Positions 1 through 64,000 of a stretch of 64,000 nucleotides of DNA are shown piece after piece. The notes beneath the pieces were generated by a model. The model worked only from the letters and a program-made list of their open reading frames with translations. It ran no database searches and was not told where the DNA came from. Positions within the stretch are counted from its first letter, which is position 1. Each line of letters begins with the position of its first letter. Both the position numbers and the translations under genes were made by a program. The stretch comes from a virus (Duplodnaviria > Caudoviricetes), in IMG/VR virus record IMGVR_UViG_3300032373_000006, positions 3,739 to 67,738 of that record; one strand, 5' to 3'.

Positions 1-426
1 CCACATGAACTCACCTTCTTTGTCAGACAGATTGTTGAAGGCGATGAAATCAGAGGTATTACTTCCGGCTGTTCTTGACAACTCGACATCTTTACCAATC
101 AGAGTAGATCGGTTATGATATTTGTGCTGGAGATAAGCTTCCTTGGCTTTCTCAAGGTAGCTGATGCCTTTCATCACGTCTTGAACACCGTTCTTGCCTT
201 TCCACCTTGTGATGTACTTAGTGGCAGCGGCCTCGAGATAACCGAGACTGATATCTATGCACCAGTCCCAGTGCTGATAGTTATTCTTGGCTTTGTAGTG
301 ATCGCCTCCGACTTGCTGAACAGTGTTGAGGTCCTTGGGTTCGCATCCGCAACGGCACTGACCGTTTGAATCCCAGTTCTGCAGATTACAAACTGGACAT
401 GTGAAGACTTCTCTATCGTGTGACAT
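1..426 (-). CDS. DUF3310-family protein (T7 gp1.7-like putative nucleotide kinase), 3' end truncated by window edge
   Basis: Not in ORF track. Manual translation from ATG at 426 (TGATG overlap) is open to position 1: MSHDREVFTCPVC...QQVGGDHYK..YQHWDW..LGYLEAAATKYITRWKGKNGVQDVMKGISYLEK, the DUF3310 pattern. Confidence 0.8.
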   Translation of the reverse strand, partial: MSHDREVFTCPVCNLQNWDSNGQCRCGCEPKDLNTVQQVGGDHYKAKNNYQHWDWCIDISLGYLEAAATKYITRWKGKNGVQDVMKGISYLEKAKEAYLQHKYHNRSTLIGKDVELSRTAGSNTSDFIAFNNLSDKEGEFMW

Positions 427-663
427 CAGCCGTGGTCCTCCAACTTCTTTCTGAGATCAGCAGCCAAGAGAGGATATTCATCTTGGCAAGCGTCAGCATA
501 AGCAGTCAATGCAGCGGCGGCAAATGGATCGTGATCTATATCAATAACGAAATAGTCGCACCCTTCGTGCTTACAACCCATTGCAGATTGCCCATCAATG
601 CGTTCTACATAGAATTTTTCGTATGTACCTCGTGTCTTATCGCCCATCAGCCGTGGTCCTCCA
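424..663. repeat. 19-bp perfect direct repeat CATCAGCCGTGGTCCTCCA at 424-442 and 645-663, flanking the 73-aa gene
   Basis: Read directly. On the minus strand TGGAGGACCACGGCTGATG combines SD, codons EDHG, stop and next start. Confidence 0.95.
426..647 (-). CDS. Conserved hypothetical phage protein (73 aa)
   Basis: ORF MGDKTRGTYEKF...KLEDHG; start moved to 647 (GGAGGA SD plus TGATG overlap). Confidence 0.7.
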   Translation of the reverse strand: MGDKTRGTYEKFYVERIDGQSAMGCKHEGCDYFVIDIDHDPFAAAALTAYADACQDEYPLLAADLRKKLEDHG

Positions 664-1207
664 TGTCTGGCATCGTTTGCCAATCGTGATCTTTGATAGC
701 GTAGTACGTATCAACGATCTCCCTTGGGTAGTTCGCAGCATGACGAGGAATGAACTTCTCGACGTACCGCATTTGCGTTTCCACTGTACGATTGCCGAGC
801 ATGATCTGATCTTTGCACCAACAGTAGAACTCCAGCATGTCAAGACCGTGAAGCCATTCGTGCTCTTCTGGAGTTAAGAGCGGCTGGCTCTCAATGCCAA
901 AGACTTGAGTATTCAAGAAAGCTTCAATAGCCGCCTGACGATCTTTGTTGAGCAGCCCCATTGCCTTCGCAGGATGAGACATGTCAGATGTCAGGCGTTC
1001 TGGGAGGTCGTGCTCATGGATAGCCCAAATGAGACACGTACCTGCATCTGGATACAAGATCCGCAACATAGACAGCATGTTGTGTTGATGCATCCCGACA
1101 TAGTATGGGAGAGGAGCGGCGGTAGCATGAACCCGATGGACATGCGCCGCCTCGCGTGCAAACTTAATCCGATCAATCGGGTCGTCAATTTTATAAGGAT
1201 CTTTCAT
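647..1207 (-). CDS. HD-domain 5'-deoxynucleotidase (YfbR-like)
   Basis: Motifs R-x-H, VGMH, IHEHDLPERLTSD; ATGA overlap with upstream gene; nucleotide-metabolism context. Confidence 0.75.
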   Translation of the reverse strand: MKDPYKIDDPIDRIKFAREAAHVHRVHATAAPLPYYVGMHQHNMLSMLRILYPDAGTCLIWAIHEHDLPERLTSDMSHPAKAMGLLNKDRQAAIEAFLNTQVFGIESQPLLTPEEHEWLHGLDMLEFYCWCKDQIMLGNRTVETQMRYVEKFIPRHAANYPREIVDTYYAIKDHDWQTMPDMEDHG

Positions 1208-2229
1208 GACCGACGCTCCAGCCATTCCATACATGCGCGACGCCAGTCTGTCGCAGAGATGTTGTCCGCATGGTTGAGGGCATTCTCAGCATAATCACCA
1301 TTCTCACGGTCTTTCCACGCTTCCCACGCCTGATGCATCGGCACGGCCACCTTCTTGAAGAACGGGTCACGAAGCCCAATGATAGGCCCTTCATCCATGA
1401 ACATCTGCAGATCTTGGAACCAATCATTGATAGGAGTGTTCACGATAGGGAAGGATTCAACTTCCCCAAGCGAGTAAGGATCGTGCCCTGGAGTATGGCT
1501 GCGGATACCATCGTGCTTATCAAGTGTGGACTTGTAGCCATGGAAGTTGGTGGATATCTGGTGGTAGGAACCGAGTGGAACTCCGACCCATGCCGCCATG
1601 ACTTCTTGCAGCATTGAGAAATGAACCGCGTTGGCACCATAGGCACCCCAGATCATATCGTTGCTGCGATTGAACACTGTCATATCCAGCTTGCCGTATG
1701 GATTGATCCTGAACGTGGCGATCAAGTTGCATGGAAAATCTTTGCCATCCAGACCAAGGTCAGCTTCTGTGTCCCACATTTGCAGCACGATCCGGCGGTC
1801 ATCTTGGTTCTTAGTGAGCAACTCTGCGATTGTTGCAAGCTGATCAATGACACCGATTTCACGGCTGATGCCATCGTGAGTGTACTCACGTTCTTGAAAG
1901 TGGTTGCGCCAGCGATAGCCGTAGGCACCATGGAATGTGACACCGTCATCGCTGTAGTTCGCAATGTTTGAGGAGTAGGTCGCTGGGAACTCAACATCGT
2001 TGCGGCCAGAGATCATCCAAAGACTTTCCATGAAATGAAAGAACGGGTTGCAATCACGCTCTTCAAAGAACATCACCCGTTGGTCAGGATACATATACTC
2101 TGTGCTGACAGGCTCAGAGAAAACTTTGACTGGGCCGTTGCGAGAGTCTCTGTTGACCCCACGCTGATGCAGTGACTCCAGCCCAATGAGCATGGCCTCG
2201 CTGACATTTTTCGCTTTGATGAGAATCAT
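1204..2229 (-). CDS. Thymidylate synthase homologue, likely dUMP hydroxymethyltransferase
   Basis: Catalytic PC (DFPCN) and RSNDMIWGAYGANAVHFS, with Asn at the position that gives dUMP (not dCMP) specificity; neighbours are hypermodification genes. Confidence 0.85.
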   Translation of the reverse strand: MILIKAKNVSEAMLIGLESLHQRGVNRDSRNGPVKVFSEPVSTEYMYPDQRVMFFEERDCNPFFHFMESLWMISGRNDVEFPATYSSNIANYSDDGVTFHGAYGYRWRNHFQEREYTHDGISREIGVIDQLATIAELLTKNQDDRRIVLQMWDTEADLGLDGKDFPCNLIATFRINPYGKLDMTVFNRSNDMIWGAYGANAVHFSMLQEVMAAWVGVPLGSYHQISTNFHGYKSTLDKHDGIRSHTPGHDPYSLGEVESFPIVNTPINDWFQDLQMFMDEGPIIGLRDPFFKKVAVPMHQAWEAWKDRENGDYAENALNHADNISATDWRRACMEWLERRS

Positions 2230-3506
2230 ACAAGAACTCCATATTGTTCAAACATCAGATCTTCGTACTTGTTCCAAACATTTGGATCAACTTCCCCGAC
2301 CTGTGTTTCTGCGTTTCCATTTGCTAAGTCAATGACATGCTGTGCCACAACCTTGCGATCAAACATACCAAGGATATCATGAGCATTGTCACGATACTCG
2401 GTTGCCTCAACATCAGGCATGTTGCTTGCGCCGATAATGATATCAGCATAGTCTTGAGCATCACGCGCTTCGCCGAGGTCCACATAGTGTACGCCAGCCT
2501 TGAACAGTTCGTCGCCCATGCCGCGCCGTTGGGCTACTGGGATAGCGCCGCGAATCATGGCATCAACCGCAACCCTGTTCCAGTGACCACCGACTTTGCT
2601 GTACTTGGCAGACCAAGAAGGATCAACCAAGAGGCGAGACATCTCCAGCCAATCATCAACCTCATCGTTGGACCAGTAATCGTGATACTTCATTCCATTG
2701 TCGATTGCGACGTCAAAGAACTTGCGACCTTCAAAGCGGCTTTCACTGCTGTGGAAATATTGAGGTTTGCATTTGTCTTCGCTGGTCATGTACTGATATT
2801 CAATGCCGCGACCAGCAACCTCACGTAGCTCGCCAATAGCTTTCGGCGGCATGTATGCGATAGCTTCAACCAACTCATGGACATGCTTCCAAGCCTTGAA
2901 GGTTTGCATGTTCACGAAGCCATCGTTCTTGTCATCCCAGTCCATGATGGTACGAATAGGACGATACTGTGGGTTGACAACCAATGCGCGAGGAACTGGT
3001 ATGTGAGCAGCACCATTGAGAGCGCAGGCGTGGACGCAGGCCAGCCCAGACAGTTTGTCAGCGATGTGATAAAGGTGTGGAGCGCCGCTTTTGCAGTTGC
3101 CATCGTGAATGAAAGCGATCTGCTTCACATCTTCGTTGAGGTCGTAGAGTTCAGGCCACTTGTTATTGCCGAGATGGTTCTTGTTCTTTGGCACCACTGG
3201 AACAGTCCAGATAACCATGTCATAATCGTTAAGGATTTGTTTTGCGCCAACAAGACCAGCATTTGTTTTGTATGCGAGGCGATTGTTTGCTGGGAAATTC
3301 CAGCCCTTGCCTTGATCGTAGGGAATTCCACTTGGGCCGTATTCAAAATTTCCCGTTTTGTTTTGCTGACCCGCCCTGTCCGCGTAAACCATTTCAAATA
3401 GGGTGACAGAATGACCTAGTTCTTGGAGGCCTCCGATCAATTGCTCAGTGTGATTGATAATTCCACCGAGGTCCATGCAAGCATGGAAAGCAACACATAT
3501 CTTCAT
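2226..3506 (-). CDS. GT-B fold glycosyltransferase, candidate DNA-base glycosyltransferase
   Basis: N-terminal MKICVAFH..LGGIINHTEQLIGGLQELGHSV and C-terminal LLVDPS...RVAVDAMIRGAIPVA, as in GT4/group-1 enzymes; start at 3506 with GGAG SD. Confidence 0.75.
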   Translation of the reverse strand: MKICVAFHACMDLGGIINHTEQLIGGLQELGHSVTLFEMVYADRAGQQNKTGNFEYGPSGIPYDQGKGWNFPANNRLAYKTNAGLVGAKQILNDYDMVIWTVPVVPKNKNHLGNNKWPELYDLNEDVKQIAFIHDGNCKSGAPHLYHIADKLSGLACVHACALNGAAHIPVPRALVVNPQYRPIRTIMDWDDKNDGFVNMQTFKAWKHVHELVEAIAYMPPKAIGELREVAGRGIEYQYMTSEDKCKPQYFHSSESRFEGRKFFDVAIDNGMKYHDYWSNDEVDDWLEMSRLLVDPSWSAKYSKVGGHWNRVAVDAMIRGAIPVAQRRGMGDELFKAGVHYVDLGEARDAQDYADIIIGASNMPDVEATEYRDNAHDILGMFDRKVVAQHVIDLANGNAETQVGEVDPNVWNKYEDLMFEQYGVLV

Positions 3507-3534
3507 TATAAATCTCCAGTATGTAGCAAGCCCC

Positions 3535-3563
3535 ACCATATAGGCAGGGCTGGCAAAAGACAA
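3535..3563 (-). promoter_or_regulatory. sigma70-like promoter TTGTCT-N17-TATGGT upstream of the glycosyltransferase
   Basis: Matches the phage-wide consensus with exact 17-bp spacing. Confidence 0.6.
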
Positions 3564-3764
3564 CTATCGTTTTATCTTGTCAGTAAAAATAGTTGCCAAC
3601 ATAATGATCGGGATGAAACCAGCAAAAACAAAACCGAAGAAACAAACCATCAGACTGATCCGTGGCTTTTTCTTCAGCTTTACCTCACGAGAGTACCATT
3701 CAAGGAACATCATGAACCAAGCGAGCCAATAAAGTAGAACCCAGAATGCCCAACTAGGGAGCAT
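3564..3764 (-). CDS. Small membrane protein (66 aa, two hydrophobic segments)
   Basis: MLPSWAFWVLLYWLAWFMM...; the longer ORF-track version is a shadow of 3754..4662. Confidence 0.55.
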   Translation of the reverse strand: MLPSWAFWVLLYWLAWFMMFLEWYSREVKLKKKPRISLMVCFFGFVFAGFIPIIMLATIFTDKIKR

Positions 3765-4662
3765 GATACTTACTCCTCGGCTTTCCCTGCCCAAGACGAA
3801 CACGCTCGTACTTGTCGAACTCACAGAGACCGAACTGGATATCGGTAGGCGACAGGTGGAATTCGTGCCCAAACAAGAGCTCATGAATCTGGTACAGAGT
3901 TGAGATGATCTCAGTCGCTTGGTCATTCTTGAGAGGCTTGGCTGTCTCGTCACCAGACACCCTCGCAGCGCCACGCAAAGCTCCCGGACCGATAGGTGTC
4001 CAGATCTCCCAGTCGGCTGGGAACGTGAATGCATCTTCGTTGGGTTGCTCAGAGTAGTTTCGCCAGAAGCCTGTGTAGGTCGTGTCAAGAAGGACTTCCT
4101 TGGTCATGAACCCAGTGCCACCAAAGCCTTTGATGTTCTTCATCATGTATTGAGAAGTTTCAAACCACGATTGTGAGGTCTGAGAAATTCTCACGACTTC
4201 GGGAATATGCTTCTGTAGACCCTTGAGGAAGTGATCGACCACCACTTCTTGCTTCGGAGCAGAGATACCTTGGTTCGTAATGACGTAGGCTCCCGTGAAT
4301 ACCCTTTCCCTGTTAAAGAGTCTGTCGGCGGCTGTATCTTTGACGAACTCCCAGTGGTCTTCATCCATGTCTCCGAAGTTTGTCCACCCAATAGCATCGG
4401 CGAACTCGTATGTACCAAAGTAGCGATACGTGGCGCAGTTCATCAGGATACTGCGACGGTCGTCGTTGAAGTGTTCTTTGTAGAACATCTCTCGCAGACG
4501 TGTGCTGGTCTTATCGTGATGACGACGAACGTTGGTGAATTTATAAGTCCGAAGAATCTCGTCCTCGGTCCACGGAAAGAAATCGCCCGCCTCCTTCCGG
4601 AGACGGACGTTCTCGCGTTCTGTCAGATAGTCGAAGAACGCATTGGCACAAGCGAGCGACAT
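3754..4662 (-). CDS. aGPT-Pplase1 / 5-hmdU DNA kinase helical-domain family protein
   Basis: Signature ER..R..G..PWTEDEILRTYKFTNVRR.HDKT and HhH-like GFGGTGFM...; located in the T-modification cluster. Confidence 0.75.
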   Translation of the reverse strand: MSLACANAFFDYLTERENVRLRKEAGDFFPWTEDEILRTYKFTNVRRHHDKTSTRLREMFYKEHFNDDRRSILMNCATYRYFGTYEFADAIGWTNFGDMDEDHWEFVKDTAADRLFNRERVFTGAYVITNQGISAPKQEVVVDHFLKGLQKHIPEVVRISQTSQSWFETSQYMMKNIKGFGGTGFMTKEVLLDTTYTGFWRNYSEQPNEDAFTFPADWEIWTPIGPGALRGAARVSGDETAKPLKNDQATEIISTLYQIHELLFGHEFHLSPTDIQFGLCEFDKYERVRLGQGKPRSKYHAP

Positions 4663-5390
4663 TACGCCGCGTCCTGAGCAGCTTTCGCTTTTGCAGCCTT
4701 GGCAGCTTCTTTCTCTGCCTTGGCCTTCTCGCGCTCGGCGGCCTTTTCAGCTTTGGCCTTCTCGCGCTCAGCTTTCTTGGCTTCACGCTCTGCAGCCCGC
4801 TTCTCTTTGTCGGCTTCGCGTTGCTTTGCAGCTTCGATCTTCGCAACAAACGGGTCGACGCGGCCAGACTTCTCGTACCATGCAGCACGACGCTCGGCGT
4901 ATTCTGCATCGGTTGGGTCGGTGACCGATACGTAGCCTGCCTTCTCCCAGTTGTAGATGTCCCAAGGCAGAGTGCCTTCGCCTTCAATCGCATCGATGAT
5001 CATCATGCCATCTTTGTAATTGCCGGAACGGTGGTTGCGCTCTTCTTCGCCATCAAAAGGCTTGATGATTTTCATCACAGCAAACATCTTGCGAGTCGGA
5101 CGCTTTACATGCTGCGCCTCTGCAGGCTTCGCCAGCTTGCGTTCCTTGGGTTCGGCCTTTGGCTTCGCCTTTGGCTTTTCGCCAGAACCAGCAGCAGCCG
5201 AGGATTCGAATTTCTCGAGCGCCTTCATCGTCTGCGCAACAGCAGTATCGTGGTCTTTGAAAGTTTTGACTGCGGCAACTCCGAGGTCTTTTGCAACTTG
5301 GTTGCGAAGGTCAAGCAGATCAGCTTCTGACATGCCTTTGAGGTCGGCCAGTGCATAAGAGTGACCGCCGTATTCGATTTCTTTGTCCAT
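4662..5390 (-). CDS. Hypothetical protein with Lys/Ala/Glu-rich repetitive C-terminus
   Basis: Start MDKEI with GGAG SD; AEREKAKAEK repeated; TAATG overlap with downstream gene. Confidence 0.7.
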   Translation of the reverse strand: MDKEIEYGGHSYALADLKGMSEADLLDLRNQVAKDLGVAAVKTFKDHDTAVAQTMKALEKFESSAAAGSGEKPKAKPKAEPKERKLAKPAEAQHVKRPTRKMFAVMKIIKPFDGEEERNHRSGNYKDGMMIIDAIEGEGTLPWDIYNWEKAGYVSVTDPTDAEYAERRAAWYEKSGRVDPFVAKIEAAKQREADKEKRAAEREAKKAEREKAKAEKAAEREKAKAEKEAAKAAKAKAAQDAA

Positions 5391-5446
5391 GAGTATCTCC
5401 GATTTTCTACGATATATGTGGCTCACTACTTGCGGCCAGTGTTAGA

Positions 5447-5475
5447 ACTGTACCCTGTCGACACACCGGACGCAA
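5447..5475 (-). promoter_or_regulatory. sigma70-like promoter TTGCGT-N17-TACAGT
   Basis: Box spacing read from sequence. Confidence 0.5.
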
Positions 5476-5502
5476 GCAGTATTTGTCTTGTATCAGAACT
5501 TT

Positions 5503-7329
5503 TTAGTCTTCGGCACAAGCACCAGTGCGTTGACCAGTTTCTGGATCCCAGCCACAAGCCGCCTCGTCCTGCTCCATCTTTACTTCTTTACGAGCAGATT
5601 GAATTGGTTCGTCGTATTTCCCAGCAGGACGGTAGGTCGTGCAGCCTTTTGCCCCGCCTTCGAAGGCTTTCAGGTATAGACCCTTGAAGTCATCAAAGCT
5701 GGTGTTGGTCGGAACGTTGACTGTCTTTGAACAAGCCGAATCAATACTGAGTTGAGCAGTGCAGAGAACACCAATATGCTCATCAGGAGTGATACCGCCA
5801 TCCATGACAGTACGACCGTGAACGCCAAGATACTCAGCGCCATAGTCAGGAACTGTCACGATGCGGTGACCTCCAGGAACAATGATACGGCGAGACTGTT
5901 CATAGTCAAGAACAGGCTCGATACCCGAGGAGATATTGTCAGCGCCGAACGAGATTGAACCAGTCGGTGCGATAGATGACAAGTGGCTGTTGCGGATACC
6001 GTACTTGCGGATCATGTCTTGGGTTTCACCCCAAAGAGTTTGAATGAACTTGCCCGCCATGTAGCGATCTTCATCATACAGCGGGAAGCTACCTTTTTCA
6101 GCGGCTAGTTTCGCAGAGGCTTGATACAGTTTGTTTGTGACGAACTCCATGATCTCGTTTTGGGCGTTCAGAAATCCATCAGTACCGTAAGGATGACCCA
6201 TTGCTTCGAGAGCATTTGCGACTCCAGTGTGACCGAGGCCCATGCGACGCTTGCGAGTTGCTTCCAGCTTTTGCTGAGGGAGAGGGTAACGGCTCCGATC
6301 AACGACGTTGTCCATGGCGCGGACCACGTGTGGAATATCGACTTCCAGCTGAGCAAAATCAAACGAGTACTTACCTTCGGCATCTTTGATCAGGTACTTT
6401 ACCCAGTTGAATGAACCCAAGAGGCAGGCACCATACGGAGGCAGAGGCTGTTCGCCGCAAGGATTTGTAGCTGCGATTGTTTCGCAGTAATACAGATTGT
6501 TCATCTCGTTGATCTTGTCGATAAACAGAACTCCGGGTTCGGCCCAATCATAGGTGCCGCGCATGATCATGTCCCAGAGTGCATGTGGATCGACTTCGCG
6601 GTATACCCTGCCACCGAACTGCAACGGGAAAGGCTTGCCGCTTGCGAGGCATTCCATGAACTTGTCAGTGATTCCAACAGAAAGGTTGAATCCACGCAAT
6701 GGGCGCATCTCCCAAGGGATGCCATCGTCGGAGACTTGCTTGGCGCGGATGAACGCCTCGATGTCGGGGTGGTCAACCCGCATTACAAGCATCTGTGCGC
6801 CCCGACGGTTGCCCGCTGAGGACGTCGCTTTACACACTGCGTCATATATGGGCGCAAACGCAAGTGGACCGTCTGTGGTGCTCTGTACGCCGCGTATCAG
6901 GTCGCCAGATGGGCGCAACGTGCTGATGTCATAACCCACCCCGCCACCTTGCCGCATGGTGATCGCTGCGTTTCTAGCGGTATCCATAATTGACAAGGGA
7001 GGGTGCATACCGACTGGCAGATTTGCGATTTCATATGCAGTCGGACCATCGGTGAAACTGTCATGAATGGTTGCCATGACAAAGCAGTTGTAGAGGGTTA
7101 CATTCTTCAGCGAACCAGCGCCAGCTTGCACTCTTCCTGGAGGCATGAACCGTTGGCGAAGGCTGATCTCGCGGAACGCCATATAGTGTTCGTGGTCATC
7201 TTGTAAAAAGCCTGACCATCTGTTTGCGGCTTCACGGAAATTCTCATTCTCGCCACGGTGCTTCTCAGCATGAACCAGATCACAGTCTGGATTTTGGGGA
7301 CCGTACATACGTCTCTCCTGATTTCTCAT
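5503..7329 (-). CDS. nrdJ: Ribonucleotide reductase, class II (adenosylcobalamin-dependent)
   Basis: PGRVQAGAG..NCFV, TNPCGEQPL, SIAPTGSIS, GCTTYR motifs; no small (beta) subunit in the window. Start is 7329 or 7308. Confidence 0.85.
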   Translation of the reverse strand: MRNQERRMYGPQNPDCDLVHAEKHRGENENFREAANRWSGFLQDDHEHYMAFREISLRQRFMPPGRVQAGAGSLKNVTLYNCFVMATIHDSFTDGPTAYEIANLPVGMHPPLSIMDTARNAAITMRQGGGVGYDISTLRPSGDLIRGVQSTTDGPLAFAPIYDAVCKATSSAGNRRGAQMLVMRVDHPDIEAFIRAKQVSDDGIPWEMRPLRGFNLSVGITDKFMECLASGKPFPLQFGGRVYREVDPHALWDMIMRGTYDWAEPGVLFIDKINEMNNLYYCETIAATNPCGEQPLPPYGACLLGSFNWVKYLIKDAEGKYSFDFAQLEVDIPHVVRAMDNVVDRSRYPLPQQKLEATRKRRMGLGHTGVANALEAMGHPYGTDGFLNAQNEIMEFVTNKLYQASAKLAAEKGSFPLYDEDRYMAGKFIQTLWGETQDMIRKYGIRNSHLSSIAPTGSISFGADNISSGIEPVLDYEQSRRIIVPGGHRIVTVPDYGAEYLGVHGRTVMDGGITPDEHIGVLCTAQLSIDSACSKTVNVPTNTSFDDFKGLYLKAFEGGAKGCTTYRPAGKYDEPIQSARKEVKMEQDEAACGWDPETGQRTGACAED

Positions 7330-7336
7330 TTTGTTC

Positions 7337-8587
7337 CTACTCATGCATATCAACAACTGTGACTTTCTCAGCTGCTCTGGTTATAGCGGTATAGAGCCAT
7401 CGCTGGCGATCTTTCTTGCGGCCCCAACTTTCATCAAAAACAGCAACAGAGTTCCATTGCGAACCCTGAGACTTATGAACAGTCAGTGCGTAGCCAAAGT
7501 CAAATTCTTGACCTTCGTTGCGTAGCCAGTATTGAGTATTTAGTTCTTCGCTTCGTCCTAAGAAGTGTTGCTCAAGTGCGCCGACATCTACATCGCCTTT
7601 TGTTGGGTCGTCTGTTGAGCGTACAGTCATGTGGACCTTACCGTCCATTACACCATCTACACTGGTGACATCGAACAGTGCGCCGTTTAGCAACCCTAGC
7701 TCAGTGTTGTTGCGCAGGCAAACCAAACGGTCTGAGACTACAGGATACTCATCATTATAATTCAAGAACTGTCGCATCCGTTTGTTCATGGCGTGGCGAG
7801 TTCTGTTCTTACCAACAAGCAACTGATCAAACGCCATCACCTCTTCCTGTGGAAGCTTCGTGCCGTAAGGATGAACGAACGAGCCATCACCCCAATCGCC
7901 TATAGTTAAACCTCTACCCTCACGAACATCAGTAGCCATTCTCAACACTGGGCTTTCTTTGGCCTGCCTGTGAATTTCGTCTAGCATGACGTCAGGAGTT
8001 ACGTTTTCTGTGAAGTACCCAGCGGACCCAACTGGAGGGAGCTGAGCAGGATCACCCAAGACAAGAACAGGCGTACCGAATGATAAGAGATCCTGCCCCA
8101 TCTGGGCATCAACCATAGAACATTCATCAATGACGAGCATGTCTAGGTCTTTGACTTCGCTTTCTTTGTTCAAGATGAACATTGGCTGGTTGACATTCTG
8201 GATCTCATCCTGAATATCAATCTTTAACCTGCGTACTATCGGGTGATTGAAAATATACTCTTCGTCCATATCTTGAAGAGACACGAGGAGTTCTGCCAGT
8301 TCTTTTTGCAGATCTTCAAGTCGTGACTTACTCTTGTCTCGGCTACGGTATATAAGCGAGTGTATCGTGGATGCATTCTCGCATCCTTTTGTTTGCAAGA
8401 CGTGTGCAGCTTTACCAGTGTAAGCGGCGAACTTGACGTTACCACCGATACCTTCTGCGATGTGCTTTGCGAGTGTGGTTTTTCCGGTGCCAGCATACCC
8501 AAAGAAGTGGAACACCTGCTTGTCGCCAAAATTGTACCAGTCGTTGACAGCTTTCAGGGCTGCATCCTGTTTAGGGTCAAACTTCAT
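7337..8587 (-). CDS. SF1B RecD2/Dda-like ATP-dependent DNA helicase
   Basis: GYAGTGKT Walker A, VIDECSMV, GDPAQLPPV, YALTVHKSQGSQW, LYTAITRA. Confidence 0.9.
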   Translation of the reverse strand: MKFDPKQDAALKAVNDWYNFGDKQVFHFFGYAGTGKTTLAKHIAEGIGGNVKFAAYTGKAAHVLQTKGCENASTIHSLIYRSRDKSKSRLEDLQKELAELLVSLQDMDEEYIFNHPIVRRLKIDIQDEIQNVNQPMFILNKESEVKDLDMLVIDECSMVDAQMGQDLLSFGTPVLVLGDPAQLPPVGSAGYFTENVTPDVMLDEIHRQAKESPVLRMATDVREGRGLTIGDWGDGSFVHPYGTKLPQEEVMAFDQLLVGKNRTRHAMNKRMRQFLNYNDEYPVVSDRLVCLRNNTELGLLNGALFDVTSVDGVMDGKVHMTVRSTDDPTKGDVDVGALEQHFLGRSEELNTQYWLRNEGQEFDFGYALTVHKSQGSQWNSVAVFDESWGRKKDRQRWLYTAITRAAEKVTVVDMHE

Positions 8588-8604
8588 GATGCCTCCGATA
8601 TAAT

Positions 8605-8654
8605 GAGCAGACAACCGCTTCGCTAACGCCCGAAAACTAGGCGGCTGTCTGCTC
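8605..8654 (-). other. 14-bp stem-loop between SSB and helicase genes
   Basis: GAGCAGACAGCCGC ... GCGGTTGTCTGCTC (one G-U pair), with a small inner hairpin. Confidence 0.7.
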
Positions 8655-8677
8655 TCCACGTTCCAGAACTGGAGGTA

Positions 8678-9559
8678 CTAGAACGGGATCTCTTCGTCAC
8701 CATCAGCGGACTTCTTACCGCCGCCAGAGTTGCCTCCACCAGCACCAGCAGCATCATCAGCGCCGGAGCCTTTCATGCTGTCATGATCAGCGCGAGCAAG
8801 GCCATTGTCGATCATCTTGGCGAATTCACGCCCTTCGTCCAACAGGGCCTGACCTTCTGGTGATCCAGGATTGATCAGCGATGTGCGATAGGTCTCGTTC
8901 AGCGGCGCAACGGCGAAGGTGTAGAAAGTACCGTCGTTGTTCTTCTGCTTTGCTGTGGAGATCTTGTTGCGGTTCGCATAGATTGGCGGAGCACCTTTGA
9001 GCGAATACATCGAGGTCAGCCAGTCTTTGTAGACCTTGATGTTTGTTGAGGCAAAGCTCAGGACACAGAAGCCCTCGGTGCTTTCGCCGGTTTCGTCAAG
9101 GATCAGGCAATAGATATAATACGTCTCGACCAAGTCGTTGTTGTCAGGCGACTTGAACGGGATGCGCTTGCCATCGGCGTCCTTCGGAGGAATACGCGAA
9201 CCGTTGTTTTTCTTGATTGCGTCAAGGAATACATCACTGTCGATCTCGTGACGCCCAGCAATACCGCCGCCCTTGTTGCGTGGAACCCATTCAACGATTG
9301 CGGCTTCTTTCAGCACTGGCTGAACGATCAGCGGCTGCTTCAAGATTTCGTTGGATACTGAGTTGACGAGATCACCCGCCTTCACATTCTCAATGAGTTC
9401 GTCTTCGACTTCCGGCGAGTTGGACTGCATGATCTTGATAAACGGAATGCTGAGGTCAGCAATCGTTGTCCCTTCGAACCCTGCGTGTGCATCTGCACCA
9501 TAATCATAGGTCTCAGCGACTGCTGTACCCTTCGTGTTTGCGACTTCTTTGCCAGCCAT
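8678..9559 (-). CDS. Putative single-stranded DNA-binding protein
   Basis: Replication-module position; Gly-rich then acidic tail ending DEEIPF. Confidence 0.65.
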   Translation of the reverse strand: MAGKEVANTKGTAVAETYDYGADAHAGFEGTTIADLSIPFIKIMQSNSPEVEDELIENVKAGDLVNSVSNEILKQPLIVQPVLKEAAIVEWVPRNKGGGIAGRHEIDSDVFLDAIKKNNGSRIPPKDADGKRIPFKSPDNNDLVETYYIYCLILDETGESTEGFCVLSFASTNIKVYKDWLTSMYSLKGAPPIYANRNKISTAKQKNNDGTFYTFAVAPLNETYRTSLINPGSPEGQALLDEGREFAKMIDNGLARADHDSMKGSGADDAAGAGGGNSGGGKKSADGDEEIPF

Positions 9560-9638
9560 GATTGGCTCCTTTCGGCTTTAGTTACTCGGTGAGTGATTAG
9601 CAATCAACCCCAACACTATCCTAGTTGGGCAGGACCTC

Positions 9639-10199
9639 TTATTTCTCTTTGACCTTTGCTACACGCTGACGGAAAATGCCAAAGACATCGATCGGCAGGG
9701 CGACGCCTTCACCGAGTTGTTCTTTGACGAATGAAACCAGAGTGGCTGGGTGTACGGAGTAATTGGTCTTGACGATTAGCTTGCCGATGTCCTCGTGCTT
9801 TTCAAGCTCACGTACTTTTGCGAGGAACACCTTGGTGCGCTCTTCCTCACCTTTGCCAAACTCGACAATGACTTGGCGCTTGACGATATGGCCGTAGTCA
9901 TGCTCGTCGAGCCAGTTGATAGCAGGAGCTCGCTTTTCACCAGCGATGCTTGCACGGATATCTTCTTTGAGCTGTAGCTCGCGGCCATCACCGAGGTCGA
10001 ACGTACCGTCCATTCCTTCGGTGGCCTGCGGAATTCTGTGTTGGGCGATATCTTTGACAACAGCTTTGCAAGTTTCAAGCTCTTGTTCTTTTTCGAGTAC
10101 GGCGGCGTCTGCAGCCATTAACTCATCTGCGAGTGTGCGAAGTACAGCCTTGAAGTTCTCTCCGGGTTCATCGCGAAATGCTGCATAATCATCTGTCAT
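9639..10199 (-). CDS. Conserved hypothetical replication-module protein
   Basis: 186-aa ORF with GGAGG SD and its own promoter. Confidence 0.7.
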   Translation of the reverse strand: MTDDYAAFRDEPGENFKAVLRTLADELMAADAAVLEKEQELETCKAVVKDIAQHRIPQATEGMDGTFDLGDGRELQLKEDIRASIAGEKRAPAINWLDEHDYGHIVKRQVIVEFGKGEEERTKVFLAKVRELEKHEDIGKLIVKTNYSVHPATLVSFVKEQLGEGVALPIDVFGIFRQRVAKVKEK

Positions 10200-10220
10200 G
10201 TGTACCTCCAGTAGAACACC

Positions 10221-10249
10221 AAATTACAGCCGGGCCACCCAAAAGACAA
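10221..10249 (-). promoter_or_regulatory. sigma70-like promoter TTGTCT-N17-TAATTT
   Basis: Consensus boxes with 17-bp spacing. Confidence 0.6.
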
Positions 10250-10260
10250 GCGTTATTTAT

Positions 10261-10599
10261 CTAAAACATCTTCGTCATTATCGTCGTATACTCATCATTC
10301 CTACCAGACCATTGTAAGAATGTGACACGACCTTTGTTATAGTGCGCGGCGACAGATGTAGCCATGCCGATAAGACAGGGGTTGCCCACAAGAAGCAGGT
10401 AGTCCTCGTCGGAGAACCCGCTCAGTGATTTATGTAGATCACCTATGACCAACTCAGGATCAAAGGGGTGGGCGGAAGGCGACAGCAGATACACCAGTCT
10501 ACCAAAGGATTCAGCCTTTGAGATACTGGGGAACCTTGGAACCATCACCTTCTTGTCTCTGTCGAAACGCATCTGTTGCTGCACAACGAATACACTCAT
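10261..10599 (-). CDS. Conserved hypothetical protein
   Basis: 112-aa ORF coupled to the SNF2 gene. Confidence 0.65.
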   Translation of the reverse strand: MSVFVVQQQMRFDRDKKVMVPRFPSISKAESFGRLVYLLSPSAHPFDPELVIGDLHKSLSGFSDEDYLLLVGNPCLIGMATSVAAHYNKGRVTFLQWSGRNDEYTTIMTKMF

Positions 10600-12065
10600 A
10601 TCCAATCCTTAGCTGCATCGCCAAGAATTTCAGCTGATACGTTCTTCTTGTTTCGGAGATTCCGAACAACATGGTCGTCAATATCAAAGTCGCTCATGAT
10701 GTCGATGTATGTAACAGGATGCTCATCCATGCCGCCTCGGTGAGCGCGATCCTCAGACTGTAGTCTGTCAATCAAGCGGAAACTGTTGGAGTAGTAGACC
10801 ATCGTCTTCGCTTGGGTAAGTGTAAGACCAGAGCCACCCTTTTGGGCATTCCCAACGAACCATTTATATTCACCACGTTGAAAAGCCAGCTTGTTCTGTT
10901 CAGCTTGGTCTTCGTCGACTGCTCCATCGTAACGGCAAGCACTGTCACCAAGCAGTTCCATGATCTGATCAATGTCGTGTCGGAAACGAGCCCAAATGAT
11001 ACCCTGCGTGTAAGTCTCTTTGTCGATTTGCTCAAGCACCGCCAAACGTGGGTTCTTCTCCGAGAACATGTGAACTGGTTCGTCTTCACCGACAGGAACA
11101 TAGTTACATGCGATCTGTTGCAAGCGCAGCAACATCACGATTGGAAGCTCGGCTGTGATAAGCTCATCGCCTATCTCGATCATCAGCTCTTCTTGAAGCT
11201 CGTTGTAGGCCGCTTTCATTTCGCGGCTGGCCTCGAAATACCGCTTCTGATATAGCTTTGGAGGTAGATCAAGCACATCATCTTTCAGTACGCGATCGCT
11301 GATATCTCCCAGCCATTTCTCCAGCTTGTCTAGGTTTTGATATTCAATGAGTTTATCATATCCTGGATCGTAACCATGTAGAGCTTTGCAATCCGCCGCA
11401 GTGAACCAACGGCCAAAGTAATTTCTGAACTCGACTGTTCCGTGGATTCCTTTGTTCTTCCAGAACCACTCGTCAAGGAATCTGATCTGACTGTAGAGAT
11501 CGAATGGCCCAACGGAGATGGGAGTACCTGTAAGAATTCTGCGATATTTTGCGTACTTCGCAGATGCGACAATTGACTTAGTCCGCTTGGCATTTGGTGT
11601 CTTGATGTTGTGTGCTTCGTCGAGGACATACAGGCATTCCTTTTCTTTCAAGAACTTCCATACTAGAGCCTTGCCCTCTTTGGTCATGAAAGCATTGTAG
11701 CTGATAAGTAGGATAGCGAGACCTTCGTGATTGAACAGACTGTTCATCGCGCGTTTGTGCGCCTGTGTGTTCTTTTTGTTTGTGCGAAAAACCTGCACCG
11801 TTGTTTCGAGCGCAGTCTCTGGTGGCATGTGCGCAGGAATCTCATCAGTGTTCCAGTTACGCTCAACTCCAGGAGGTGCGACAACGAGCATTCCGTTGAT
11901 GTCACCGTTCTCGAACATGATAGAAGCAGTATCAATGATTGGCTTAGTCTTGGCTGTTCCTTGCTCCCACAGAAGACCCCACGACTTTTCATATACGTGG
12001 TTCTGAAGATGCTCTAACTGATGGGAGAATGGCTTGATTTGGTGCTGGTACTCGGTGATATCCAT
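10596..12065 (-). CDS. SNF2-family (SF2) helicase
   Basis: EQGTAKT, LDEAHNIK, LTGTP, GGSGLTLTQA, QSEDRAHRGG motifs. Confidence 0.9.
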   Translation of the reverse strand: MDITEYQHQIKPFSHQLEHLQNHVYEKSWGLLWEQGTAKTKPIIDTASIMFENGDINGMLVVAPPGVERNWNTDEIPAHMPPETALETTVQVFRTNKKNTQAHKRAMNSLFNHEGLAILLISYNAFMTKEGKALVWKFLKEKECLYVLDEAHNIKTPNAKRTKSIVASAKYAKYRRILTGTPISVGPFDLYSQIRFLDEWFWKNKGIHGTVEFRNYFGRWFTAADCKALHGYDPGYDKLIEYQNLDKLEKWLGDISDRVLKDDVLDLPPKLYQKRYFEASREMKAAYNELQEELMIEIGDELITAELPIVMLLRLQQIACNYVPVGEDEPVHMFSEKNPRLAVLEQIDKETYTQGIIWARFRHDIDQIMELLGDSACRYDGAVDEDQAEQNKLAFQRGEYKWFVGNAQKGGSGLTLTQAKTMVYYSNSFRLIDRLQSEDRAHRGGMDEHPVTYIDIMSDFDIDDHVVRNLRNKKNVSAEILGDAAKDWI

Positions 12066-12088
12066 ATTAAATCCTTTGATTATGCCCC

Positions 12089-12117
12089 ACCTTAGCCAAA
12101 GGACGTCGGCAAGACTA
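12089..12117 (-). promoter_or_regulatory. Promoter TAGTCT-N17-TAAGGT
   Basis: Matches phage-wide consensus. Confidence 0.55.
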
Positions 12118-12128
12118 GCTGTATTTCT

Positions 12129-12390
12129 CTGACCATACTTACCATACTAAAATGAAATCAAAAGAAGTAAGTATGACCAGTATAACCACTTGTCATCGTT
12201 GGGTAATTTTGTCCCTGACCATACTTACCATACTTGTCATACTGCTTTACTGGTTGGGCCGACGCTGCCCCGCCCTGCCACCTGTAAAACGGGTGTGTCA
12301 TGTGTGTCAGGTATGGTCAGTGATTTATTTACCAATGATGACAAAGGCTTACAGTTTTCGGTGTGACCATACTGACCATACCTGACCACC
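12129..12390. repeat. Iteron-like GACCATAC repeat array, candidate replication origin
   Basis: 20-mer CTGACCATACTTACCATACT at 12129-12148 and 12215-12234; 13-bp inverted pair 12308-12320 / 12372-12384; tandem copies 12364-12390. Confidence 0.8.
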
Positions 12391-13181
12391 TAGCGCAGCT
12401 TCTTGTAAATCCAAAAACCAATAATACCGACCAAAACACCCATCGCGACACCGACAACAAGATCGCCATTATATGACAAACCCCATGCTGGTAGAGAGCC
12501 AAGAGCAATCTTTGACAGATTGTCGAAAGTAAGACCTTCTTCGACCTGTGCAACACGATTGAGCTTTTCTTCGCCATCTGTGCGGTGATCTGAACCGTCT
12601 TGCTTTTTGCTCGGAGCGGGGATATTTGGAACGTTCTTAGCAAGCATAATAGCACGATCGATAACACCATAATCCATTTTTTGGAATCCGATGCTCTCAC
12701 CCATAACACGGCGAGTCCAACCAACGCCGAATGTCTTCCAGTTGCGAAGGCGCTTCAACCATTTCCAACGCTTGAAGCAGAGAGCATCAATGAGATTTTC
12801 AATATTCTTTGTGCGGATAGCTTGGAGAGTTATATTGCCCAAGACGCCATCCTGCTTGACCCCGATCAGTTCTTGAAGAAACTTGATTGCTCGGCTTGGA
12901 CCTGAGTTGATAGCGAAATCATACAAGGCGTAGTCAAGACCAGTAGGAAGCTCGTCTCCCCATATCTTGTCCCAATACTGCTCTTTGTAGATTGCCAAAA
13001 CTTCTGCTTGGCTGATCAACTTGACTGATTGAATCTTACGCTGTTTGCGAACGCGCCATGCGTTGTATGTTTGTTGAATGACGCCGAAGTTGGTTGCGCC
13101 TCCTGGATCATCTGGGTGATTTACATATCCACCTTCGTGAGCGAGGATCCAACCCGTGCTGATTTCTAAATTTTCTCTCAT
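12390..13181 (-). CDS. Endolysin, GH108 plus peptidoglycan-binding domain, with C-terminal hydrophobic segment
   Basis: HEGGYVNHPDDPGGATNFGV; FGVGWTRR; hydrophobic C-terminus ending YKKLR. Confidence 0.9.
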   Translation of the reverse strand: MRENLEISTGWILAHEGGYVNHPDDPGGATNFGVIQQTYNAWRVRKQRKIQSVKLISQAEVLAIYKEQYWDKIWGDELPTGLDYALYDFAINSGPSRAIKFLQELIGVKQDGVLGNITLQAIRTKNIENLIDALCFKRWKWLKRLRNWKTFGVGWTRRVMGESIGFQKMDYGVIDRAIMLAKNVPNIPAPSKKQDGSDHRTDGEEKLNRVAQVEEGLTFDNLSKIALGSLPAWGLSYNGDLVVGVAMGVLVGIIGFWIYKKLR

Positions 13182-13660
13182 GGATTTACTACCATCCTTT
13201 GCACTTGATCCAACTGGAGTTGAAGCTCTTCAATCTTATCGTCAACCCCACGCAGGATATTTTCCCTGATATTGAATTCTTCTGATCTGCAAGTTGATCT
13301 CATTTTAAGACCCCACGGACCCAAGGCAGAAAGACACGCTTCCACCTTGTACTCTACGCGAGGTTGCAAATCGCAGCTCAGTTGGGTTGGAATTATCAGT
13401 GTAGAGAGCTCAACGACGATATTCTCTTCAACCGCACATCTTTGAATTTCAAATAAATTTCTGTAGACACTTATATTTAGAATTGCTTTTGTTGGAAAAC
13501 TAACATCAGGAGCAACCCTGATATACCGTTCATCGTTAACATCAAAATCTGTTATGTCAACAAACACACTGGTCGGGATAACAGGGGCGACACCAGTCAG
13601 CATAACTAATGCGAGACTCCCATAACCGATTGACACAATAGCTTTTCTAAGAAATTTCAT
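13178..13660 (-). CDS. Hypothetical lysis-region protein with N-terminal TM segment
   Basis: 160-aa ORF overlapping both neighbours by ATGA. Confidence 0.6.
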   Translation of the reverse strand: MKFLRKAIVSIGYGSLALVMLTGVAPVIPTSVFVDITDFDVNDERYIRVAPDVSFPTKAILNISVYRNLFEIQRCAVEENIVVELSTLIIPTQLSCDLQPRVEYKVEACLSALGPWGLKMRSTCRSEEFNIRENILRGVDDKIEELQLQLDQVQRMVVNP

Positions 13661-13848
13661 CTAGGCACACCCCAGAGCATCTCGATTGCAAGACCTTTCA
13701 AGGCCAACCATCCGGCTCCGATTGCAGCGATCCATATTGCGATTTGTCTCATGCCAGCGACGAGCCATTTGGTTCGCTGACTTGAAACGGCCAATTCTCT
13801 TAATACTTGAATTTCTTCGTCTGTGAGTGGCTTAGTTTCGTTAGACAT
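13657..13848 (-). CDS. Small single-TM protein, holin/antiholin-like
   Basis: MSNETKPLTDEEIQVLRELA...IAIWIAAIGAGWLALKGL. Confidence 0.55.
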   Translation of the reverse strand: MSNETKPLTDEEIQVLRELAVSSQRTKWLVAGMRQIAIWIAAIGAGWLALKGLAIEMLWGVPR

Positions 13849-14050
13849 CGACTTCCTCGCATAATGTGTCAATTGTACCGCCGATGTCGGCAACCTCCTC
13901 TTGAGTTTGAGGAGTATCTTGAGTGGATGCGGTCGGCGCGTCTTCGAGCAAAGCTCTACACCATACCGCTTGTGTTTCAGTCCCGAAGGCGTCCCTGCCC
14001 AGACAGGCGCTCAATAGGGTCAAGACCAGAATTGCTAGACTTTTTCTCAT
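13841..14050 (-). CDS. o-spanin (Rz1-like lipoprotein)
   Basis: Signal peptide with lipobox LSAC; overlaps the i-spanin 3' end. Confidence 0.75.
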   Translation of the reverse strand: MRKSLAILVLTLLSACLGRDAFGTETQAVWCRALLEDAPTASTQDTPQTQEEVADIGGTIDTLCEEVDV

Positions 14051-14198
14051 CAAGCTTCTCCTTCGTTCGCTTCGCAGTGATGCGATCAATTTCAACCATG
14101 TCTTGGGTTTTGTCCGCCCCGCCCTTGCGCTTGCCAATGAAGAAGGCCGCAAAGATGGAGAAGACAATACCCCCGACGACTACCAGAGCGTCAATCAT
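13977..14198 (-). CDS. i-spanin (Rz-like)
   Basis: N-terminal TM followed by charged periplasmic helix; overlaps the lipoprotein gene. Confidence 0.7.
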   Translation of the reverse strand: MIDALVVVGGIVFSIFAAFFIGKRKGGADKTQDMVEIDRITAKRTKEKLDEKKSSNSGLDPIERLSGQGRLRD

Positions 14199-14404
14199 GA
14201 CTGATCACGCAAACGAGACAGAACTGACCCAATAGCCAAAGTCACCCCGATGTATCCCATATATTGCTCAGGGATCATAGCTTTGTATTCGTCAGGGATT
14301 TGCATCCACATTGTGGGCAACATGGCGAGGAATGTAATCACCCATGTTGAGTACCATTTCCAGAAGTCTTTCCAGTCATCGACAAGTTTCATTGGTATCT
14401 CCAT
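14195..14404 (-). CDS. Holin-like protein
   Basis: MKLVDDWKDFWKWYSTWV followed by two TM segments. Confidence 0.7.
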   Translation of the reverse strand: MEIPMKLVDDWKDFWKWYSTWVITFLAMLPTMWMQIPDEYKAMIPEQYMGYIGVTLAIGSVLSRLRDQS

Positions 14405-14479
14405 TAAATCCTATAATTACACATAGTTACATCAAAAAAGACGTTTTGGCAAATGATAGCAAATGCGACAGTAAATAAC

Positions 14480-14501
14480 GACCTCTCTGGACGCGCTGGA
14501 T
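14480..14501. repeat. 22-bp dispersed element, inverted copy of 60792-60813 (1 mismatch)
   Basis: Reverse complement ATCCAGCGCGTCCAGAGAGGTC versus ATCCAACGCGTCCAGAGAGGTC. Confidence 0.85.
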
Positions 14502-14528
14502 ACCAGCCACCGCCCTACTGGGCAGCAG

Positions 14529-15428
14529 CTACTCCACAATGTTAACGGTTATGTTATCGACGCGGTTGGTTTCATTTTGCGAGTTCTGAATTGCAATCGT
14601 ACAGTTCTGAGTCAGTACTTGGAACGTCAAAGTAGTTGAAGCAGCATTAGTCATTGGTGTTTCTGCCAGAAGACTTGCAGTTGCTGGATTGTTACCATCA
14701 TATGCTTGCAGCATTGCGTCTGTTGGGTCCCATGCTCCGAAGTCATGTTCGACTCTGAAATCATATGTCTGGAAGATAGCTACGATACTAGATATATCAC
14801 GATAAGCCCAAGCAATAGAATTGTCCGCTGGATATTCAATTAACATGGAATTAAGAGAAATACTGAGATCGAGGAGACCCTCGGATTGCCATCCTTGGAG
14901 ACTGCCGAAGTTGAAAGAGTTTTGAACAATTTCAGTCTCGATAGGTGTAAGGAGAGTAATTTCCATATCTTTTACATAGAGAGTACCGTCTTCACTGTAG
15001 ATACGAATTGTGATAGTATCGTACAGAGAACCGAAGAAGTCAATTGTTTTCACGCCGATCGTTGAGAAGGCCAAACTTTGTAGCTGGCCATATCCAATAT
15101 ATGTTGAACCGTCTATACGAATTTCGTAATTTGAACTGCCGAAACTTGTGGGTGAAACAACCTCGAAAGTAAGTCGGTATTCTTGCTCGGTAGGAGGTAT
15201 TGATAATGAATTTTCAATGTAGCTGTCTGTGTTGTTAGTGAAGTTAGCAATCATAACAGGATCACCACCTTCTGTACCAACCGACAAAGAATTCATATTG
15301 TTTGCTGTCCATGGATCTACAGATGAAGAGAAATCGTAGGTTCTGTATGGCTGCAACCCTGTTGGGAGAACACTGCCTCCTCCTCCACCGCCTTGTGCAG
15401 ATGAACCAAGTATGAGATTTTGTAACAT
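14529..15428 (-). CDS. Putative receptor-binding / carbohydrate-binding tail protein
   Basis: Beta-rich, two CBM-like repeats; last gene of the tail module. Confidence 0.6.
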   Translation of the reverse strand: MLQNLILGSSAQGGGGGGSVLPTGLQPYRTYDFSSSVDPWTANNMNSLSVGTEGGDPVMIANFTNNTDSYIENSLSIPPTEQEYRLTFEVVSPTSFGSSNYEIRIDGSTYIGYGQLQSLAFSTIGVKTIDFFGSLYDTITIRIYSEDGTLYVKDMEITLLTPIETEIVQNSFNFGSLQGWQSEGLLDLSISLNSMLIEYPADNSIAWAYRDISSIVAIFQTYDFRVEHDFGAWDPTDAMLQAYDGNNPATASLLAETPMTNAASTTLTFQVLTQNCTIAIQNSQNETNRVDNITVNIVE

Positions 15429-16117
15429 TATGCAAGTGACCCAATAAGAGAATAGGTGCCTGAGCCTTTCGGCACAAGAGTGACGACTTCGTACTGTCCC
15501 CCGATATCAAGAAGACTACCTGACGAATTGATAGTGGTTGTGCCACCCGCTGCGAATGTCACGGTGCCTGTACCTATAGCTTCGAACGTGCAAGGCTGCA
15601 GACCTGTGAGCGTGTCAGGTACGGTGATTATCACGGCACCAGCACTGTCAATCTGGACGTAACCATTTCCACCGAGCATGGTGTCAGTCACATCAGTATT
15701 GGTGATCAGGGTTGTTTGCAGATCGATACCTGCCACGTTTTGAACAACAGTTGCGAGATTTTCAAGAGTTATGCGCCCACTAACACGTTTCGAGATAGTG
15801 ACGCTAGGACCAGCGGCCTCCGTAACAAGAGGAGTGATATCAGTGATTATCTTTCCAGCTGTGACAGAAGAGATAGTTCCTACAAATATGTTGTTCGTTC
15901 CGTTTGCGAATCCTGAAACAACAATTCTGTCATTGACCGCAAAGCCAGCAGTCAAGAATCCACTACCAGAATCATTGAAACTATCATCTACTGCATCTGC
16001 TGAAATAGTCGCCGCGGTTATCGTAACCGTTGCTGAGGTTGTCGAAACTTCAAGGACATCAGCATCAGCTGCGACAACGAATTCCGGTAGATCGCTAATT
16101 CTTTTTGCTTGTGCCAT
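15428..16117 (-). CDS. Tail fibre / adaptor-like structural protein
   Basis: MAQAKRISDLP start; Thr/Gly/Val-rich; tail-module position. Confidence 0.6.
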   Translation of the reverse strand: MAQAKRISDLPEFVVAADADVLEVSTTSATVTITAATISADAVDDSFNDSGSGFLTAGFAVNDRIVVSGFANGTNNIFVGTISSVTAGKIITDITPLVTEAAGPSVTISKRVSGRITLENLATVVQNVAGIDLQTTLITNTDVTDTMLGGNGYVQIDSAGAVIITVPDTLTGLQPCTFEAIGTGTVTFAAGGTTTINSSGSLLDIGGQYEVVTLVPKGSGTYSLIGSLA

Positions 16118-16119
16118 TC

Positions 16120-18951
16120 TTAATCCTCTGTCATTCTGATTTCACCAGCTTCCGTATTTCTACGTTCGCCTTTGATTTCTGTTATCATCCAATCAGCGCC
16201 ATACCCGAACTCGAACAGGGCTGTCTGGTAGGAGTATACCCCATCTCTTAGCGCATCTACTTCTATCCTGACAAGCCCTGACTCGCTTGGAGTCCATGTC
16301 TGTGGCGACGTTGCCGGATCTTGGGTAAACGTCAGAACCCCACCCTCATAGCCCCTAACGCGATATGTAACACCAGCCTCTGGACCGATGTTAGCTGCGA
16401 AGTGATCGAAGATAGCCCCAGATGTTTGCTCTGTCCTATCACGACCAACCCAAGAGAGGCTAAGCTCTCCGTCTGGGATTATGTCTGGGTAAGACTCAAG
16501 ATCAATTTGTAAATCTCCAGGAGCATATGGTCTGTAAGGTCTCTGGTTAAGAGTGACCGAAACTTCTTCTGCATCAGAAAGATCAACTACCCCAACACCT
16601 GAGATAGGAGTTACTTTCACATCGATTGTCTCACCAGAAACATATTCTTGTTCATCGTTGGCTCCGAAGTTATCAAAGAACCAGACATTGGTCCCAGTGT
16701 TGTGTTCTCTCGGAGGAAGATCGTAGCAACCTCGGCCAATACCAACTGACAAAGCTGTAGTGTCAACAGAGTCAATGCGGCAGAATTCCCTGTTGTTTGG
16801 GTTCTCACCTATTTGACAGTAAGTTCCAACTTCTACAGAATCCAGATCTGTTACACTGCTGAGATAAAGAGTATTATCTTTGAAACCCAGACCAGCTTTC
16901 AAGAACCCATGTGGAGCGAAATCCATCTGACTGGCGTCATCATAACCAGAACCGTTGTCTGTCCACATTGTCGCATTGATAGCAGACGGTGCTCTCTGGG
17001 CTGCCGCGAACACATACCCAGCTTCTGGCTGAGTAGACAATATAGTGTCGATATCAGTCTGCCCAATGGTCTTGACAAGCTCAATATATGGAACTTCGTC
17101 TGCCATAATGTTATCGCTAAGTCCAGGAGCCTGTGAAGGATCAACCCATTCAGTGACGTTAGAAATAACTGCGAGCTGGGTAGGTGTTGCGAATACATCC
17201 TCAGTGCATGTCACTCTGATCTTATTGTCGATACCATCGCCGAAACTTAGATTGGTGACTCGCATTACGAGTTCTACTATATCCCATTCTGCCCAAGAGA
17301 ACTTGAACACATCACCGATCTCAAAATCTTTTGCAGTTTGGTCGACTATGAGTTCACAAGAAAATAACGCAGAACTCAGAGTCTTGAGATCACGCCATGC
17401 TAATTTCGTCGCGGCTGTTTTGTTTGTGATGCCTCTGTATGTGATGCCAGCATTGATCAGCTCCCCCATGTCCTGCACCAAAGCAGTATCTGAGACTGTA
17501 ACAGTATCTTCTCTGTTGAAAGCTCTGTTGTAGAAATTAATTGTAACGCTGTTTGACAATTCTCCGAAAGCTGTTCTGTTCTGGTTAGATACTGAACTAA
17601 TATTACTTTCATCCAGAACAACTAGGCTACCAACATTATAATCTCCGCGAATAGGTTTCAGAACAAACTGACCAGTTGTCCTTGAAACGTATAGAGAGGT
17701 ATCTACGTGACGAAGCACATCAGCGATGAAAGCTTCCAGAGCGACTTCTTTATCCCAAAGAAGAGACATACCGATATTCTCATCAGCATACAATGATGCA
17801 GCCGCAGTGAAACTGACATCGTCTATATCTGTCTCTTGATACCCCATGCCCCATTCGGAGTTGGTCAGACACTCACGTATAATATGAGCTGGATTCATAT
17901 CAAGCCCTGGTCTAGCTTGGCTGAGCGTACCGCTGCCTCCACCATTGGCAAGAAATGGAATTCTCAGCATAGCCTTTAGGTCAGTAGCATTTTTAGCGAT
18001 ACCTATCCCATCTTCAGGTGTAGAATCTATACCAAGAACATCACTTGTATCCTCATCTTCAATTAGAAAGACGTAGATTTCAACTCCTTGACCAGTTAGA
18101 CCAGCAGCTTGAGACTCTGCACTGAGCTGTCCTTGTGTTGGCTCTCCATCAGTTATGAAAATAAATACTTTACGTGAGCAGATTGTGTTATTGAAGAAAA
18201 CATTCGATCCATCAAAAGCGTCAGAGAAATCAGTTCCTGTATTAGCACCAAGGTTATTTGAATAAGAGGCTACCAAGCTTGTCGCGGCTGAAAAATCTGT
18301 AGGATCTTTTAGATCAATCCACTCCCCATCTGATCTGATCGGTCCGTCCGCCCATTCTCTCAAATGTAGATCAGACGTTGCGGTTTGAGGAGATTCGTCT
18401 CTAAATGCTTGGATCAATCTAATTACGGCTATTTTCAAAGCACTTAATTTAGATCCTACCATAGAACCTGAGTTATCACTAGCGATCCATACAGCGGTAT
18501 CACTCCAGTCAATATCAAACCCAAGAGCGGCGACACCTGGATTCCATTGACCAGAACCATCTGTCAAATTATAAACTCTGGTAGCTTCGAAAGTCCATTT
18601 CTTCAAATAAGGGTTGATGCCGACATAGACTTGATTTAGAACAGCACTGACGACTCCACGATAAGCTGGGATCTCAGGTCCGAGTTGATCAACCAGATAG
18701 GAGTTTTGAAGTTGTGTTGATCCGCCAAAATCGAAATCGACGAAACCTTCAATACCACCTTCTCTTTTCTGCCCACCGAACAGAGTTCTATTATCGATAA
18801 ATATGGTTTCGTTAGCTGCTCCGCCTTGCCAAGCAATTTTATCATCGACTCTGATTTTTGAGACATAATCGATTGGGCCGTGGCACAGCACGAAATGCAT
18901 ACCAAGATAGTACTCATAACCGATCGTTTGCTTTTTACTTCCGCCGCCCAC
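16120..18951 (-). CDS. Central tail tip/hub protein with an inserted vWA domain
   Basis: MGGGSKKQTIGYEYYLG, PAYRG, MNPAHIIRECLT (GTA/BR0599-type tip); DNSGS...ITDG MIDAS motif at about 17960-18500. Confidence 0.8.
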   Translation of the reverse strand: MGGGSKKQTIGYEYYLGMHFVLCHGPIDYVSKIRVDDKIAWQGGAANETIFIDNRTLFGGQKREGGIEGFVDFDFGGSTQLQNSYLVDQLGPEIPAYRGVVSAVLNQVYVGINPYLKKWTFEATRVYNLTDGSGQWNPGVAALGFDIDWSDTAVWIASDNSGSMVGSKLSALKIAVIRLIQAFRDESPQTATSDLHLREWADGPIRSDGEWIDLKDPTDFSAATSLVASYSNNLGANTGTDFSDAFDGSNVFFNNTICSRKVFIFITDGEPTQGQLSAESQAAGLTGQGVEIYVFLIEDEDTSDVLGIDSTPEDGIGIAKNATDLKAMLRIPFLANGGGSGTLSQARPGLDMNPAHIIRECLTNSEWGMGYQETDIDDVSFTAAASLYADENIGMSLLWDKEVALEAFIADVLRHVDTSLYVSRTTGQFVLKPIRGDYNVGSLVVLDESNISSVSNQNRTAFGELSNSVTINFYNRAFNREDTVTVSDTALVQDMGELINAGITYRGITNKTAATKLAWRDLKTLSSALFSCELIVDQTAKDFEIGDVFKFSWAEWDIVELVMRVTNLSFGDGIDNKIRVTCTEDVFATPTQLAVISNVTEWVDPSQAPGLSDNIMADEVPYIELVKTIGQTDIDTILSTQPEAGYVFAAAQRAPSAINATMWTDNGSGYDDASQMDFAPHGFLKAGLGFKDNTLYLSSVTDLDSVEVGTYCQIGENPNNREFCRIDSVDTTALSVGIGRGCYDLPPREHNTGTNVWFFDNFGANDEQEYVSGETIDVKVTPISGVGVVDLSDAEEVSVTLNQRPYRPYAPGDLQIDLESYPDIIPDGELSLSWVGRDRTEQTSGAIFDHFAANIGPEAGVTYRVRGYEGGVLTFTQDPATSPQTWTPSESGLVRIEVDALRDGVYSYQTALFEFGYGADWMITEIKGERRNTEAGEIRMTED

Positions 18952-19138
18952 GAGCTACCTCCACTAGATCAACCATAATGGCGCTGTCAATCTTCAAAAG
19001 CTCTGATGCTCTGATGCCATTCTCTAAGAAGTCATTCCAATCAATACCATTTCGCTCACAAAATTTGCGAGAACCACCTGAGCAGAGTTTGGCAGCACGA
19101 ACATCTTTCATCGTTACGATGATGTCTTCTTCTACCAT
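18935..19138 (-). CDS. Small tail assembly protein
   Basis: CSGGSRKFCERNGIDWNDFLENGI pattern typical of this tail-tip cluster. Confidence 0.7.
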   Translation of the reverse strand: MVEEDIIVTMKDVRAAKLCSGGSRKFCERNGIDWNDFLENGIRASELLKIDSAIMVDLVEVARGRRK

Positions 19139-19368
19139 TACTTCTTGCCCCCCTTAGACTTGATTGCCTTGGTTCTGATGTCACCATACCAGACACAATT
19201 ATGATTACCAATTTCTTTAGTACCGAACAGCACTGGAATCGATCTACCCGCTTGTGCAGTCGGTACATCAAATTGCTCAAGAGTGGCAGCTTGTGGAGTT
19301 TCTGGTTTGGGCCGAGTCGCATAAACGATAACCAGAGATACAACTGCTGCGATTACAAAATTCCACAT
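19138..19368 (-). CDS. Small tail-tip protein
   Basis: N-terminal hydrophobic segment, then PTAQAGRSIPVLFGT...WYGD. Confidence 0.75.
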   Translation of the reverse strand: MWNFVIAAVVSLVIVYATRPKPETPQAATLEQFDVPTAQAGRSIPVLFGTKEIGNHNCVWYGDIRTKAIKSKGGKK

Positions 19369-20177
19369 TATATAATCGAGCCCCCACCAGTGGGATTTTT
19401 CGTTGGAATCCAGTCGAACCCACCATAGTTCAGCAGATTATCAAAACGAGATATACATTGGGCTCTTGTATAATTGCATCCTGGATAGAGCTTTATGCTA
19501 AGACCAGGACCAGTAACTGCAAATTCATCAATAAGACTTTGCGACAATCTTTGAATAGTCACATTCGTAGATTCTTGAGCAATAATATAAGATCTTGCAC
19601 CAAGTGGAGTTTCAAGATATCCACCTACGAAATAATCTTCACTCAATGCCAAGGCTGGCAAACCCAAGAATATCAAGGTGGTTATATTAAAAATATCAAA
19701 AAGAGGCTCAGTTACTTCAAATGCGGCTGGGTCTACCCCGCATCTTGTTGAGTATAGAGCATGACGACAGGATCGTTGAAATGTAGGGCGAAGTCCTGGA
19801 CGACGCAGACTTGTAAACACGGACTCAAAGTTCATGGCGATGTAGCCAGAGTTTGGCTTCCAGTTAGCGAGCCTACCTTTCCAAGCAACGAATGTTTCGA
19901 GTTCTCGTCTTGTGTAGATAGTCAAAGACATGATCTCATTTAAGTCTGATCTAAGGACCCTGTCTGCTAGAGATGTACCTATAGGAATTTGAATTTCAAC
20001 ATTAGACTTGGTTGTCTGAACAGTCTGCATGAGTTTAGTTCGTTTGACAGCTAGACCTTCAAAAGTCTCTGGTCCCCCACCATTATCATAGATTTCGTCT
20101 TGGTCGGTGTTGTTGAACCGCCAAGTCGTACCACTGATTGTGATCTCATAAAGATCAAGAGTGTCAGTATTTGTCAA
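19368..20177 (-). CDS. BR0599/DUF2163-family tail hub protein
   Basis: C-terminal GCNYTRAQCISRFDNLLNYGGFDWIPTKNP. Confidence 0.85.
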   Translation of the reverse strand: MTNTDTLDLYEITISGTTWRFNNTDQDEIYDNGGGPETFEGLAVKRTKLMQTVQTTKSNVEIQIPIGTSLADRVLRSDLNEIMSLTIYTRRELETFVAWKGRLANWKPNSGYIAMNFESVFTSLRRPGLRPTFQRSCRHALYSTRCGVDPAAFEVTEPLFDIFNITTLIFLGLPALALSEDYFVGGYLETPLGARSYIIAQESTNVTIQRLSQSLIDEFAVTGPGLSIKLYPGCNYTRAQCISRFDNLLNYGGFDWIPTKNPTGGGSII

Positions 20178-21307
20178 ACCTCAATCTCCACGGTTCTGAA
20201 AGAAGCAGTTGTTATTCCACCAGTTTGATGTGTGATCGTCACAGAATCAGTGTCCAACCTTCTTTTACCCACCCACGATATACGCTTAATTGAGTCGGCT
20301 GCAATGTCTAAGTTTCCCGTAAAGTTAATTCCAATTGTTTCTGGGTCAACAATTACAAATGAATCGATCTGTCTCACATACCAAGTGCCATCTTTTGTTT
20401 GAACACCGATGTGATTTCTCTTATCGTCTCTGGCTAGAATTTGGTTGGCTTTAACATTGATGATTGATGCGATTGTTCCAGTGTTAATAGACACCAGATC
20501 AGTATCAAAGCTAGGTTGCCAGAAAACAGAAGCCCGACCAGATCGACTATACAAGAAATCCATCATCTCATCGAATTCTTCTTCAGTAGAGTTGAAGAAG
20601 CTCATGTTCCGTGCAGTTCTAACATCTGTTAGATCAACAGTAGTTGACACTAAGCCAGTCTGAGAATCGAATACTTTCATTTCGAGAAACGAGTCTTCTT
20701 CGACAGTAGCCTTGCCAGTTCGCAAGGTTTCAAACTCTCTCAGAAATAGATCATCGGAAAGATATTGTGGCAGAGCGGAGGGAACTTTTGAATAGTTGTC
20801 AATGATTTTAAAGTCAAGATCGTAAACCGCATCTAGACCAGAACCAACTTTCCTGAAACCAGTTGGAAAATAAGCAGTTCGGATTGGCATGACCCAAGCA
20901 TCAGGCATGGCCGTCGTGGTCTCAACGAAAGTAATTGAACCAGCAGATACCGTGTCAATCGTCATGAGTTGCCAGTCAGTATCACTCTGCCAAATTATAG
21001 CGAATTGACCATAATTGTATCTGGTCGTATCGAAAGAAATGCTAGTCCCCACCCCGACAGCTCCAATTCGAAAAGCTTCTGTCCAAATTGGGAAATACAA
21101 ATTAGTTCTAGCCCCAGCGGACAAGATATCAAGAGCGGTTGATTTGATATCATCTCTAGCTGGAAACGAACACTTGAAAATGCGTCTTGGGTTGTTTCTC
21201 AATCTTAGAGTATCTTCTGTTCCGTTGTTAGATTTCGCCAGATCAGTCAGATATTCTATTGTCTCAGATACTGGTGCCTGAGGTTGATATGGAAATACAA
21301 TGCTCAT
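20174..21307 (-). CDS. Distal tail (Dit)-like protein
   Basis: Immediately follows the tape measure gene; FLYSRSGRASVFWQPS. Confidence 0.65.
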   Translation of the reverse strand: MSIVFPYQPQAPVSETIEYLTDLAKSNNGTEDTLRLRNNPRRIFKCSFPARDDIKSTALDILSAGARTNLYFPIWTEAFRIGAVGVGTSISFDTTRYNYGQFAIIWQSDTDWQLMTIDTVSAGSITFVETTTAMPDAWVMPIRTAYFPTGFRKVGSGLDAVYDLDFKIIDNYSKVPSALPQYLSDDLFLREFETLRTGKATVEEDSFLEMKVFDSQTGLVSTTVDLTDVRTARNMSFFNSTEEEFDEMMDFLYSRSGRASVFWQPSFDTDLVSINTGTIASIINVKANQILARDDKRNHIGVQTKDGTWYVRQIDSFVIVDPETIGINFTGNLDIAADSIKRISWVGKRRLDTDSVTITHQTGGITTASFRTVEIEV

Positions 21308-24300
21308 TGTCCACTATTCTGCAATATACCTGAGGCTGTGATCTTGTTGATCAGCACGGTTTCACCTTCTGGTGTATCGAGGAATTGACCCACCAAGCTC
21401 ATGTCCATCACGTTGATGACTTTCTGGTTTACGATTGGAGCAGGTTGATCGCCCCCGCCCATGCCGTTCCGCAGATTGTTTCGTTGTGCAGCTTGTTGCT
21501 GAGGTGTCAGGACATCGACACGCTCGTCAGGCCGCTTGGCAAATTCTACGATTTGCGTGTCAGTTGATCCAGGACCAGTAGGTGTGAAAGATCCACCACC
21601 TGCTAGTTGTGGGAGACTTGGTTGAGGCCCAAAGGAGGCTCCGCCAGCCGCTCCTGGAAATACGAAACCAAGCGCACGAAGGAACAACTGTTTCAAGATC
21701 AGTTTGGCGATGTCTGAGAAGATCTGATTGAACAGCGCCTTCATGTTGAGCTTACCAGTGTTGGCGAACTCAACCAAGGCATCAGCCGCACTACCAGCCG
21801 CGCCGACTACAATATCACCAAGAGCTGACCCCATGTCGGAAACAGACTCTGTGGCTTTCATGATAGAGGCTTGGAAGCTACCGCTGAATGTTTCTGAAGC
21901 TTCCAATGTTGCAATCTTGGTTTCACGTAAACGAGAGTTGTACTGATCGAGACTAATAGCCCCTTGCTCATATAGTTGATTGAGAGCCTCTTGAGTTAGA
22001 CGCATGGTCTCCATTGGGCCATTGATCTCTTCAAGCACCTGACCTTGAATCTCACTAATTGCAAGAAGTTCTGTCGCCGAATTTACCAACTCACGCTCAG
22101 TGTCAGTAAGATCACGCTTGATAGCGCGTTCCACTGACAGAATGTTGTTCAGCTTCTCTTTCTCAAGGCCATACAGTTTGGCGAGTTCTATCTGCTTGCC
22201 GAGGTCGACCAGTTCTTGGGCGAATGTACGGCCCTTTCCTTTCTTACCCTGATCGCTGTTATCAACATCATTGATTAAACTGTTTGTGACGAAACCCTGT
22301 GAGAAAGCTTCATCTTCTCCGCGAGCAGTAGCATTGCGACGAGCTCTGTCTACGATATCAGATGTCAATGAGTCTACGACATTAGCAAGTCCTCCTGCTC
22401 CGCCTACGAAGTCTTGACTGAACCCTTCTTGGAAAGCCGCCGCCGCTTCTGCACCAGTTGCACTCGCTGCGCCAGTGACGGTAGCTTTGAACCGATCTAG
22501 GTTGATCGCGTCTTCTGAGAACAGGTTTGCGAATGGGTTCTCTTGACCAACCAACTCTGCAGCAGAGCCAAGGAATGTCAACACACTTTGGAAAGCGTTG
22601 ATGATACCCTGAACACCACGTTCTACGATTTCAATCAGACCGTTAATAGCGATAGCAGCAAAGTCTTTGAAAGCAGGACCGAGGTTTTGCCAGACAGCAA
22701 TGATCGCGCGATACCCACCAACGAAAAGCCCAATGATGGAGTTGATACTAGTTTTCATAATCCCGAGAATGAACATTACTGATGATACCGCAATATCGCG
22801 AATACCAGTGAAGACCGGAGATACACGCTCAAACAGAGGTTCAAAGAAACCAGCGATTTTAGTAGCAACCCTTGACACTGATTCTACGATAACCTGAAAA
22901 GCAGCGACCCCGAGATCTTTCAGCGTTATGAATTCACTACCAAGCACTTTGATGCGGTCACCGAAAGTAATCAATAGCACGATCGCCGTGGTGATTGCGG
23001 TAATGACAAAGCCGATAGGGTTTGCAGCGACTGCTACGGTGAACGCACGGACCGCATTTGCGGCCAGCCTAGCGCCACCAGCCAGCGTGGGGTATGTAGC
23101 CGCCAGCCTAGCCGCCACGGTGGTCTGAGCAGCCTGTGCCGCAGTGGTGCGGCCTATTGCGCGGGTCAGACTTGCCTCAGCCACTGCATTTGCGTTTGTT
23201 GCTATCGCCAAACGTGTCCGGCCAGCCGCCGCCGTGATGAAACGACCTGTCTGAGCATCTCTTGCTCTTCCATTTGCAGTGAGCGCAACTGTCTCAGCCA
23301 GTGTCGCAGCAGTATTCCTCGCTTGAGCAGCCGCAGTAACAAGAGCACGGCCAGCGCGACGTTGCTCTAACAGAATCGTAGCACCGATAACCTTGCCTGC
23401 TCTCTGCAGAGCATTGACATATGTGAGAACACGTTGAACAGCACGAACACCCCAAACAAGAGACAAGGCAATCGCAGCAGTAGCAGCGACTCTGGCAATA
23501 GTCCCTAGGTTTTCAGAAATTGTGATGATAGCATTTGCGACAGCTTCACTCGCACCAGTCACATCGTCAAATACATCAATGAACTCAAGCAAGTTGGTCT
23601 TTGCTACATTGAACGCCTGCTCAATGGTTGGGTTCGTTTGATCAAACAAATCATTAACTCTTTGTTGAGAAGCTTGGATCGCACGGAATACAATGTCCGC
23701 AGTCAGTTTACCTTCTCGGCCCAAAGAACGCAGTGAACCACGAGTGACTTCACCGAATTGTTGGGTCGTGTTCAGATAATCAACGATGATATCAGCAACC
23801 GCTGGCAACTGCTCGAGAACAGAACGAAGTTCGTCACCAGACAGGCGGTCGGATGCAATACCCTGCCCAAGCTGGATGAGCGCAGCATTGGCTTCTCTAG
23901 CTGACGCACCAGATAGAATGGCCGCTTTCTGTAGAGTCTCTGTGACATCAAGGATTTGGCGTTGCCCAACACCGAGGTTCCGTGCTGACAGCGCAATTCG
24001 GTTGTAGACATCAGCAGTTGCTTCGAAATCAGATCGTGCGTTCCTTGCACTCTGGAACAATTGTGTCTGAACTGCTTCAAGCTGAGCCGTGCTGTCTGTC
24101 GTTAATTTGAGACGGTTCTCTACGTTTGTCAACGCATCAGCATAGCGGGCAAAACCACTGATTGCCCCTGCTCCACCGATAACGAACAATGCTCGCTTGA
24201 GTAAGAAGATTCCTCGTGTGGCTCGATCAGCGGAAACACCGATATCATCGATCCGACGCTTGACAACACGACCACCACGTTCTACAAATCTGACGGTGAC

Positions 24301-24315
24301 TGTTTCAGTGACCAT
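21304..24315 (-). CDS. Tape measure protein
   Basis: 1003 aa, Ala-rich; tape-measure domain LIQLGQGIASDRLSGDELRSVLEQLP. Confidence 0.92.
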   Translation of the reverse strand: MVTETVTVRFVERGGRVVKRRIDDIGVSADRATRGIFLLKRALFVIGGAGAISGFARYADALTNVENRLKLTTDSTAQLEAVQTQLFQSARNARSDFEATADVYNRIALSARNLGVGQRQILDVTETLQKAAILSGASAREANAALIQLGQGIASDRLSGDELRSVLEQLPAVADIIVDYLNTTQQFGEVTRGSLRSLGREGKLTADIVFRAIQASQQRVNDLFDQTNPTIEQAFNVAKTNLLEFIDVFDDVTGASEAVANAIITISENLGTIARVAATAAIALSLVWGVRAVQRVLTYVNALQRAGKVIGATILLEQRRAGRALVTAAAQARNTAATLAETVALTANGRARDAQTGRFITAAAGRTRLAIATNANAVAEASLTRAIGRTTAAQAAQTTVAARLAATYPTLAGGARLAANAVRAFTVAVAANPIGFVITAITTAIVLLITFGDRIKVLGSEFITLKDLGVAAFQVIVESVSRVATKIAGFFEPLFERVSPVFTGIRDIAVSSVMFILGIMKTSINSIIGLFVGGYRAIIAVWQNLGPAFKDFAAIAINGLIEIVERGVQGIINAFQSVLTFLGSAAELVGQENPFANLFSEDAINLDRFKATVTGAASATGAEAAAAFQEGFSQDFVGGAGGLANVVDSLTSDIVDRARRNATARGEDEAFSQGFVTNSLINDVDNSDQGKKGKGRTFAQELVDLGKQIELAKLYGLEKEKLNNILSVERAIKRDLTDTERELVNSATELLAISEIQGQVLEEINGPMETMRLTQEALNQLYEQGAISLDQYNSRLRETKIATLEASETFSGSFQASIMKATESVSDMGSALGDIVVGAAGSAADALVEFANTGKLNMKALFNQIFSDIAKLILKQLFLRALGFVFPGAAGGASFGPQPSLPQLAGGGSFTPTGPGSTDTQIVEFAKRPDERVDVLTPQQQAAQRNNLRNGMGGGDQPAPIVNQKVINVMDMSLVGQFLDTPEGETVLINKITASGILQNSGQ

Positions 24316-24785
24316 TAATCAAATTCCCCTGAATTGTTTCGGAACAGTCGAAACCCAGCAACAACACTTCTGGCTTCTAGGGTAGCGACTTCTATCGCTC
24401 CAGGAAGTAAAGCCTTGTTAATGTAGTCCACATTGTTCGTGATGAAGATAGCAGTTGTCAATCCAACGCCTGACACACCTTTAGTAGCATTGATGCGAGC
24501 GTTACCTGCACGGATTGTAGCGATAGCATTGGCCCGCTCACCGATGCCAAGACCGTCTGCTTTTGAACCCTTCTTATACGGAGAATACGGTTCAATAACT
24601 GCACGAGTAGGCGACCCTACGCCAACTCTCCAGTTGGAACGAGCCTTAGCCGTATCCGCTTTTGTTTGATTGACCAATGATCGCAAACCACGTTTCGCCA
24701 CAGAACGAACAAGTTGAGTCCTCGAGTTATCAAATTGCCTGCCACGCTTTCTGATATTTTTAGAGAACTGGAGTGTGGGCATCAC
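24315..24785 (-). CDS. HK97 gp10-like tail completion protein
   Basis: DTAKARSNWRVG and ITNNVDYI motifs. Confidence 0.7.
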   Translation of the reverse strand: MMPTLQFSKNIRKRGRQFDNSRTQLVRSVAKRGLRSLVNQTKADTAKARSNWRVGVGSPTRAVIEPYSPYKKGSKADGLGIGERANAIATIRAGNARINATKGVSGVGLTTAIFITNNVDYINKALLPGAIEVATLEARSVVAGFRLFRNNSGEFD

Positions 24786-25084
24786 TTGGCTTTCTTTGCC
24801 TGAATTTTTAGATAGGCTGTGTCCATCTCGACAATATGATGGTGCATCGCTTCTCTTTGGTCGCTATCTAGTCCATTTACAGTGCTATATTGCTCGATGG
24901 TGAGCCACGATATTGGTCCTGGGCCAAACCCTACTTGACGCGAAGAATTTAACCTCAGGAATGCTAGATAGTATAGCTCAAGTCCCGGAGCAATGCTAGG
25001 GGCATTTTGTATCTTGTCAGGCAGAGTCAGGCCGCTGCGAACGGCCTGCTTGATTATCATCTCTTCAAGGTGTCCTTGCTCCAT
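24782..25084 (-). CDS. Tail assembly chaperone, frameshift (GT-like) extension
   Basis: In the -1 frame relative to 25105..25536 and open from the slippery site. Confidence 0.75.
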   Translation of the reverse strand: MEQGHLEEMIIKQAVRSGLTLPDKIQNAPSIAPGLELYYLAFLRLNSSRQVGFGPGPISWLTIEQYSTVNGLDSDQREAMHHHIVEMDTAYLKIQAKKAK

Positions 25085-25104
25085 CTGATACGCAAGGACA
25101 CTGA

Positions 25105-25536
25105 CTAGTTTTTTGCTTCTTCCTCGAGCTCTTCCTTACGGAAGTTCGACATGGAGTTGGCCTGCTCTTGCAGATCGATGAACAAGTTCGGCAAGTTCAA
25201 AAATGTCTGCACAACATTTTCTTCGTTGACAGGCAGCAAGTCATCAGACTCACGATCTTCGATGCCGTTCTTGAGTTTGCCAGCAACCATTGTCTCCCAG
25301 CCCAAGATGATAGTCTTGGCGTAGATGTCGGCCATGATTGCATTGGAACGCTCGTTGGAGACTGCTCCGGCCTGCATTGCTTTGCGAATTGGTTTCAGCG
25401 CTTTTTCAGCATAGCGAATATACTTCTTGTTGCCTTGACCCGCTGAGGCGATCTTGACACGGAAGTCACCGTAATCAATCCAAATACCAGTTGTCTCGAG
25501 ATCTTCGTCTGTCTCGAATACGTCATACATTCCCAT
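25105..25536 (-). CDS. Tail assembly chaperone (G-like)
   Basis: Between major tail and tape measure genes; slippery end. Confidence 0.8.
   Translation of the reverse strand: MGMYDVFETDEDLETTGIWIDYGDFRVKIASAGQGNKKYIRYAEKALKPIRKAMQAGAVSNERSNAIMADIYAKTIILGWETMVAGKLKNGIEDRESDDLLPVNEENVVQTFLNLPNLFIDLQEQANSMSNFRKEELEEEAKN
25108..25114 (-). promoter_or_regulatory. Programmed -1 frameshift heptamer A AAA AAC
   Basis: GCA AAA AAC TAG; the -1 frame continues LVSVLAYQMEQGH into the next ORF. Confidence 0.8.
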
Positions 25537-25562
25537 CTTTATATCCTCTATATGGTTATGGT

Positions 25563-25581
25563 GAGGAGCCTTTCACCCCTC
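25563..25581 (-). terminator. Hairpin after the major tail gene
   Basis: GAGGGG-TGAAAGG-CTCCTC; U-tract weak. Confidence 0.45.
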
Positions 25582-25590
25582 TGGTTTTCG

Positions 25591-27150
25591 TTAAGCTGCG
25601 GCTGGAACGTAGTCGAAGTAGGTGATCAGAGCCGTGTGGTCCAGATTACCATCTACGTCTTCGCCGGAAGCAGCGTCTGTTGAAAGCGGAAGCGTTATTG
25701 GTGCATCGATTTCAACATTGAGACGACCGTCACCCAAGGAGATGAGCGGCAAGTCCAGTACGATCGCAGTGTTGTCCTTGACGAACGAGATGTCCAAAGT
25801 CACGTCTGTGTTGTTACGAACAGCTTGCGTCGCAGCAACATTGGAGAAGTAGGCTGTCAGGTTGCCGGAGACTTCAAACGTACCCGCTGTCACATCGAAA
25901 GACCCAAGAACACCAACCGCCTTGTTCGGGGTGACGTTGTTATTGATCGTTACCGTCGCTTCTGTAACAAAGGCGAACAGGGCTGTTGGAGCCTCGTCCG
26001 TATCGCTGACAACACCAAGCCGGATGCGACCAATGTCACTGGAGGTATTGTACTCGGCAGCAGCCGCCGGAGAGGTGACACCTGTCTGCTTTGGGCCAGT
26101 TACACCGTCACGTTGTTCATTGTCTATGCCGACAAACGAGATATCAATGGAGGCCAAATCAGCTTGTGGAATGTTGATTGAAACCTCATTCGGAACTGCA
26201 CCGAGAACAACTTCACTTTGTACCTGAGCGGGTGCCGCGTCGTCTGGAACACCAAGTGTGCGTTCCAAATTGTATGAACGACGAACGATGTTTGTGCCGC
26301 TCTCGTTACGAAGCACATCGCCAAAGAACAGGTTGACAGCTTCACCGCCCGAAAGGGTTTCTGCGATCATCGCACCGTCTGACTTGTCAAAGGTGATCGC
26401 AGAAGCGGTGACGCTGCGAATGCGCTTGAAGCCATTGTTCGTCGCGTTTGCTGTGAAGCCTTCACCGGAGGTATCTCCGCCAATGTAGACCCACTGTCCT
26501 GGAACGAGGCCAAGAGTTGTGAGATCTGCCAATGCTGTTGATGTGAGAGCAGGGAGGTTGCCCGAAAGATCGATAGCTGCATCATCGGCTGGGAACCGAT
26601 AACCAACGACCTTAATCACAGCATCGGCAGAAGGTGACTCATCAACAAGCTGACCATCCAAGACTTCAACCGATGTATCGGCGACGACTGCGGTCACGAC
26701 GTTGAGAGCGTTGTTCACGGCATTGGAAAAGTTCTTGCCGATAATCAAAGAGTTGACAACAAAGCCAGCAGTTGCGGCGACCTGATATTCGTCAGGGTTT
26801 GCCAAGTCAACATCGACAGCGGTAACTGTCTCTTCTGATTGCTCGCGGATATCGGCGAAGAACACACCCTGCATGATATCGGTGAGGTTTTCATATGTCA
26901 AGTTGTGGTTGAATCCACCGGACGCGTTCAGGTCAGTGGTCACACCTTTGCGGCGCTGACGAGACGGGTTGATTGGATTCGGCGCGACTGTGATGATCTC
27001 ACCGCCGAAATCGTTGTAGCTGTTGGGATTCAACTGACGCCAAACTGGAGATCCGGGTTCGCCTTGTTCTCCTGGAAGAATACCGAGTCGCGCTTCTTCC
27101 GCATATGCGAGACCAGTAATGTTACTGTCAATCTTTGGGACTTGTGCCAT
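25591..27150 (-). CDS. Major tail tube protein
   Basis: 519 aa; RQRRKGVTTDLNASGGF; position after the tail terminator gene. Confidence 0.85.
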   Translation of the reverse strand: MAQVPKIDSNITGLAYAEEARLGILPGEQGEPGSPVWRQLNPNSYNDFGGEIITVAPNPINPSRQRRKGVTTDLNASGGFNHNLTYENLTDIMQGVFFADIREQSEETVTAVDVDLANPDEYQVAATAGFVVNSLIIGKNFSNAVNNALNVVTAVVADTSVEVLDGQLVDESPSADAVIKVVGYRFPADDAAIDLSGNLPALTSTALADLTTLGLVPGQWVYIGGDTSGEGFTANATNNGFKRIRSVTASAITFDKSDGAMIAETLSGGEAVNLFFGDVLRNESGTNIVRRSYNLERTLGVPDDAAPAQVQSEVVLGAVPNEVSINIPQADLASIDISFVGIDNEQRDGVTGPKQTGVTSPAAAAEYNTSSDIGRIRLGVVSDTDEAPTALFAFVTEATVTINNNVTPNKAVGVLGSFDVTAGTFEVSGNLTAYFSNVAATQAVRNNTDVTLDISFVKDNTAIVLDLPLISLGDGRLNVEIDAPITLPLSTDAASGEDVDGNLDHTALITYFDYVPAAA

Positions 27151-27161
27151 ATCTGGCCTCC

Positions 27162-27578
27162 TTACTTAATTTCGTAGTATTCGAAATCGATTACTACACT
27201 GAGTCGGTTGAACGTGCCGTTTCTACCATTTTCGTTGATTCGTACATTCCGAAACCAAACTCCATTTGGCGAAGACACGCCTTCATATGCATCTGCAACG
27301 ACCTTAGCCAATTGATACGCCTGTGACAAGCCGGAAGTTGATGGAGTGTTAAGGTCGATAATCACTATACCACGACGGAGAAACTGTCGTTGACCCTTAC
27401 CTCCAAGAGTTGCTTGGTTGCCAGTTGCATGTCTCACCATGACTGTGGCCCAAGGATCTAGGCCTGCGTCACGGTCTTCATCTAGACCCTCCCAGTGCAT
27501 AGTATAGGTCGTTGGGTCCCATGCATCTTTGAGAAGAGTGAGCATCTCATCGTAGGCTTGTTCGTATGTCAGACTCAT
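27162..27578 (-). CDS. Tail terminator protein
   Basis: Size, position, RRGIVIIDL..P motif. Confidence 0.7.
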   Translation of the reverse strand: MSLTYEQAYDEMLTLLKDAWDPTTYTMHWEGLDEDRDAGLDPWATVMVRHATGNQATLGGKGQRQFLRRGIVIIDLNTPSTSGLSQAYQLAKVVADAYEGVSSPNGVWFRNVRINENGRNGTFNRLSVVIDFEYYEIK

Positions 27579-27964
27579 CGGCGAACTCCAATAAATCCGA
27601 GTAGAGTTGTGTTCGCTGGTTTCAGAGTTTGAGTTGCCTCAACCTGATAATCAACTCCATCACGAACAATGGGGTACTTACGAAGATCTGCTTCTCCTGC
27701 AAAGATAACGTATACAAGCTCTGAGTATGTGACCAGACCACGGAACTCACTGGCTTCGCCCAAGGCAGCAAGCCCAAAGATACGGACAGCCGCTGGCATC
27801 AACTGAACTCCAGGAACTGGGAGAAGTTCTTCACCGTCTTGACGACCGAGCCAAGGTTTGTCTTCGTCAATCAGAGCGCCAGTCGGGTTGACAAGCGTGA
27901 TCGTTCGGCCACTGTTCTTGACAAGCCTTTCTGCTGTTGCTGCGAGTTTGACATAATCAGGCAT
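27575..27964 (-). CDS. Head closure / head-tail joining protein
   Basis: 129 aa between adaptor and terminator genes. Confidence 0.65.
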   Translation of the reverse strand: MPDYVKLAATAERLVKNSGRTITLVNPTGALIDEDKPWLGRQDGEELLPVPGVQLMPAAVRIFGLAALGEASEFRGLVTYSELVYVIFAGEADLRKYPIVRDGVDYQVEATQTLKPANTTLLGFIGVRR

Positions 27965-28470
27965 TAACGATAGACCCCGCCCTGCCCTGAGTTTGTGATA
28001 GCTCGCATGAGAGAATCAGCTTTCGCCACTATTGGGTTTCTGCGTCCAGTAGCGCCCAAACCAGAGCCAGAATACTCAGTCTCCTCTTCGATCGGGCCGA
28101 CCTTCTCAAGTTTACGAATGATGCCACCACCTGACAGATTGTCTACATCGTAGTACAGATCGCCAGTGATTGCGTAGAAAGCATACTCGGCAGTCGCCCG
28201 CTCTAGCTTGATAGGCAGGCTGACAGGGTCTGTGACGAAGTAGTCAGTAGGGAACACCAGTGCCTGAGTTTCAGTGATCGGATAGCCGATAGCCTTTGGA
28301 CCCCAGCGTAGATCGATATATTCAGTTGCGAGACGCAGCTTTTGCTCGATCTCGCTACCACCGATAGAGACCACGTTGCCTCGGTCTTTGTGGTATGCTT
28401 TGAAGTCATCAGCAGACAGATAGCTTTCTGCGTTATCGAGACCTGTGCCGTCTTCAACGATCAATGCCAT
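27964..28470 (-). CDS. Head-tail adaptor (DnaT-like family)
   Basis: MALIVEDGTGLDNAESYLS...QALVFP...KVGPIEEETEY. Confidence 0.8.
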   Translation of the reverse strand: MALIVEDGTGLDNAESYLSADDFKAYHKDRGNVVSIGGSEIEQKLRLATEYIDLRWGPKAIGYPITETQALVFPTDYFVTDPVSLPIKLERATAEYAFYAITGDLYYDVDNLSGGGIIRKLEKVGPIEEETEYSGSGLGATGRRNPIVAKADSLMRAITNSGQGGVYR

Positions 28471-28829
28471 TATGCGGTCCTCGTGATGTCTGCGTCAATT
28501 TGGAACGACCCTTTGAGAATCGTACGAGTTGAGCCTCCACCAACCATTTGAATATCGTAATTGTAGAGGTCCGGAGTTTGTGTCAGGTCGCCAGTGCTAG
28601 GCTGAAAGTCAACGCGCCCATTGGGTCCATCAACGACTGTACCAGAGATTTGGAACAACGCCCCTGTATCGTCAGAGGGATCGTCGGAGGCGTTTACTGT
28701 CATTGTGAAAACAAACCCTGTGATATCAAGAGCAGCGCCGCCAGAATTCACAGTGATTGGGATCACAGGGCTGTCGCCGCGAGTAACAAGGATTTCTTCT
28801 GATATCGCTCTAAAGTCAGCCATTAGCAA
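28470..28829 (-). CDS. BppU-N-like Ig-fold structural protein
   Basis: RGDS..I.ITV...LDITG...YNYDIQM...TILKGSF. Confidence 0.65.
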   Translation of the reverse strand: MLMADFRAISEEILVTRGDSPVIPITVNSGGAALDITGFVFTMTVNASDDPSDDTGALFQISGTVVDGPNGRVDFQPSTGDLTQTPDLYNYDIQMVGGGSTRTILKGSFQIDADITRTA

Positions 28830-29077
28830 AGATCCACTTCAACTTGTATTGTTTCTACCTCTACCATCAGCGGAGATTGAACAGTTGCCGCAAGCATACT
28901 CTCAGAGACTGTAATTGCAAGGGGCTGATTAACCTGACCCATAAGGGCAGGGGACGCCACCTGAGCCGCCAAAACGACCGCTATGGACACGTCTAGCACC
29001 GCTGGCACCACCACACCCCCGCCGCCTGTCCCTAGCGGCACAAGGCGTCCCAGTGTTATCCTAGCTAGGGTGCTCAT
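28823..29077 (-). CDS. Hypothetical structural protein (84 aa)
   Basis: Tightly packed ORF. Confidence 0.5.
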   Translation of the reverse strand: MSTLARITLGRLVPLGTGGGGVVVPAVLDVSIAVVLAAQVASPALMGQVNQPLAITVSESMLAATVQSPLMVEVETIQVEVDLC

Positions 29078-30306
29078 TGCCGTGTCGCAGTGCTGGTTGT
29101 GGTTCCATCACCAGTGATTTCGATATCGATGTTTGTACCGCTGATTTCACGACTTGGAGTAACAGTGACAGGATTATTCGGATCTAGACCCCGCATTTGA
29201 TGAAGTTCTGAGAGTTTCATATTTAAAGTTTGGTCTTCAATTATAGCAGACCCAACGGAATTATCAATAACCTGAGCAGAACCACGAATTACATAAACCC
29301 CATCAGAAATATCAGATTTAAACAGAACTCTACCAGATGACATATCAATCGACACATCAGCTCTAGAATCTGAGCAGTTTGAAATTTCTAATCCTCCCTG
29401 CCAATCGCGAATAACCAAAGGAGTTTCGTGAATACCTCCAAGATCAATTCTTGCAAATTGTCCTGCATCGCCGCCAGCGACCAAGCTAAAACACTGAAGA
29501 AAAGTTGCAGTATTAGTACCACCTAACGTGACAGTCCCAAGAAATCCACATTGAAAAATATATCCATTGAAATAGTTAATATCTCTTATAGCACAATCAC
29601 GAATTGAGTTTGAACCATCTAGAGTTCCATCTATCGTCAAATTTTTAAATTCACAATTTGAAAAATTAGCTAGATCGTTCAGTGTTAATCCTATGTTTGG
29701 GTTATCGCCAAAGAACAAGAAACCATTAGAGAAGTCATTAGTACTTATCGACATTGTCGATAGTATGCGAAATGTCTTTATACCTCGTTCTCTAGCAATC
29801 AGTACCCCATCAGAGATATTGTTCACAGGAAAAGCTCTAGTTCCAGTTGGGAAAACAGTTCCAGAGATTCCAGAGTTCACATCAATACTAACTTCTCCAG
29901 AACCAAATGCTGCTGCTTGCAAAGCGAATGGATCTTGAAGACCAGCAGAGTTCGCTGTGTTCAGACCAACTTGGTTTTTGAGTGCTACGTCAGAAAGATT
30001 TGAGTTTCCTCCAACGACGTTGACATTATAATTACCATCTTCGAATTCTATAACATATGGAGAAAGAATATTAACAACCCGAGCAAGAGTAACCCCAGCA
30101 ACCGTGAGCGGGGCAGTATGAACGTGATTCGTTGGGTAGGGCATTCCTTCAACATCATCCATTAAATCATTAAGAGTCAATCTTAATGAATTGATGTTGA
30201 TTTGTCTAATCTCGGTAGGTACAGATTGGACAAGTTGAAGATCATTTCTTGGAATCTTTATTACATACTGAGGAGCAGTATCGCTATAATCAATAGTGAT
30301 CGTCAC
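29074..30306 (-). CDS. Putative virion fibre/appendage protein (410 aa)
   Basis: Beta-helix-like Asn/Gly/Ile-rich composition; AT-rich block. Confidence 0.6.
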   Translation of the reverse strand: MTITIDYSDTAPQYVIKIPRNDLQLVQSVPTEIRQININSLRLTLNDLMDDVEGMPYPTNHVHTAPLTVAGVTLARVVNILSPYVIEFEDGNYNVNVVGGNSNLSDVALKNQVGLNTANSAGLQDPFALQAAAFGSGEVSIDVNSGISGTVFPTGTRAFPVNNISDGVLIARERGIKTFRILSTMSISTNDFSNGFLFFGDNPNIGLTLNDLANFSNCEFKNLTIDGTLDGSNSIRDCAIRDINYFNGYIFQCGFLGTVTLGGTNTATFLQCFSLVAGGDAGQFARIDLGGIHETPLVIRDWQGGLEISNCSDSRADVSIDMSSGRVLFKSDISDGVYVIRGSAQVIDNSVGSAIIEDQTLNMKLSELHQMRGLDPNNPVTVTPSREISGTNIDIEITGDGTTTSTATRQ

Positions 30307-30315
30307 AATAATCTC

Positions 30316-30531
30316 CTATTTTGTTGGTCCTGAACCAAATTTTTCAGCCAGAATTGAGAGGCTCATATATTTATTAACACGTTCCTCCATCTGCAGCAAC
30401 TTAGAAGTTAGTTCAGAAATTCTCTTATTCTGCTCATTTAGAACGTTATCATATTGAGAAAGTTTTTTGGTGACAGCTTCTACATTCATCTTAGCTATCT
30501 TTAACTGTAATTCTGGGTTTCTACTATCCAT
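30316..30531 (-). CDS. Small coiled-coil protein
   Basis: Heptad pattern LSQYDNVLNEQNKRISELTSKL. Confidence 0.6.
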   Translation of the reverse strand: MDSRNPELQLKIAKMNVEAVTKKLSQYDNVLNEQNKRISELTSKLLQMEERVNKYMSLSILAEKFGSGPTK

Positions 30532-30537
30532 TGTATT

Positions 30538-32115
30538 CTATTCATCCACAACCAGAACAACAGTCACATCTAGACCAGAAGAAGTAATTGTTCCAGTAAT
30601 AGATCCAGTTTTATAATATGGTGAGGAAGATGATTTTCTTGCTCTACCGCTAATCGGTTGATTTCCAAGGAAAGCAAATCCAGTATTTTCAACAATACCT
30701 GAACCATCTGAAACACCGGAAAGAATGACGTCTCCAGATGTGGCTGGGCCTCCTGATAAAGCTTCAACATAAACCCTAGCCCCAGAGATTGGAGTAAGAG
30801 TGTTTGCGTCAAGAATTGTCACTGAAATACTAACAGCGTTGACCACAGAAGTGGATGCTCCCGATCCATTCCTAATCGTTGGAGTATCACCACCACCAGT
30901 GATATTCAAAGTTACTGCTCCGCCTGAATTATTATAGATTGCGGCGGTATTTGTAGAATTGGCCCCATAACCGGAGAACAAATTTCCAGAGAATGTGTAA
31001 GTTCCAGGAGTTGTGATTTCTATGGCGTGGCCTTGAGAAAATGAGAAAGAGCAATCAGATATTAGAGAAGGGTCATCACTTTCTATGAATGAAACTCCTG
31101 AAGAGTTATTTGCAGATAGAACAGTGACTCCAGAAAGTTCAGCTGAGTTCTGAATTAATTTTGTACAATTGATTAAGGTGGTTGCGGTTAATATAGAATT
31201 AGCTGATAAGATCAATTGATCAGCCCCAGTCCAAACTCCGTTTACATCTTCAAAAGAATTTGCGCTTGAATCAACGGTGATTCCCCATCTTGCATTAGCT
31301 GGGTTAGCAGAAGCGATTGAAGCTAGAGTCCAAGATACATCAGTGCCAGCCCCTCGAATATCAAATTCATAAAATCCGATAGCTACTTTCTCATCAGCGA
31401 AAATAACCGAGAACGCTTCATCTGTGAATACAGAAACGGCTGAGCCAGTCGCTGGACCAATGAACATTTTTCCCTTACCGATGAAAGCACCCTGAGTTGA
31501 AGACCACCATCCCCAGAACGAAGTATCTTCATCTTGAATTCTCACAGTTTCAAAAGTATTTGGAGTTCCAACCGTACCAGCATCTACTCGAACACCGAGA
31601 CCTATAGTCATCTGGTCAACCTGAACATTGTTGAAAGAACCCATAATGGAAGTGATCGTTTGGAATATAACCCCCATTTGAGTGATTGCGGTCAACTGCG
31701 CTGGATTTCCAGTATTTGTCAAAGGTGGACTAGCAGTGTTTGAATCTCTACCCAAGTCCATAACTTTAGTGATGAACCCCCCTTTATAGAATACTGTTGG
31801 ATCCGCGTGCCACTGAACTCTTAACCCCCCACTGTCTACTACGCTAAGTCTTAACCCCCCAGTAGCAGCGATTGGAGTTTTAGTATTAATCCAAACGATA
31901 AAGTGATATCCAAATTCAGCACCACCAGAAGAGAAGTCATAAGGAGCTCCAGCACCCAAGGAGGTTGTCTCCATGATAACGACTGTATTCGAGGCTTTTA
32001 CCCCGATAGCACCAGCCCCTTCCACGAAATCGTCATCACCTGAAATTGATCCAGTAGTCCATCCAGTGGAGCTATCACCAGAATTTACAATTTCTCCAAT
32101 AAGAGTTACCGGCAT
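30538..32115 (-). CDS. Putative virion appendage protein (525 aa)
   Basis: Gly/Ser/Thr-rich; C-terminal V.ILDANTLTPISGARV beta-sandwich. Confidence 0.65.
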   Translation of the reverse strand: MPVTLIGEIVNSGDSSTGWTTGSISGDDDFVEGAGAIGVKASNTVVIMETTSLGAGAPYDFSSGGAEFGYHFIVWINTKTPIAATGGLRLSVVDSGGLRVQWHADPTVFYKGGFITKVMDLGRDSNTASPPLTNTGNPAQLTAITQMGVIFQTITSIMGSFNNVQVDQMTIGLGVRVDAGTVGTPNTFETVRIQDEDTSFWGWWSSTQGAFIGKGKMFIGPATGSAVSVFTDEAFSVIFADEKVAIGFYEFDIRGAGTDVSWTLASIASANPANARWGITVDSSANSFEDVNGVWTGADQLILSANSILTATTLINCTKLIQNSAELSGVTVLSANNSSGVSFIESDDPSLISDCSFSFSQGHAIEITTPGTYTFSGNLFSGYGANSTNTAAIYNNSGGAVTLNITGGGDTPTIRNGSGASTSVVNAVSISVTILDANTLTPISGARVYVEALSGGPATSGDVILSGVSDGSGIVENTGFAFLGNQPISGRARKSSSSPYYKTGSITGTITSSGLDVTVVLVVDE

Positions 32116-32543
32116 TTCATGACCTTATATCTGTGAGAAAATATAACAGTTGCGGCATGAACAGAATGCAAAGCCATTTCATTCTCACTTGGAATAGATA
32201 TTCCACTTTCTGATAGTTGATGGCCACTCGCAGAACCAAAGAAATACCAATCGTCTTTATGATCATAATCCCAAAGAGAGACAGGGTTACTGAATTCATT
32301 CTCAGCCCCTACTAAAACAACTTTTTGACCATCAGATATTTCATGAAAATTTTCTACAGATTCTACTATATCTACTTTAAAAGACTGATTAAAATTCAAT
32401 CTTTCATCAGTTAGATTTATGATTACAACGTGATCAATATCACCAGCCATCAACAACGCATAATTCCAGGCGTCAAGAAGATCCTGACGCCCAGAGAATA
32501 CATCTACATCGTTTTCCTCGTAGAAAAAACATACAGAGGCCAT
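32106..32543 (-). CDS. SPOUT (TrmH/SpoU-like) methyltransferase-fold protein
   Basis: WYFFGSASG...ISIP...LHSVHAATVIFSHR resembles SPOUT motifs 2 and 3; start at 32543 with AAGGA SD. Confidence 0.5.
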   Translation of the reverse strand: MASVCFFYEENDVDVFSGRQDLLDAWNYALLMAGDIDHVVIINLTDERLNFNQSFKVDIVESVENFHEISDGQKVVLVGAENEFSNPVSLWDYDHKDDWYFFGSASGHQLSESGISIPSENEMALHSVHAATVIFSHRYKVMKCR

Positions 32544-32553
32544 ATTGTCATCC

Positions 32554-34491
32554 TTAGGCGTCTGTCGTTCTGATCGCTGTAGCGGAACCACCAGAAGAAC
32601 CAAGGGTCGCTGGAGTTTCGAAAGTCTTAATAGGAGTAGTGTCCCCATCACGAACTCTCACAAACAGCGACCTATCTGATGAATAGACAGAAGTAAATGT
32701 CGCAGAAGTACCAGTCGCCAAAGTGTCGATGTATGAGATAAACACATCATTCGCAGCAGCGGCTTCAACTGTTGCAAAATCAGCGACTCCAGGAACCGCA
32801 GCTTCTGAAGCAGTTGGATCAATGGTGAAAGTGGAACCTGCCCAAGAAGTATATTGCAATCTTCGAGCGACACCATTATCGTCAAATACCCGAATAGTAC
32901 CAGCAGACGGTGTGTCAGAGGGAATACTGGTATCAATCACAACAGATGTGATATTGTCAGTATTCAATGTCGCGTTCAAGCCAAACTGATCAGCTTGGAG
33001 GAAGCCACCGCTCTCTGGGCCGACCAACACTCTATCCTCACCAGAAACAAGGCCAGAAACCGTGAATGTGACATTGTTTGGAGGCAATCTCAAAGTATTC
33101 GTAAGATCGAAAAGCTGGTCAGAGGCAGTGAGATCTGTTGGGTCCAGACCAATGCCGAATGCGCCGATAACCGCGGAACCAGTTGAAACACCAAGGAATG
33201 AGGGAGAAACTGTTCTGGAAGTTACAGAACCTTCAACCGTCATTATTTGAGTATGGTCACTTATTTCATACATATCAGCATTATCAGCTGGGGTTGAACC
33301 TTTGAGCAACTGAACCCAAACGACTCCAGTTGTGCCATTGTCATCCACCGCTAATAGAGAAGCTGTCCCTCCACCGATTGCTTGACCAACTGGCCCTGCA
33401 GAACTTGTCGCTGTGGCAGAGGAAGTGGTGCCAGTTACAACTTCACCTGAAACCCAAGTGCCGCTTTCTGTTGCGATCACCAAACTGGTTCCTGTAGTAT
33501 CAACGCCAAGAACTCGCCCGTAGGCAAGAGAAGTTCCACCAGTGACCTTTTCCCCTACGATAAACGGTCCACCAGTGACAGCACCAGTATTGAGGAAAGT
33601 ACCCCAGACATATTGATCATTGGTTGCAGGCTGAGCGCCGCTTTCTGCATCATAGTTCCATTGGTGGGTTATACCACGAAACAGATCGCCGTTCAATCCA
33701 CCAATTGTTTCACCCGTACCACGGCGCTGGATATATTTGGCCCATTCGTAAAGATCATTAATAGAAGGAGAGGCAGGAATAGATCCCCCGCCAGTAACAG
33801 TCCACTGGGAGTAGTACTCCTCAGGAGATCCGTCACCAGTTACGTCGATTAACTGATAACCCTCAGTGTTAGTAAATTGGTCGTAAGTTCCGATTGTACC
33901 AGACGGAGTAGAGTTGTTGAGGTCGGGGCCTGTGAAAAGAGCAGCGGTGTTGTTGCCAGCGCCCATCGTGACAGAGAATTCTGCATACGTGTCGCCAAGT
34001 TCTCTGGCAAATACACGAATACGCTCACCATCGATATTGGCACCATCGACGCGAGTCTTAACCATTGTACGAAGCAGAATGTTCGCTGCTGCATCACCAT
34101 TACCAGAGGCATCACCAGTGACTCCCCAGAAGTTTGTGAGGATTTCATTGTTTTGCACAAGTTCGATTGAAGTTCCTATTGGAACAGAGCCCACCACAAC
34201 CAGACCGCGATAAAACGTATTTCCGCCAGCTTGTGAGATAGAGCCATCATATAAGTGTTCTACCGCTGTATCATCGACGTTGAAACCGTTGATCAACGAG
34301 ATAATGTTGTCAGTGGCTCGGTCAGATGGAGTCTCATCTGTGATGTCCAGAAGATCGTTACCTGAGGCCACTGCATCATCTGCTCGATCTTGAAGGAAGC
34401 GGTGAAGTTCCAGAACTGTATAGTTGGCGGTCGTACCAGTATAGCGAATATCTCCGTTTACTGCGATCGAGAAGTCGTCTGCAATAGCCAT
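32554..34491 (-). CDS. Large putative virion structural protein (645 aa)
   Basis: Gly/Thr-rich beta protein downstream of the capsid genes. Confidence 0.7.
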   Translation of the reverse strand: MAIADDFSIAVNGDIRYTGTTANYTVLELHRFLQDRADDAVASGNDLLDITDETPSDRATDNIISLINGFNVDDTAVEHLYDGSISQAGGNTFYRGLVVVGSVPIGTSIELVQNNEILTNFWGVTGDASGNGDAAANILLRTMVKTRVDGANIDGERIRVFARELGDTYAEFSVTMGAGNNTAALFTGPDLNNSTPSGTIGTYDQFTNTEGYQLIDVTGDGSPEEYYSQWTVTGGGSIPASPSINDLYEWAKYIQRRGTGETIGGLNGDLFRGITHQWNYDAESGAQPATNDQYVWGTFLNTGAVTGGPFIVGEKVTGGTSLAYGRVLGVDTTGTSLVIATESGTWVSGEVVTGTTSSATATSSAGPVGQAIGGGTASLLAVDDNGTTGVVWVQLLKGSTPADNADMYEISDHTQIMTVEGSVTSRTVSPSFLGVSTGSAVIGAFGIGLDPTDLTASDQLFDLTNTLRLPPNNVTFTVSGLVSGEDRVLVGPESGGFLQADQFGLNATLNTDNITSVVIDTSIPSDTPSAGTIRVFDDNGVARRLQYTSWAGSTFTIDPTASEAAVPGVADFATVEAAAANDVFISYIDTLATGTSATFTSVYSSDRSLFVRVRDGDTTPIKTFETPATLGSSGGSATAIRTTDA

Positions 34492-34507
34492 CGTGTGACC
34501 CTTTCAA

Positions 34508-35062
34508 TTACATTTTGTCGCGAGCTTTTTTCTGCTTCGCAAGACCTTCGTCGAGTGGTGACTTCGCGGCCCCAGCCCCGAGGATCAATTGACGATTTGC
34601 GTTGAACTCGGCCATACGTTGCGCCCGAGACTCGGTGGAAGATTTGATCACAGCCATGATACCAAGCTGGTTCGCCGTTTTGTCTTCTTTGACACGCATG
34701 AGACGATTCATAGTAGCATCAAGATGCTCGCCAGCTTCGATCTCTTCAGCTTTCGCTTTTGCAGCGATCTGAGTTGCTTTGTCATAGGCTTCTTGCGCGG
34801 CGACAATTTCTGGATGATTGTACCCTTGGGTATTCACTTCAACTTCAACAACTTCCTGCTCAGGAGGTTCAGCAGGACCGAACTCTTGATTCTCGCGCGA
34901 GAACTGAGGAGCCGCATTGATGATGTCCGCCCGCTTGAGACCTTCGATCTCAGAAAGCTCAGCTACGACTTCGACGCGAGGCGCTCCATCGGAGGTCCAC
35001 TGATCGTCGTCAAGTGGATCCATCTGTGATAGTGCCTCAGTAATGTTTTCAGTGATGTCCAT
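34508..35062 (-). CDS. Hypothetical capsid-associated protein
   Basis: DDDQWTSDGAPRVE domain plus coiled-coil. Confidence 0.65.
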   Translation of the reverse strand: MDITENITEALSQMDPLDDDQWTSDGAPRVEVVAELSEIEGLKRADIINAAPQFSRENQEFGPAEPPEQEVVEVEVNTQGYNHPEIVAAQEAYDKATQIAAKAKAEEIEAGEHLDATMNRLMRVKEDKTANQLGIMAVIKSSTESRAQRMAEFNANRQLILGAGAAKSPLDEGLAKQKKARDKM

Positions 35063-35073
35063 GTTGATATCCT

Positions 35074-35271
35074 TTATAAGTCGGTGACTTCGCCAGCAAC
35101 GGCCTCAGCGTTGGTTGCTTTGATACCATCCCAGACAGCAGAGGCGGATGGGTATTGAAGAAGGCTGGATGCCCGCCCTTCAACGAAATTCGTGGTGTTC
35201 GGCTGGCGACGTACGCGATCATAATCGCGGTGCTTCAAGTGGCGAAGACGGGGGATTCCTACACGAGCCAT
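35074..35271 (-). CDS. Small hypothetical virion protein (65 aa)
   Basis: GGAGG SD; follows the MCP terminator. Confidence 0.65.
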   Translation of the reverse strand: MARVGIPRLRHLKHRDYDRVRRQPNTTNFVEGRASSLLQYPSASAVWDGIKATNAEAVAGEVTDL

Positions 35272-35297
35272 GATTACCTCCAGCCCAAAGTGGTGAA

Positions 35298-35319
35298 GGG
35301 AGCGACCGGAGCCGCTCCC
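35298..35319 (-). terminator. Hairpin downstream of major capsid gene
   Basis: GGGAGCG-GCTCCGGT-CGCTCCC followed by TTCACC. Confidence 0.55.
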
Positions 35320-35326
35320 GTATTGA

Positions 35327-36370
35327 TTATGCTTCGCGAGTGATCAGGCGAGCCATTTTGATCTGCTTCCGCTCTGGGAAGACACGCTGCCAAGAAGCAG
35401 CCGCAGCCATCACAGTATTGGAAGGACCACCAGCAGGAGTCGCGCCTGCATAGGCGTGTCCTTTTGGGTGGAACCCCCAGCGGACGCGGTTGTAGAGGAT
35501 CTCTTGACCGTTACCGTTACCCGCTCCAGGCTGACGCTCGATTTCGACTGGTACGTCAGGAGAACCCTGAGCATACACCATCGCCCCAGCACCAAACATC
35601 CATGTCTCATAGATAGTGGAGGAGAACGGCACACCGTCATCAACAATAACTTCACGACCGAGGAAAGTCGGAACCTGAATTGCGAGGTTGTTGACGGAGT
35701 CGGAGACAAAGTCGATCAAGTTGTTCTTCAACGCCCTCGCATAAACGACAGAGTGCATCATAACCATGGAGAGGTCTTCCATCGAGTCACCCATTGTGAG
35801 GGTAGCGTCGATAAATGCTTCTGCAGAGAAGTCGGTCACACCTGCGGAGTAGGCTCCACCAGAGATGTCGACTGTCATGTCGTTCTGTACGTGCTCAGCG
35901 CCAGTAGGAGCAGCAGCGTTGTCGGCGAAGATACCATTCACGGTTGCGACGAAAGCAGCTTGCTGACGACGGACCCAGTAATCGGCGACGCGAGATTGGA
36001 TTGCAGCAGCAGGATCATCACCGGAAAGCAACTTTGCGAGTTGTTTGGTTGTCCATGACTGGTTGCGTTCCAGACGAACGGCGATTTCTGTGAATGTGCC
36101 GATTTTGCTCGGATCGGGATCGACCACACCACCTGAGAAGGTGTTGCGAATGGATTCATCGGCCGTGCGCTCCTCGTCATTGTCGAGGTCGTCATACGTT
36201 GGCATGTTGAATGTAAGACCGCCGCCATTCAGCTTGTCGCTCATTTCAGAGTCTGCAGCAACAGCGCCGGAACGGATGAGGCGGGATTTTTCCTCGGTTT
36301 CCTCAAGTGCATAAGGAGCGAAGATTTCGGGGACGACGATGTCCGCGATTGATGTGTGTCCTAAAGCCAT
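35327..36370 (-). CDS. Major capsid protein
   Basis: 347 aa; TSIADIVVPEIF, PTFLGREVIVDDG; follows the scaffold gene. Confidence 0.9.
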   Translation of the reverse strand: MALGHTSIADIVVPEIFAPYALEETEEKSRLIRSGAVAADSEMSDKLNGGGLTFNMPTYDDLDNDEERTADESIRNTFSGGVVDPDPSKIGTFTEIAVRLERNQSWTTKQLAKLLSGDDPAAAIQSRVADYWVRRQQAAFVATVNGIFADNAAAPTGAEHVQNDMTVDISGGAYSAGVTDFSAEAFIDATLTMGDSMEDLSMVMMHSVVYARALKNNLIDFVSDSVNNLAIQVPTFLGREVIVDDGVPFSSTIYETWMFGAGAMVYAQGSPDVPVEIERQPGAGNGNGQEILYNRVRWGFHPKGHAYAGATPAGGPSNTVMAAAASWQRVFPERKQIKMARLITREA

Positions 36371-36474
36371 GGAGAGATCCTTCCTATATGGTCATGGCGA
36401 GAGTTGATTTGCTGGCCCCATGACCGACAAGGAGAAAATGTCAAACGCAGATCCCATGATTGCGTTTGACAAAT

Positions 36475-36503
36475 TTGATACATCAGGTTGCTGAGTTTGA
36501 CAA
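36475..36503 (-). promoter_or_regulatory. Putative promoter TTGTCA-N17-TATCAA ahead of the structured MCP leader
   Basis: 17-bp spacing; the -10 box is imperfect. Confidence 0.4.
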
Positions 36504-36507
36504 CCTG

Positions 36508-37323
36508 TTATTTCTTTGGACGCGGCCCACCGATAGTAGTTCCAGCAGCTTTTGCCGCTGCCTCGGCCGCAGGACGGTCTGAGCGGATCAGAGCGCCTTG
36601 CTCAGTAACGTTCCAGCTGTCAGCCTTAAATGGGTTGGTAGAGCTAACGCCTCCTGGACCCATACCGCCAGCCCCACCACCGACGGATTCAGGCCACCAG
36701 TGCGGACGAACTTTCTGCATCTCTTTCATGAACTGATTGATGTCGGCTCCTGGAGTAACACCTTCCACCCCATCTTTGACGACCCAACGAGATGAATGTT
36801 CATCCTTCTCGAGGTAAGACTCGGCAACGAGTTCCACGTCTGGGATCGCAGTGCTGTGAACTTTCATTTCGGCCGCAGCTTTGCGGACAGCCGCATTGCG
36901 TTCGCTCTTCGTAAGAGTTCCGCTGAGGTTCCCGACATTTTCTTCCAGCTCTGCGTTCTTGGTCGTAAGCTCTTCGATTTGGCGGGTGAGTGGTGCAGTT
37001 TGAGTTTTCAGGCGGCTTTCCACGATCTTGTTAATCGCTTCGTCATCGAGCTTTCCACCAGCGGCGGCTTCCAGTTCCGCGACGCGATCGAGAGTGGCCT
37101 GAACTTCTTCTGGGTTCATGCCCTTGAAAGGCTTGAGATCAGCTTTCGTCTTGGCGTGGTCTTCACGCTCTTTGCGCAGACCTTCCTGAACGCGGTCAAT
37201 GTCTGCTTGGGTTTTCATACCCGAAATTCCTGTGAGAACGGCTTTGCCATCTTTCTCTGTGTAGAGTTTTTCAAAGCCTGCTGGGATCGCTCCCATGCTG
37301 TCGTACATTAGTTCCAGTTCCAT
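36508..37323 (-). CDS. Capsid scaffolding protein
   Basis: Coiled-coil; C-terminal NPFKADSWNVTEQG; between portal and MCP. Confidence 0.8.
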   Translation of the reverse strand: MELELMYDSMGAIPAGFEKLYTEKDGKAVLTGISGMKTQADIDRVQEGLRKEREDHAKTKADLKPFKGMNPEEVQATLDRVAELEAAAGGKLDDEAINKIVESRLKTQTAPLTRQIEELTTKNAELEENVGNLSGTLTKSERNAAVRKAAAEMKVHSTAIPDVELVAESYLEKDEHSSRWVVKDGVEGVTPGADINQFMKEMQKVRPHWWPESVGGGAGGMGPGGVSSTNPFKADSWNVTEQGALIRSDRPAAEAAAKAAGTTIGGPRPKK

Positions 37324-37373
37324 AACTGGTTCTCCTATATAGAGCGACTCCATAGTCGCGGGTTAATAGAGCA

Positions 37374-38873
37374 TCACGCTCCTGCTGCTGATCTTGGAGA
37401 TTGCTGTTGTTGCGTGTCGTCTCCAGGACCATTTTGGTCCGCACCTGCCATATCTGGCTTTTCCGGTACTTTGAACGCAAAATCCTCTTCCTGCTCAAGT
37501 TTGGCCTGAGCGAGTTCTTCTTCGTATGTCATGTCAGTCATATGCCGCTTTCTGGCAAGACTGTGCATTGATTTGGCTGTAAGTGGGAAGCCCAAGGTGC
37601 GAGCAGTTGCCATCTCGACCATTGTCTGTCCTGTGAGAGGCATCTCGCCAAATTCTTTATTGGCTGTTACAGACACTTCATCAGGGTTCTCACCCATCCA
37701 TTCAGCGCAAGTCTTTAGAATGTCTTGCAGCGCCATCGCACCAGTCTCAGCGATCTGGTTGAGGTCTGCTGTACGGCTCGCAACGCGGATACGCATTGAA
37801 TCACCGCTCTCACGCTCACGTGAGGTAGAGTCAAGTGTCTGTGCGCCCATCGTACCAGCGCGGCTCTCCAAGCGATCGAGGGACTCTCGCTGCTCTTTCA
37901 GCCCCTGAGAGGTCACACCGACATATTCTGCTGTGCCTCCCATTGGAAGATCTAGACGAGCGCCTGCTCCGAGCCGAACTTTCTCATCTTCATCAATATT
38001 CGCACCTGTGGTAACGAAAGTGTCCTGACCCTGCATGAACAGGTTTTGGCGATAATCAGCGTCTCCTCGGTATAGAGTAAGACAGAGGTTGCTGAGATCA
38101 AGCAAAACCGGCTCATCTGGGTCTGTAACGAGATCAACGGCGTTGACAATGACAAATGGTATCTTCGTGAGCGTTCTGCCCTTGTAGGACGGAGTGATCA
38201 GCTGTGATTCAACAAATGCACTGTCTTTGAACAAACCTTGGCGATAAACACCGAATGGATTGTTCTCATCTGGGTCACCGAGCACAAGAACACGATGCTG
38301 GGTCTGCAGGTCCCACATGAAGTTGTCTTTGCGCAGATGAGTTGTCTCATCTAGAATAACCATATTCAGCTGATCCATTGTCAGCTCGGTCGCGCCGCTG
38401 TCCCAGTTTTGGATTCTCTCCGCGCTATACGTCGACAAAATCGGCTGATCTGGTCCATCGCCCCTTACAAGCGGCAAATCGGCCATAACGCCGACTCGGC
38501 CAGCAATTAGTTGCTCGGAGTTGATCCGACGCAGAAAATCAGGCAAAGATTCGTTCTTACTGGAGCGAATGTTCTGCATCGCCTCTGGTAGCTCAATCTT
38601 GGGCGGCTGATTGTGCATCATGCCAACGGCCATTTGAACTGCTTCACGGACGAAATTGTGATACCGAGCTCGCATACGATATGACTCGTAGGCTTTTGCG
38701 CCGAGTTCTTCGGCAATGGGCCACCCGTCTTGAATATGAGCAGTGGTCGGAGGCAGATACAACTGACTCTTGCTCTTTACCTGACGCTCACCTTTATACG
38801 TGTCACGCATCTGAACCCAGATGGGCATCATCTGGACATAAAGAGGGTGACTTGACTGAAGACCATTTTGCAT
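37374..38873 (-). CDS. Portal protein (DUF4055-type)
   Basis: 499 aa directly after TerL; YLPPT...RARYHNF motif. Confidence 0.88.
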   Translation of the reverse strand: MQNGLQSSHPLYVQMMPIWVQMRDTYKGERQVKSKSQLYLPPTTAHIQDGWPIAEELGAKAYESYRMRARYHNFVREAVQMAVGMMHNQPPKIELPEAMQNIRSSKNESLPDFLRRINSEQLIAGRVGVMADLPLVRGDGPDQPILSTYSAERIQNWDSGATELTMDQLNMVILDETTHLRKDNFMWDLQTQHRVLVLGDPDENNPFGVYRQGLFKDSAFVESQLITPSYKGRTLTKIPFVIVNAVDLVTDPDEPVLLDLSNLCLTLYRGDADYRQNLFMQGQDTFVTTGANIDEDEKVRLGAGARLDLPMGGTAEYVGVTSQGLKEQRESLDRLESRAGTMGAQTLDSTSRERESGDSMRIRVASRTADLNQIAETGAMALQDILKTCAEWMGENPDEVSVTANKEFGEMPLTGQTMVEMATARTLGFPLTAKSMHSLARKRHMTDMTYEEELAQAKLEQEEDFAFKVPEKPDMAGADQNGPGDDTQQQQSPRSAAGA

Positions 38874-38880
38874 GAGCTCG

Positions 38881-38909
38881 AACCTATTCAGTTATTTTGC
38901 GGTTGACAA
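38881..38909 (-). promoter_or_regulatory. Promoter TTGTCA-N17-TAGGTT upstream of portal
   Basis: Consensus boxes with 17-bp spacing. Confidence 0.55.
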
Positions 38910-38920
38910 TGCATATTTTA

Positions 38921-40438
38921 TCAATGTGTCCCAGATGTTCCGCCAGATGTTGCTCGAGTGCCAGCAAAACGCACGAAATACCGAGTTTCGTCTGCGATGT
39001 GGTCCTCTGCGTCCGTATCGACGTCGTCTGGGTTTTTCTCATCTCGAGGAATGACTGGAATTCCCTCAATGAAGCTGACGCAGTTAGAAAACACGAAAAG
39101 AGCCGATTTTTCACGCGGGAAAATGGCGATCACGTTGCCGTCGGCATCTTTCTTCTTGTTTGGGCCAGCCTGCGACATCATCTGTCTCATCTGGTTCCAG
39201 CCAGTCACGCGGCTTCCAGGACGTTTATCAGCGGCGATCCACTGAATTCCTGGATATTTGTTGCCATCGTCAAGTCTCACCTTGACCTTCATGTCCGTAG
39301 CGATGCAATTTCCGTTCTCAGCCGCAAAAATCTGCGAATCAGCGACTCCAGGACGAACTCTGCACCAATTTTCTCCCATAGTGCGCCAGCCCCACTCCAA
39401 TTCGCGTTTTACGATGCCTTCTGCGATATCTGTAGCTAACATGTCCAAACCTTGGTTCGGTTTGTTCGGTTGGCAGCCATACCACTCTCTTACGCGAAAA
39501 ATATCGCCTTTTATTGTAGAACGCCACTTGTTAGGACCTATCTGGACGTCCTCGCCGTTGCTAATGGCCCACCAGCCCACGCTGAACGGCTTAGAGGCTC
39601 CCCAGTCAAAGCTCCTCGTAATCCTCCAGTTGTGTGGGATAGCAAATGGCTGCACGACGTTATATTTCGGGTCCCAGACATCGTCGAACATGCCACCGGA
39701 CATGATATTCCAGTCGCCTTCCAACCAAGCCTTCTTTTCAGCCTCATTTCGCGCAGATGCAGCGATTTTCTGCTTATATTCTGGGTCAGCTTCCAAGAGC
39801 GCGATATTTTCGTCAATATGACTGTGAATGCTCAGGCGAGCAGGCTCTTTCATGCCCTCTTCGTCGATCAGATCACGACGCACAATCATATTCATGCTGT
39901 TTGGCTTGAAACGGTGCTTCACCCAGTTGTGTCCCGGACCATATGGGTTGGTCGTGGCGCGAAGCATACGAGGCATACCCTTCGTAGAACTCCGACAGCA
40001 TGACATCATCCGCTTGTAGCCCTCATCCGTGGGCCAGTTGCAGAGTTCCTCCCAGCCGATCCATGGATACTCGTGTCCGTGATAGTTCCAGTAGTCGTCA
40101 GCCTTCATGAACTGTCGGAGAAGCAGTTTCTCCCCATCGGGCCATGTCCAACTCGAGTCTGACTGATTGAACTTCGCCTGAGGCCAAATCTGCGGAAACC
40201 ATTTCTGCGTCTTCGATATAACGTCGCCAAGCTGCTTGTAAGTCTGTCGGAATAGAATGCCCTTCCACGCCGACTTGTGGCCCTTTCCGACGTGATTCCC
40301 GAATGACATGAGCAGACAGTCGGTCTTCCCTCCGCCGCGTGTTCCCTCAAATAGGACTTCGAATATGGGCGTGGAAGACAAGAATGCTTCCTGAGATCCC
40401 GGCATCGGCTTCCAGATTACATTATCAGGGAACTTCAT
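38921..40438 (-). CDS. terL: Terminase large subunit
   Basis: Walker A EGTRGGGKT, Walker B IGWEE, TTNP, nuclease FDWG and EDHIADETRY. Confidence 0.93.
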   Translation of the reverse strand: MKFPDNVIWKPMPGSQEAFLSSTPIFEVLFEGTRGGGKTDCLLMSFGNHVGKGHKSAWKGILFRQTYKQLGDVISKTQKWFPQIWPQAKFNQSDSSWTWPDGEKLLLRQFMKADDYWNYHGHEYPWIGWEELCNWPTDEGYKRMMSCCRSSTKGMPRMLRATTNPYGPGHNWVKHRFKPNSMNMIVRRDLIDEEGMKEPARLSIHSHIDENIALLEADPEYKQKIAASARNEAEKKAWLEGDWNIMSGGMFDDVWDPKYNVVQPFAIPHNWRITRSFDWGASKPFSVGWWAISNGEDVQIGPNKWRSTIKGDIFRVREWYGCQPNKPNQGLDMLATDIAEGIVKRELEWGWRTMGENWCRVRPGVADSQIFAAENGNCIATDMKVKVRLDDGNKYPGIQWIAADKRPGSRVTGWNQMRQMMSQAGPNKKKDADGNVIAIFPREKSALFVFSNCVSFIEGIPVIPRDEKNPDDVDTDAEDHIADETRYFVRFAGTRATSGGTSGTH

Positions 40439-40799
40439 TTAGAACATACCACCCATCTTCTGTCCCCTGCATCAATCCATGACGAGACGGATGAGGATCA
40501 TGTGCCATTTCATTGTTTTCTCTATCCCAAACCACAACATGTCTAACTCCACGTGGTGAGATACCGCATCGTCCAACGAAACGAGGCCAGAAGTCTTTCT
40601 CTCGTGGATAGAAATTCAACTCTAATTTATGAATTTCTTCTAATTGTTCGAAGAATTCCATATTCCAAGTTTTCATGTCTTTTATAGGGTGGGGTAGATT
40701 CAGGTCTTTCCCAGCTAGAGTATATACCATCGCTCTAGTGCAGTCTCCATGAGTACCTTTCTCATTATCACTGTAGGTCTGCTGATCAAAGGTTAACAT
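40425..40799 (-). CDS. Papain-like (C39-type) cysteine-protease-fold protein
   Basis: GDCTRA (Cys), GISPRGVRHVVV (His), HDPHP (Asp). Confidence 0.5.
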   Translation of the reverse strand: MLTFDQQTYSDNEKGTHGDCTRAMVYTLAGKDLNLPHPIKDMKTWNMEFFEQLEEIHKLELNFYPREKDFWPRFVGRCGISPRGVRHVVVWDRENNEMAHDPHPSRHGLMQGTEDGWYVLNEVP

Positions 40800-40975
40800 T
40801 CTACGATCTCCCTGTATGAATCGTCCCGTACCATCGGAAATATTCTTTGATCTCGTCTCATTTTGATGGTCCCAATACGGGCGCACGCGCACCGCGTTTC
40901 TTCAAAAAGATTATACGCAGATTTGAGGTTGTTTGTAGCAACTCGCATCCAGGCCATGAATAAGACTTCGTACAT
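40793..40975 (-). CDS. Hypothetical protein (60 aa)
   Basis: Fills the gap in the co-directional gene chain. Confidence 0.45.
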   Translation of the reverse strand: MYEVLFMAWMRVATNNLKSAYNLFEETRCACARIGTIKMRRDQRIFPMVRDDSYREIVEC

Positions 40976-40978
40976 GGT

Positions 40979-41128
40979 CTACGAGGGTAGCGGTTCGTCA
41001 TAGCACCCGCAAGCCTCAAATTCAGGCGATTTGTCATGGATCGCCATGTAATCCCAGTCAGGACACAGGTGGACTCGGTTCTTCCCCTGATTCTTGTAGT
41101 ATTGGGCTAGGACTTCCTCGTGATCCAT
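40979..41128 (-). CDS. Small Cys-containing protein (49 aa)
   Basis: Manual translation MDHEEVLAQYYKNQGKNRVHLCPDWDYMAIHDKSPEFEACGC...; not in ORF track. Confidence 0.55.
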   Translation of the reverse strand: MDHEEVLAQYYKNQGKNRVHLCPDWDYMAIHDKSPEFEACGCYDEPLPS

Positions 41129-41363
41129 GTTCTCTTTCCACTGAATCATCTGTGAACCTCAATTGAGTGACATCAACCCAGCCGATCGCCTTCTTAGCGC
41201 GAACATAATGGCCTGCGTAATTCGCAGCTGATATCACGTTGTTTTCATGATCCACCCCGAGCAGACAAAAACTACCTCCTGGAGTTTCTGCTATAACGAT
41301 CCAGTTCCCTGGATACCGTCCGCCTTTTCGCGGGAATACTTTTCCGATCATCGATTTAGACAT
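41058..41363 (-). CDS. Hypothetical protein
   Basis: 101-aa ORF; 3' end overlaps the next small gene. Confidence 0.55.
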   Translation of the reverse strand: MSKSMIGKVFPRKGGRYPGNWIVIAETPGGSFCLLGVDHENNVISAANYAGHYVRAKKAIGWVDVTQLRFTDDSVEREHGSRGSPSPILQESGEEPSPPVS

Positions 41364-41485
41364 TGCTTAATCCACGTATGTGCCTCAGCAGGTGTCATGA
41401 AAGTCTTGCTGGAATACCGACCCTTATCGTCCCAGTAATGAGCGCGAACCCCTTGTCCAAGAGCGGTGATCTTTGGTTCTTTCAT
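41348..41485 (-). CDS. Small hypothetical protein (45 aa)
   Basis: MKEPKITALGQG... with GGAG SD; manual translation. Confidence 0.5.
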   Translation of the reverse strand: MKEPKITALGQGVRAHYWDDKGRYSSKTFMTPAEAHTWIKQCLNR

Positions 41486-41677
41486 TGTAGGCTCCGATTG
41501 CTATTTGGTAAGCGTAGCAGCTTGGGCTTCTCACGAAAAGCCTTATGTGTCTCTCGTTATTTTATTTCTCGTATATAGGATGCTAATGGTGTCTTGATGG
41601 CTGAAAGAGGGGGTGGGGGGAGTGCGCCCTTACCCCGCCAAGACTGGAAGCCGTTGGTGGGGCGGGGTTGCGTTGGC

Positions 41678-41782
41678 CTAGGGCGTTACACTTGCAAGTT
41701 GTGTAAGCACCTGTGCAACCAAGGGTGCAGCTAGTGCATAAATAATTACAACCGCAAGTAGTGGGGGTAAAATGCGTACCAT
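41678..41782 (-). CDS. Hydrophobic 34-aa peptide lacking Asp/Glu
   Basis: MVRILPPLLAVVIIYALAAPLVAQVLTQLASVTP with AAGGT SD; inside the GA/TC-free island. Confidence 0.5.
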   Translation of the reverse strand: MVRILPPLLAVVIIYALAAPLVAQVLTQLASVTP

Positions 41783-41812
41783 GGGGTAAACCTTTGTGTT
41801 GTGTGTGGGGGT

Positions 41813-41837
41813 GGCAGGGGCAACCGTTGCCCCTGCC
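41813..41837 (-). terminator. 12-bp perfect inverted repeat after the 124-aa gene
   Basis: GGCAGGGGCAAC-C-GTTGCCCCTGCC. Confidence 0.65.
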
Positions 41838-41846
41838 TTGGTTGTG

Positions 41847-42221
41847 TTAGCCCTTGGCAGGCACAGCTACCAAGTAGCCCTGTGCAGGGCGTAGGGGCCA
41901 CTGCGCGTGGGCGTTGCAGTTGGCGTTGGGCTTGGCGGCTGTGCCAAAGCCAGCGCTTGGCACCTTGCCCCCGCCCTGTTGCCAAGCGGCCAGCCCTGTA
42001 GCCAGTGCGCTTGCATACTGCGCTTGTGTAAAGCCTTGCTTGTGCTGGGCGGTTAGCGCCGTTGCCACCTTGTGCATGTAGCAGCGTATGCTATTGCCCG
42101 TTGCGTGCTTGGCGGGCCAAGGCCCCATTGTGTAGCGGGTTGCGCCCTGCGCGGCTGGTGCTGGTGCTGGTGCAGCCTTTTTAGCTGCGGTTGCCTTTGG
42201 TGCTGTTTTTGCGTTTGCCAT
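41847..42221 (-). CDS. Basic Ala/Lys-rich 124-aa protein with no Asp or Glu (putative early protein)
   Basis: AAGGT SD, own promoter and terminator; entirely within the GA/TC-free island. Confidence 0.75.
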   Translation of the reverse strand: MANAKTAPKATAAKKAAPAPAPAAQGATRYTMGPWPAKHATGNSIRCYMHKVATALTAQHKQGFTQAQYASALATGLAAWQQGGGKVPSAGFGTAAKPNANCNAHAQWPLRPAQGYLVAVPAKG

Positions 42222-42263
42222 TGTGTTGTTACCTTGTGTTGCGGCCCTTGCGTTATTGCTTGG

Positions 42264-42292
42264 CCTATACCTAGCCTAAAGGCAAAAGCCAA
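42264..42292 (-). promoter_or_regulatory. Promoter TTGGCT-N17-TATAGG (TC-free variant of the phage consensus)
   Basis: 17-bp spacing; upstream of 42221. Confidence 0.55.
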
Positions 42293-42360
42293 CCGACACA
42301 ACACCTTTTTTACATTTAATGACATTTAATTTAATGATTGTATTTTGGACACAGTGATGC

Positions 42361-43070
42361 AGAAAAGACACGAGTGGCCAGAAGAAGAAGAAGATGAGGA
42401 GCTCTCGGAGGCGACAGAAGAAGAGACAGACTCGGATTAAGTCACTCGGTCAAAATCGGTCGGTCGGTCAATCTTTCACTCGGTCTTCTTTTTCGTCGGT
42501 CGGGAAGATAAAGAAGATGGGCCTTCTATTTGATGAGGGAGCCGACGCACCCCACGATTGTCGGCTCCCTCTCAGCATCATATCAGGCAGATCGAGGTCA
42601 GGCAACCCACCCAATAACGACTCAACCCTAGTGGCGGAGGGGAGGACGCTGATTCCGTGAGAACGATGCACCCTGCGCGATAGCAGGTCTGCAGACTGTG
42701 ATAGTACCACCGAGGGTGAACGCCCAAGTGAGTAGATCAACCTCGTGGCGGAGGACGGACTTGTTGTCGGAGAGGGGACCTGTGAACGTGGGCTTCACCG
42801 CGCCGAATACTGCGCCTGCTGCGTTGAGAACGATGTTTGAGCTTTTCATGGACTTACCTTTCATACGTGGGTTACTACATACACGCTACCATCAGGAATT
42901 TACGGAAACAAGCATCCGTTATCTTCCTTTGTCTTCTTTATCCTCGTTTATCCTTATCCAGATCCAAGGAAGAAGAAATAGAAGAAGATGCCTTATGAGA
43001 TGTAGAGGAAGATACATTATTAGACGACGACCGACTCGGACAAACTCACTCGGTCAAAATCCATCGTCGG
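42361..43070. repeat. GA/TC-rich low-complexity zone with TCACTCGGTC repeats
   Basis: 16-mer TCACTCGGTCAAAATC at 42442-42457 and 43046-43061; 10-mer again at 42476-42485; GAA and CGGT runs. Confidence 0.85.
42628..42849 (-). CDS. Small hypothetical protein (73 aa)
   Basis: AAGGT SD; promoter TTGTTT-N17-TAGCGT at 42883-42911. Confidence 0.55.
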   Translation of the reverse strand: MKSSNIVLNAAGAVFGAVKPTFTGPLSDNKSVLRHEVDLLTWAFTLGGTITVCRPAIAQGASFSRNQRPPLRH

Positions 43071-43071
43071 T

Positions 43072-43686
43072 CTAATCTGTCTGGTCCTCAATTTCTTCAG
43101 GCATTGGAGAAACATCCTTCGCCTTTGCGAATCTTTTCTCCCAGTCATCGATGGATGCCATCTCAGCAGGAGCAACCAGAACACCGCCAGAGTGATTGAC
43201 TTTCATCTCTTGCTTTTCACGGTAGCCTTCGTCGTGCTTCTTCAGCTCCATCTCGATGAGGCGGATTGGGTAGACCGTTTCTTCGGAGACGAGGTTGCCG
43301 TTACGATCGTAGCTCTTCTTAATCGTCCCGTTGAATACCAAGTCTTGGTGATGCCCAATAAGCTTCTCCTGATACTCTTGCTCTGCCATCAGCATTGCCT
43401 CGGCGAATTCCTCGTCTGCTGCCATATGTTCACGCACACATTGCGGGGAAACACCCACGGAGGCTGCGCTCTCTCCCATCCGCCCCCACTTCCGATACTC
43501 ATCCAGGAATCTGCCTTTTTCTGCATCCCCGAACTTTATCCGGTCCATCTTTATCCGACGTCGCCACGTTCCGTCTTCATCTTGTTCTTCAATGACCACC
43601 ACTTTTGATCCACGGGAGAGAAGCGAGGTAGGTCGTTTCCGCACTTGGGCGTTGTCGTAGGTATCTTGGCTGTAATCATCTGGCAT
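43072..43686 (-). CDS. terS: Terminase small subunit
   Basis: HTH-like FLDEYRKWGRMGESAASVGVSPQCV...DEEFAEA and EMKVNHSGGVLV tail. Confidence 0.75.
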   Translation of the reverse strand: MPDDYSQDTYDNAQVRKRPTSLLSRGSKVVVIEEQDEDGTWRRRIKMDRIKFGDAEKGRFLDEYRKWGRMGESAASVGVSPQCVREHMAADEEFAEAMLMAEQEYQEKLIGHHQDLVFNGTIKKSYDRNGNLVSEETVYPIRLIEMELKKHDEGYREKQEMKVNHSGGVLVAPAEMASIDDWEKRFAKAKDVSPMPEEIEDQTD

Positions 43687-44090
43687 GGTTATCTGGGTCC
43701 TTATCTACGAGCGGGCGATGAAGAAGACGAAGAGATCGCTCCCGTCAGAACTATATTCATCATATGGCCCAAGAACAAGCCAGTTATCTCCCCGATTCTG
43801 CTACCTCTTTCGGTAAGGTCAGCAAATCAACCCTCTTAGGGCTCAAGTGGTTGTTTTAGTTATATTCTTTTTATTATTCTAAGAACTAAGAAAAAAGAGA
43901 TAGAACCATACTGACCACCAGCAACCAGACCTCAGCCACCAGACAGCCCCGCTTGGGCCAACTCAAAAAACGCAAAACGTCCGCTATTTGATATTAGTAA
44001 TTAGAATCCATCAAATATCATTTGCAAAACAACGCTCTAAGAGCTAACATCTATCCACGCCGACCACCCTCTAAGACCTTGGAGAATATC

Positions 44091-44753
44091 ATGAATATAG
44101 AATACATCAATCCTATCCAACCCATCAGGCCAAGATTCACTGAAGACTCGAAATTCCCCCTGCGGTTCAGGACACGACCCAAACTGCAGAGAAGGATGAT
44201 TAAAGTCCACACATACGCAAACCAGATCGCTGCGATGCGACTGTATCGTGCTGTCCGTAACGGGGATGTCCCCCAGCAAGTCGGGGTAGCTGACCTACAC
44301 CAGTTCATCGCACCAGACAAGGCATTCAGCAAAGTCACCCTCGGCTATGTCGTTATCAACTCGGTAGACTACGAGCCACGACAGTTGGTGAACAGCAAGA
44401 AGGTGGAAAAGCCGACCCAGAGTTATGCATTCAGAGATGTGAAGGAATTAGAGTACGGTCTCGAATGGATAATCTGCTCTTTCCTGCGCAAGTTCCTGAA
44501 CCAGTACAACGCAGCAGACTTGCAGATCAACACTCAGGAAGCGATGGAGGAAGAGCTCGATATCCTAGCAACCCAGAGCCACCAAGAACAGATGGAAATG
44601 GAAGCAGACTTGCGAGACTTTATGACAACTCCGATTATCTGGATGCAGCACTCTATCGACTACAAGTGGGAGTTCCAAGAGGTCTATCCACGATACAAAC
44701 CCGAGACCCCTGTACCACAGACGCCACCCGTGGACTTATCAAAGGCGTTTTGA
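44091..44753 (+). CDS. Hypothetical protein (220 aa), only convincing plus-strand gene
   Basis: GGAG SD before ATG 44091; AT-rich upstream region; no minus-strand gene occupies this interval. Confidence 0.7.
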   Translation: MNIEYINPIQPIRPRFTEDSKFPLRFRTRPKLQRRMIKVHTYANQIAAMRLYRAVRNGDVPQQVGVADLHQFIAPDKAFSKVTLGYVVINSVDYEPRQLVNSKKVEKPTQSYAFRDVKELEYGLEWIICSFLRKFLNQYNAADLQINTQEAMEEELDILATQSHQEQMEMEADLRDFMTTPIIWMQHSIDYKWEFQEVYPRYKPETPVPQTPPVDLSKAF

Positions 44754-44808
44754 TTTTTGGAGAAACGTGGCGCGGAAAGGGCCGATAACAGGCCCTCTCC
44801 GACCGATT

Positions 44809-45096
44809 CTAATGGACGTCGATCTTCTTGCTGTCGCCAGCAACGCCACCCATGATCATATCCATGAAGCCACCGCGACCAGTGTCCTCGTGTTCGACAC
44901 CAGCCTTGACCATTTGGGCATGATCACGCACGGCGGTTACCATATCACAGAAAGCTCCACGAGCCAGAAGCTCAGCACGTTCGGCAGCAGCAGTTTCGCC
45001 AAGGTCGATTTCCATCTGCATCTGGTCGAGCCGGAATTTCCAAGCGGCGTTCTTCTCTTCTGCAGTTTTGCGGAATTCACACAGTTTACAAGTCAT
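44809..45096 (-). CDS. Hypothetical protein (95 aa)
   Basis: MTCKLCEF start with ATGA overlap. Confidence 0.55.
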   Translation of the reverse strand: MTCKLCEFRKTAEEKNAAWKFRLDQMQMEIDLGETAAAERAELLARGAFCDMVTAVRDHAQMVKAGVEHEDTGRGGFMDMIMGGVAGDSKKIDVH

Positions 45097-45614
45097 AGTT
45101 TCAACATCTCCATTAGTGTTGTTGCCTGAAGACGAGCGTCGTCCAAGGCGTTGTGGTTCGGCTGGGCATCGGGGCGTTGATAGCCCAAGAGTTCCGCCCG
45201 CCAGCGGATCGTTCTGTAGTCCAGCTCCTGCCTGTACGTCCAAGGAGGCTCGAATCCAACATCGCGACAGTGCCCCTCAATGAGCACCAGATCGAAGCTC
45301 GGGGAGTTGGCCCAGACCTTGCCAATCTCATGAGACTTGAAGAACATCTTCAGCTGATGCAAGGCAGGCATCAAATGAACGCGAACAGCCCCAGCACTGA
45401 GTGGATCATACTCCTGCTCGCGCCACCATTGCAGAGTGTCAGGCTGCGGACAGCGCCCAGTCCTGAGCATGACATCCATGATATCCACAGGAATGAACAG
45501 GCTGTCTCCCAGCTTGCCTTCTATCGGGTTAAAGAGTTGGACACCAATCTCGAAGAGTGGAGCGTTAACCCCCACCCCCAGAGTCTCGATGTCAATCATC
45601 GCATCCCATTGCAT
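45093..45614 (-). CDS. DEDDh 3'-5' exonuclease (DUF5051/ExoVIII-like)
   Basis: IDIETLG, NSPSFDL, HNALDDA. Confidence 0.85.
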   Translation of the reverse strand: MQWDAMIDIETLGVGVNAPLFEIGVQLFNPIEGKLGDSLFIPVDIMDVMLRTGRCPQPDTLQWWREQEYDPLSAGAVRVHLMPALHQLKMFFKSHEIGKVWANSPSFDLVLIEGHCRDVGFEPPWTYRQELDYRTIRWRAELLGYQRPDAQPNHNALDDARLQATTLMEMLKL

Positions 45615-45624
45615 ATTCTATCTC

Positions 45625-46347
45625 CTAGTTATCGAACCAATAAACGATCCGGACTTCGTCTGGCTTGCCGATCTTCCACAGCTTGGGCATTGTATCCCAA
45701 AGGAAGTGCTGCGCTGTTTCGGCGTAAGACTGCTTCCACTCAACCTGAGTTACAGGTCCTTCGAACACGAAGCCAGTGTCTGGAGCATCATGGAAATGAC
45801 GCCACGTCAGAGTATCTGCACCGAACTCGGCTTTGAGCAAAGCGAACATCTCATCGTTCGTGACATTTTGAATGTCCCCGCCTCCGATGCTTCCAGACCA
45901 ACTTTCGGGCTTACCCCGCAGATGCCAGCGCAAGAACTCACGCTTGCCGACAACGCCGCGTTTCGTCGTGGTCTGTGTCCAGTCATACTGCAACAGTTCT
46001 TCAACAGTTTGCCAACTGTGTGAATGACCATCGCAACCATACTCATCGCTTGCAGTGTTCACCTCAGAACACACATCATCAGGCAACCCACGTGGATCAC
46101 AGATAGGAACGTATCCGTCACCAGTGTCTACGCCAGCGAAACCGTATCCATTGCGAACATTTGCAAGAATCGAGAACAGACCATAGTTCCGGCCAGTGTA
46201 CATCGGCTCTTTCTCAACAGTGAAGCCTGGACCCCACCTGTATGTTGACAACCGACCATCTTCATCTGGATCAGGGAACCACTCATCAGCAGTGACCCAT
46301 GTGTCGCCGACTTTCTTCTCGACGTAGAAGTGAATATCGCATCCCAT
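45625..46347 (-). CDS. Conserved hypothetical phage protein
   Basis: MGCDIHFYVE...RNYGLFSILANVRN...VRIVYWFDN. Confidence 0.8.
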   Translation of the reverse strand: MGCDIHFYVEKKVGDTWVTADEWFPDPDEDGRLSTYRWGPGFTVEKEPMYTGRNYGLFSILANVRNGYGFAGVDTGDGYVPICDPRGLPDDVCSEVNTASDEYGCDGHSHSWQTVEELLQYDWTQTTTKRGVVGKREFLRWHLRGKPESWSGSIGGGDIQNVTNDEMFALLKAEFGADTLTWRHFHDAPDTGFVFEGPVTQVEWKQSYAETAQHFLWDTMPKLWKIGKPDEVRIVYWFDN

Positions 46348-46348
46348 A

Positions 46349-46672
46349 TTACGTTCCTTTATTTTCCATCTGGTGTGAGATCAGGCCGACCAGCATGGCT
46401 GGGTCATCGTGGATGCCGCTGAGCGTGGCATCCTGCAGATCACACATCTCATCTACGAGACTGTGCAGTTCTTCGCGCAGCGTCTGGGCCAGAACCATAT
46501 CACCAGAGACCATGATCTTGACCTCGCGTTTGTTGTGAACTTTCATGAAACGTTCTGCCAGAACTTTGTTCTTCGCGCGGAATTCATCCCATATCTTGCC
46601 GACTTCTTTCTTCGCGACTGTGAATTTGTTTTCTACGTCGGCCATCTCTTCTTGAGCTGGTTTCTCATCCAT
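46349..46672 (-). CDS. Hypothetical protein
   Basis: Start MDEKPAQ with GGAGG SD. Confidence 0.6.
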   Translation of the reverse strand: MDEKPAQEEMADVENKFTVAKKEVGKIWDEFRAKNKVLAERFMKVHNKREVKIMVSGDMVLAQTLREELHSLVDEMCDLQDATLSGIHDDPAMLVGLISHQMENKGT

Positions 46673-47006
46673 GCCTAACCTCCATTTGGGACCATGTGAT
46701 TTCTGATTGTATCGTAACGAGTGAGGACTTCGCATCAATCGCGCTGCCCCATGAATCTGTACCCAAGATAAGACCCATGCCGACCAGTGTCTGGTCATGG
46801 ATCATGAACGCACGGTTCTTGAGTTTGAACAGCCCCTCGTCATCCACATACATGATGTCGCCATTATCCCAGGAGGCACCAGTGGTGAATGTACCAACAG
46901 GACCAGTCAGCCCCTTGCTGAGATACTGGTAGATGGGATCGATACCATCACCTACATCTACCTCAGTGACTTCACTGGTCCAAGGGTTGATTAATATTCC
47001 GCGCAT
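46665..47006 (-). CDS. DUF3846-like protein
   Basis: GILINP...MYVDDEGLFK..N...LVGMGLILG. Confidence 0.65.
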   Translation of the reverse strand: MRGILINPWTSEVTEVDVGDGIDPIYQYLSKGLTGPVGTFTTGASWDNGDIMYVDDEGLFKLKNRAFMIHDQTLVGMGLILGTDSWGSAIDAKSSLVTIQSEITWSQMEVRHG

Positions 47007-47419
47007 TACGCTGCCTCCATTGCTTCTTTGATTGAGTAAAAGTATTCCCACTGTGAAACGCCTCGTGTGACACGATAGACATTGTCTCCGATGGCATCCA
47101 GGGTATCGCCGATAGGGTGCTCAGCGTAATCTGTTTCCAAGAACCACCACTGCGTATCGCTGATATCCAGCTGCTCTGTGGTAGTGAATGGGCGACGCTC
47201 ACCGAGCGGCTTCCCTTTGACCATCGCAAGAGCGGTACGCACGGCGTCTTCTGCGTCATCAGTGAAGTATGCTGAATCGTGATGCTTCCCAGTGCCGATG
47301 GGGTAGACACGGAATTCACCCCAGTCATAGACCCACCGAATGGTGAGACCAACTGTACGACCGATAGCCGCGACTTCTGCTTTTGTGAATTTGAACATCT
47401 GATCACCAAGTTGAGACAT
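47006..47419 (-). CDS. Hypothetical protein
   Basis: Start MSQLGDQ with GGAG SD. Confidence 0.6.
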   Translation of the reverse strand: MSQLGDQMFKFTKAEVAAIGRTVGLTIRWVYDWGEFRVYPIGTGKHHDSAYFTDDAEDAVRTALAMVKGKPLGERRPFTTTEQLDISDTQWWFLETDYAEHPIGDTLDAIGDNVYRVTRGVSQWEYFYSIKEAMEAA

Positions 47420-47639
47420 ACTTCGCTCCTTCCTTGAGCAGTGCAGTATAACCGAACTTATTGTTGAAACGTGAGACCTCTGCATCCAGATCAGGATGCC
47501 CAGCCATTGTCAGACGACTGGCGTCCATACAGACTTCAGCGATCTCTTCAGCATCAGCGTCATGAGGCATGTCAGCAGCGATGTCTTGCGACAGAGCATT
47601 TAGAGCATCTTGCAGCTCTTTTGAGAATGTATCAGTCAT
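47403..47639 (-). CDS. Hypothetical protein (78 aa)
   Basis: ATGA coupling to upstream gene. Confidence 0.6.
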   Translation of the reverse strand: MTDTFSKELQDALNALSQDIAADMPHDADAEEIAEVCMDASRLTMAGHPDLDAEVSRFNNKFGYTALLKEGAKYVSTW

Positions 47640-47962
47640 GGTGCAGTATACTCCAATCCATAGTTTGCGGCGACTTCTTCAAATCCCTGTTCCCAGCTCT
47701 CTGGAGGGGTATTGTCGTGAACCTCACGCATATCCCAAAGGAACTCATAGAGCAGTGCTCCCAGGACAGGAACTACTGGGACCAGATCATGGAGAGGTAA
47801 GTTCTCCATCTTTGGTTCATACTCCTCATCAGTTATCAACGCACCAATGGCACACTTCAACCCATTGGATCGGAGAAGGCACAACTGGTCTTCTCTTTCA
47901 GACCGAATACCCTGCTTCCGCAGATGTGTGACCATCTTATCAAATGCTTCTTGTTCGTTCAT
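47636..47962 (-). CDS. Conserved hypothetical phage protein
   Basis: QEAFDKMVTHLRKQG...C.LRS.GLKCAIGALI...MREVHD. Confidence 0.7.
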   Translation of the reverse strand: MNEQEAFDKMVTHLRKQGIRSEREDQLCLLRSNGLKCAIGALITDEEYEPKMENLPLHDLVPVVPVLGALLYEFLWDMREVHDNTPPESWEQGFEEVAANYGLEYTAP

Positions 47963-48204
47963 TTCAACATCTCCGCTGCCATCTTCGACAGAACGACAGG
48001 TTCACTCTTGCCGTGTTCAATGCGGAACAGCTTTGGGTCATACTCAGCATTCTGCACCCAGCCATCAATCAGCTTCTGGCAAACGGCTTCGCGGGCTTCT
48101 GGTGTATCAGTTTTGACGCGGGGCATGGAGCGGAAGGTTGAGCCATAATCAATCGTGTTGGTCAGGCGACCATCATAGTACAAACGTGTGACGGGGTATG
48201 ACAT
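47959..48204 (-). CDS. Hypothetical protein (81 aa)
   Basis: AAGGT SD and early-type promoter. Confidence 0.65.
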   Translation of the reverse strand: MSYPVTRLYYDGRLTNTIDYGSTFRSMPRVKTDTPEAREAVCQKLIDGWVQNAEYDPKLFRIEHGKSEPVVLSKMAAEMLK

Positions 48205-48230
48205 CTTTTCTTACCTTTGTGTTGTTGTGT

Positions 48231-48265
48231 ACCTACACAGTACCATGCGACAAATATCGTGACAA
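48231..48265 (-). promoter_or_regulatory. Early-type promoter TTGTCA-N17-TACTGT with extended TGGTACTGTGTAGGT box
   Basis: The same 15-mer recurs at 49074-49088 and, with 1 mismatch, at 55121-55135. Confidence 0.75.
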
Positions 48266-48272
48266 ACGTAAA

Positions 48273-48305
48273 GTGTCCCGCCAGCGATAAACACCAGCGG
48301 GACAC
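48273..48305 (-). terminator. Rho-independent terminator
   Basis: GTGTCCCGC...GCGGGACAC followed by TTTACGTTT. Confidence 0.75.
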
Positions 48306-48482
48306 CTGCAGAGTCACTCCAGTATCAGTGATCGATATAACCTCTTTCGCAGACTCGTCCGGCTCGTTCCGGAGTCTGTTCCGCTAAAGCGTCACGACCA
48401 GAGAAGGTAACGCCTATGGACGTCCCAGAGCCTCTGTTGCTGGGTTTATAGGCCAATACCCAGCTAGGCCATCCCTTGCGCT

Positions 48483-48719
48483 CTAGCAGGCCCTCCGAGC
48501 CGTGCTACGGCGGTCCTGTGGCGGCGCTATACGTAGCACACCATTAGGACGTCTGCCAAGCGTTATGCAGTCAATCTGTAGCCACGCCGGACCAGCCGAC
48601 TTGCGTGGTCTACCGAGTGTTCCGTACTTGATTTGGGAATATCTCCGCTCAACTACGCCAGTTTTCTTGTGGACTCTGACGTTTCGGTTGTGCGAGTAAT
48701 AGTATTTACTGAACCACAT
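48483..48719 (-). CDS. Basic hypothetical protein (possibly NUMOD4-like)
   Basis: MWFSKYYYSHNRNVRVHKKTG...; weak support. Confidence 0.35.
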   Translation of the reverse strand: MWFSKYYYSHNRNVRVHKKTGVVERRYSQIKYGTLGRPRKSAGPAWLQIDCITLGRRPNGVLRIAPPQDRRSTARRAC

Positions 48720-49038
48720 TACGGAACGGGCTTTCATCGTCGTAACCAGTTTCAAGCAGTTGTGCCGCGTGATTTGCCATGATGACAACACGATCAGGCA
48801 GTTCGGTCAGCTCCATGCGGTAGTGGAACTCTGGGGAATACCAGCCGACGGACTCGACGATAACAGTCTTGCCGCGTTTCCAGACTTGGAATTGTGCTTC
48901 CTCGGTAGCTACCAGCCTATCAATGTGATCTGGCAAGTTTGACACGCCAGTCCACTTGACACGATTGGCCTCGTGATCATACGTTGCGAACATAAGAAAG
49001 GTATGGTCTTCCTCGTTTGGGAGATACTCAGTCTTCAT
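48706..49038 (-). CDS. Hypothetical protein
   Basis: Start MKTEYL after the repeated early promoter. Confidence 0.6.
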   Translation of the reverse strand: MKTEYLPNEEDHTFLMFATYDHEANRVKWTGVSNLPDHIDRLVATEEAQFQVWKRGKTVIVESVGWYSPEFHYRMELTELPDRVVIMANHAAQLLETGYDDESPFRNVVQ

Positions 49039-49073
49039 AGCTTTACCCTTTTCATTGGCGGGCATTATTGCCC

Positions 49074-49088
49074 ACCTACACAGTACCA
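49074..49088 (-). promoter_or_regulatory. Early-type extended -10 box TGGTACTGTGTAGGT
   Basis: Identical to 48231-48245. Confidence 0.7.
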
Positions 49089-49113
49089 CGCGACGTTTAG
49101 GCCGACCAATTCT

Positions 49114-49290
49114 TTATTTCCGCCAAGACGTTGGATGTGTACGCTTGGGCTTTTCTCGTTTTTCTGGCTTCGGGTAATCAATAGGCTTCATAAGAGTACA
49201 CTCCTCCTGAATTTCTATAACAATATCAGGATCAAGATCTTTTAGAGCCAACGACAGAGTTCCTACCGATTCAGATAACATGAGTTTCAT
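49114..49290 (-). CDS. Hypothetical protein (58 aa)
   Basis: Manual translation MKLMLSESVG...HPTSWRK. Confidence 0.45.
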   Translation of the reverse strand: MKLMLSESVGTLSLALKDLDPDIVIEIQEECTLMKPIDYPKPEKREKPKRTHPTSWRK

Positions 49291-49291
49291 T

Positions 49292-49600
49292 CTAAAGCTC
49301 CGCGTCTCCGAGCCATCCCATCAAGGCATCACGATAATCCCAGAACCCAGAAAGGCTTCCGTCATCGTCTTTGATCGTTGCTCGTTCAACAACTTTAGAA
49401 CCAGAAGGTGCGACGATACCACCAGTCTCGTTGACGTGGATGTCTGACTCTTTGCCACCTTCTGGCATCCAGATTTCAAACACAACGCATTCAGTCACAC
49501 CTGCGCCGCCATGTTCAATAGCGTGACCAACTGCTTCCCAAAGTTTTGATCCACGGCCCCACGACATCTTGTTCGTCGCTGCGATAAAGAAACTATTCAT
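49292..49600 (-). CDS. Hypothetical protein
   Basis: 102-aa ORF with ATGA coupling. Confidence 0.6.
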   Translation of the reverse strand: MNSFFIAATNKMSWGRGSKLWEAVGHAIEHGGAGVTECVVFEIWMPEGGKESDIHVNETGGIVAPSGSKVVERATIKDDDGSLSGFWDYRDALMGWLGDAEL

Positions 49601-49812
49601 ACCTGAGTAAACCTTCCATCAAAGAAATTCGAGTAAGGGCGAACCCAGAGAGTATCACTGGTATTGTCAGCGATCATGTACAATACGCCGACTTCCAGAG
49701 TAGCTTCAATCATGCAATGACCCATGATAGTGTAGATGCGACCAGTTTTCACGTGCAGGAATGTTGTCCCAACGTAAGAGGCGACACGCGACTGTTGTTG
49801 TTCGCTGATCAT
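49597..49812 (-). CDS. DUF1653-like protein
   Basis: FLHVKTGRIYTI...VLY......WVRPYSNFFDGRF. Confidence 0.7.
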   Translation of the reverse strand: MISEQQQSRVASYVGTTFLHVKTGRIYTIMGHCMIEATLEVGVLYMIADNTSDTLWVRPYSNFFDGRFTQV

Positions 49813-49955
49813 GGGATCATCATCTCCAGGAACTCGGCAGGTGTCACGCACTGCGGATTGCTCCAGCTTTCACAGCCAATCACTGCGTTGAGCAGGACAA
49901 ACAGGATCAAGGATGCGAACACCCAGCATCCTGCGAAGTTGAGAATATATTTCAT
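49809..49955 (-). CDS. Small membrane protein (48 aa)
   Basis: MKYILNFAGCWVFASLILFVLLNAVIGC...; manual translation, ATGA overlaps. Confidence 0.5.
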   Translation of the reverse strand: MKYILNFAGCWVFASLILFVLLNAVIGCESWSNPQCVTPAEFLEMMIP

Positions 49956-50155
49956 GGTCTCACCTCCGGACGAATAGAAGTTACAGGCGCTGATGTGTAA
50001 TCGCAGAAGGAATCTACTTGGTAGCCTTCTGCCTCAAACATCATGCGGAAATGCAGAGAGGTTTTCACGCACTCTACGGGTCTTTCAACGATGAAGTAAA
50101 TCTCGTTGCCGTCTGGACCAGTGAGGATCATGGTCAGGAACGCTAGAAGTTTCAT
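49952..50155 (-). CDS. Hypothetical (secreted?) protein
   Basis: N-terminal hydrophobic segment and two Cys. Confidence 0.55.
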   Translation of the reverse strand: MKLLAFLTMILTGPDGNEIYFIVERPVECVKTSLHFRMMFEAEGYQVDSFCDYTSAPVTSIRPEVRP

Positions 50156-50371
50156 TTACTTCTCCGCCAACAAACGCGCAAACAACCGAATCGCTTTTTC
50201 TTTGGTTGTTTTGCCTTTTTGGATTCTAACCATTTCACCATTATTTGCGCGGACAGTAATGTCTTTTTTGCTTACCCCCACCATGAATTCTGCATTCTTG
50301 TCATCCGTGAAATTAACAGAGTCAGTAGCAGAATCGTAGTTGGCGTAGCTGTAGGAGTTCTCGTATGTCAT
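50156..50371 (-). CDS. Hypothetical protein (71 aa)
   Basis: Promoter TAGTCT-N17-TATACT at 50401-50429. Confidence 0.6.
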   Translation of the reverse strand: MTYENSYSYANYDSATDSVNFTDDKNAEFMVGVSKKDITVRANNGEMVRIQKGKTTKEKAIRLFARLLAEK

Positions 50372-50426
50372 TGGGTTTACCTATTTGTTACTGTAAGACC
50401 AGTATACAGTGCGAGCCTAGTAAAGA

Positions 50427-50681
50427 CTAATTCAGTTTGTCACGCATACGATAAACAAGTTCTTTGCTTGTTACTTCAACAGCGCCAGCTTTTACGGCTT
50501 TCGTGCGCATCGCTTTGCTGATGTCGAAATGTTCCCGCCATGTGTCTTCTGCTTGGATATGTTTGTGGCTCATACCGATCTTGGTCATCATGTCCAGCAG
50601 TTCTTGTTTAGTATCAGCCGCGCAGTGGCACATCTTCATGCGACCATAGGGGATTTGCTTATCGTCTACATATACTGTCAT
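50427..50681 (-). CDS. DUF4031-family protein
   Basis: MTVYVDD...MCHCAADT..EL...EHFDIS..R..AVKAGAV. Confidence 0.8.
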   Translation of the reverse strand: MTVYVDDKQIPYGRMKMCHCAADTKQELLDMMTKIGMSHKHIQAEDTWREHFDISKAMRTKAVKAGAVEVTSKELVYRMRDKLN

Positions 50682-50977
50682 GCGTCAAAGATATCCTCGA
50701 ATATGCCACAGAACTCAGGGTTCGGGACTTTCTCAACGATTGCATCCATCTCCGGATGAAGTCCGCAGCCGAGGAGTTCTGCCTCTTCATCAGATAGTGT
50801 CATGCACCACCCATCAAGGATTTCCAAATCTGCCTCGTAAACACCATCAGCACCAAGGACAGGGTCAAGGCTTTCCAACCATTTCTCCTCAGAGCAAAAC
50901 CTGTTGATCATACCGTTATCATAGGCGATGAGTAGGGCAACACGTTTGATGCCAGCGAATTTATCAATCTTTGCCAT
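50678..50977 (-). CDS. Hypothetical protein
   Basis: 99-aa ORF in a coupled chain. Confidence 0.6.
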   Translation of the reverse strand: MAKIDKFAGIKRVALLIAYDNGMINRFCSEEKWLESLDPVLGADGVYEADLEILDGWCMTLSDEEAELLGCGLHPEMDAIVEKVPNPEFCGIFEDIFDA

Positions 50978-51294
50978 TATGCCTCCAACACCATATCTTC
51001 TGCCCAGTCCTCGTAATCGAACATCTCAGGGATCCATGTTTCCAAGATGAGAATTGTTTCCAATTGCTGACGTTTGCCAAGATCGGGGCGGAACAGAACA
51101 CCCACACGGAACACGAGAGTACCTTCCATAAGAGGCTGCTCAAGTTTTGATCCAGGTAGATGCTCACCGAGATCTGGTCCGGTATAGTATCCCTTGGGCG
51201 TGAAAGGACTTCCATTACCCATATAATTTGTTGGGTTCCAGAAGCCGATCCGCAATCCAGCGGTAACTCTCATACTGTCAATGGCTGAGCCCAT
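50977..51294 (-). CDS. Hypothetical protein
   Basis: ORF in chain; start uncertain. Confidence 0.5.
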   Translation of the reverse strand: MGSAIDSMRVTAGLRIGFWNPTNYMGNGSPFTPKGYYTGPDLGEHLPGSKLEQPLMEGTLVFRVGVLFRPDLGKRQQLETILILETWIPEMFDYEDWAEDMVLEA

Positions 51295-51788
51295 TCAGGC
51301 CACCCTCTGTTCTTGTAGGTCGCCGCACGTTTGTCAGTCGCCCAGCGTTCTTGCAGGTATGCTCTGTAAGACTCTGGTACTGGCAGGTCTGAGAAATCCA
51401 AACCAAGACCTTCATGACGAGCGCTATTTTGAAACGGTAGCAAAGGACCATCTGGAATGCAACCGATAAATCTCCCAATGTAAGGTGTCCGCTCTGCGCT
51501 TCCATGTTTAGTTCCGTAGCGAACCTGCCATTCGGCGGAGCAGGCGTAGGCATAGGTAAGGCACCACTGCCAATTTGACCGCGTAGCCCCCACCCAGAGC
51601 GTCACTGGATGCGCCTTGTGGGTTGGCTTGCACCCTAACCCCACACCATACTCCATGGTGTCCGGTGCGTGTCTGTGTACGGCGGTAGACAGCAGTTGGT
51701 TGGCTTCACGCAGCGCGGTCCCGATACGCTTGTCGTCAAGCAACTGCGGAGCCAGCGTTGGGTCAGTGTCAAGGATAAACAGGTTCAT
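51270..51788 (-). CDS. Pyrimidine-dimer DNA glycosylase / endonuclease V-like protein
   Basis: MNLFILD.DP...DKRI...EANQLLSTA...KPTHKAHPVTLWV. Confidence 0.75.
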   Translation of the reverse strand: MNLFILDTDPTLAPQLLDDKRIGTALREANQLLSTAVHRHAPDTMEYGVGLGCKPTHKAHPVTLWVGATRSNWQWCLTYAYACSAEWQVRYGTKHGSAERTPYIGRFIGCIPDGPLLPFQNSARHEGLGLDFSDLPVPESYRAYLQERWATDKRAATYKNRGWPEWAQPLTV

Positions 51789-52129
51789 GACTTCACGGCC
51801 TCGAATTCCAGCTGAAAGTTACTTTCAACAAATGAGAGCAAGTCGCCGACTTGTCTTTCCAATTTTTGAATGCGGAACTCAAATTCATCAACTTGTTCAG
51901 ATTTCGCTTTTGGATTTTTCGGTACTAGATCTCCGAACATATCTTTGCGAACTCTGCCGATAGTGTGGGCAGAAACTCCCAACATATTTCCCATTCTTAT
52001 GTCTGTGTACCCAGAAGGATATTGAACTCCACCATCAACTTTTGTCAGAATTTCTTCTAGTTTCTGGTGAATTTCAATGATTTTTGAGGGTGAGGCATAA
52101 CGTGTTCTAGCCATTTTCGATAACTCCAT
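51785..52129 (-). CDS. HTH DNA-binding protein with coiled-coil
   Basis: YTDIRMGNMLGVSAHTIGRVRKDMFG. Confidence 0.65.
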   Translation of the reverse strand: MELSKMARTRYASPSKIIEIHQKLEEILTKVDGGVQYPSGYTDIRMGNMLGVSAHTIGRVRKDMFGDLVPKNPKAKSEQVDEFEFRIQKLERQVGDLLSFVESNFQLEFEAVKS

Positions 52130-52427
52130 TTTTTGTTGCAGATTCTATTGCGTTGTTGATCATATCATTCCCGTTCGGGAACAACGCACTGAGATGTTCT
52201 TCGCTAATAGTCAGTGATTTACACAGATCAAACACGATTTCAATCAGCTCAATCTCCCACACAGCTCCAGTTCCTGGTTCATAGAACTCAATACGACCAG
52301 AAGGCGCAATAGGAAGGGCTGTGCAGATCAATGAGAACTCTACATTCACCATGCTGAACGGTGCATCTGATTCATTGTCGTTGTAGACATAAAGGTCTTC
52401 AAAGCACCATTGGTGTGAACCGTACAT
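52107..52427 (-). CDS. Hypothetical protein
   Basis: Start MYGSHQW via TGATG overlap. Confidence 0.55.
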   Translation of the reverse strand: MYGSHQWCFEDLYVYNDNESDAPFSMVNVEFSLICTALPIAPSGRIEFYEPGTGAVWEIELIEIVFDLCKSLTISEEHLSALFPNGNDMINNAIESATKNGVIENG

Positions 52428-52666
52428 CAGCCTTCCACCTTGTGAAGTTCGCCATCGGCGTTGCGGATATATTTCTGACCGAAGCCAAAGCCGAGAATAC
52501 CACAACCCTGACTGTCCCAGGATTTCTGCGTCATTGTAGCCCAAGGACCGTGGCGTCCGTTGCGGCCCATAGTCGCACCATCATAGACAACCTCATCTTC
52601 TTGCTTGGTGAAAGGTTCTCCCATGTCATCAAATGACCTTTTCTCTGCGCTGATGTAACGTGACAT
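52427..52666 (-). CDS. Hypothetical protein (79 aa)
   Basis: AAGGT SD; promoter TAGTCA-N16-TATACT at 52699-52726. Confidence 0.6.
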   Translation of the reverse strand: MSRYISAEKRSFDDMGEPFTKQEDEVVYDGATMGRNGRHGPWATMTQKSWDSQGCGILGFGFGQKYIRNADGELHKVEG

Positions 52667-52736
52667 TTGTCTTACCTTTTGTTTGTTTCCGTGTAACTAG
52701 TATAGCACACGAAAACTCAGTGACTAGGCTTATTTG

Positions 52737-53603
52737 TCAACCAAACACACGCTCCACGACCTCAACCAAATAGGAAGTCTCGATCTTGTCGGTTGCATTA
52801 CGACGGGCTTTTTCGATAATCTCACGGAAGTAAGCAACGTCAACGCCAGTGAGTTGTTCTTCCAGAATGACGGGGTTGTTGAGATCAAGGTCGTTGATCT
52901 GCATAACCATCTTGAGATATTGCCCAGCGTTGATCTTCCATCCACGCTGAATGAATTTCTTGGCACGGAAGATGGAACATACTGGATACAGTGACCCACG
53001 GTAAACCAGTGTCCGCGACATCAAGGCCAGCAGTGCATCTTCGTTGACAACAACACCTTCTTCGTATGTCCAGTAATTAGTGCAATGGACAAAGTCGAAG
53101 TTTTCGTGGATAGCTTCTGGACCGCCAAAGAACCGGATGATAACCTGCACACCACCTTTGAGCGTGATCGCATTTGATGACAGGAACACAGGGTGGAATT
53201 CTGGCTTCTCGTCCGCTACTTCTTCATCGACCTCGCCTTCAGCAGGCAGGTCCCCAGCGACACCAGCAGATTTTACCATGATACGGACACGTTTCCGTCC
53301 TTGGGTATCCTGGAGTTCTTCCAAGGTCATGTCGCATCCGACACCATAGTGATTGGCGACGCGGCCAGCTTTGAACTTGCCGATGTAGTACTCGGCGACT
53401 GCCGCTGTTGTTTCGAAAGTGCGGAAGTAGACATCATAGTCATTGACATCTTCGCCCAAAAGCATGGACGCGATAGACCCACCAGTGACGATCACTTCTT
53501 TCCTGGCGGCTTTGCGCAGAGACTTGTCTTCAATCGAATCCAGCCATCCATCAATCTTTTTGGTCAGTATTCGATTGATTGTTCGCGTTTGTTTTCCTGT
53601 CAT
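52737..53603 (-). CDS. Pol-beta-type nucleotidyltransferase resembling the class II CCA/poly(A) polymerase head domain
   Basis: TGGSIASMLLGEDVNDYDVYF (GG...LLG...DxD) and FDFVHC. Confidence 0.65.
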   Translation of the reverse strand: MTGKQTRTINRILTKKIDGWLDSIEDKSLRKAARKEVIVTGGSIASMLLGEDVNDYDVYFRTFETTAAVAEYYIGKFKAGRVANHYGVGCDMTLEELQDTQGRKRVRIMVKSAGVAGDLPAEGEVDEEVADEKPEFHPVFLSSNAITLKGGVQVIIRFFGGPEAIHENFDFVHCTNYWTYEEGVVVNEDALLALMSRTLVYRGSLYPVCSIFRAKKFIQRGWKINAGQYLKMVMQINDLDLNNPVILEEQLTGVDVAYFREIIEKARRNATDKIETSYLVEVVERVFG

Positions 53604-53651
53604 TAGCTTTTTCCTTCTAAATCAGATTCTTGGTGCTCACCACACCAGTGA

Positions 53652-53672
53652 CAGGCACCCTATGGGTGCCTG
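53652..53672 (-). terminator. 9-bp perfect hairpin
   Basis: CAGGCACCC-ATA-GGGTGCCTG directly after the stop of 53681..53944. Confidence 0.5.
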
Positions 53673-53680
53673 CTACAAGA

Positions 53681-53944
53681 TCAATCGCAAGTGTCTGTTT
53701 CTGTAACAATGGTCAGCTTGCCATCAGCACCGTAAATTGTTTGGTCGCTGATCGTATCACAGTTGGAAGTTTCTGGTTTGCGGTTTGTCGCAATGAGAAT
53801 GCCACCAACGACGATAATAACCGGGATCAGCCAGCCATTATCACCGTCCCCAGAGGTGACAACAGGTGGTTTTTCTTCGGGCGTCGCTGAGGCCATTGTT
53901 GCATAGAAAGTAAACACTACACAGAGTTTGATAAGGTTCTTCAT
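53681..53944 (-). CDS. Small secreted/membrane protein
   Basis: Signal peptide plus internal TM segment. Confidence 0.6.
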   Translation of the reverse strand: MKNLIKLCVVFTFYATMASATPEEKPPVVTSGDGDNGWLIPVIIVVGGILIATNRKPETSNCDTISDQTIYGADGKLTIVTETDTCD

Positions 53945-55098
53945 TTTGGTTCCTTTCGGGTTGATCGTTTCGCTAGTTCTAAGATTTTGTCAAACAGAAA
54001 CTGCTGCATTGAGCGCGAGCAGTCGTGATATCCCATGTTATTGTGGATCCACTCCTCATAGATGGTAATTGCAAGGAAGTCCACGCCGTTGGCAAGGCAT
54101 TGACGGGTGATCAGGATATCACCATCCAGAGCCTGAGCAACAATTCCAGGACCAAGTGTCTCAACGAAAATGATGCTGGTCGGCTCAACAAAGCAGTGGA
54201 TACTCTTGAGAAGCGAGCAGGCGTCTCGGATCGTTTCCCATTCAGCATCGCTTGGTGTAAACTTGACGTAGTCTATCACGTCGCGGTGTGCTTTCAGTAG
54301 ATCGCGGGTACTTGGTTTCAAGTGGGCGTCTTCAACGAATTGCTCAATGCTATCCAGAAACTCATCGCTGGGTGAGGCACAGTCGCTGAAGTCGATATTC
54401 CGTTCAAACCCATCCCATGCTGGATCAACGACACGGCGAGAAAACACCGGATCAGGCACTTTGGGAAGCAATGTCCCCATCTTGTAGATCAAGTCATAGG
54501 TGGAGGCCAAGGTGCGGTCTTCCGTCAGCCTCATAGGACATGTGAAGTTGTAAGTGAACCGCGTCGGCTTGACCAACTGGTGGACACGCACACCGCGATA
54601 GTAGATGTACTGACTTTGCCCACGATAAATCTCAACGCCATCACTGACGATCCAAGGTTCATTCTGCAGAAAGATCTTGCCACGCTCTGCATGTACTTCA
54701 CCGATCTCTTCACCTTTGACGGTAAAGATTGTATCACCTTCGCTGCGAACGTACGAGATCGTACCTGCTTCATCAAGCGTGTTTGAGTAGAGCTCGCGGT
54801 ACGCCTGCCAGACTTCCCAGTTCTTGCCGAGATCAGTGGTGAACCCAAGCTGCTCGTCGTCCATGAAAATCATCTGGAAAGGCTTGCCACGGATAAGCTT
54901 CTCGCGTGTGGAGAACTCAATGAGCCTGCCTTCTGTGAACAGGGACACTTCATGGCCTGTGCGAAGCAAAGTCGCAAGAGCATATTTCAAGCCAGTGCCG
55001 AACTCGCCAATGGGATTGTCATTTTCTTTGACGTTGACACCCATAGTGCGGATAACGTCAAGGTCAATGTCTCCGGAGTTTGTGAAGTAGATTGCCAT
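53941..55098 (-). CDS. GHKL (Hsp90/RIIA-like) ATPase-domain protein
   Basis: MGVNVK...PIGEFGTGLKYA; AYRELYSNTLD. Confidence 0.7.
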   Translation of the reverse strand: MAIYFTNSGDIDLDVIRTMGVNVKENDNPIGEFGTGLKYALATLLRTGHEVSLFTEGRLIEFSTREKLIRGKPFQMIFMDDEQLGFTTDLGKNWEVWQAYRELYSNTLDEAGTISYVRSEGDTIFTVKGEEIGEVHAERGKIFLQNEPWIVSDGVEIYRGQSQYIYYRGVRVHQLVKPTRFTYNFTCPMRLTEDRTLASTYDLIYKMGTLLPKVPDPVFSRRVVDPAWDGFERNIDFSDCASPSDEFLDSIEQFVEDAHLKPSTRDLLKAHRDVIDYVKFTPSDAEWETIRDACSLLKSIHCFVEPTSIIFVETLGPGIVAQALDGDILITRQCLANGVDFLAITIYEEWIHNNMGYHDCSRSMQQFLFDKILELAKRSTRKEPK

Positions 55099-55120
55099 TT
55101 CTTTACCTTTTGGTTGCTGT

Positions 55121-55155
55121 ACCTACACAATACCATGTGAGGCATGTGGTGAAAA
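55121..55155 (-). promoter_or_regulatory. Early-type promoter TTTTCA-N17-TATTGT
   Basis: TGGTATTGTGTAGGT box. Confidence 0.7.
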
Positions 55156-55167
55156 ACTGTATTTGTC

Positions 55168-55893
55168 TTACTTGTGAGAAATACTTTTGCGAGCATTCTG
55201 GCTCTGTGGGATCGGACGATTTAAGTTCACTTTGTTGCCAGCTTCAAGACCTGCTTTCATTGCACCGATTTCTACCTGAACTCCTCGGCTGTTGGTAGGT
55301 TTGATCACATGGCTCGGCAGTGCGCTCTTCATGCCTTCCTCAATAACTTGTTCCTTGAGAACAACCAAGTCTGTCCCAGTCTCGCTTTGTTGCTCACGCT
55401 CGTTCATGAGCTGATAGATTTTGTTGGTTATCGTTTCCGACATACCCCACATGAATCCCCAGTATTGAGTGTGACGCGACACGCCCTCTTCTTTTGGGTT
55501 GTTCTTGAGCCACAGTTTCCATTCACGGTTCATGGTATCGTGGACCATAATCAGCAGGAACTTATACATCTCAACGTCTTCATTGAACCCAAAGCCGTTT
55601 GAGCTCTGCCGATGAGGATCGTACCAAGTGACGACGCCGCAGAAGCGACCGATTGGCTTGCTGCACCATTTGGCACACGGATGCTGAGTTTTGATACCGT
55701 AGGCAAACTCGCCGTGGCTCATATCCTCACGAACATTGGCGGCTCTTAGGGCGGCTTCGCTGATGTTATGTTTTGACATCAACTTATCAGCCTTATCCAG
55801 AGCGGCCAGAGCCTCGGCTTCGCTGGCACCTTTCTCCGGCACCATCTGGCGTAGCTTTAGAATTCTTGCTTTGATATCTTCGATCTTGGACAT
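55168..55893 (-). CDS. DUF2786-domain protein
   Basis: IKARILKLRQM...ASEAEALAALDKADKLMSKHNIS. Confidence 0.75.
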   Translation of the reverse strand: MSKIEDIKARILKLRQMVPEKGASEAEALAALDKADKLMSKHNISEAALRAANVREDMSHGEFAYGIKTQHPCAKWCSKPIGRFCGVVTWYDPHRQSSNGFGFNEDVEMYKFLLIMVHDTMNREWKLWLKNNPKEEGVSRHTQYWGFMWGMSETITNKIYQLMNEREQQSETGTDLVVLKEQVIEEGMKSALPSHVIKPTNSRGVQVEIGAMKAGLEAGNKVNLNRPIPQSQNARKSISHK

Positions 55894-55909
55894 GTTTCAC
55901 CTTTATTTC

Positions 55910-56009
55910 TGGAGGGTGGTACTGGACTCGAACCAGTTTTCGCTTGATTACAGGTATCCCCATTTTGACCCGTCGGTCATACAAGCGGTTCCCATGAACG
56001 GCACCACCC
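55910..56009 (-). ncRNA. tRNA-like RNA with encoded CCA and a 28-nt insertion in the anticodon loop
   Basis: Acceptor GGGTGGT/ACCACCC-T-CCA; T arm ACTGG-TTCGAGT-CCAGT; D-like GTTC/GAAC; anticodon stem GCTTG/CAAGC enclosing 35 nt. Confidence 0.75.
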
Positions 56010-56032
56010 CACCTATACACTAAACCGCGAGG

Positions 56033-56323
56033 TTACTCTTGAACAGGCTTTTGTTTCTTTACAATGACAACTTTTGTCTTGCGATCTGTCATGTGTTCAA
56101 GAGCCAGTTGCCCAGCATGTTGAGAACAGAGCAGCAGACCGTCAACCTCATGTGTGGCGAATTTACCACAGTGATCTGCTGACAAGCCTCTCTTCTCAAT
56201 GCGATTCTCAAGATATCTCTGGTATCCTGGAGTTAAGGCTTCTCTGTTGAGAGTATGCTCGCACTGAGGCCGACGCACACTATCGAATCTTTCGTCCAGC
56301 CACTTCACCCGCCTAATATTCAT
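56033..56323 (-). CDS. Hypothetical protein with Cys/His residues (possible Zn finger)
   Basis: QCEH...DHCG...LCSQH. Confidence 0.6.
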   Translation of the reverse strand: MNIRRVKWLDERFDSVRRPQCEHTLNREALTPGYQRYLENRIEKRGLSADHCGKFATHEVDGLLLCSQHAGQLALEHMTDRKTKVVIVKKQKPVQE

Positions 56324-56570
56324 TGACTGGCTCCCCGTTGGGCTTGCAGATGTAGATACCGATCCACTCCGCTCCGTCTCTGATCTCTAGGAATTCTTTG
56401 TTTGCGGTGACCCAAGCGTAGAAGCGAGGATCTCTGATCCAGTCGTAGTTGAGCGTGATATCAGTGCGTTTTTCTCTTATGAAAACTGCCCAGCGTTCTT
56501 TAGCGGCGAACGGGATTCTAATCCCCATTGCTTTTCGGCATTTGTCGCGGAGAATTTCATGAGTGATCAC
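56313..56570 (-). CDS. Hypothetical protein
   Basis: GTGA overlap start. Confidence 0.55.
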   Translation of the reverse strand: MITHEILRDKCRKAMGIRIPFAAKERWAVFIREKRTDITLNYDWIRDPRFYAWVTANKEFLEIRDGAEWIGIYICKPNGEPVNEY

Positions 56571-56956
56571 TTCTTGTTCCACACATGCTTGAACCAAGCG
56601 TAGGTCACGGAAGCAACCATAGACTGAATCGTGTAGGCCTCAAATTCAATTGAAGGAAATTCTTCTCCGATGCGAGCTCGAACTTCTTGCCAGACGTGTA
56701 TACATTCGTGAGCAATTACACCCAACATGGAGTGAAGTTTGTGGTCTCCTGGAGGAGCAATGACGATGATACAAATAGGATCACCGTTCTTGGGATTTTT
56801 GTAGATGCAGCACTTTCCGGCTGAATCTTCAATCGGATAAGGTTCATCGCTCAAACCAAGTTTATCAAGCAAACGATGCCAGCTTTTCTCACTCGGGGTG
56901 TAATAGGCTGTGATGGGGTATGGACCAATGTCCAGAGGGTAATGCCATTTCGTCAT
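56567..56956 (-). CDS. HExxH-motif protein (putative Zn metallopeptidase fold)
   Basis: IAHECIHVWQ...EFEAY. Confidence 0.65.
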   Translation of the reverse strand: MTKWHYPLDIGPYPITAYYTPSEKSWHRLLDKLGLSDEPYPIEDSAGKCCIYKNPKNGDPICIIVIAPPGDHKLHSMLGVIAHECIHVWQEVRARIGEEFPSIEFEAYTIQSMVASVTYAWFKHVWNKK

Positions 56957-56974
56957 AATTCTACCTTATAAGGT

Positions 56975-57006
56975 GGGGCCGATGCGACTACCTGCGCACC
57001 GACCCC
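56975..57006 (-). terminator. GC-rich hairpin ending the ncRNA region
   Basis: GGGGTCGGTGCG-N8-CGCATCGGCCCC. Confidence 0.55.
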
Positions 57007-57062
57007 TATTGCTTGACTTAAAAGGTCAACCCAGTTGCGACTGGATGCACCCGAGACTATCT

Positions 57063-57190
57063 GACCCATTGCAATTCTTTTACTCTCAAAGCATACGCTC
57101 TTCCACTGAGCTACTCGGCCATAATGGTGTATGGTAGCCGAGACTGGATTCGAACCAGCGACCTTATGTTGTGGAGAATTGCTTGGTCTC
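57063..57190 (-). ncRNA. Circularly permuted tRNA-like RNA (YrlA/Y-RNA-like tRNA mimic)
   Basis: Order is variable loop AGGTC, T arm GCTGG-TTCGAAT-CCAGT, acceptor 3' strand CTCGGCT-A-CCA, 11-nt linker, acceptor 5' strand GGCCGAG, D arm GCTC-AGTGGAA-GAGC; closed by TATG/CATA and GCAATTCT/AGAATTGC. Confidence 0.85.
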
Positions 57191-57221
57191 CTGTCTTTTC
57201 GTTTCTCACACTAAGGGGCAT

Positions 57222-57301
57222 AAGTCTCTTAAGTATGAGTCACAGGGTTTGGTTCCTTCTTGAAGTTTTCCACCTGCTTTGGTAAGTCTTAGTCTCAGTC
57301 T
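57222..57301 (-). repeat. AGACT(G/A/T) hexamer repeats between the gene and the tRNA mimic
   Basis: AGACTG-AGACTA-AGACTT tandem at 57301-57284; further AGACTT at 57227-57222. Confidence 0.8.
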
Positions 57302-57319
57302 ATCCCCTATGGGATTCGT

Positions 57320-58063
57320 TTAGCTAAGGATATATCCGAAGATCTCCTTCGCAATGCTCATATCTTTGACATCCACCGTGTTCGCCCGCTGGCGGGCCTT
57401 TTTCACAGCCGAGATCATCTTGTCACACTTGATCAACATGGCCGACTTCTCGTGTGGCGTGATCATGCTTGACGTATGGGTTGTTTCGATGCGGGCAACC
57501 GGAGTGTCCTCGTTCCATTTCTCCACCTGCGCCGGATGCTCTTTGGTTGGCTCCACCAAGATACGCGACTTGAGGACCTTCTCGGTCTTCATCGCCACCG
57601 TTGGGTCCGAACGATAAACACCATCGCCCAAGGTTGGATCAGGGCTCCATTTGATGGACATCTCCAGTGTTGGGATGCTCAGGATCAATTGACGCACGGC
57701 CTTGAGGCGCGTCTCCATGCCCAGCAGGAAGGTCGCTGGCACATCTTTCATGATGGTCGTGCCATCAATGACGAGGTCTGCCTTGGCGCGACCATTGGCT
57801 TCTTCAAGCTGCAAGAGCGCGTCGTAGTGGCGACCAACTGATTTGAAAGCGTGTTCCAGCTTGTCGGCGACAGTTGAGACCATCTGCTTCTCTTCGACAG
57901 TATTTTCGCCTTCGCGTGAGCTCTCAAAGAAAGCAACTGTCTTGCTGTGGCCGCGGAAATGATCTGCCTTCTTTACGAAAACAATCTCAGTTTCCTTGGT
58001 GATCGCGGCTGCGGAGTTTGTGGTATCCGCCATAACCGCCAAGAGTTCATGAAGTTTTGCCAT
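57320..58063 (-). CDS. Conserved uncharacterised protein (DUF7873-like, from recall)
   Basis: MAKLHELLAV...RAKADLVIDG...DVPATFLLGME...PTKEHPAQVEKW..D...AVKKARQRAN; promoter TAGTCT-N17-TACTAT at 58098-58126. Confidence 0.8.
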   Translation of the reverse strand: MAKLHELLAVMADTTNSAAAITKETEIVFVKKADHFRGHSKTVAFFESSREGENTVEEKQMVSTVADKLEHAFKSVGRHYDALLQLEEANGRAKADLVIDGTTIMKDVPATFLLGMETRLKAVRQLILSIPTLEMSIKWSPDPTLGDGVYRSDPTVAMKTEKVLKSRILVEPTKEHPAQVEKWNEDTPVARIETTHTSSMITPHEKSAMLIKCDKMISAVKKARQRANTVDVKDMSIAKEIFGYILS

Positions 58064-58138
58064 ATTGGTTTCCTAAGTTGGTTTATTCTGATACACTATA
58101 GTACGCCGCGAGGTAATAAAAGACTAGCGGTATTTGTC

Positions 58139-58690
58139 CTAGCGGAGGCTGTCCTTGACTCTTTGCACCCGCTCCTCGTAAAACTCCACAGCCCAAGGAA
58201 CTTCTGCGCCTGCGTATAGACGCTGACCCTTGCCAGTATGGCCAACGTGGATTTCATCGTCCTTTGGGTAAGGACGACGCGACGCTCCCACGAAGTCACA
58301 CAAACGATCCCAGTTCTGCTCCTTGGTAACACTTGTACCAATGGGAAGATACAGAATAGGAGTGCCTAGAGTCTCTGCTATCTTGCAAAAACCAATGAAA
58401 TTAGCCATCATTAGTAACATGGGATTGTAGAGATCAAACCCAGAGTACTCCATATCCTTGGACATCAGAGACTTGTGTGGGTCACGGAGGGGAACGACCA
58501 AAGACCGCTCCACTTGCCGTGGGTTGGTGATACGGTGAAACTGTGCATAGCGAGACTCACCTTCTTGCCACGGCTGATCAGGGCGATACAGAATGCGAAC
58601 ATCTGACTGAGTGTAGCCAAGGTTCGCAATCTGAGCCATAGTCGTACGAGTCCCGCTCGCCATGATGCTAAATAGTCCGAAGTTATTCAT
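58139..58690 (-). CDS. Sulfotransferase-like (P-loop fold) protein
   Basis: SIMASGTRT resembles the 5'-PSB loop; LVVPLRDPHKSLMS resembles the 3'-PB motif. Confidence 0.45.
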   Translation of the reverse strand: MNNFGLFSIMASGTRTTMAQIANLGYTQSDVRILYRPDQPWQEGESRYAQFHRITNPRQVERSLVVPLRDPHKSLMSKDMEYSGFDLYNPMLLMMANFIGFCKIAETLGTPILYLPIGTSVTKEQNWDRLCDFVGASRRPYPKDDEIHVGHTGKGQRLYAGAEVPWAVEFYEERVQRVKDSLR

Positions 58691-58721
58691 AGGAGTTTCC
58701 CTTCCAGCTTAAAGAAGCCGT

Positions 58722-59066
58722 TCATTGTGCTACCGTGCCAGTTCCACGTTTAGCTCTCTTGGCCTGCTGTTCTTTCATCTCTGAACGCAAACGCTTCCAC
58801 ATGCGACGGTCCTCAGCGCGGAGAACCTGACGGCTCTTCTTTGGGTTCTGCACGATCTTGCCGCGCTTCCGTTGGGTAGCTTCCCGTTTCGCGGCCAGAG
58901 CAACACCTTTCCCAGCGGCGGATTTGTAGGTGAACTTGATACCCCAGTTGTTGAGGATAAGCCGTTCGGCCAGTGTCATGTTCGCAGAGATTACACGCGG
59001 GTTCTTGGCTACGCGCTTCTTCTTGCGGTTTTTCACAACACGCTTTATCGTCTCAATAAGTTTCAT
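58722..59066 (-). CDS. Highly basic hypothetical protein
   Basis: Lys/Arg-rich; AAGGAG SD. Confidence 0.65.
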   Translation of the reverse strand: MKLIETIKRVVKNRKKKRVAKNPRVISANMTLAERLILNNWGIKFTYKSAAGKGVALAAKREATQRKRGKIVQNPKKSRQVLRAEDRRMWKRLRSEMKEQQAKRAKRGTGTVAQ

Positions 59067-59076
59067 ATCTGTCTCC

Positions 59077-59994
59077 TTAGAACAGGGTTGGTTGATCCAT
59101 ATCATCGAGGTCACGGAAGCCTAAGAATACAGGAAACCTTGGCGCGTCTTTCACGCCGATTTCAAAGTATTTGTACTTCGCAATCTTGCCGATAAGCTCT
59201 TCTTTATTTTGCCACAGACTTAGACGCTGAGCCGCGTCAAAACCAGTGCCGACTCGGACAACTTCACTCGGCCATTTTTCGCCGAGCTTCACTTCAATGG
59301 CACCGAGGGTTCCTTTGCCAATAAGACCATCTTTGTGACCAGAGTGTTCCAAATGTCCAAGATTATTGTAAGTTCCTGGATTGGAGTTATGCATCTCCTC
59401 ATGAACGGCTACAATGACACCTTCGTCATCGGTCCATTTCTTGACCTTGATCAGCTCACCTTTTGTTGGCGTGGCGCGGCCTTTCTTGTAAAGACCATCA
59501 CGTCTCCGAAGTATCACACCTTCGTGACCAGCCTCCAGTTTACGTCTTTGATACTCTTCAAGCATTTGCATGTCTGACAGTAAAGAATTACTTACCAACT
59601 GAACCCAGCTAGGAAACGAGGACATTCTATCAATAAGATGACCATAGCGATAGTCATAGTCACCATCAATGTTCCAAATGTCAAACACCTGCAAGGTCGC
59701 ATTCTGGATATCGTCGTTATTATAAGACATCACTGCTGAACTGGTGCGGCGATAGCAATCTGGGGAAGTGGCATCTCCAACGATAACTTCGGCATCAAGT
59801 CCTTGCAGAATATCCCGCAACTTCCGAACTTGAAATTGGAGCTCTTCGTTGCGTACTGGCTTCAAGCTGCGAGTGTAGAGATACCCATCGTCACCGACAA
59901 GTGTGCGGATGCCGTCCAGCTTCGGCTGCGCCCAGTATGGGAACATCTGGGAATTCTTTGCTTCATCCCACTTACTTGCGAGCATAGGTTTCAA
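59077..59994 (-). CDS. ATP-dependent DNA ligase
   Basis: KPMLA, QPKLDGIR (KxDG), EGVILR, KVKKW, RFPVF; TTG start with TTGA overlap. Confidence 0.92.
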   Translation of the reverse strand: MKPMLASKWDEAKNSQMFPYWAQPKLDGIRTLVGDDGYLYTRSLKPVRNEELQFQVRKLRDILQGLDAEVIVGDATSPDCYRRTSSAVMSYNNDDIQNATLQVFDIWNIDGDYDYRYGHLIDRMSSFPSWVQLVSNSLLSDMQMLEEYQRRKLEAGHEGVILRRRDGLYKKGRATPTKGELIKVKKWTDDEGVIVAVHEEMHNSNPGTYNNLGHLEHSGHKDGLIGKGTLGAIEVKLGEKWPSEVVRVGTGFDAAQRLSLWQNKEELIGKIAKYKYFEIGVKDAPRFPVFLGFRDLDDMDQPTLF

Positions 59995-60254
59995 AACGAC
60001 ATATCCTTCTGTAGACGACCGTGGACTGAAACAACATCTGGATTGCGTGTCCATGAGTTCCACTTGATGACTTTACCGTTATCCAGAACGAGCATCACTT
60101 CCGATGGAAACTCGCCCATGCCAGCGCCTCCTCCAGAGCGGTGTTCTCTGTAAGTGACAGTCCGACGGATCCCGTCGTCAATTATTTCTGATGGAACTGG
60201 AATATCTCTGGCTTGAGAATACATGAGACTTGATAAAGCTGGCATTGTTTTCAC
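59991..60254 (-). CDS. Hypothetical protein
   Basis: 87-aa ORF with AAGG SD. Confidence 0.6.
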   Translation of the reverse strand: MKTMPALSSLMYSQARDIPVPSEIIDDGIRRTVTYREHRSGGGAGMGEFPSEVMLVLDNGKVIKWNSWTRNPDVVSVHGRLQKDMSF

Positions 60255-60263
60255 CTTGTTTGT

Positions 60264-60479
60264 TTAGAAAATGTTTTCACCAAAGGTACTCCTGACAGTT
60301 TGCAGCAACGAGCCCTCTTCCTCGAGTGTGCAATCTTTGGTTTCAAACATGATGCGGCCACTTTCCCAATTACGGTCGGCCTCTTCCTTGGTAATAGGAC
60401 TATTGAAAACTAGCAAGCTGCTGTCATAGTCGACGTTGCCGGAAGCGGGCCAAGGAATTAGATGTATTGTGCTTTTCAC
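60264..60479 (-). CDS. Hypothetical protein (71 aa)
   Basis: GTG start overlapping the upstream TGA. Confidence 0.5.
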   Translation of the reverse strand: MKSTIHLIPWPASGNVDYDSSLLVFNSPITKEEADRNWESGRIMFETKDCTLEEEGSLLQTVRSTFGENIF

Positions 60480-60583
60480 AGGATACCCAACTCTAAGGCA
60501 ACCTTGTAGGCCAGAACAGCCCCTGATCCAAGCAGGACGCCTTCTGTGAACTTGTCCCATATTTTAGCGAAATATTTTAACAT
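60476..60583 (-). CDS. Small membrane peptide (35 aa)
   Basis: GGAGG SD; MLKYFAKIWDKFTEGVLLGSGAVLAYKVALELGIL; promoter TTGTCA-N17-TATAAA at 60653-60681. Confidence 0.55.
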   Translation of the reverse strand: MLKYFAKIWDKFTEGVLLGSGAVLAYKVALELGIL

Positions 60584-60791
60584 TCTACCTCCAGAAAGTT
60601 TCTCACGATCCTAATACGTGCGCGAGCCGCGCAAAATTTTTGCCTTACACTGTTTATACAGTTTGAGACTTACTCTGACAAATACTACCTATCCAGCGGG
60701 TATAGGTATTTATCCAACGCCTCCGGAGGCGTCCGGAGAGCCTATGTGGTGCGCTTGGACGTGCTGCCTGCACTGGCACCCAGCCAACGCC

Positions 60792-60813
60792 ATCCAACGC
60801 GTCCAGAGAGGTC
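60792..60813. repeat. 22-bp dispersed element (partner of 14480-14501)
   Basis: ATCCAACGCGTCCAGAGAGGTC; partial ATCCAACGC copy at 60712-60720. Confidence 0.85.
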
Positions 60814-63219
60814 CTAAAAAGCATTATCATCTGGCTGATCAAGGTCCAACTGCGCAGGCTCTTCCCATTCTACCGAACCATGCTCTTTCGCCCACGCTTC
60901 TCTACACTGATCAAGTGTGCCGAAATCGTAGAACATAGCCCGACGAGCTTCTCTTCTAGAATTTCCGAAACCATCGTCTACGTCTACACCTGTTCTGCGA
61001 CGCACCTTGTTCAGATGAGGCACCATCCTGGATAGGAACCGACCAAGAGCAGTTTCGTTACCGCGACGGTTCATCCTCCAGAGTTCCATGTATTTTATGA
61101 AATCCGCCGCCACGCTTGTCGTTTGGGCATATCTCTCCCACTCAGCATCTGTCTCAAAAATACGACCATCTTGTAACTTGAGGAACCACCACTCTTCGTT
61201 GTAATCCATTGACAGCAATTTCTGTTCCTGCAACGCATCAGTCTGTGGAACATTACGCACTTCAAAATTAGATATATCAATAGATTGCAGATAGTACAGC
61301 AGAGCTTCGTACCCACCGTTTTCCATTTGATCATTGAGTTTCCCAAAGAATTTGGCGTCTTGCTTGTTACCTTCGCCCATCTGGAGCATAAAGTAACGAC
61401 GCTCGTCGCCTGTTGCCCTGATAACGTGGGCATCGTTGGAAGCCATGATCATGTGGATGAAGTTGGGTGTGTCCTCGACATCGTAGCCCTTCTTCTCAAT
61501 GTTTAGTGTGTCCTCTGTAACAATACGCTTGAGAACGCTTTCGTGTTGCTTATCTCCTGCAAAGAATGCCTCGTCTGCAAACAGACAAACACAATCTTGT
61601 AGGTGAGCGTTGAAGTTGCCGACCAAGTGTTTCGCATTGGCGATGTGCATGAAGTGTCGCCCAAAGAGACGACCAAACGTCCTCGCGAACCAGCCTTTAC
61701 CAGTACCTTTGCCGCCCTGTAGAACGATAGAGACTTCACCAGCTGAGGCAGGCTGTTGAACTGCCCGCGCCATCCAGCAGATTATGTACTCATAATGTTC
61801 TTCGTTGCCACGACACACGTTCTCCCTGATGTGTTGGAGATACAAGCCACACTCTCCAGGAATAGCATCGTAAGCGAACCCGCGCCACAGATTGTAGACA
61901 CCCTCTTGCTCAATCAAAGGCATGAAACGCATGGTATCATACTGCCGACGCATTGGGTGGTTCAGCCAGTATTTGCCGAGCGGCTCGGTGACAGCGGCTC
62001 CGTCTTTGGTTTGACCAACCTGCACTCGCTTGTTCATGTACCGTTGATTGATACTTTCAAAGCTGGACATCGTCAGCTTGGTGCGGTTGAATGTCTGACC
62101 ATTGTGCAGCTTGAGGTGATCGTCTATCTCCTCGATCACAGCGCACTTCCCGCCGATGTTACCAATCACAGCATGTCGGTCGTTCATTTGTAGAAGGTGT
62201 GGGTCTTCACTATATTGCTTGGCGCGTGAGATTTGCCTGCGAGCATACCGATCGGCCTGAGATTTTAGTTCCAACACAGAAGCAGAGATACCCCAGTCCG
62301 GATCAGTAAGGAGAGAATAGATAACAGCATCCGGCACGTTGCAGCGAGCCAGCCCACAGACGCAGTCGAAAACCCAAGCTGAGCGGGAGTTGTCGCCCTG
62401 CTTCGGCTGTTCTGGGTGAAACCCTTGGGCAATAATAATCTTGACCCTGTCAGGCACGGACCACTCGTCCAACTCCGACAGTTCCATGATCCTATCAATG
62501 TTGCCGACATCAATATCCACATCGTGTACTTTACCACCGTCCATCATGGAGCCAGAAGTTTGGACCCCTGCTGACTTCTTGAACTCTGATATGTCGTACA
62601 CATTTTTAGGATTGTGGAAAAGCAGCTTGGCTTCTACCTCAGTCCTGCCCTTTTTGCGCTTCTGTGGGTTGGGAATGTTGATAGTCCCAGGAAGACGAGC
62701 GATGCGATCTACGTTGAAACAGTGATCGCCTCCGAACACCTGCTCCAGCCGCTTGTTGTAGAGTTCGAAGTCTTCCCACTTGGCTTCCGTACCACTGATA
62801 GGAAACGGTTCTTTTAGTTTCCAAAAGCCCCAGTATCCGTTACCAGAGAATACGATCATGGTTGGCTCAGGAATACCTTTCGGTAAGTTCTGAGTCAGCT
62901 GAGACAATATCATAGTGCGGTCGTTTTCTAGACCTTCTGCATCAGTTGCGTTGCTGTCAATATCAACATGCAGCCAGAGACCATTAGAGATATCGGTTTT
63001 GCTGGGCTTTGTGCTGATATCTGATCTAGCTTCGTTGACCAAGAAGTATAGGTTGCGAACACCGTTCTCTTGTTCAACAAATGTGTACGCAGACTGCTCG
63101 TCTGTAAATGTGCGGAACGTTACCTGCTTGCGATCTGGGGCAATAGCACCCAAGGTCCACGGCCCACCCTTCTTGAATAGCTGAAGGAAGTCGACTGATT
63201 TATCGCTATTACCTTTCAT
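60814..63219 (-). CDS. Primase-helicase (RepB-like primase plus D5/DUF5906 SF3 helicase)
   Basis: FSGNGYWGFW, DRIARLPGTIN; Walker A QGGKGTGKG; LFADEAF. Confidence 0.88.
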   Translation of the reverse strand: MKGNSDKSVDFLQLFKKGGPWTLGAIAPDRKQVTFRTFTDEQSAYTFVEQENGVRNLYFLVNEARSDISTKPSKTDISNGLWLHVDIDSNATDAEGLENDRTMILSQLTQNLPKGIPEPTMIVFSGNGYWGFWKLKEPFPISGTEAKWEDFELYNKRLEQVFGGDHCFNVDRIARLPGTINIPNPQKRKKGRTEVEAKLLFHNPKNVYDISEFKKSAGVQTSGSMMDGGKVHDVDIDVGNIDRIMELSELDEWSVPDRVKIIIAQGFHPEQPKQGDNSRSAWVFDCVCGLARCNVPDAVIYSLLTDPDWGISASVLELKSQADRYARRQISRAKQYSEDPHLLQMNDRHAVIGNIGGKCAVIEEIDDHLKLHNGQTFNRTKLTMSSFESINQRYMNKRVQVGQTKDGAAVTEPLGKYWLNHPMRRQYDTMRFMPLIEQEGVYNLWRGFAYDAIPGECGLYLQHIRENVCRGNEEHYEYIICWMARAVQQPASAGEVSIVLQGGKGTGKGWFARTFGRLFGRHFMHIANAKHLVGNFNAHLQDCVCLFADEAFFAGDKQHESVLKRIVTEDTLNIEKKGYDVEDTPNFIHMIMASNDAHVIRATGDERRYFMLQMGEGNKQDAKFFGKLNDQMENGGYEALLYYLQSIDISNFEVRNVPQTDALQEQKLLSMDYNEEWWFLKLQDGRIFETDAEWERYAQTTSVAADFIKYMELWRMNRRGNETALGRFLSRMVPHLNKVRRRTGVDVDDGFGNSRREARRAMFYDFGTLDQCREAWAKEHGSVEWEEPAQLDLDQPDDNAF

Positions 63220-63560
63220 TCTTCGGACCAATACTTGACAAGAGTTTCAGGGTTTGCTTTGCCTTGCTCCATGAGATTGTACCAGTAGCGAGATACCTCA
63301 GCTTGCTCTGCACATTGTGGAATTGTCCACCCAGAGCGGCGTCGCATGATAAAGCATATCTCGTACGAAAATAAATCGCTAAGGTGTGGCATTTCTTTGA
63401 GTGGTGTGTTCTCAACGCCGAGCTCAAGCTTTTCATAAAGATACCTGCTGACACCGATAACATAAGGGGCCTCTCGTTGATTGTAGCCCTCTCTGCGACG
63501 CCATAGCAGTAGATGCTCGCCAACAGTTAGATCTGATACGGTGATTTCAGGAATTCGCAC
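63216..63560 (-). CDS. Tandem XRE-type HTH transcriptional regulator
   Basis: Two HTH_3-like repeats (WRRREGYNQREA..GVSR; RRRSGWTIPQCAEQAEVSR); GTG start inferred. Confidence 0.7.
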   Translation of the reverse strand: MRIPEITVSDLTVGEHLLLWRRREGYNQREAPYVIGVSRYLYEKLELGVENTPLKEMPHLSDLFSYEICFIMRRRSGWTIPQCAEQAEVSRYWYNLMEQGKANPETLVKYWSEE

Positions 63561-63952
63561 AGTTCCTGTTGAGGTAGGGATTTCTCGAATACCTTCAACG
63601 CCCAGCGATACATCTGTGGTCGTGTCATGTTGTCCCATAGATTTTCTTCCTTGATGGTTCGTCCTGAGAAAAAGAACCATGATGTGCTGACCTTTGCCAT
63701 GACGAGAGCAATACCACCCGCCCGCTCTCTGCGATATAGCCAGACTTGTTGTTCTTTGCTTAGAGGGTGTGCGAATTTCACAGGGTTGGTGTCGCATCCT
63801 TTGGGCCATGCTTTCATAGCCTTGCACTCTATCCATCCATGTGTGTAGTTGACGTCCGGTATGCCGAGACCAGTTAGTGGTGATTCTATAGAGCAGGCAT
63901 CTAAAGAGGAGGCCCTTTTGACAAGGGTTCCTTTCGCACTATTCTCAGACAT
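63527..63952 (-). CDS. VRR-NUC / PD-(D/E)XK nuclease (Holliday junction resolvase-like)
   Basis: GIPDVNY...WIECKA...LSKEQQVWL. Confidence 0.75.
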   Translation of the reverse strand: MSENSAKGTLVKRASSLDACSIESPLTGLGIPDVNYTHGWIECKAMKAWPKGCDTNPVKFAHPLSKEQQVWLYRRERAGGIALVMAKVSTSWFFFSGRTIKEENLWDNMTRPQMYRWALKVFEKSLPQQELCEFLKSPYQI

Positions 63953-64000
63953 GAAATACTCCGGACGCTAGGGTTGGCTTTTATCTTACCCCAAGGGGCA

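Follow-up and report, generated by a model that had tools for sequence, protein, structure and literature searches.

The locus described here raises the question of why one short stretch of a phage genome should be entirely free of GA and TC, which are the same dinucleotide read on opposite strands. The window, the whole stretch of DNA that was analysed, comprises 64,000 nucleotides and corresponds to bases 3739–67738 of a phage contig that is 67,738 bp long and has a 143-bp overlap between its ends. A scan of the 64-kb window identified a GA/TC-free island of 648 bp at positions 41648–42295 (last hit at 41647, next hit at 42295). Elsewhere in the window, the longest GA/TC-free run measures 74 bp, and none of the other strand-symmetric dinucleotide classes shows a gap comparable to the island. 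The total number of GA or TC sites in the window is 9,269 (0.145 per position). At this frequency, ~94 sites are expected in the island (P ~1e-44), and the base composition of the island itself predicts 75 (P ~1e-35). The first-pass annotation, which had expected ~80 sites in this interval and reported none, was therefore confirmed (~75–94 expected, zero found). Its concern about an assembly artefact is ruled out by the presence of an island at the same position in independent metagenomic contigs. The observed/expected ratio of GA/TC in the remaining genes of the window is 1.18 ± 0.11 (range 0.77–1.42), and a test for GA/TC depletion in highly expressed genes found none. The G+C content of the island (57–65%) is above that of its flanks. 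A blastn search of the island region against GenBank phages gave no match, and neither Rfam nor tRNA scans of it had any hit.

The island is a compact, self-contained two-gene unit with a predicted promoter, and its elements are all located on the minus strand. The promoter, read from the sequence as TTGGCT-17-TATAGG (42264–42292), lies within the island. It is weak by consensus, fails the sigma-70 criteria of the promoter scan and was not called. An analogous site in a relative (TTGCAC-17-CATATT in locus L002) likewise lies within the island. The Shine–Dalgarno sequence has a GA-free form, AAGGT (42231–42235), is placed 9 nt before the ATG and is conserved in the alignment. The first ORF (41847–42221) encodes a basic protein of 124 amino acids without Asp or Glu, for which a structure model was also obtained. 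Between the two ORFs, folding predicted a GC-rich hairpin (41813–41837) with an 11-bp stem, a 3-nt loop and a free energy of −22.8 kcal/mol, and a U-tail is absent after it on the gene strand. The second ORF (41678–41782), found in the ORF list and in relatives, encodes a hydrophobic membrane-type peptide of 34 amino acids. A second GC-rich hairpin is present at the island edge. All elements of the transcription unit proposed in the first-pass annotation were thus located, except that the stem has 11 instead of 12 bp and the promoter falls below the sigma-70 criteria. The same annotation had assigned T(T/A)GTC(T/A) to most other promoters, a claim that did not hold up in a crude scan (9 matches versus 5.3 ± 2.0 in shuffled sequences). 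As it had stated for Asp, Glu and AGY-type Ser codons, the 124-aa ORF lacks both acidic residues and its Ser codons are all AGC. The sole Ile of this ORF is encoded by the rare codon ATA, where relatives have ATC.

Selection at the nucleotide level keeps the island free of GA/TC. A GA or TC would arise from 33% of the point substitutions that are possible in the island, yet the islands of relatives, which have 119–260 aligned differences (82–56% DNA identity), contain only 0–3 such sites. When both proteins were fixed and synonymous codons were drawn from the codon usage of the phage itself, 20,000 recodings yielded 22.3 ± 3.5 and 10.6 ± 2.4 sites and never zero. The constraint spans both strands, all reading frames, the second unrelated ORF and non-coding DNA. 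In line with the earlier idea that DNA chemistry would dictate protein composition, the recoding simulation indicates that DNA-level selection beyond protein composition shapes these proteins. A check suggested along with this idea also gave a positive result, as the position of the island is kept while its sequence diverges. Around the few tolerated TC sites, no consistent neighbouring bases that would indicate a longer motif were observed.

The cassette was compared at 24 loci, where its GA/TC observed/expected ratio is 0.00–0.07 in 11, 0.17–0.55 in 8 and 0.56–0.76 in 5. No other depleted dinucleotide was found in the family cassettes, including those of members without an island. The full islands of the 11 loci are 620–790 bp long. 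They start 75–130 nt upstream of the ATG, with the predicted promoters included, and end 200–225 nt past the first stop codon, with normal GA/TC density directly outside both borders. At all loci, the island borders lie no more than tens of nucleotides from those of the two-gene cassette. The order of the cassette is constant and consists of the winged-helix ORF (described below), a spacer of ~60 nt and a small hydrophobic ORF. The latter is present in 10 of the 11 full-island loci and diverges in sequence, with a length of 26–34 aa in most loci and 61 aa in one. The depletion is not uniform, however. In L010, L011 and L016 it reaches ~300–360 nt upstream of the ATG, and it is one-sided on the coding strand in L012 (27 GA, 0 TC) and L020 (0 GA, 8 TC). 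In the contig of L011, the family protein is acid-free and the sampled neighbouring genes differ and do not include a terminase. In the family tree, full islands form one well-supported clade of seven and four scattered rows, which requires at least 2–4 changes of island state. Full islands are found in at least 2–4 separate branches of the tree. A gene that separates full-island from partial-island genomes was sought and none was found.

The island is situated between the genes for the terminase small subunit (TerS, 43072–43686, minus strand; phrog_4044, E = 3e-21) and the terminase large subunit (TerL, 38921–40438, minus strand; phrog_979). Specifically, it lies directly downstream of a GA/TC-dense repeat region (42340–43081) that lies between TerS and the island and may be a pac/cos or regulatory region. 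The repeats in this region include (GAA)n tracts, TCACTCGGTC in three copies and a direct repeat of 53 nt (42425–42477 and 43029–43081). Comparable repeat-rich, GA/TC-dense DNA was observed upstream of the cassette in all relatives examined. Synteny was established by tblastx. A divergent acidic ORF of 27 aa (42357–42440, plus strand) was considered as a gene and rejected since it is unconserved in most relatives, and the GA-rich tract is therefore probably non-coding repeat DNA. Because the cassette adjoins these repeats between the terminase genes, it may have a role in packaging or first entry.

The 124-aa protein is predicted to consist of a disordered Ala/Lys/Pro-rich tail (residues 1–24) followed by a winged-helix-like domain. 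The AlphaFold2 model, which was built with nine homologues, has an overall pLDDT of 80, and the values for the core (residues 30–120) are above 89. The top matches of the model in a VIA-align comparison with the PDB are winged-helix domains (Z 4.4–6.7, rmsd ~3 Å over 60–80 residues), including those of JetA, MukF, Polycomblike, SAMD1, ORC and the linker histone H1.8. A Foldseek search of the PDB had no hit below E = 0.001, the Pfam, PHROG and NCBIfam libraries contained no match, and a sequence profile search of the PDB and the ESM Atlas gave nothing informative. The sequence contains 27% Ala, 13 Lys and Arg residues in total and no acidic residue. Its modelled fold, the 13 Lys and Arg residues, the acid-free sequence and the basic tail suggest that it is a candidate DNA-binding protein. 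As in linker histone H1 and winged-helix proteins, a winged-helix-like globular domain is predicted together with a disordered Ala/Lys/Pro-rich basic tail. However, there is no sequence similarity to these proteins, the Z scores are only 4.4–6.7, and the tail is N-terminal here. A profile search of 1.8 billion cluster representatives detected 31 clusters (50% identity) of the family. Asp and Glu are absent from most of these clusters but number up to 23 in a few, which indicates that the fold tolerates acidic residues and that most lineages have lost them.

Near the start of the window, the first-pass annotation had placed T-hypermodification enzymes at 1204–4662, and the genes found there agree with it. 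The first (1204–2229, minus strand) encodes a thymidylate-synthase-like protein (PF00303, E = 2e-19) that falls well short of the NCBIfam cut-offs for genuine thymidylate synthase and is a candidate dUMP hydroxymethylase. It is followed by the gene for a 445-aa protein, p445 (2226–3563, minus strand), whose model has a GT-B glycosyltransferase-like fold. The best Foldseek matches of p445 are structures of T4 alpha-glucosyltransferase (E = 4e-5; the pLDDT of the model is only 60) and a sequence-family search gave no match, so that p445 is a candidate DNA-base glycosyltransferase from a low-confidence model. The third gene (3754–4662, minus strand) encodes a 5-hmdU DNA kinase helical-domain protein (PF18723, E = 5e-30) with 28% identity to its homologue in phage M6. 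No P-loop kinase domain was recognised in the modification cassette. The adjoining gene encodes a 254-aa protein, p254 (4662–5426, minus strand), that is conserved in genomes with the island family and had no match in family searches. It is possibly the catalytic part of the kinase. A search for a Pplase-type transferase (amino-acid:DNA transferase, aGPT-Pplase) gave no match, and the GT-B-like p445 is present instead. A DpdA/TGT guanine-modification gene was likewise not detected, with no PF01702 match in the complete 67.7-kb genome and matches in 14 of 14 control genomes.

Related kinases are present on 418 contigs of IMG/VR. The cassette of p254, the kinase helical domain, p445 and the TS-like protein was found in all ten of the complete or near-complete, fully fetched genomes that carry the winged-helix family, and these ten also share the order TerS–cassette–TerL. 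Among 12 kinase-bearing genomes without the winged-helix family, p445 is present in only two, G018 and G013. The former is a phage of a different type without homologous terminase genes, and it has its own GA/TC-free island of 475 bp around an unrelated acid-free protein of 108 aa, which has no detectable homology to the 124-aa family. The latter has a depleted zone of 400 bp between TerS and TerL (4 sites instead of 66). A depleted zone at the TerS–TerL position was also observed in G015, and the 124-aa family was detected in neither G013 nor G015. Since the genomes with the modification cassette are related, these counts of co-occurrence are not independent events.

The context of the putative modification was examined through palindromes, on the premise that palindromes containing a protectively marked base step need not be avoided. 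In the ten genomes pooled, the 18 GA/TC-containing 4/6-mer palindromes have a median observed/expected ratio (O/E) of 0.95, versus 0.67 for the other 62 (p 9e-6). The difference is larger for G+C-matched palindromes (0.95 with GA/TC versus 0.43 without; p 3e-6), the 18 most avoided palindromes are all without GA/TC, and the sparing is also visible in individual genomes. Grouping the palindromes of the ten genomes by CA/TG or AG/CT gave no effect, and those with AC/GT showed a weak opposite lean (p 0.04). In phage M6 the pattern is reversed, as CA/TG palindromes are spared (0.87 versus 0.49) and GA/TC palindromes are avoided (0.11 versus 0.82). This result is consistent with published reports of a preference for TG in the M6 kinase and phage SH-Ab 15599 (PMC6449724, PMC13458397). 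At a kinase identity of 45% or more to the present phage the genomes mostly spare GA/TC palindromes, and at 42% or less none do. The signature is also present in G014, G015 and G023, from which p445 is absent. As G014 has the signature without an island, a TC-directed mark alone does not produce an island. The O/E of palindromes within the islands is similar to that of the genomes, and palindrome density in the islands therefore added no discrimination. The palindrome results, an independent line of evidence, point indirectly to the GA/TC step as the protected context in this phage clade. Avoidance of host GATC/GANTC-type sites, which the first-pass annotation had offered as an alternative, fits poorly, since the palindromes with GA/TC are the ones that are not avoided.

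We lean towards the explanation that TC is a hypermodified thymine step throughout the genome and that the cassette is written to escape the marking, to which we assign a slightly better than even chance. In the proposed mechanism, thymine would enter DNA as 5-hmdU, the 5-hmdU DNA kinase would phosphorylate it, and the GT-B glycosyltransferase-like p445 would decorate the phosphorylated base. As TC is missing from both of its strands, the cassette would be the sole stretch of virion DNA without the bulky mark. Most likely, the benefit would be that the cassette is treated as ordinary DNA, being either read or left alone, regardless of the state of the remaining genome. For example, an unmodified host RNA polymerase could transcribe the cassette from the fully modified incoming genome, the cassette could be invisible to modification-dependent nucleases, or its expression could persist once modified DNA is silenced or coated. 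We infer the mark on the T of TC, the unmarked state of the island and its benefit, and the reason for an unmarked cassette is speculation. That readability or invisibility of the unit matters is suggested by the facts that two unrelated proteins share the constraint and that the borders follow the transcription unit, promoter included. On the other hand, a graded and sometimes one-sided depletion is not what a simple all-or-none requirement predicts. Natural 5-substituted uracils had only moderate effects on T7 RNA polymerase in vitro (PMC11550810). The proposal of the first-pass annotation that T in 5'-TC is modified and the island is free of modification thus gains indirect support from the palindrome test and from conservation, and overall it stands only in part. 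In a bolder version, which we consider unlikely, the cassette would act as an ignition key: it would be the sole host-readable part of a virion genome covered in glycosylated thymine, and its winged-helix protein would read or unlock modified DNA and thereby license transcription of the remaining genome or later shut it down. If true, this would be epigenetic gating of gene expression by a modification-free island encoded in the sequence, the mirror image of how CpG islands work.

Other causes of the missing word at the DNA level were weighed against this explanation. The cassette might avoid an enzyme that attacks TC/GA, such as a TC-directed host DNA ADP-ribosyltransferase, deaminase or nuclease or a phage nuclease that degrades host DNA, and so stay expressible amid damage. 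TC-preferring enzymes do exist: T4 endonuclease IV acts at TCA, DddA and APOBEC at TC, and DarT at TNTC. Moreover, the avoided word is identical in phages of 43–59% G+C from many samples, which indicates one conserved reader, and the unit has sharp borders and forms an entire expression cassette. We nevertheless regard such an attack as distinctly unlikely. The rest of each genome is enriched in GA/TC (1.16–1.35 times), the lack of avoidance of GA/TC palindromes fits protection rather than attack, shielding 1% of the genome from DNA damage would not save the phage, and searches found no candidate enzyme. The island could also be a packaging signal, that is, an unmarked landing pad or boundary beside pac/cos repeats in which the genes are incidental. 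Its constant location between TerS and TerL right after the GA/TC-dense repeats speaks for a packaging signal, as do the depleted zones that occupy this position in G013 and G015, two genomes in which the 124-aa family was not detected. It is quite improbable all the same, because the borders track the two-gene cassette to tens of nucleotides, the family is acid-free in the L011 contig with sampled neighbours that lack a terminase, G018 has an island despite having no homologous terminase genes, and G014 packages its DNA without any island.

A constraint on RNA, by which a transcript without GA and UC would escape an endoribonuclease (a host toxin or a phage shut-off RNase), would account for an island that roughly equals one transcription unit and for the members purged of only one word on the coding strand. 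There is a precedent in ACA-less mRNAs, which are resistant to MazF. This explanation is very improbable, however. GA and UC are reverse complements, and a reader of duplex DNA provides one cause where an RNase needs two. The island covers the predicted −35 and −10 elements and 20–55 nt upstream of the likely start, and the depletion in L010, L011 and L016 begins ~300–360 nt before the ATG. The location of predicted promoters within the islands favours a constraint on DNA over one on RNA. In addition, the palindromes reveal an effect on the same step across the whole genome that operates at the level of DNA, and no RNase gene was found. Finally, the island might be a by-product, either of protein-level selection in favour of a basic, Ala-rich sequence without acidic residues or of a foreign origin or composition, in keeping with the basic, 27% Ala protein and the elevated G+C content. 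This is close to refuted by the recodings with fixed proteins, which never reach zero, by the absence of TC from all frames, from the second unrelated ORF and from non-coding DNA, and by the Asp/Glu-rich family members, whose fold evidently does not need an acid-free sequence. Two further ideas were dropped, namely avoidance of Rho, as the island is rich in CC, and C-to-T hypermutation by a TC deaminase, as the G+C content is above that of the flanks.

If the reading of TC as a hypermodified step that the cassette escapes holds, two signals, the spared palindromes and the dinucleotide purged from one cassette, would allow the context of an unknown DNA hypermodification to be revealed by the genome sequence alone, and the chemistry of phage DNA could dictate the amino-acid alphabet of a protein. 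It would also provide a candidate new thymine modification made by a glycosyltransferase-like enzyme and a small candidate DNA-binding protein functionally tied to thymine modification. In practice, the palindrome and island signatures could serve to predict phage resistance to restriction enzymes and modification-dependent defences, and the cassette could serve as a natural test bed for the effects of bulky bases on transcription.

Context-dependent thymidine hypermodification derived from 5-hmdU has been described for phages M6, ViI, PhiW-14, PaMx11 and SH-Ab 15599, in which the modification is partial and occurs at TG and less so at TC (PMC5889632, PMC8989533, PMC6449724, PMC13458397). The present phage shares with them a TS-like candidate hydroxymethylase and the helical domain of a 5-hmdU DNA kinase. 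In contrast, the context suggested here is TC and not TG, a GT-B-like protein without sequence relatives among known enzymes takes the place of the transferase, and a modification-free island has been reported for none of them. In particular, no dinucleotide-free island exists in M6, for which T-hypermodification is proven, and our literature searches returned papers on context-specific hypermodification and none on modification-free islands. Small self-promoted cassettes for small non-structural proteins are also known from the first-step-transfer DNA of T5, the gene 0.3 region of T7 and the terminal redundancy of SPO1. Like those first-entry regions, the cassette may neighbour a packaging site, whereas no purging of a dinucleotide is known for them. 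The ACA-less mRNAs used for single-protein production in the presence of MazF resemble the cassette in that a whole gene is spelled without a short word and stays expressible. Their constraint acts at the RNA level on one strand, whereas the purge here extends to both strands and to promoter DNA that is apparently not transcribed. We class the feature as a form of motif avoidance directed at the proposed DNA chemistry of the phage itself. It shares with restriction-site avoidance the selection against a short DNA word read by an enzyme, and differs from it in that the word is a dinucleotide, is fully purged, with two amino acids given up, from a single 650-bp unit, and is over-represented elsewhere, the avoided reader probably being an enzyme of the phage itself. 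Classical palindrome avoidance is also observed in the ten genomes.

A separate GA/TC-free island was found in G018, a phage genome that lacks the family of the acid-free gene and contains homologues of both the 5-hmdU DNA kinase helical-domain protein and the 445-aa protein. This 475-bp island (G018 40995–41470; locus L157 995–1470) encodes a 108-aa acid-free protein, which is unrelated to the 124-aa protein of the window, and homologues of the terminase genes of the window were not recognisable in G018. The gene of the 445-aa protein itself (window 2226–3563, minus strand) is flanked by those for the TS-like protein and the 5-hmdU kinase. Sequence-family searches with it gave no match, and its structural model resembles GT-B glycosyltransferases with T4 alpha-glucosyltransferase as the best match. 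Together, the predicted fold and the gene position suggest a glycosylated hydroxymethyluracil-type base in the phage DNA; no description of such a base was found for such phages.

In the thymine-hypermodifying phage M6 (locus L009, 1–50000), palindromes with a GA/TC step show strong avoidance (O/E 0.11) while those with CA/TG are spared, and thus the modification context seems to be readable from palindrome statistics alone. The family member of locus L012 (106–639) is acid-rich, with 23 Asp and Glu residues, and its coding strand contains 27 GA versus 0 TC. This one-strand purge is left unexplained by the two-strand model, in which selection keeps the cassette free of 5'-TC-3' and 5'-GA-3' on both strands.

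Two additional GA/TC-poor 150-bp patches were detected in the whole genome (G000), with 4 and 5 sites compared with a mean of 21.7 per 150 bp. The former (G000 3528–3677, locus L181) lies approximately 60–210 bp ahead of the window start and encodes the C-terminal portion, rich in Ala, of a 229-aa protein adjoining the DNA polymerase. The latter (window 23053–23202) is located within a 1003-aa ORF (21304–24315) in the tail-gene region. A gene for an FkbM-type methyltransferase (L181 398–1141 of G000, minus strand; PF05050, E 1e-6) also adjoins the family A DNA polymerase. The gene at 51270–51788 (minus strand), whose GA/TC ratio of 0.83 is the third-lowest among the window genes, gave a weak PF03013 hit (pyrimidine-dimer DNA glycosylase; E 7e-4) that did not reach the cut-off.

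Between TerS and the island is a repeat-rich, GA/TC-dense and apparently non-coding region (42340–43081). TCACTCGGTC occurs there three times, alongside (GAA)n tracts, and a stretch of about 600 bp is bracketed by direct repeats of 53 nt (42425–42477 and 43029–43081; 75% identical). Comparable iterons occur in relatives, for example CCGCCACATTTCCG in three copies and GACCGAGT, and the region may serve as a pac/cos site, as an origin or in regulation. A 27-aa ORF that begins MQKRHEWPEEEEDEEL and consists of 50% Asp and Glu (42357–42440, plus strand) is divergently oriented relative to the acid-free gene. Because a counterpart was present only in L007 among the relatives compared, this ORF is probably not a conserved gene. 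The two ends of G000 (1–143 and 67596–67738) overlap by 143 bp with one mismatch, most likely as a circular assembly overlap.

What the first reader, a model, noticed from the sequence alone, without database searches (positions are those of the whole stretch)
56975..58126. Circularly permuted tRNA mimic downstream of a conserved unknown protein and AGACT repeats: candidate RNP system without Ro60
Seen: promoter (58098-58126), a 247-aa ORF, tandem AGACTG/AGACTA/AGACTT repeats, then an RNA with canonical tRNA parts in permuted order. First come variable loop AGGTC, T arm (GCTGG-TTCGAAT-CCAGT) and acceptor 3' strand with A73-CCA (57142-57132). An 11-nt linker follows that holds a second ACCA. 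Then come the acceptor 5' strand GGCCGAG (57120) and the D arm. All 7 acceptor pairs form. The anticodon arm is replaced by a long closing stem (TATG/CATA; GCAATTCT/AGAATTGC; GACC/GGTC), followed by three hairpins. Established: bacterial YrlA Y RNAs have this T-before-D, loop-closed acceptor layout and are usually encoded beside a Ro60/Rsr (TROVE) gene. No TROVE gene is in this window. Inference: the 247-aa protein (DUF7873-like, from recall) and this RNA may form a Ro60-independent RNP, or the RNA may be a decoy for anticodon nucleases or other tRNA-sensing defences. RNase P cleavage at G1 plus 3' trimming could also yield a two-piece, chargeable tRNA-like RNA.
Basis: partly seen in the sequence, partly recalled or inferred. 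Interest (0 to 1): 0.88.

Follow-up and report, generated by a model that had tools for sequence, protein, structure and literature searches.

The report
Phage tRNA-mimic RNA beside DUF7873 gene
A bacterial virus encodes, right after an unstudied protein gene (DUF7873), a folded RNA of about 350 bases whose core is a back-to-front tRNA look-alike. This gene-RNA pair recurs in nearly every relative checked and, in this phage, without the Ro60 protein that normally partners such RNAs, so it probably marks an RNA-protein system that I could not find described in print.

Summary
On the minus strand, 57319-56971, directly after a 247-aa DUF7873 gene, lies a structured RNA. Its core (57168-57092) is a circularly permuted tRNA mimic: T arm, a 7-bp acceptor stem carrying A73-CCA, then the D arm.

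- **Family match:** Rfam's YrlA model hits it at 36.8 bits, below the cut-off of 69. ARAGORN finds no tRNA or tmRNA.
- **No Ro60:** the 67.7-kb phage record (CheckV 100%) has no TROVE/Ro60, RtcB, CCA-adding enzyme or RNA ligase.
- **Gene-RNA link:** my covariance model finds the same module just downstream of DUF7873 in 76 of 79 viral contigs, 10 of 11 cultured phages and 9 of 10 MAG loci, with heavy covariation.
- **Processing signals:** N73-CCA follows the acceptor 3' strand in 49 of 60 distinct lineages. U is the commonest base before G+1 (31 of 60, with UAU in 22). Both point to RNase P and 3' processing into a two-piece RNA.
the AGACU repeats are a local form of period-6 NAGNNU repeats enclosed by a long-range helix. 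The "three hairpins" are a truncated second tRNA-like head plus a terminator-like hairpin.
- **Protein:** DUF7873 has no recognisable fold and is predicted to form a symmetric homodimer.

Binding, transcription and processing remain untested. This scan has met the same DUF7873-RNA pair on other DNA many times. I found no paper on it.

The parts
57320..58063 (-). DUF7873 protein gene (247 aa)
   Evidence: Pfam PF25283, E 1e-70, full length. 1317 homologues. AF2 model pLDDT 89.9. No convincing fold match. Homodimer predicted with score 0.70 against best control 0.00.
56971..57319 (-). whole structured non-coding RNA, from just after the stop codon to the end of the terminal hairpin
   Evidence: Conserved in L001-L007. 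Structure counts on A1: 91.4% paired and 29 pairs changed on both sides. MFE z -3.6.
57304..57308 (-). P1 5' strand (AGGGG). It can alternatively form a local hairpin UCCC-AUA-GGGA (57314-57303).
   Evidence: Pairs with CCCCU 57218-57214. 100% paired in 6 relatives, 2 pairs changed on both sides. The same register with unrelated helix sequences appears in many distant loci.
57285..57302 (-). three tandem hexamers UAGACU GAGACU AAGACU (local form of NAGNNU repeats)
   Evidence: Tandem period-6 xAGxxU runs at the same place in 14 of 19 loci tested; shuffles give a mean of 0.2-0.6. Further single copies lie at 57228-57223, 57213-57208 and 57059-57054.
57201..57220 (-). P1 3' strand (CCCCU 57218-57214) followed by the conserved motif UAGUGUGAGAAAC
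   Evidence: The motif UUGNNCCCUCAGNNUNAGAC recurs about 54-62 nt before the T arm in distant loci.
57165..57188 (-). 5' strands of the closing helices: GACC 57188-57185, GCAAUUCU 57182-57175, CAUA 57168-57165
   Evidence: They pair with 57066-57063, 57078-57071 and 57095-57092. The 8-bp and 4-bp helices are 94-95% paired with changes on both sides.
57143..57159 (-). T arm (GCUGG UUCGAAU CCAGU)
   Evidence: 98.9% paired over 38 sequences. G53, T54, T55, C56, A58 and C61 are invariant.
57132..57142 (-). acceptor 3' strand CUCGGCU, discriminator A, CCA
   Evidence: CCA at these positions in 49 of 60 distinct relatives, although the acceptor sequences are unrelated.
57121..57131 (-). 11-nt spacer UACACCAUUAU, ending in UAU before G+1
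   Evidence: Spacers are 3-76 nt and many are A/U-rich. The -1 base is U in 31 of 60 and UAU precedes G+1 in 22 of 60.
57097..57120 (-). acceptor 5' strand GGCCGAG, U8-A9, D arm (GCUC AGUGGAA GAGC)
   Evidence: D stem 99.3% paired. U8, A14, G18 and G19 are invariant.
57063..57095 (-). 3' strands of the closing helices (UAUG, AGAAUUGC, GGUC), with a 12-nt internal loop between UAUG and AGAAUUGC
57014..57051 (-). truncated second tRNA-like head: D-arm-like hairpin 57044-57031 and anticodon-arm-like hairpin 57028-57014 (loop CUUUUAA)
   Evidence: Alignment A4 shows that the window, L023, L024 and L026 lack the variable loop, T arm and acceptor 3' strand that L025, L029 and L030 keep. The hairpins are 92-100% paired.
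56975..57006 (-). terminal 12-bp hairpin with loop CAGGUAGU
   Evidence: 88% paired. The same position and an AGGRUA-type loop occur in distant loci; a U-run follows in AT-rich lineages.

Best explanation
The locus encodes a two-part system: the protein DUF7873 and, directly after its stop codon on the same strand, a structured RNA of about 350 nt.

The RNA has four parts. (1) A 5' domain in which a long-range helix encloses period-6 NAGNNU repeats. (2) A circularly permuted tRNA mimic of the YrlA type that keeps every universal tRNA elbow nucleotide and carries an encoded N73-CCA. (3) A second, here truncated, tRNA-like head. (4) A terminal hairpin.

Most likely mechanism (inferred): the RNA is co-transcribed with the gene. 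Host RNase P cuts before G+1 and 3' trimming stops at CCA, leaving two pieces held together by the acceptor and closing helices. A DUF7873 homodimer binds this RNA, possibly on the repeats or the heads. The particle then presents tRNA-shaped surfaces to host tRNA-handling or tRNA-attacking factors during infection, independently of any phage Ro60.

Shown here: the structure, its conservation, the gene-RNA linkage, and the absence of Ro60 in this phage. Inferred: transcription, processing, protein binding and biological role.
For: - **Structure.** YrlA model 36.8 bits, E 1.9e-6. Core helices are 99-100% paired with 20 of 21 pairs changed on both sides; covariation 0.73 against 0.20 shuffled and at most 0.18 slid. 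The full-length structure is supported in 6 distinct relatives.
- **Linkage.** Model R1 scores 48 bits or more just downstream of DUF7873 in 76 of 79 evaluable viral loci, in 10 of 11 cultured-phage loci from Rhizobium, Vibrio, Klebsiella, Ralstonia, Arthrobacter, Rhodococcus, Gordonia and Pseudanabaena phages, and in 9 of 10 MAG loci.
- **Reverse test.** None of 56 evaluable tandem-tRNA matches has DUF7873 upstream, against 8 of 15 acceptor-complementary matches.
- **Processing signals.** CCA in 49 of 60 and U at -1 in 31 of 60. M. smegmatis YrlA, which also has a 7-bp acceptor stem, is cut by RNase P and receives CCA in vivo (PMC4201824).
- **No other partner in the phage.** No TROVE, RtcB, PolyA_pol or RNA ligase in the complete phage record.
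- **Dimer.** Predicted with score 0.70, best control 0.00, runs agreeing in at least 97% of contacts, partner pLDDT 89; the mark was reached by 20 of 30 proteins solved as pairs and 1 of 23 solved as single chains. A dimer fits a two-headed RNA.
Against:
- DUF7873 has no recognisable RNA-binding fold or family label.
- Gene adjacency alone does not prove binding.
- Near-complete phage records carry high-scoring modules (66-69 bits) with neither DUF7873 nor TROVE, so the module can work without DUF7873.
- In this window's close relatives (L001-L005) the CCA is paired in a small hairpin that extends the acceptor stem. In the window itself that pairing would compete with the first two acceptor pairs. 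Either way it could hinder 3' trimming.
- A host Ro60 cannot be excluded because the host is unknown.
Confidence: 0.5

Rival explanations
1. Ordinary Y RNA. The RNA is a divergent YrlA that works with a Ro60/Rsr protein supplied by the host, or by an unrecognisably divergent phage gene. DUF7873 is then only a neighbour.
For: The best Rfam match is YrlA. A phage Ro60 locus with three tandem modules of the same kind was recovered by the same pattern scan, and its first module also has NCCA (L113).
Against: The score is half of Rfam's gathering threshold (36.8 against 69). The complete phage record has no TROVE match, and the ten ORFs of 410-645 aa scanned show no TROVE or Ro60-type vWA domain. 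The Ro-binding motif GNCGAAN0-1G is absent here and in 58 of 62 relatives, although the Ro60-linked control locus also lacked the strict motif. The linkage follows DUF7873, not Ro60.
Confidence: 0.12
2. Processing punctuation only. The tRNA-like modules are cis-acting RNase P / RNase Z signals that cut the DUF7873 mRNA away from downstream tRNAs and genes, in the manner of tRNA punctuation or mascRNA. On this view the RNA has no function of its own.
For: There are conserved CCA and U(-1) signals. The locus sits in or beside tRNA clusters in many phages. No separate promoter was found between the gene and the RNA.
Against: A plain tRNA would do this job. Instead the permuted order, the closing helices, the P1 helix, the period-6 repeats and the loop of the terminal hairpin are all conserved across phages of several bacterial phyla. 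A permuted module keeps the two cleavage products base-paired, which is the opposite of separating them.
Confidence: 0.13
3. Decoder-related RNA: a two-piece (permuted) tmRNA, or a permuted tRNA gene that matures into a working tRNA.
For: It has a permuted gene order with an encoded CCA and a spacer, as in two-piece tmRNA genes (PMC11915505). Weak partial beta_tmRNA hits occur in two relatives (24-25 bits).
Against: ARAGORN finds no tRNA or tmRNA, and no tmRNA model hits the window. Pair 3-70 is C-G, not G.U. A full D arm is present, which tmRNA lacks. There is no tag frame. The anticodon arm is replaced by a long irregular helix with no 7-nt loop.
Confidence: 0.03
4. Chance junction of two decayed tandem tRNA genes, that is, not a real feature.
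For: Tandem tRNA junctions do score 20-40 bits with model R1.
Against: The acceptor halves are 7/7 complementary in more than 60 lineages with unrelated sequences. The window scores 92 bits. No anticodon arms flank it. Its position relative to DUF7873 is fixed.
Confidence: 0.01

Closest known systems
YrlA (Y RNA-like A, Rfam RF02553), the tRNA-mimicking Y RNA bound by bacterial and phage Ro60/Rsr (Chen et al. 2014, PMC4201824; Wang et al. 2018, 10.1101/312249)
   Same: The order is T arm, then acceptor, then D arm. The anticodon arm is replaced by a long helix formed by the RNA's flanks. The universal tRNA elbow nucleotides are kept. As in M. smegmatis YrlA, there is a 7-bp acceptor stem compatible with RNase P cleavage and a CCA end.
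   Different: It scores below Rfam's threshold. The phage has no Ro60 gene and the RNA has no GNCGAA Ro-binding motif. It is linked to DUF7873 instead. It has an extra 5' domain with NAGNNU repeats, a second tRNA-like head and a conserved terminal hairpin. CCA is encoded in the gene.
Two-piece (circularly permuted) tmRNA of Alpha-/Betaproteobacteria and Cyanobacteria (Rfam RF01849-51, RF04321)
   Same: A permuted gene in which the CCA-ended 3' acceptor piece precedes the 5' acceptor piece, separated by a spacer that tRNA-processing enzymes remove. The two mature pieces are held together by base pairing.
   Different: No G3.U70 alanine identity pair, a full D arm, no tag reading frame or pseudoknots, and no SmpB context.
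TRAP-type periodic triplet recognition (B. subtilis trp RNA-binding attenuation protein binding spaced GAG/UAG triplets). Cited from my own knowledge and used only as an analogy.
   Same: Tandem NAG triplets at a fixed short period, which would suit one protein subunit per repeat.
   Different: Period 6, not 5. Only 3-5 tandem copies. DUF7873 shows no likeness to TRAP. Binding is not shown.
Phage Ro60-like gp130 of Bas63, reported to counter the Ppl defence system (preprint 10.1101/2024.10.10.617714)
   Same: A phage protein encoded beside tRNA-like genes and proposed to work with tRNA-shaped RNAs in counter-defence.
   Different: That protein is Ro60-like and DUF7873 is not. No defence link has been tested for DUF7873.

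Membership tests
YrlA (RF02553) | Permuted tRNA-like domain (T arm, closed acceptor stem, D arm) with conserved tRNA tertiary nucleotides | tested here: met
   U8, A14, G18, G19, G53, T54, T55, C56, A58 and C61 are invariant in 38 sequences.
YrlA (RF02553) | Score at or above Rfam's gathering threshold (69 bits) | tested here: not met
   36.8 bits in the window. 31-40 bits in relatives.
YrlA (RF02553) | Encoded next to a Ro60/Rsr (TROVE) gene | tested here: not met
   No TROVE match in the 67.7-kb record, CheckV 100%. The ten ORFs of 410-645 aa scanned carry no TROVE or Ro60-type vWA domain. The control locus L113 does ring.
YrlA (RF02553) | Ro60-binding helix with the GNCGAAN0-1G motif | tested here: not met
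   Absent from the 363-nt RNA and present in only 4 of 62 relatives. Caveat: the Ro60-linked control L113 also lacks the strict motif.
YrlA (RF02553) | Physical association with Ro60; tRNA-type modifications | not testable with these tools
   Needs immunoprecipitation and modification mapping.
Two-piece (permuted) tmRNA | Alanine identity pair G3.U70 and a reduced D arm | tested here: not met
   Pair 3-70 is C-G and a full 4-bp D stem is present.
Two-piece (permuted) tmRNA | Tag reading frame; detection by ARAGORN or the Rfam tmRNA models | tested here: not met
Canonical tRNA | Anticodon arm with a 7-nt loop, in the standard order | tested here: not met
   ARAGORN finds none. The closing helix replaces the anticodon arm.
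DUF7873-linked tRNA-mimic RNA (seen repeatedly by this scan; no paper found) | Lies directly downstream of a PF25283 gene on the same strand | tested here: met
   The RNA starts within about 10 nt of the stop codon.
DUF7873-linked tRNA-mimic RNA (seen repeatedly by this scan; no paper found) | Permuted head with N73-CCA and a spacer | tested here: met
DUF7873-linked tRNA-mimic RNA (seen repeatedly by this scan; no paper found) | A second tRNA-like head (permuted or in standard order) | tested here: inconclusive
   Only D-arm-like and anticodon-arm-like hairpins remain. The T arm and acceptor 3' strand are deleted relative to L025, L029 and L030.
DUF7873-linked tRNA-mimic RNA (seen repeatedly by this scan; no paper found) | 5' helix enclosing period-6 repeats; terminal hairpin with an AGGRUA-type loop | tested here: met

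The most novel reading that the evidence does not exclude
The transcript is cut by host RNase P and trimmed to CCA. This gives a two-piece, chargeable tRNA-like particle held by a DUF7873 dimer. The particle would act as a decoy, sensor or sponge for host factors that attack or handle the tRNA acceptor end or elbow. That would make it a Ro60-independent, phage-borne counterpart of Y-RNA particles, with a role in the conflict over tRNAs.
Probability: 0.15. Interest if true: 0.9.

Novelty: new variant of a known kind. Interest (0 to 1): 0.66.

Why it matters
tRNA-shaped Y RNAs are known only as partners of Ro60. Here the same kind of mimic is tied to a different, unstudied protein family (at least 1317 members), in phages of several bacterial phyla and often inside their tRNA gene clusters.

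If the pair is a particle, it would be a second class of tRNA-mimic RNP. It would also give a handle on how phages manipulate or protect the tRNA pool.

There is a practical point too. The tRNA-like heads are sometimes annotated as real tRNAs, including a suppressor tRNA, which can mislead predictions of codon usage and stop-codon reassignment in phage genomes.

Tried and rejected
- **Rfam at gathering thresholds:** nothing in the window. ARAGORN: nothing.
- **blastn against cultured phages:** no match for the locus.
- **Structure of DUF7873:**
  - Profile search of the PDB sequences found nothing.
  - Foldseek against the PDB gave no match at E <= 0.001; the weak rows were FliF, Cascade Cas7-type and Pur-alpha.
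  - VIA-align wide gave a best Z of 8.7 with rmsd 8.4 to an unknown-function protein, which is within noise.
  - BFVD gave nothing usable.
  - The ESM Atlas gave no lead.
  - NCBIfam, PADLOC and PHROGs gave no family.
- **Burroughs & Aravind 2016 (PMC5062991):** It is not held in the library and I could not read it.
- **Sigma-70 scan:**
- **Generic helix-score test for P1:** it did not separate signal from controls (16.5 against 14.6-15.1). Support for P1 rests on the register and flanking motifs and.
- **Idea that the AGACU repeats pair with the T-arm/acceptor junction or the terminal loop:** rejected, because the complementarity is not kept in relatives.
- **Idea of a permuted group I intron-exon tRNA:** rejected, because the flanks form one long helix and not an intron core.
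Full report
**What is there.** The window is most of a 67.7-kb IMG/VR phage record that CheckV rates as complete. On the minus strand, a 247-aa ORF (57320-58063) matches Pfam DUF7873 over its full length, E 1e-70. Non-coding sequence begins directly after its stop codon and runs to the next ORF (start codon at 56956).
- variable loop, T arm (57159-57143) and acceptor 3' strand with A73-CCA (57142-57132);
- an 11-nt spacer with a second ACCA;
- acceptor 5' strand from 57120, giving seven pairs including G1.U72;
- D arm (57111-57097);
- closing helices CAUA/UAUG, GCAAUUCU/AGAAUUGC and GACC/GGUC.

ARAGORN calls no tRNA or tmRNA, and no Rfam family passes its threshold. In a sensitive scan the only meaningful hit is YrlA at 57067-57183, with 36.8 bits against a cut-off of 69 and E 1.9e-6.

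**Is the structure real?** Seven related viral contigs keep the element, with compensatory changes in the acceptor and closing helices. I mapped the full window structure onto that alignment. Over 6 distinct sequences, 91.4% of cells pair, against 79.4% after shuffling and at most 49% when partners are slid. 29 pairs change on both sides.

For the tRNA-like core I aligned 38 diverse sequences. The T stem is 98.9% paired and the D stem 99.3%. 20 of 21 pairs change on both sides, and the covariation score is 0.73 against 0.20 shuffled. Acceptor pairing in that set was a selection criterion, so I do not count it as evidence. U8, A14, G18, G19, G53, T54, T55, C56, A58 and C61 are invariant, so the tRNA elbow is preserved.

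**Linkage to DUF7873.** The protein family is large, with 1317 hits.
- **Cultured phages.** tblastn finds the protein in 75 cultured phage records, from Rhizobium, Vibrio, Klebsiella and Serratia jumbo phages, Ralstonia phiRSL1, Gordonia, Arthrobacter, Rhodococcus and two cyanophages. In the eleven loci I fetched, an unannotated gap of 250-530 nt follows the gene. Several of these loci sit inside the phage's tRNA cluster.
- **Covariance model.** Model R1, built on the core, scores 92.3 bits on the window. It scores 48 bits or more just downstream of the gene in 76 of 79 evaluable viral loci and in 10 of 11 cultured phages. The exception, the Microcoleus phage, has a HEARO element at that spot. 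In MAG contigs from a separate collection, 9 of 10 loci have the module downstream.
- **Reverse test.** A DNA pattern for T arm, CCA, spacer and D arm pulled 81 matches from viral contigs. 65 were ordinary tandem tRNAs, and none of the 56 evaluable ones had DUF7873 upstream. Of 16 with complementary acceptor halves, 8 had DUF7873 128-256 nt upstream. One lay beside a true Ro60 gene with TROVE and vWA_Ro60 domains. Several lay in tRNA clusters of large phages whose near-complete records have neither DUF7873 nor TROVE (the positive control for the DUF7873 search is).

So DUF7873 almost always brings the RNA with it, but the module also exists without DUF7873.

**No Ro60 here.** The record has no TROVE, RtcB, CCA-adding enzyme or RNA ligase. 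The ten ORFs of 410-645 aa that I scanned are ribonucleotide reductase, helicases and a tail-tube protein, or have no significant family; none carries a TROVE or Ro60-type vWA domain. The Ro-binding motif GNCGAAN0-1G is absent from the RNA and from 58 of 62 relatives, although my Ro60-linked control also lacked the strict motif.

1. **Processing signals.** After the acceptor 3' strand, N73-CCA is present in 49 of 60 distinct lineages, although their acceptor sequences are unrelated. Many spacers are A/U-rich. The base before G+1 is U in 31 of 60, and UAU precedes G+1 in 22 of 60. These are the signals of a tRNA 3' end followed by an RNase P site. M. smegmatis YrlA, the one Y RNA with a 7-bp acceptor stem, is cut by RNase P and gains CCA in vivo (PMC4201824). 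Processing into two base-paired pieces is therefore plausible but unproven. In this window's close relatives (L001-L005) the CCA can also pair with a downstream UGG in a small hairpin that extends the acceptor stem. In the window itself that pairing would compete with the first two acceptor pairs. Either way it might slow trimming.
2. **The AGACU repeats.** They are the local form of tandem period-6 repeats of the type NAGNNU (CAGCGU, CAGCUU or CAGUUU in other lineages). Such repeats occur at the same place in 14 of 19 loci tested, far above shuffles. They are enclosed by a long-range helix, AGGGG 57308-57304 with CCCCU 57218-57214. The sequence of that helix differs completely between lineages while its register and flanking motifs are kept.
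3. **The three hairpins.** The first two are the D-arm-like and anticodon-arm-like parts of a second tRNA-like head. Relatives L025, L029 and L030 keep a full standard-order tRNA shape there. The window and its closest relatives have lost the T arm and the acceptor 3' strand. In about 26 of 60 loci ARAGORN calls this second head a tRNA. The anticodons change between close relatives and include types not expected in bacterial decoders: UUA (stop), AUA, AUG and AUU, and Ser or Leu anticodons on short tRNAs without a long variable arm. Most of these are probably structural heads and not decoders. Actinophage, phiRSL1 and cyanophage versions carry two permuted heads.
4. **The terminal hairpin.** The third hairpin (57006-56975) is conserved in position. 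Its loop is of the AGGRUA type, and a U-run follows it in AT-rich lineages.

**The protein.** AlphaFold gives a confident model (pLDDT 89.9, pTM 0.64) of long helices packed on a beta sheet. Neither sequence profiles nor three structure searches give a convincing relative. A two-copy prediction passed its controls. The score was 0.70 against a best control of 0.00. The runs agreed in at least 97% of contacts and the partner pLDDT was 89. The mark was reached by 20 of 30 proteins solved as pairs and by 1 of 23 solved as single chains. This supports a symmetric dimer but does not show one. A dimer would fit an RNA with two tRNA-shaped heads; that link is my inference.

**Interpretation.** The best reading is a Ro60-independent RNA-protein system built on a YrlA-type tRNA mimic, probably processed by host tRNA enzymes. 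Its role is unknown. Its placement in tRNA clusters, and a preprint reporting that a phage Ro60-like protein counters a defence system (10.1101/2024.10.10.617714), make a role in conflicts over tRNAs a reasonable guess. The rivals are a host-Ro60 Y RNA, a mere processing signal, a tmRNA or tRNA, and a chance junction. I weigh each of these in the rival explanations above.

**Prior knowledge.** A full-text search finds no paper that mentions DUF7873, and no paper describes this pairing. This scan has noted the same DUF7873-RNA pair on other DNA many times: 280 notes in at least 166 genomes. One of those notes was later checked, and the check put the chance that protein and RNA bind at low odds. 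My linkage counts are my own and independent of those notes. What sets this window apart is a single permuted head together with a truncated second head.

Noticed in passing
L011:3518-3673 (Klebsiella phage vB_KpM_FBKp24, MW394391.1): The annotated 'tRNA-Sup-TTA' shares its T arm and CCA-ended acceptor strand with a permuted tRNA-like head (R1 70 bits at 3548-3673). The suppressor-tRNA annotation may therefore be an artefact of this RNA. Likewise, 'tRNA-Ile(tat)' in Rhizobium phage RHph_Y1_11 (L008:3691-3766) sits at the second-head position of the RNA, directly before its terminal hairpin.
   Followed up: partly
L017:2866-3075 (Microcoleus phage My-WqHQDG): A HEARO RNA (129 bits, IS200/605-type element) sits exactly where the DUF7873-linked RNA would have its D arm. 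It appears to interrupt the RNA.
   Followed up: no
L152:2958-3395 (-), 283-kb viral contig: A GOLLD RNA (195 bits) lies about 700 nt from a permuted tRNA-like module (R1 66 bits at 4077-4178) in a tRNA cluster. The record has neither DUF7873 nor TROVE.
   Followed up: partly
L113:5580-5960 (-) and L113:3745-5472 (-): A canonical phage Ro60 gene (TROVE plus vWA_Ro60) is preceded by three tandem YrlA-like modules. The first has an encoded NCCA and a spacer ending in UAUG; the other two are closed by UUCG tetraloops. Even these score only 34 bits with Rfam's YrlA model.
   Followed up: partly
window:55859-55959 (-): Weak R1 hit (17.4 bits) over the phage's other atypical tRNA-like gene, about 1 kb downstream. 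This short stretch of the phage therefore holds both of its tRNA-shaped RNAs.
   Followed up: no
window:56954-56994 (-): Weak likeness (15 bits, E 7.9) of the terminal-hairpin loop plus the Shine-Dalgarno region of the next gene to Rfam's DUF2815 RNA motif, another phage motif. Probably chance.
   Followed up: no
L018:1-375 (Gordonia phage Phendrix): A phage-borne tmRNA (57.6 bits, cut off at the locus end) lies in the same tRNA cluster as the DUF7873-RNA pair.
   Followed up: no
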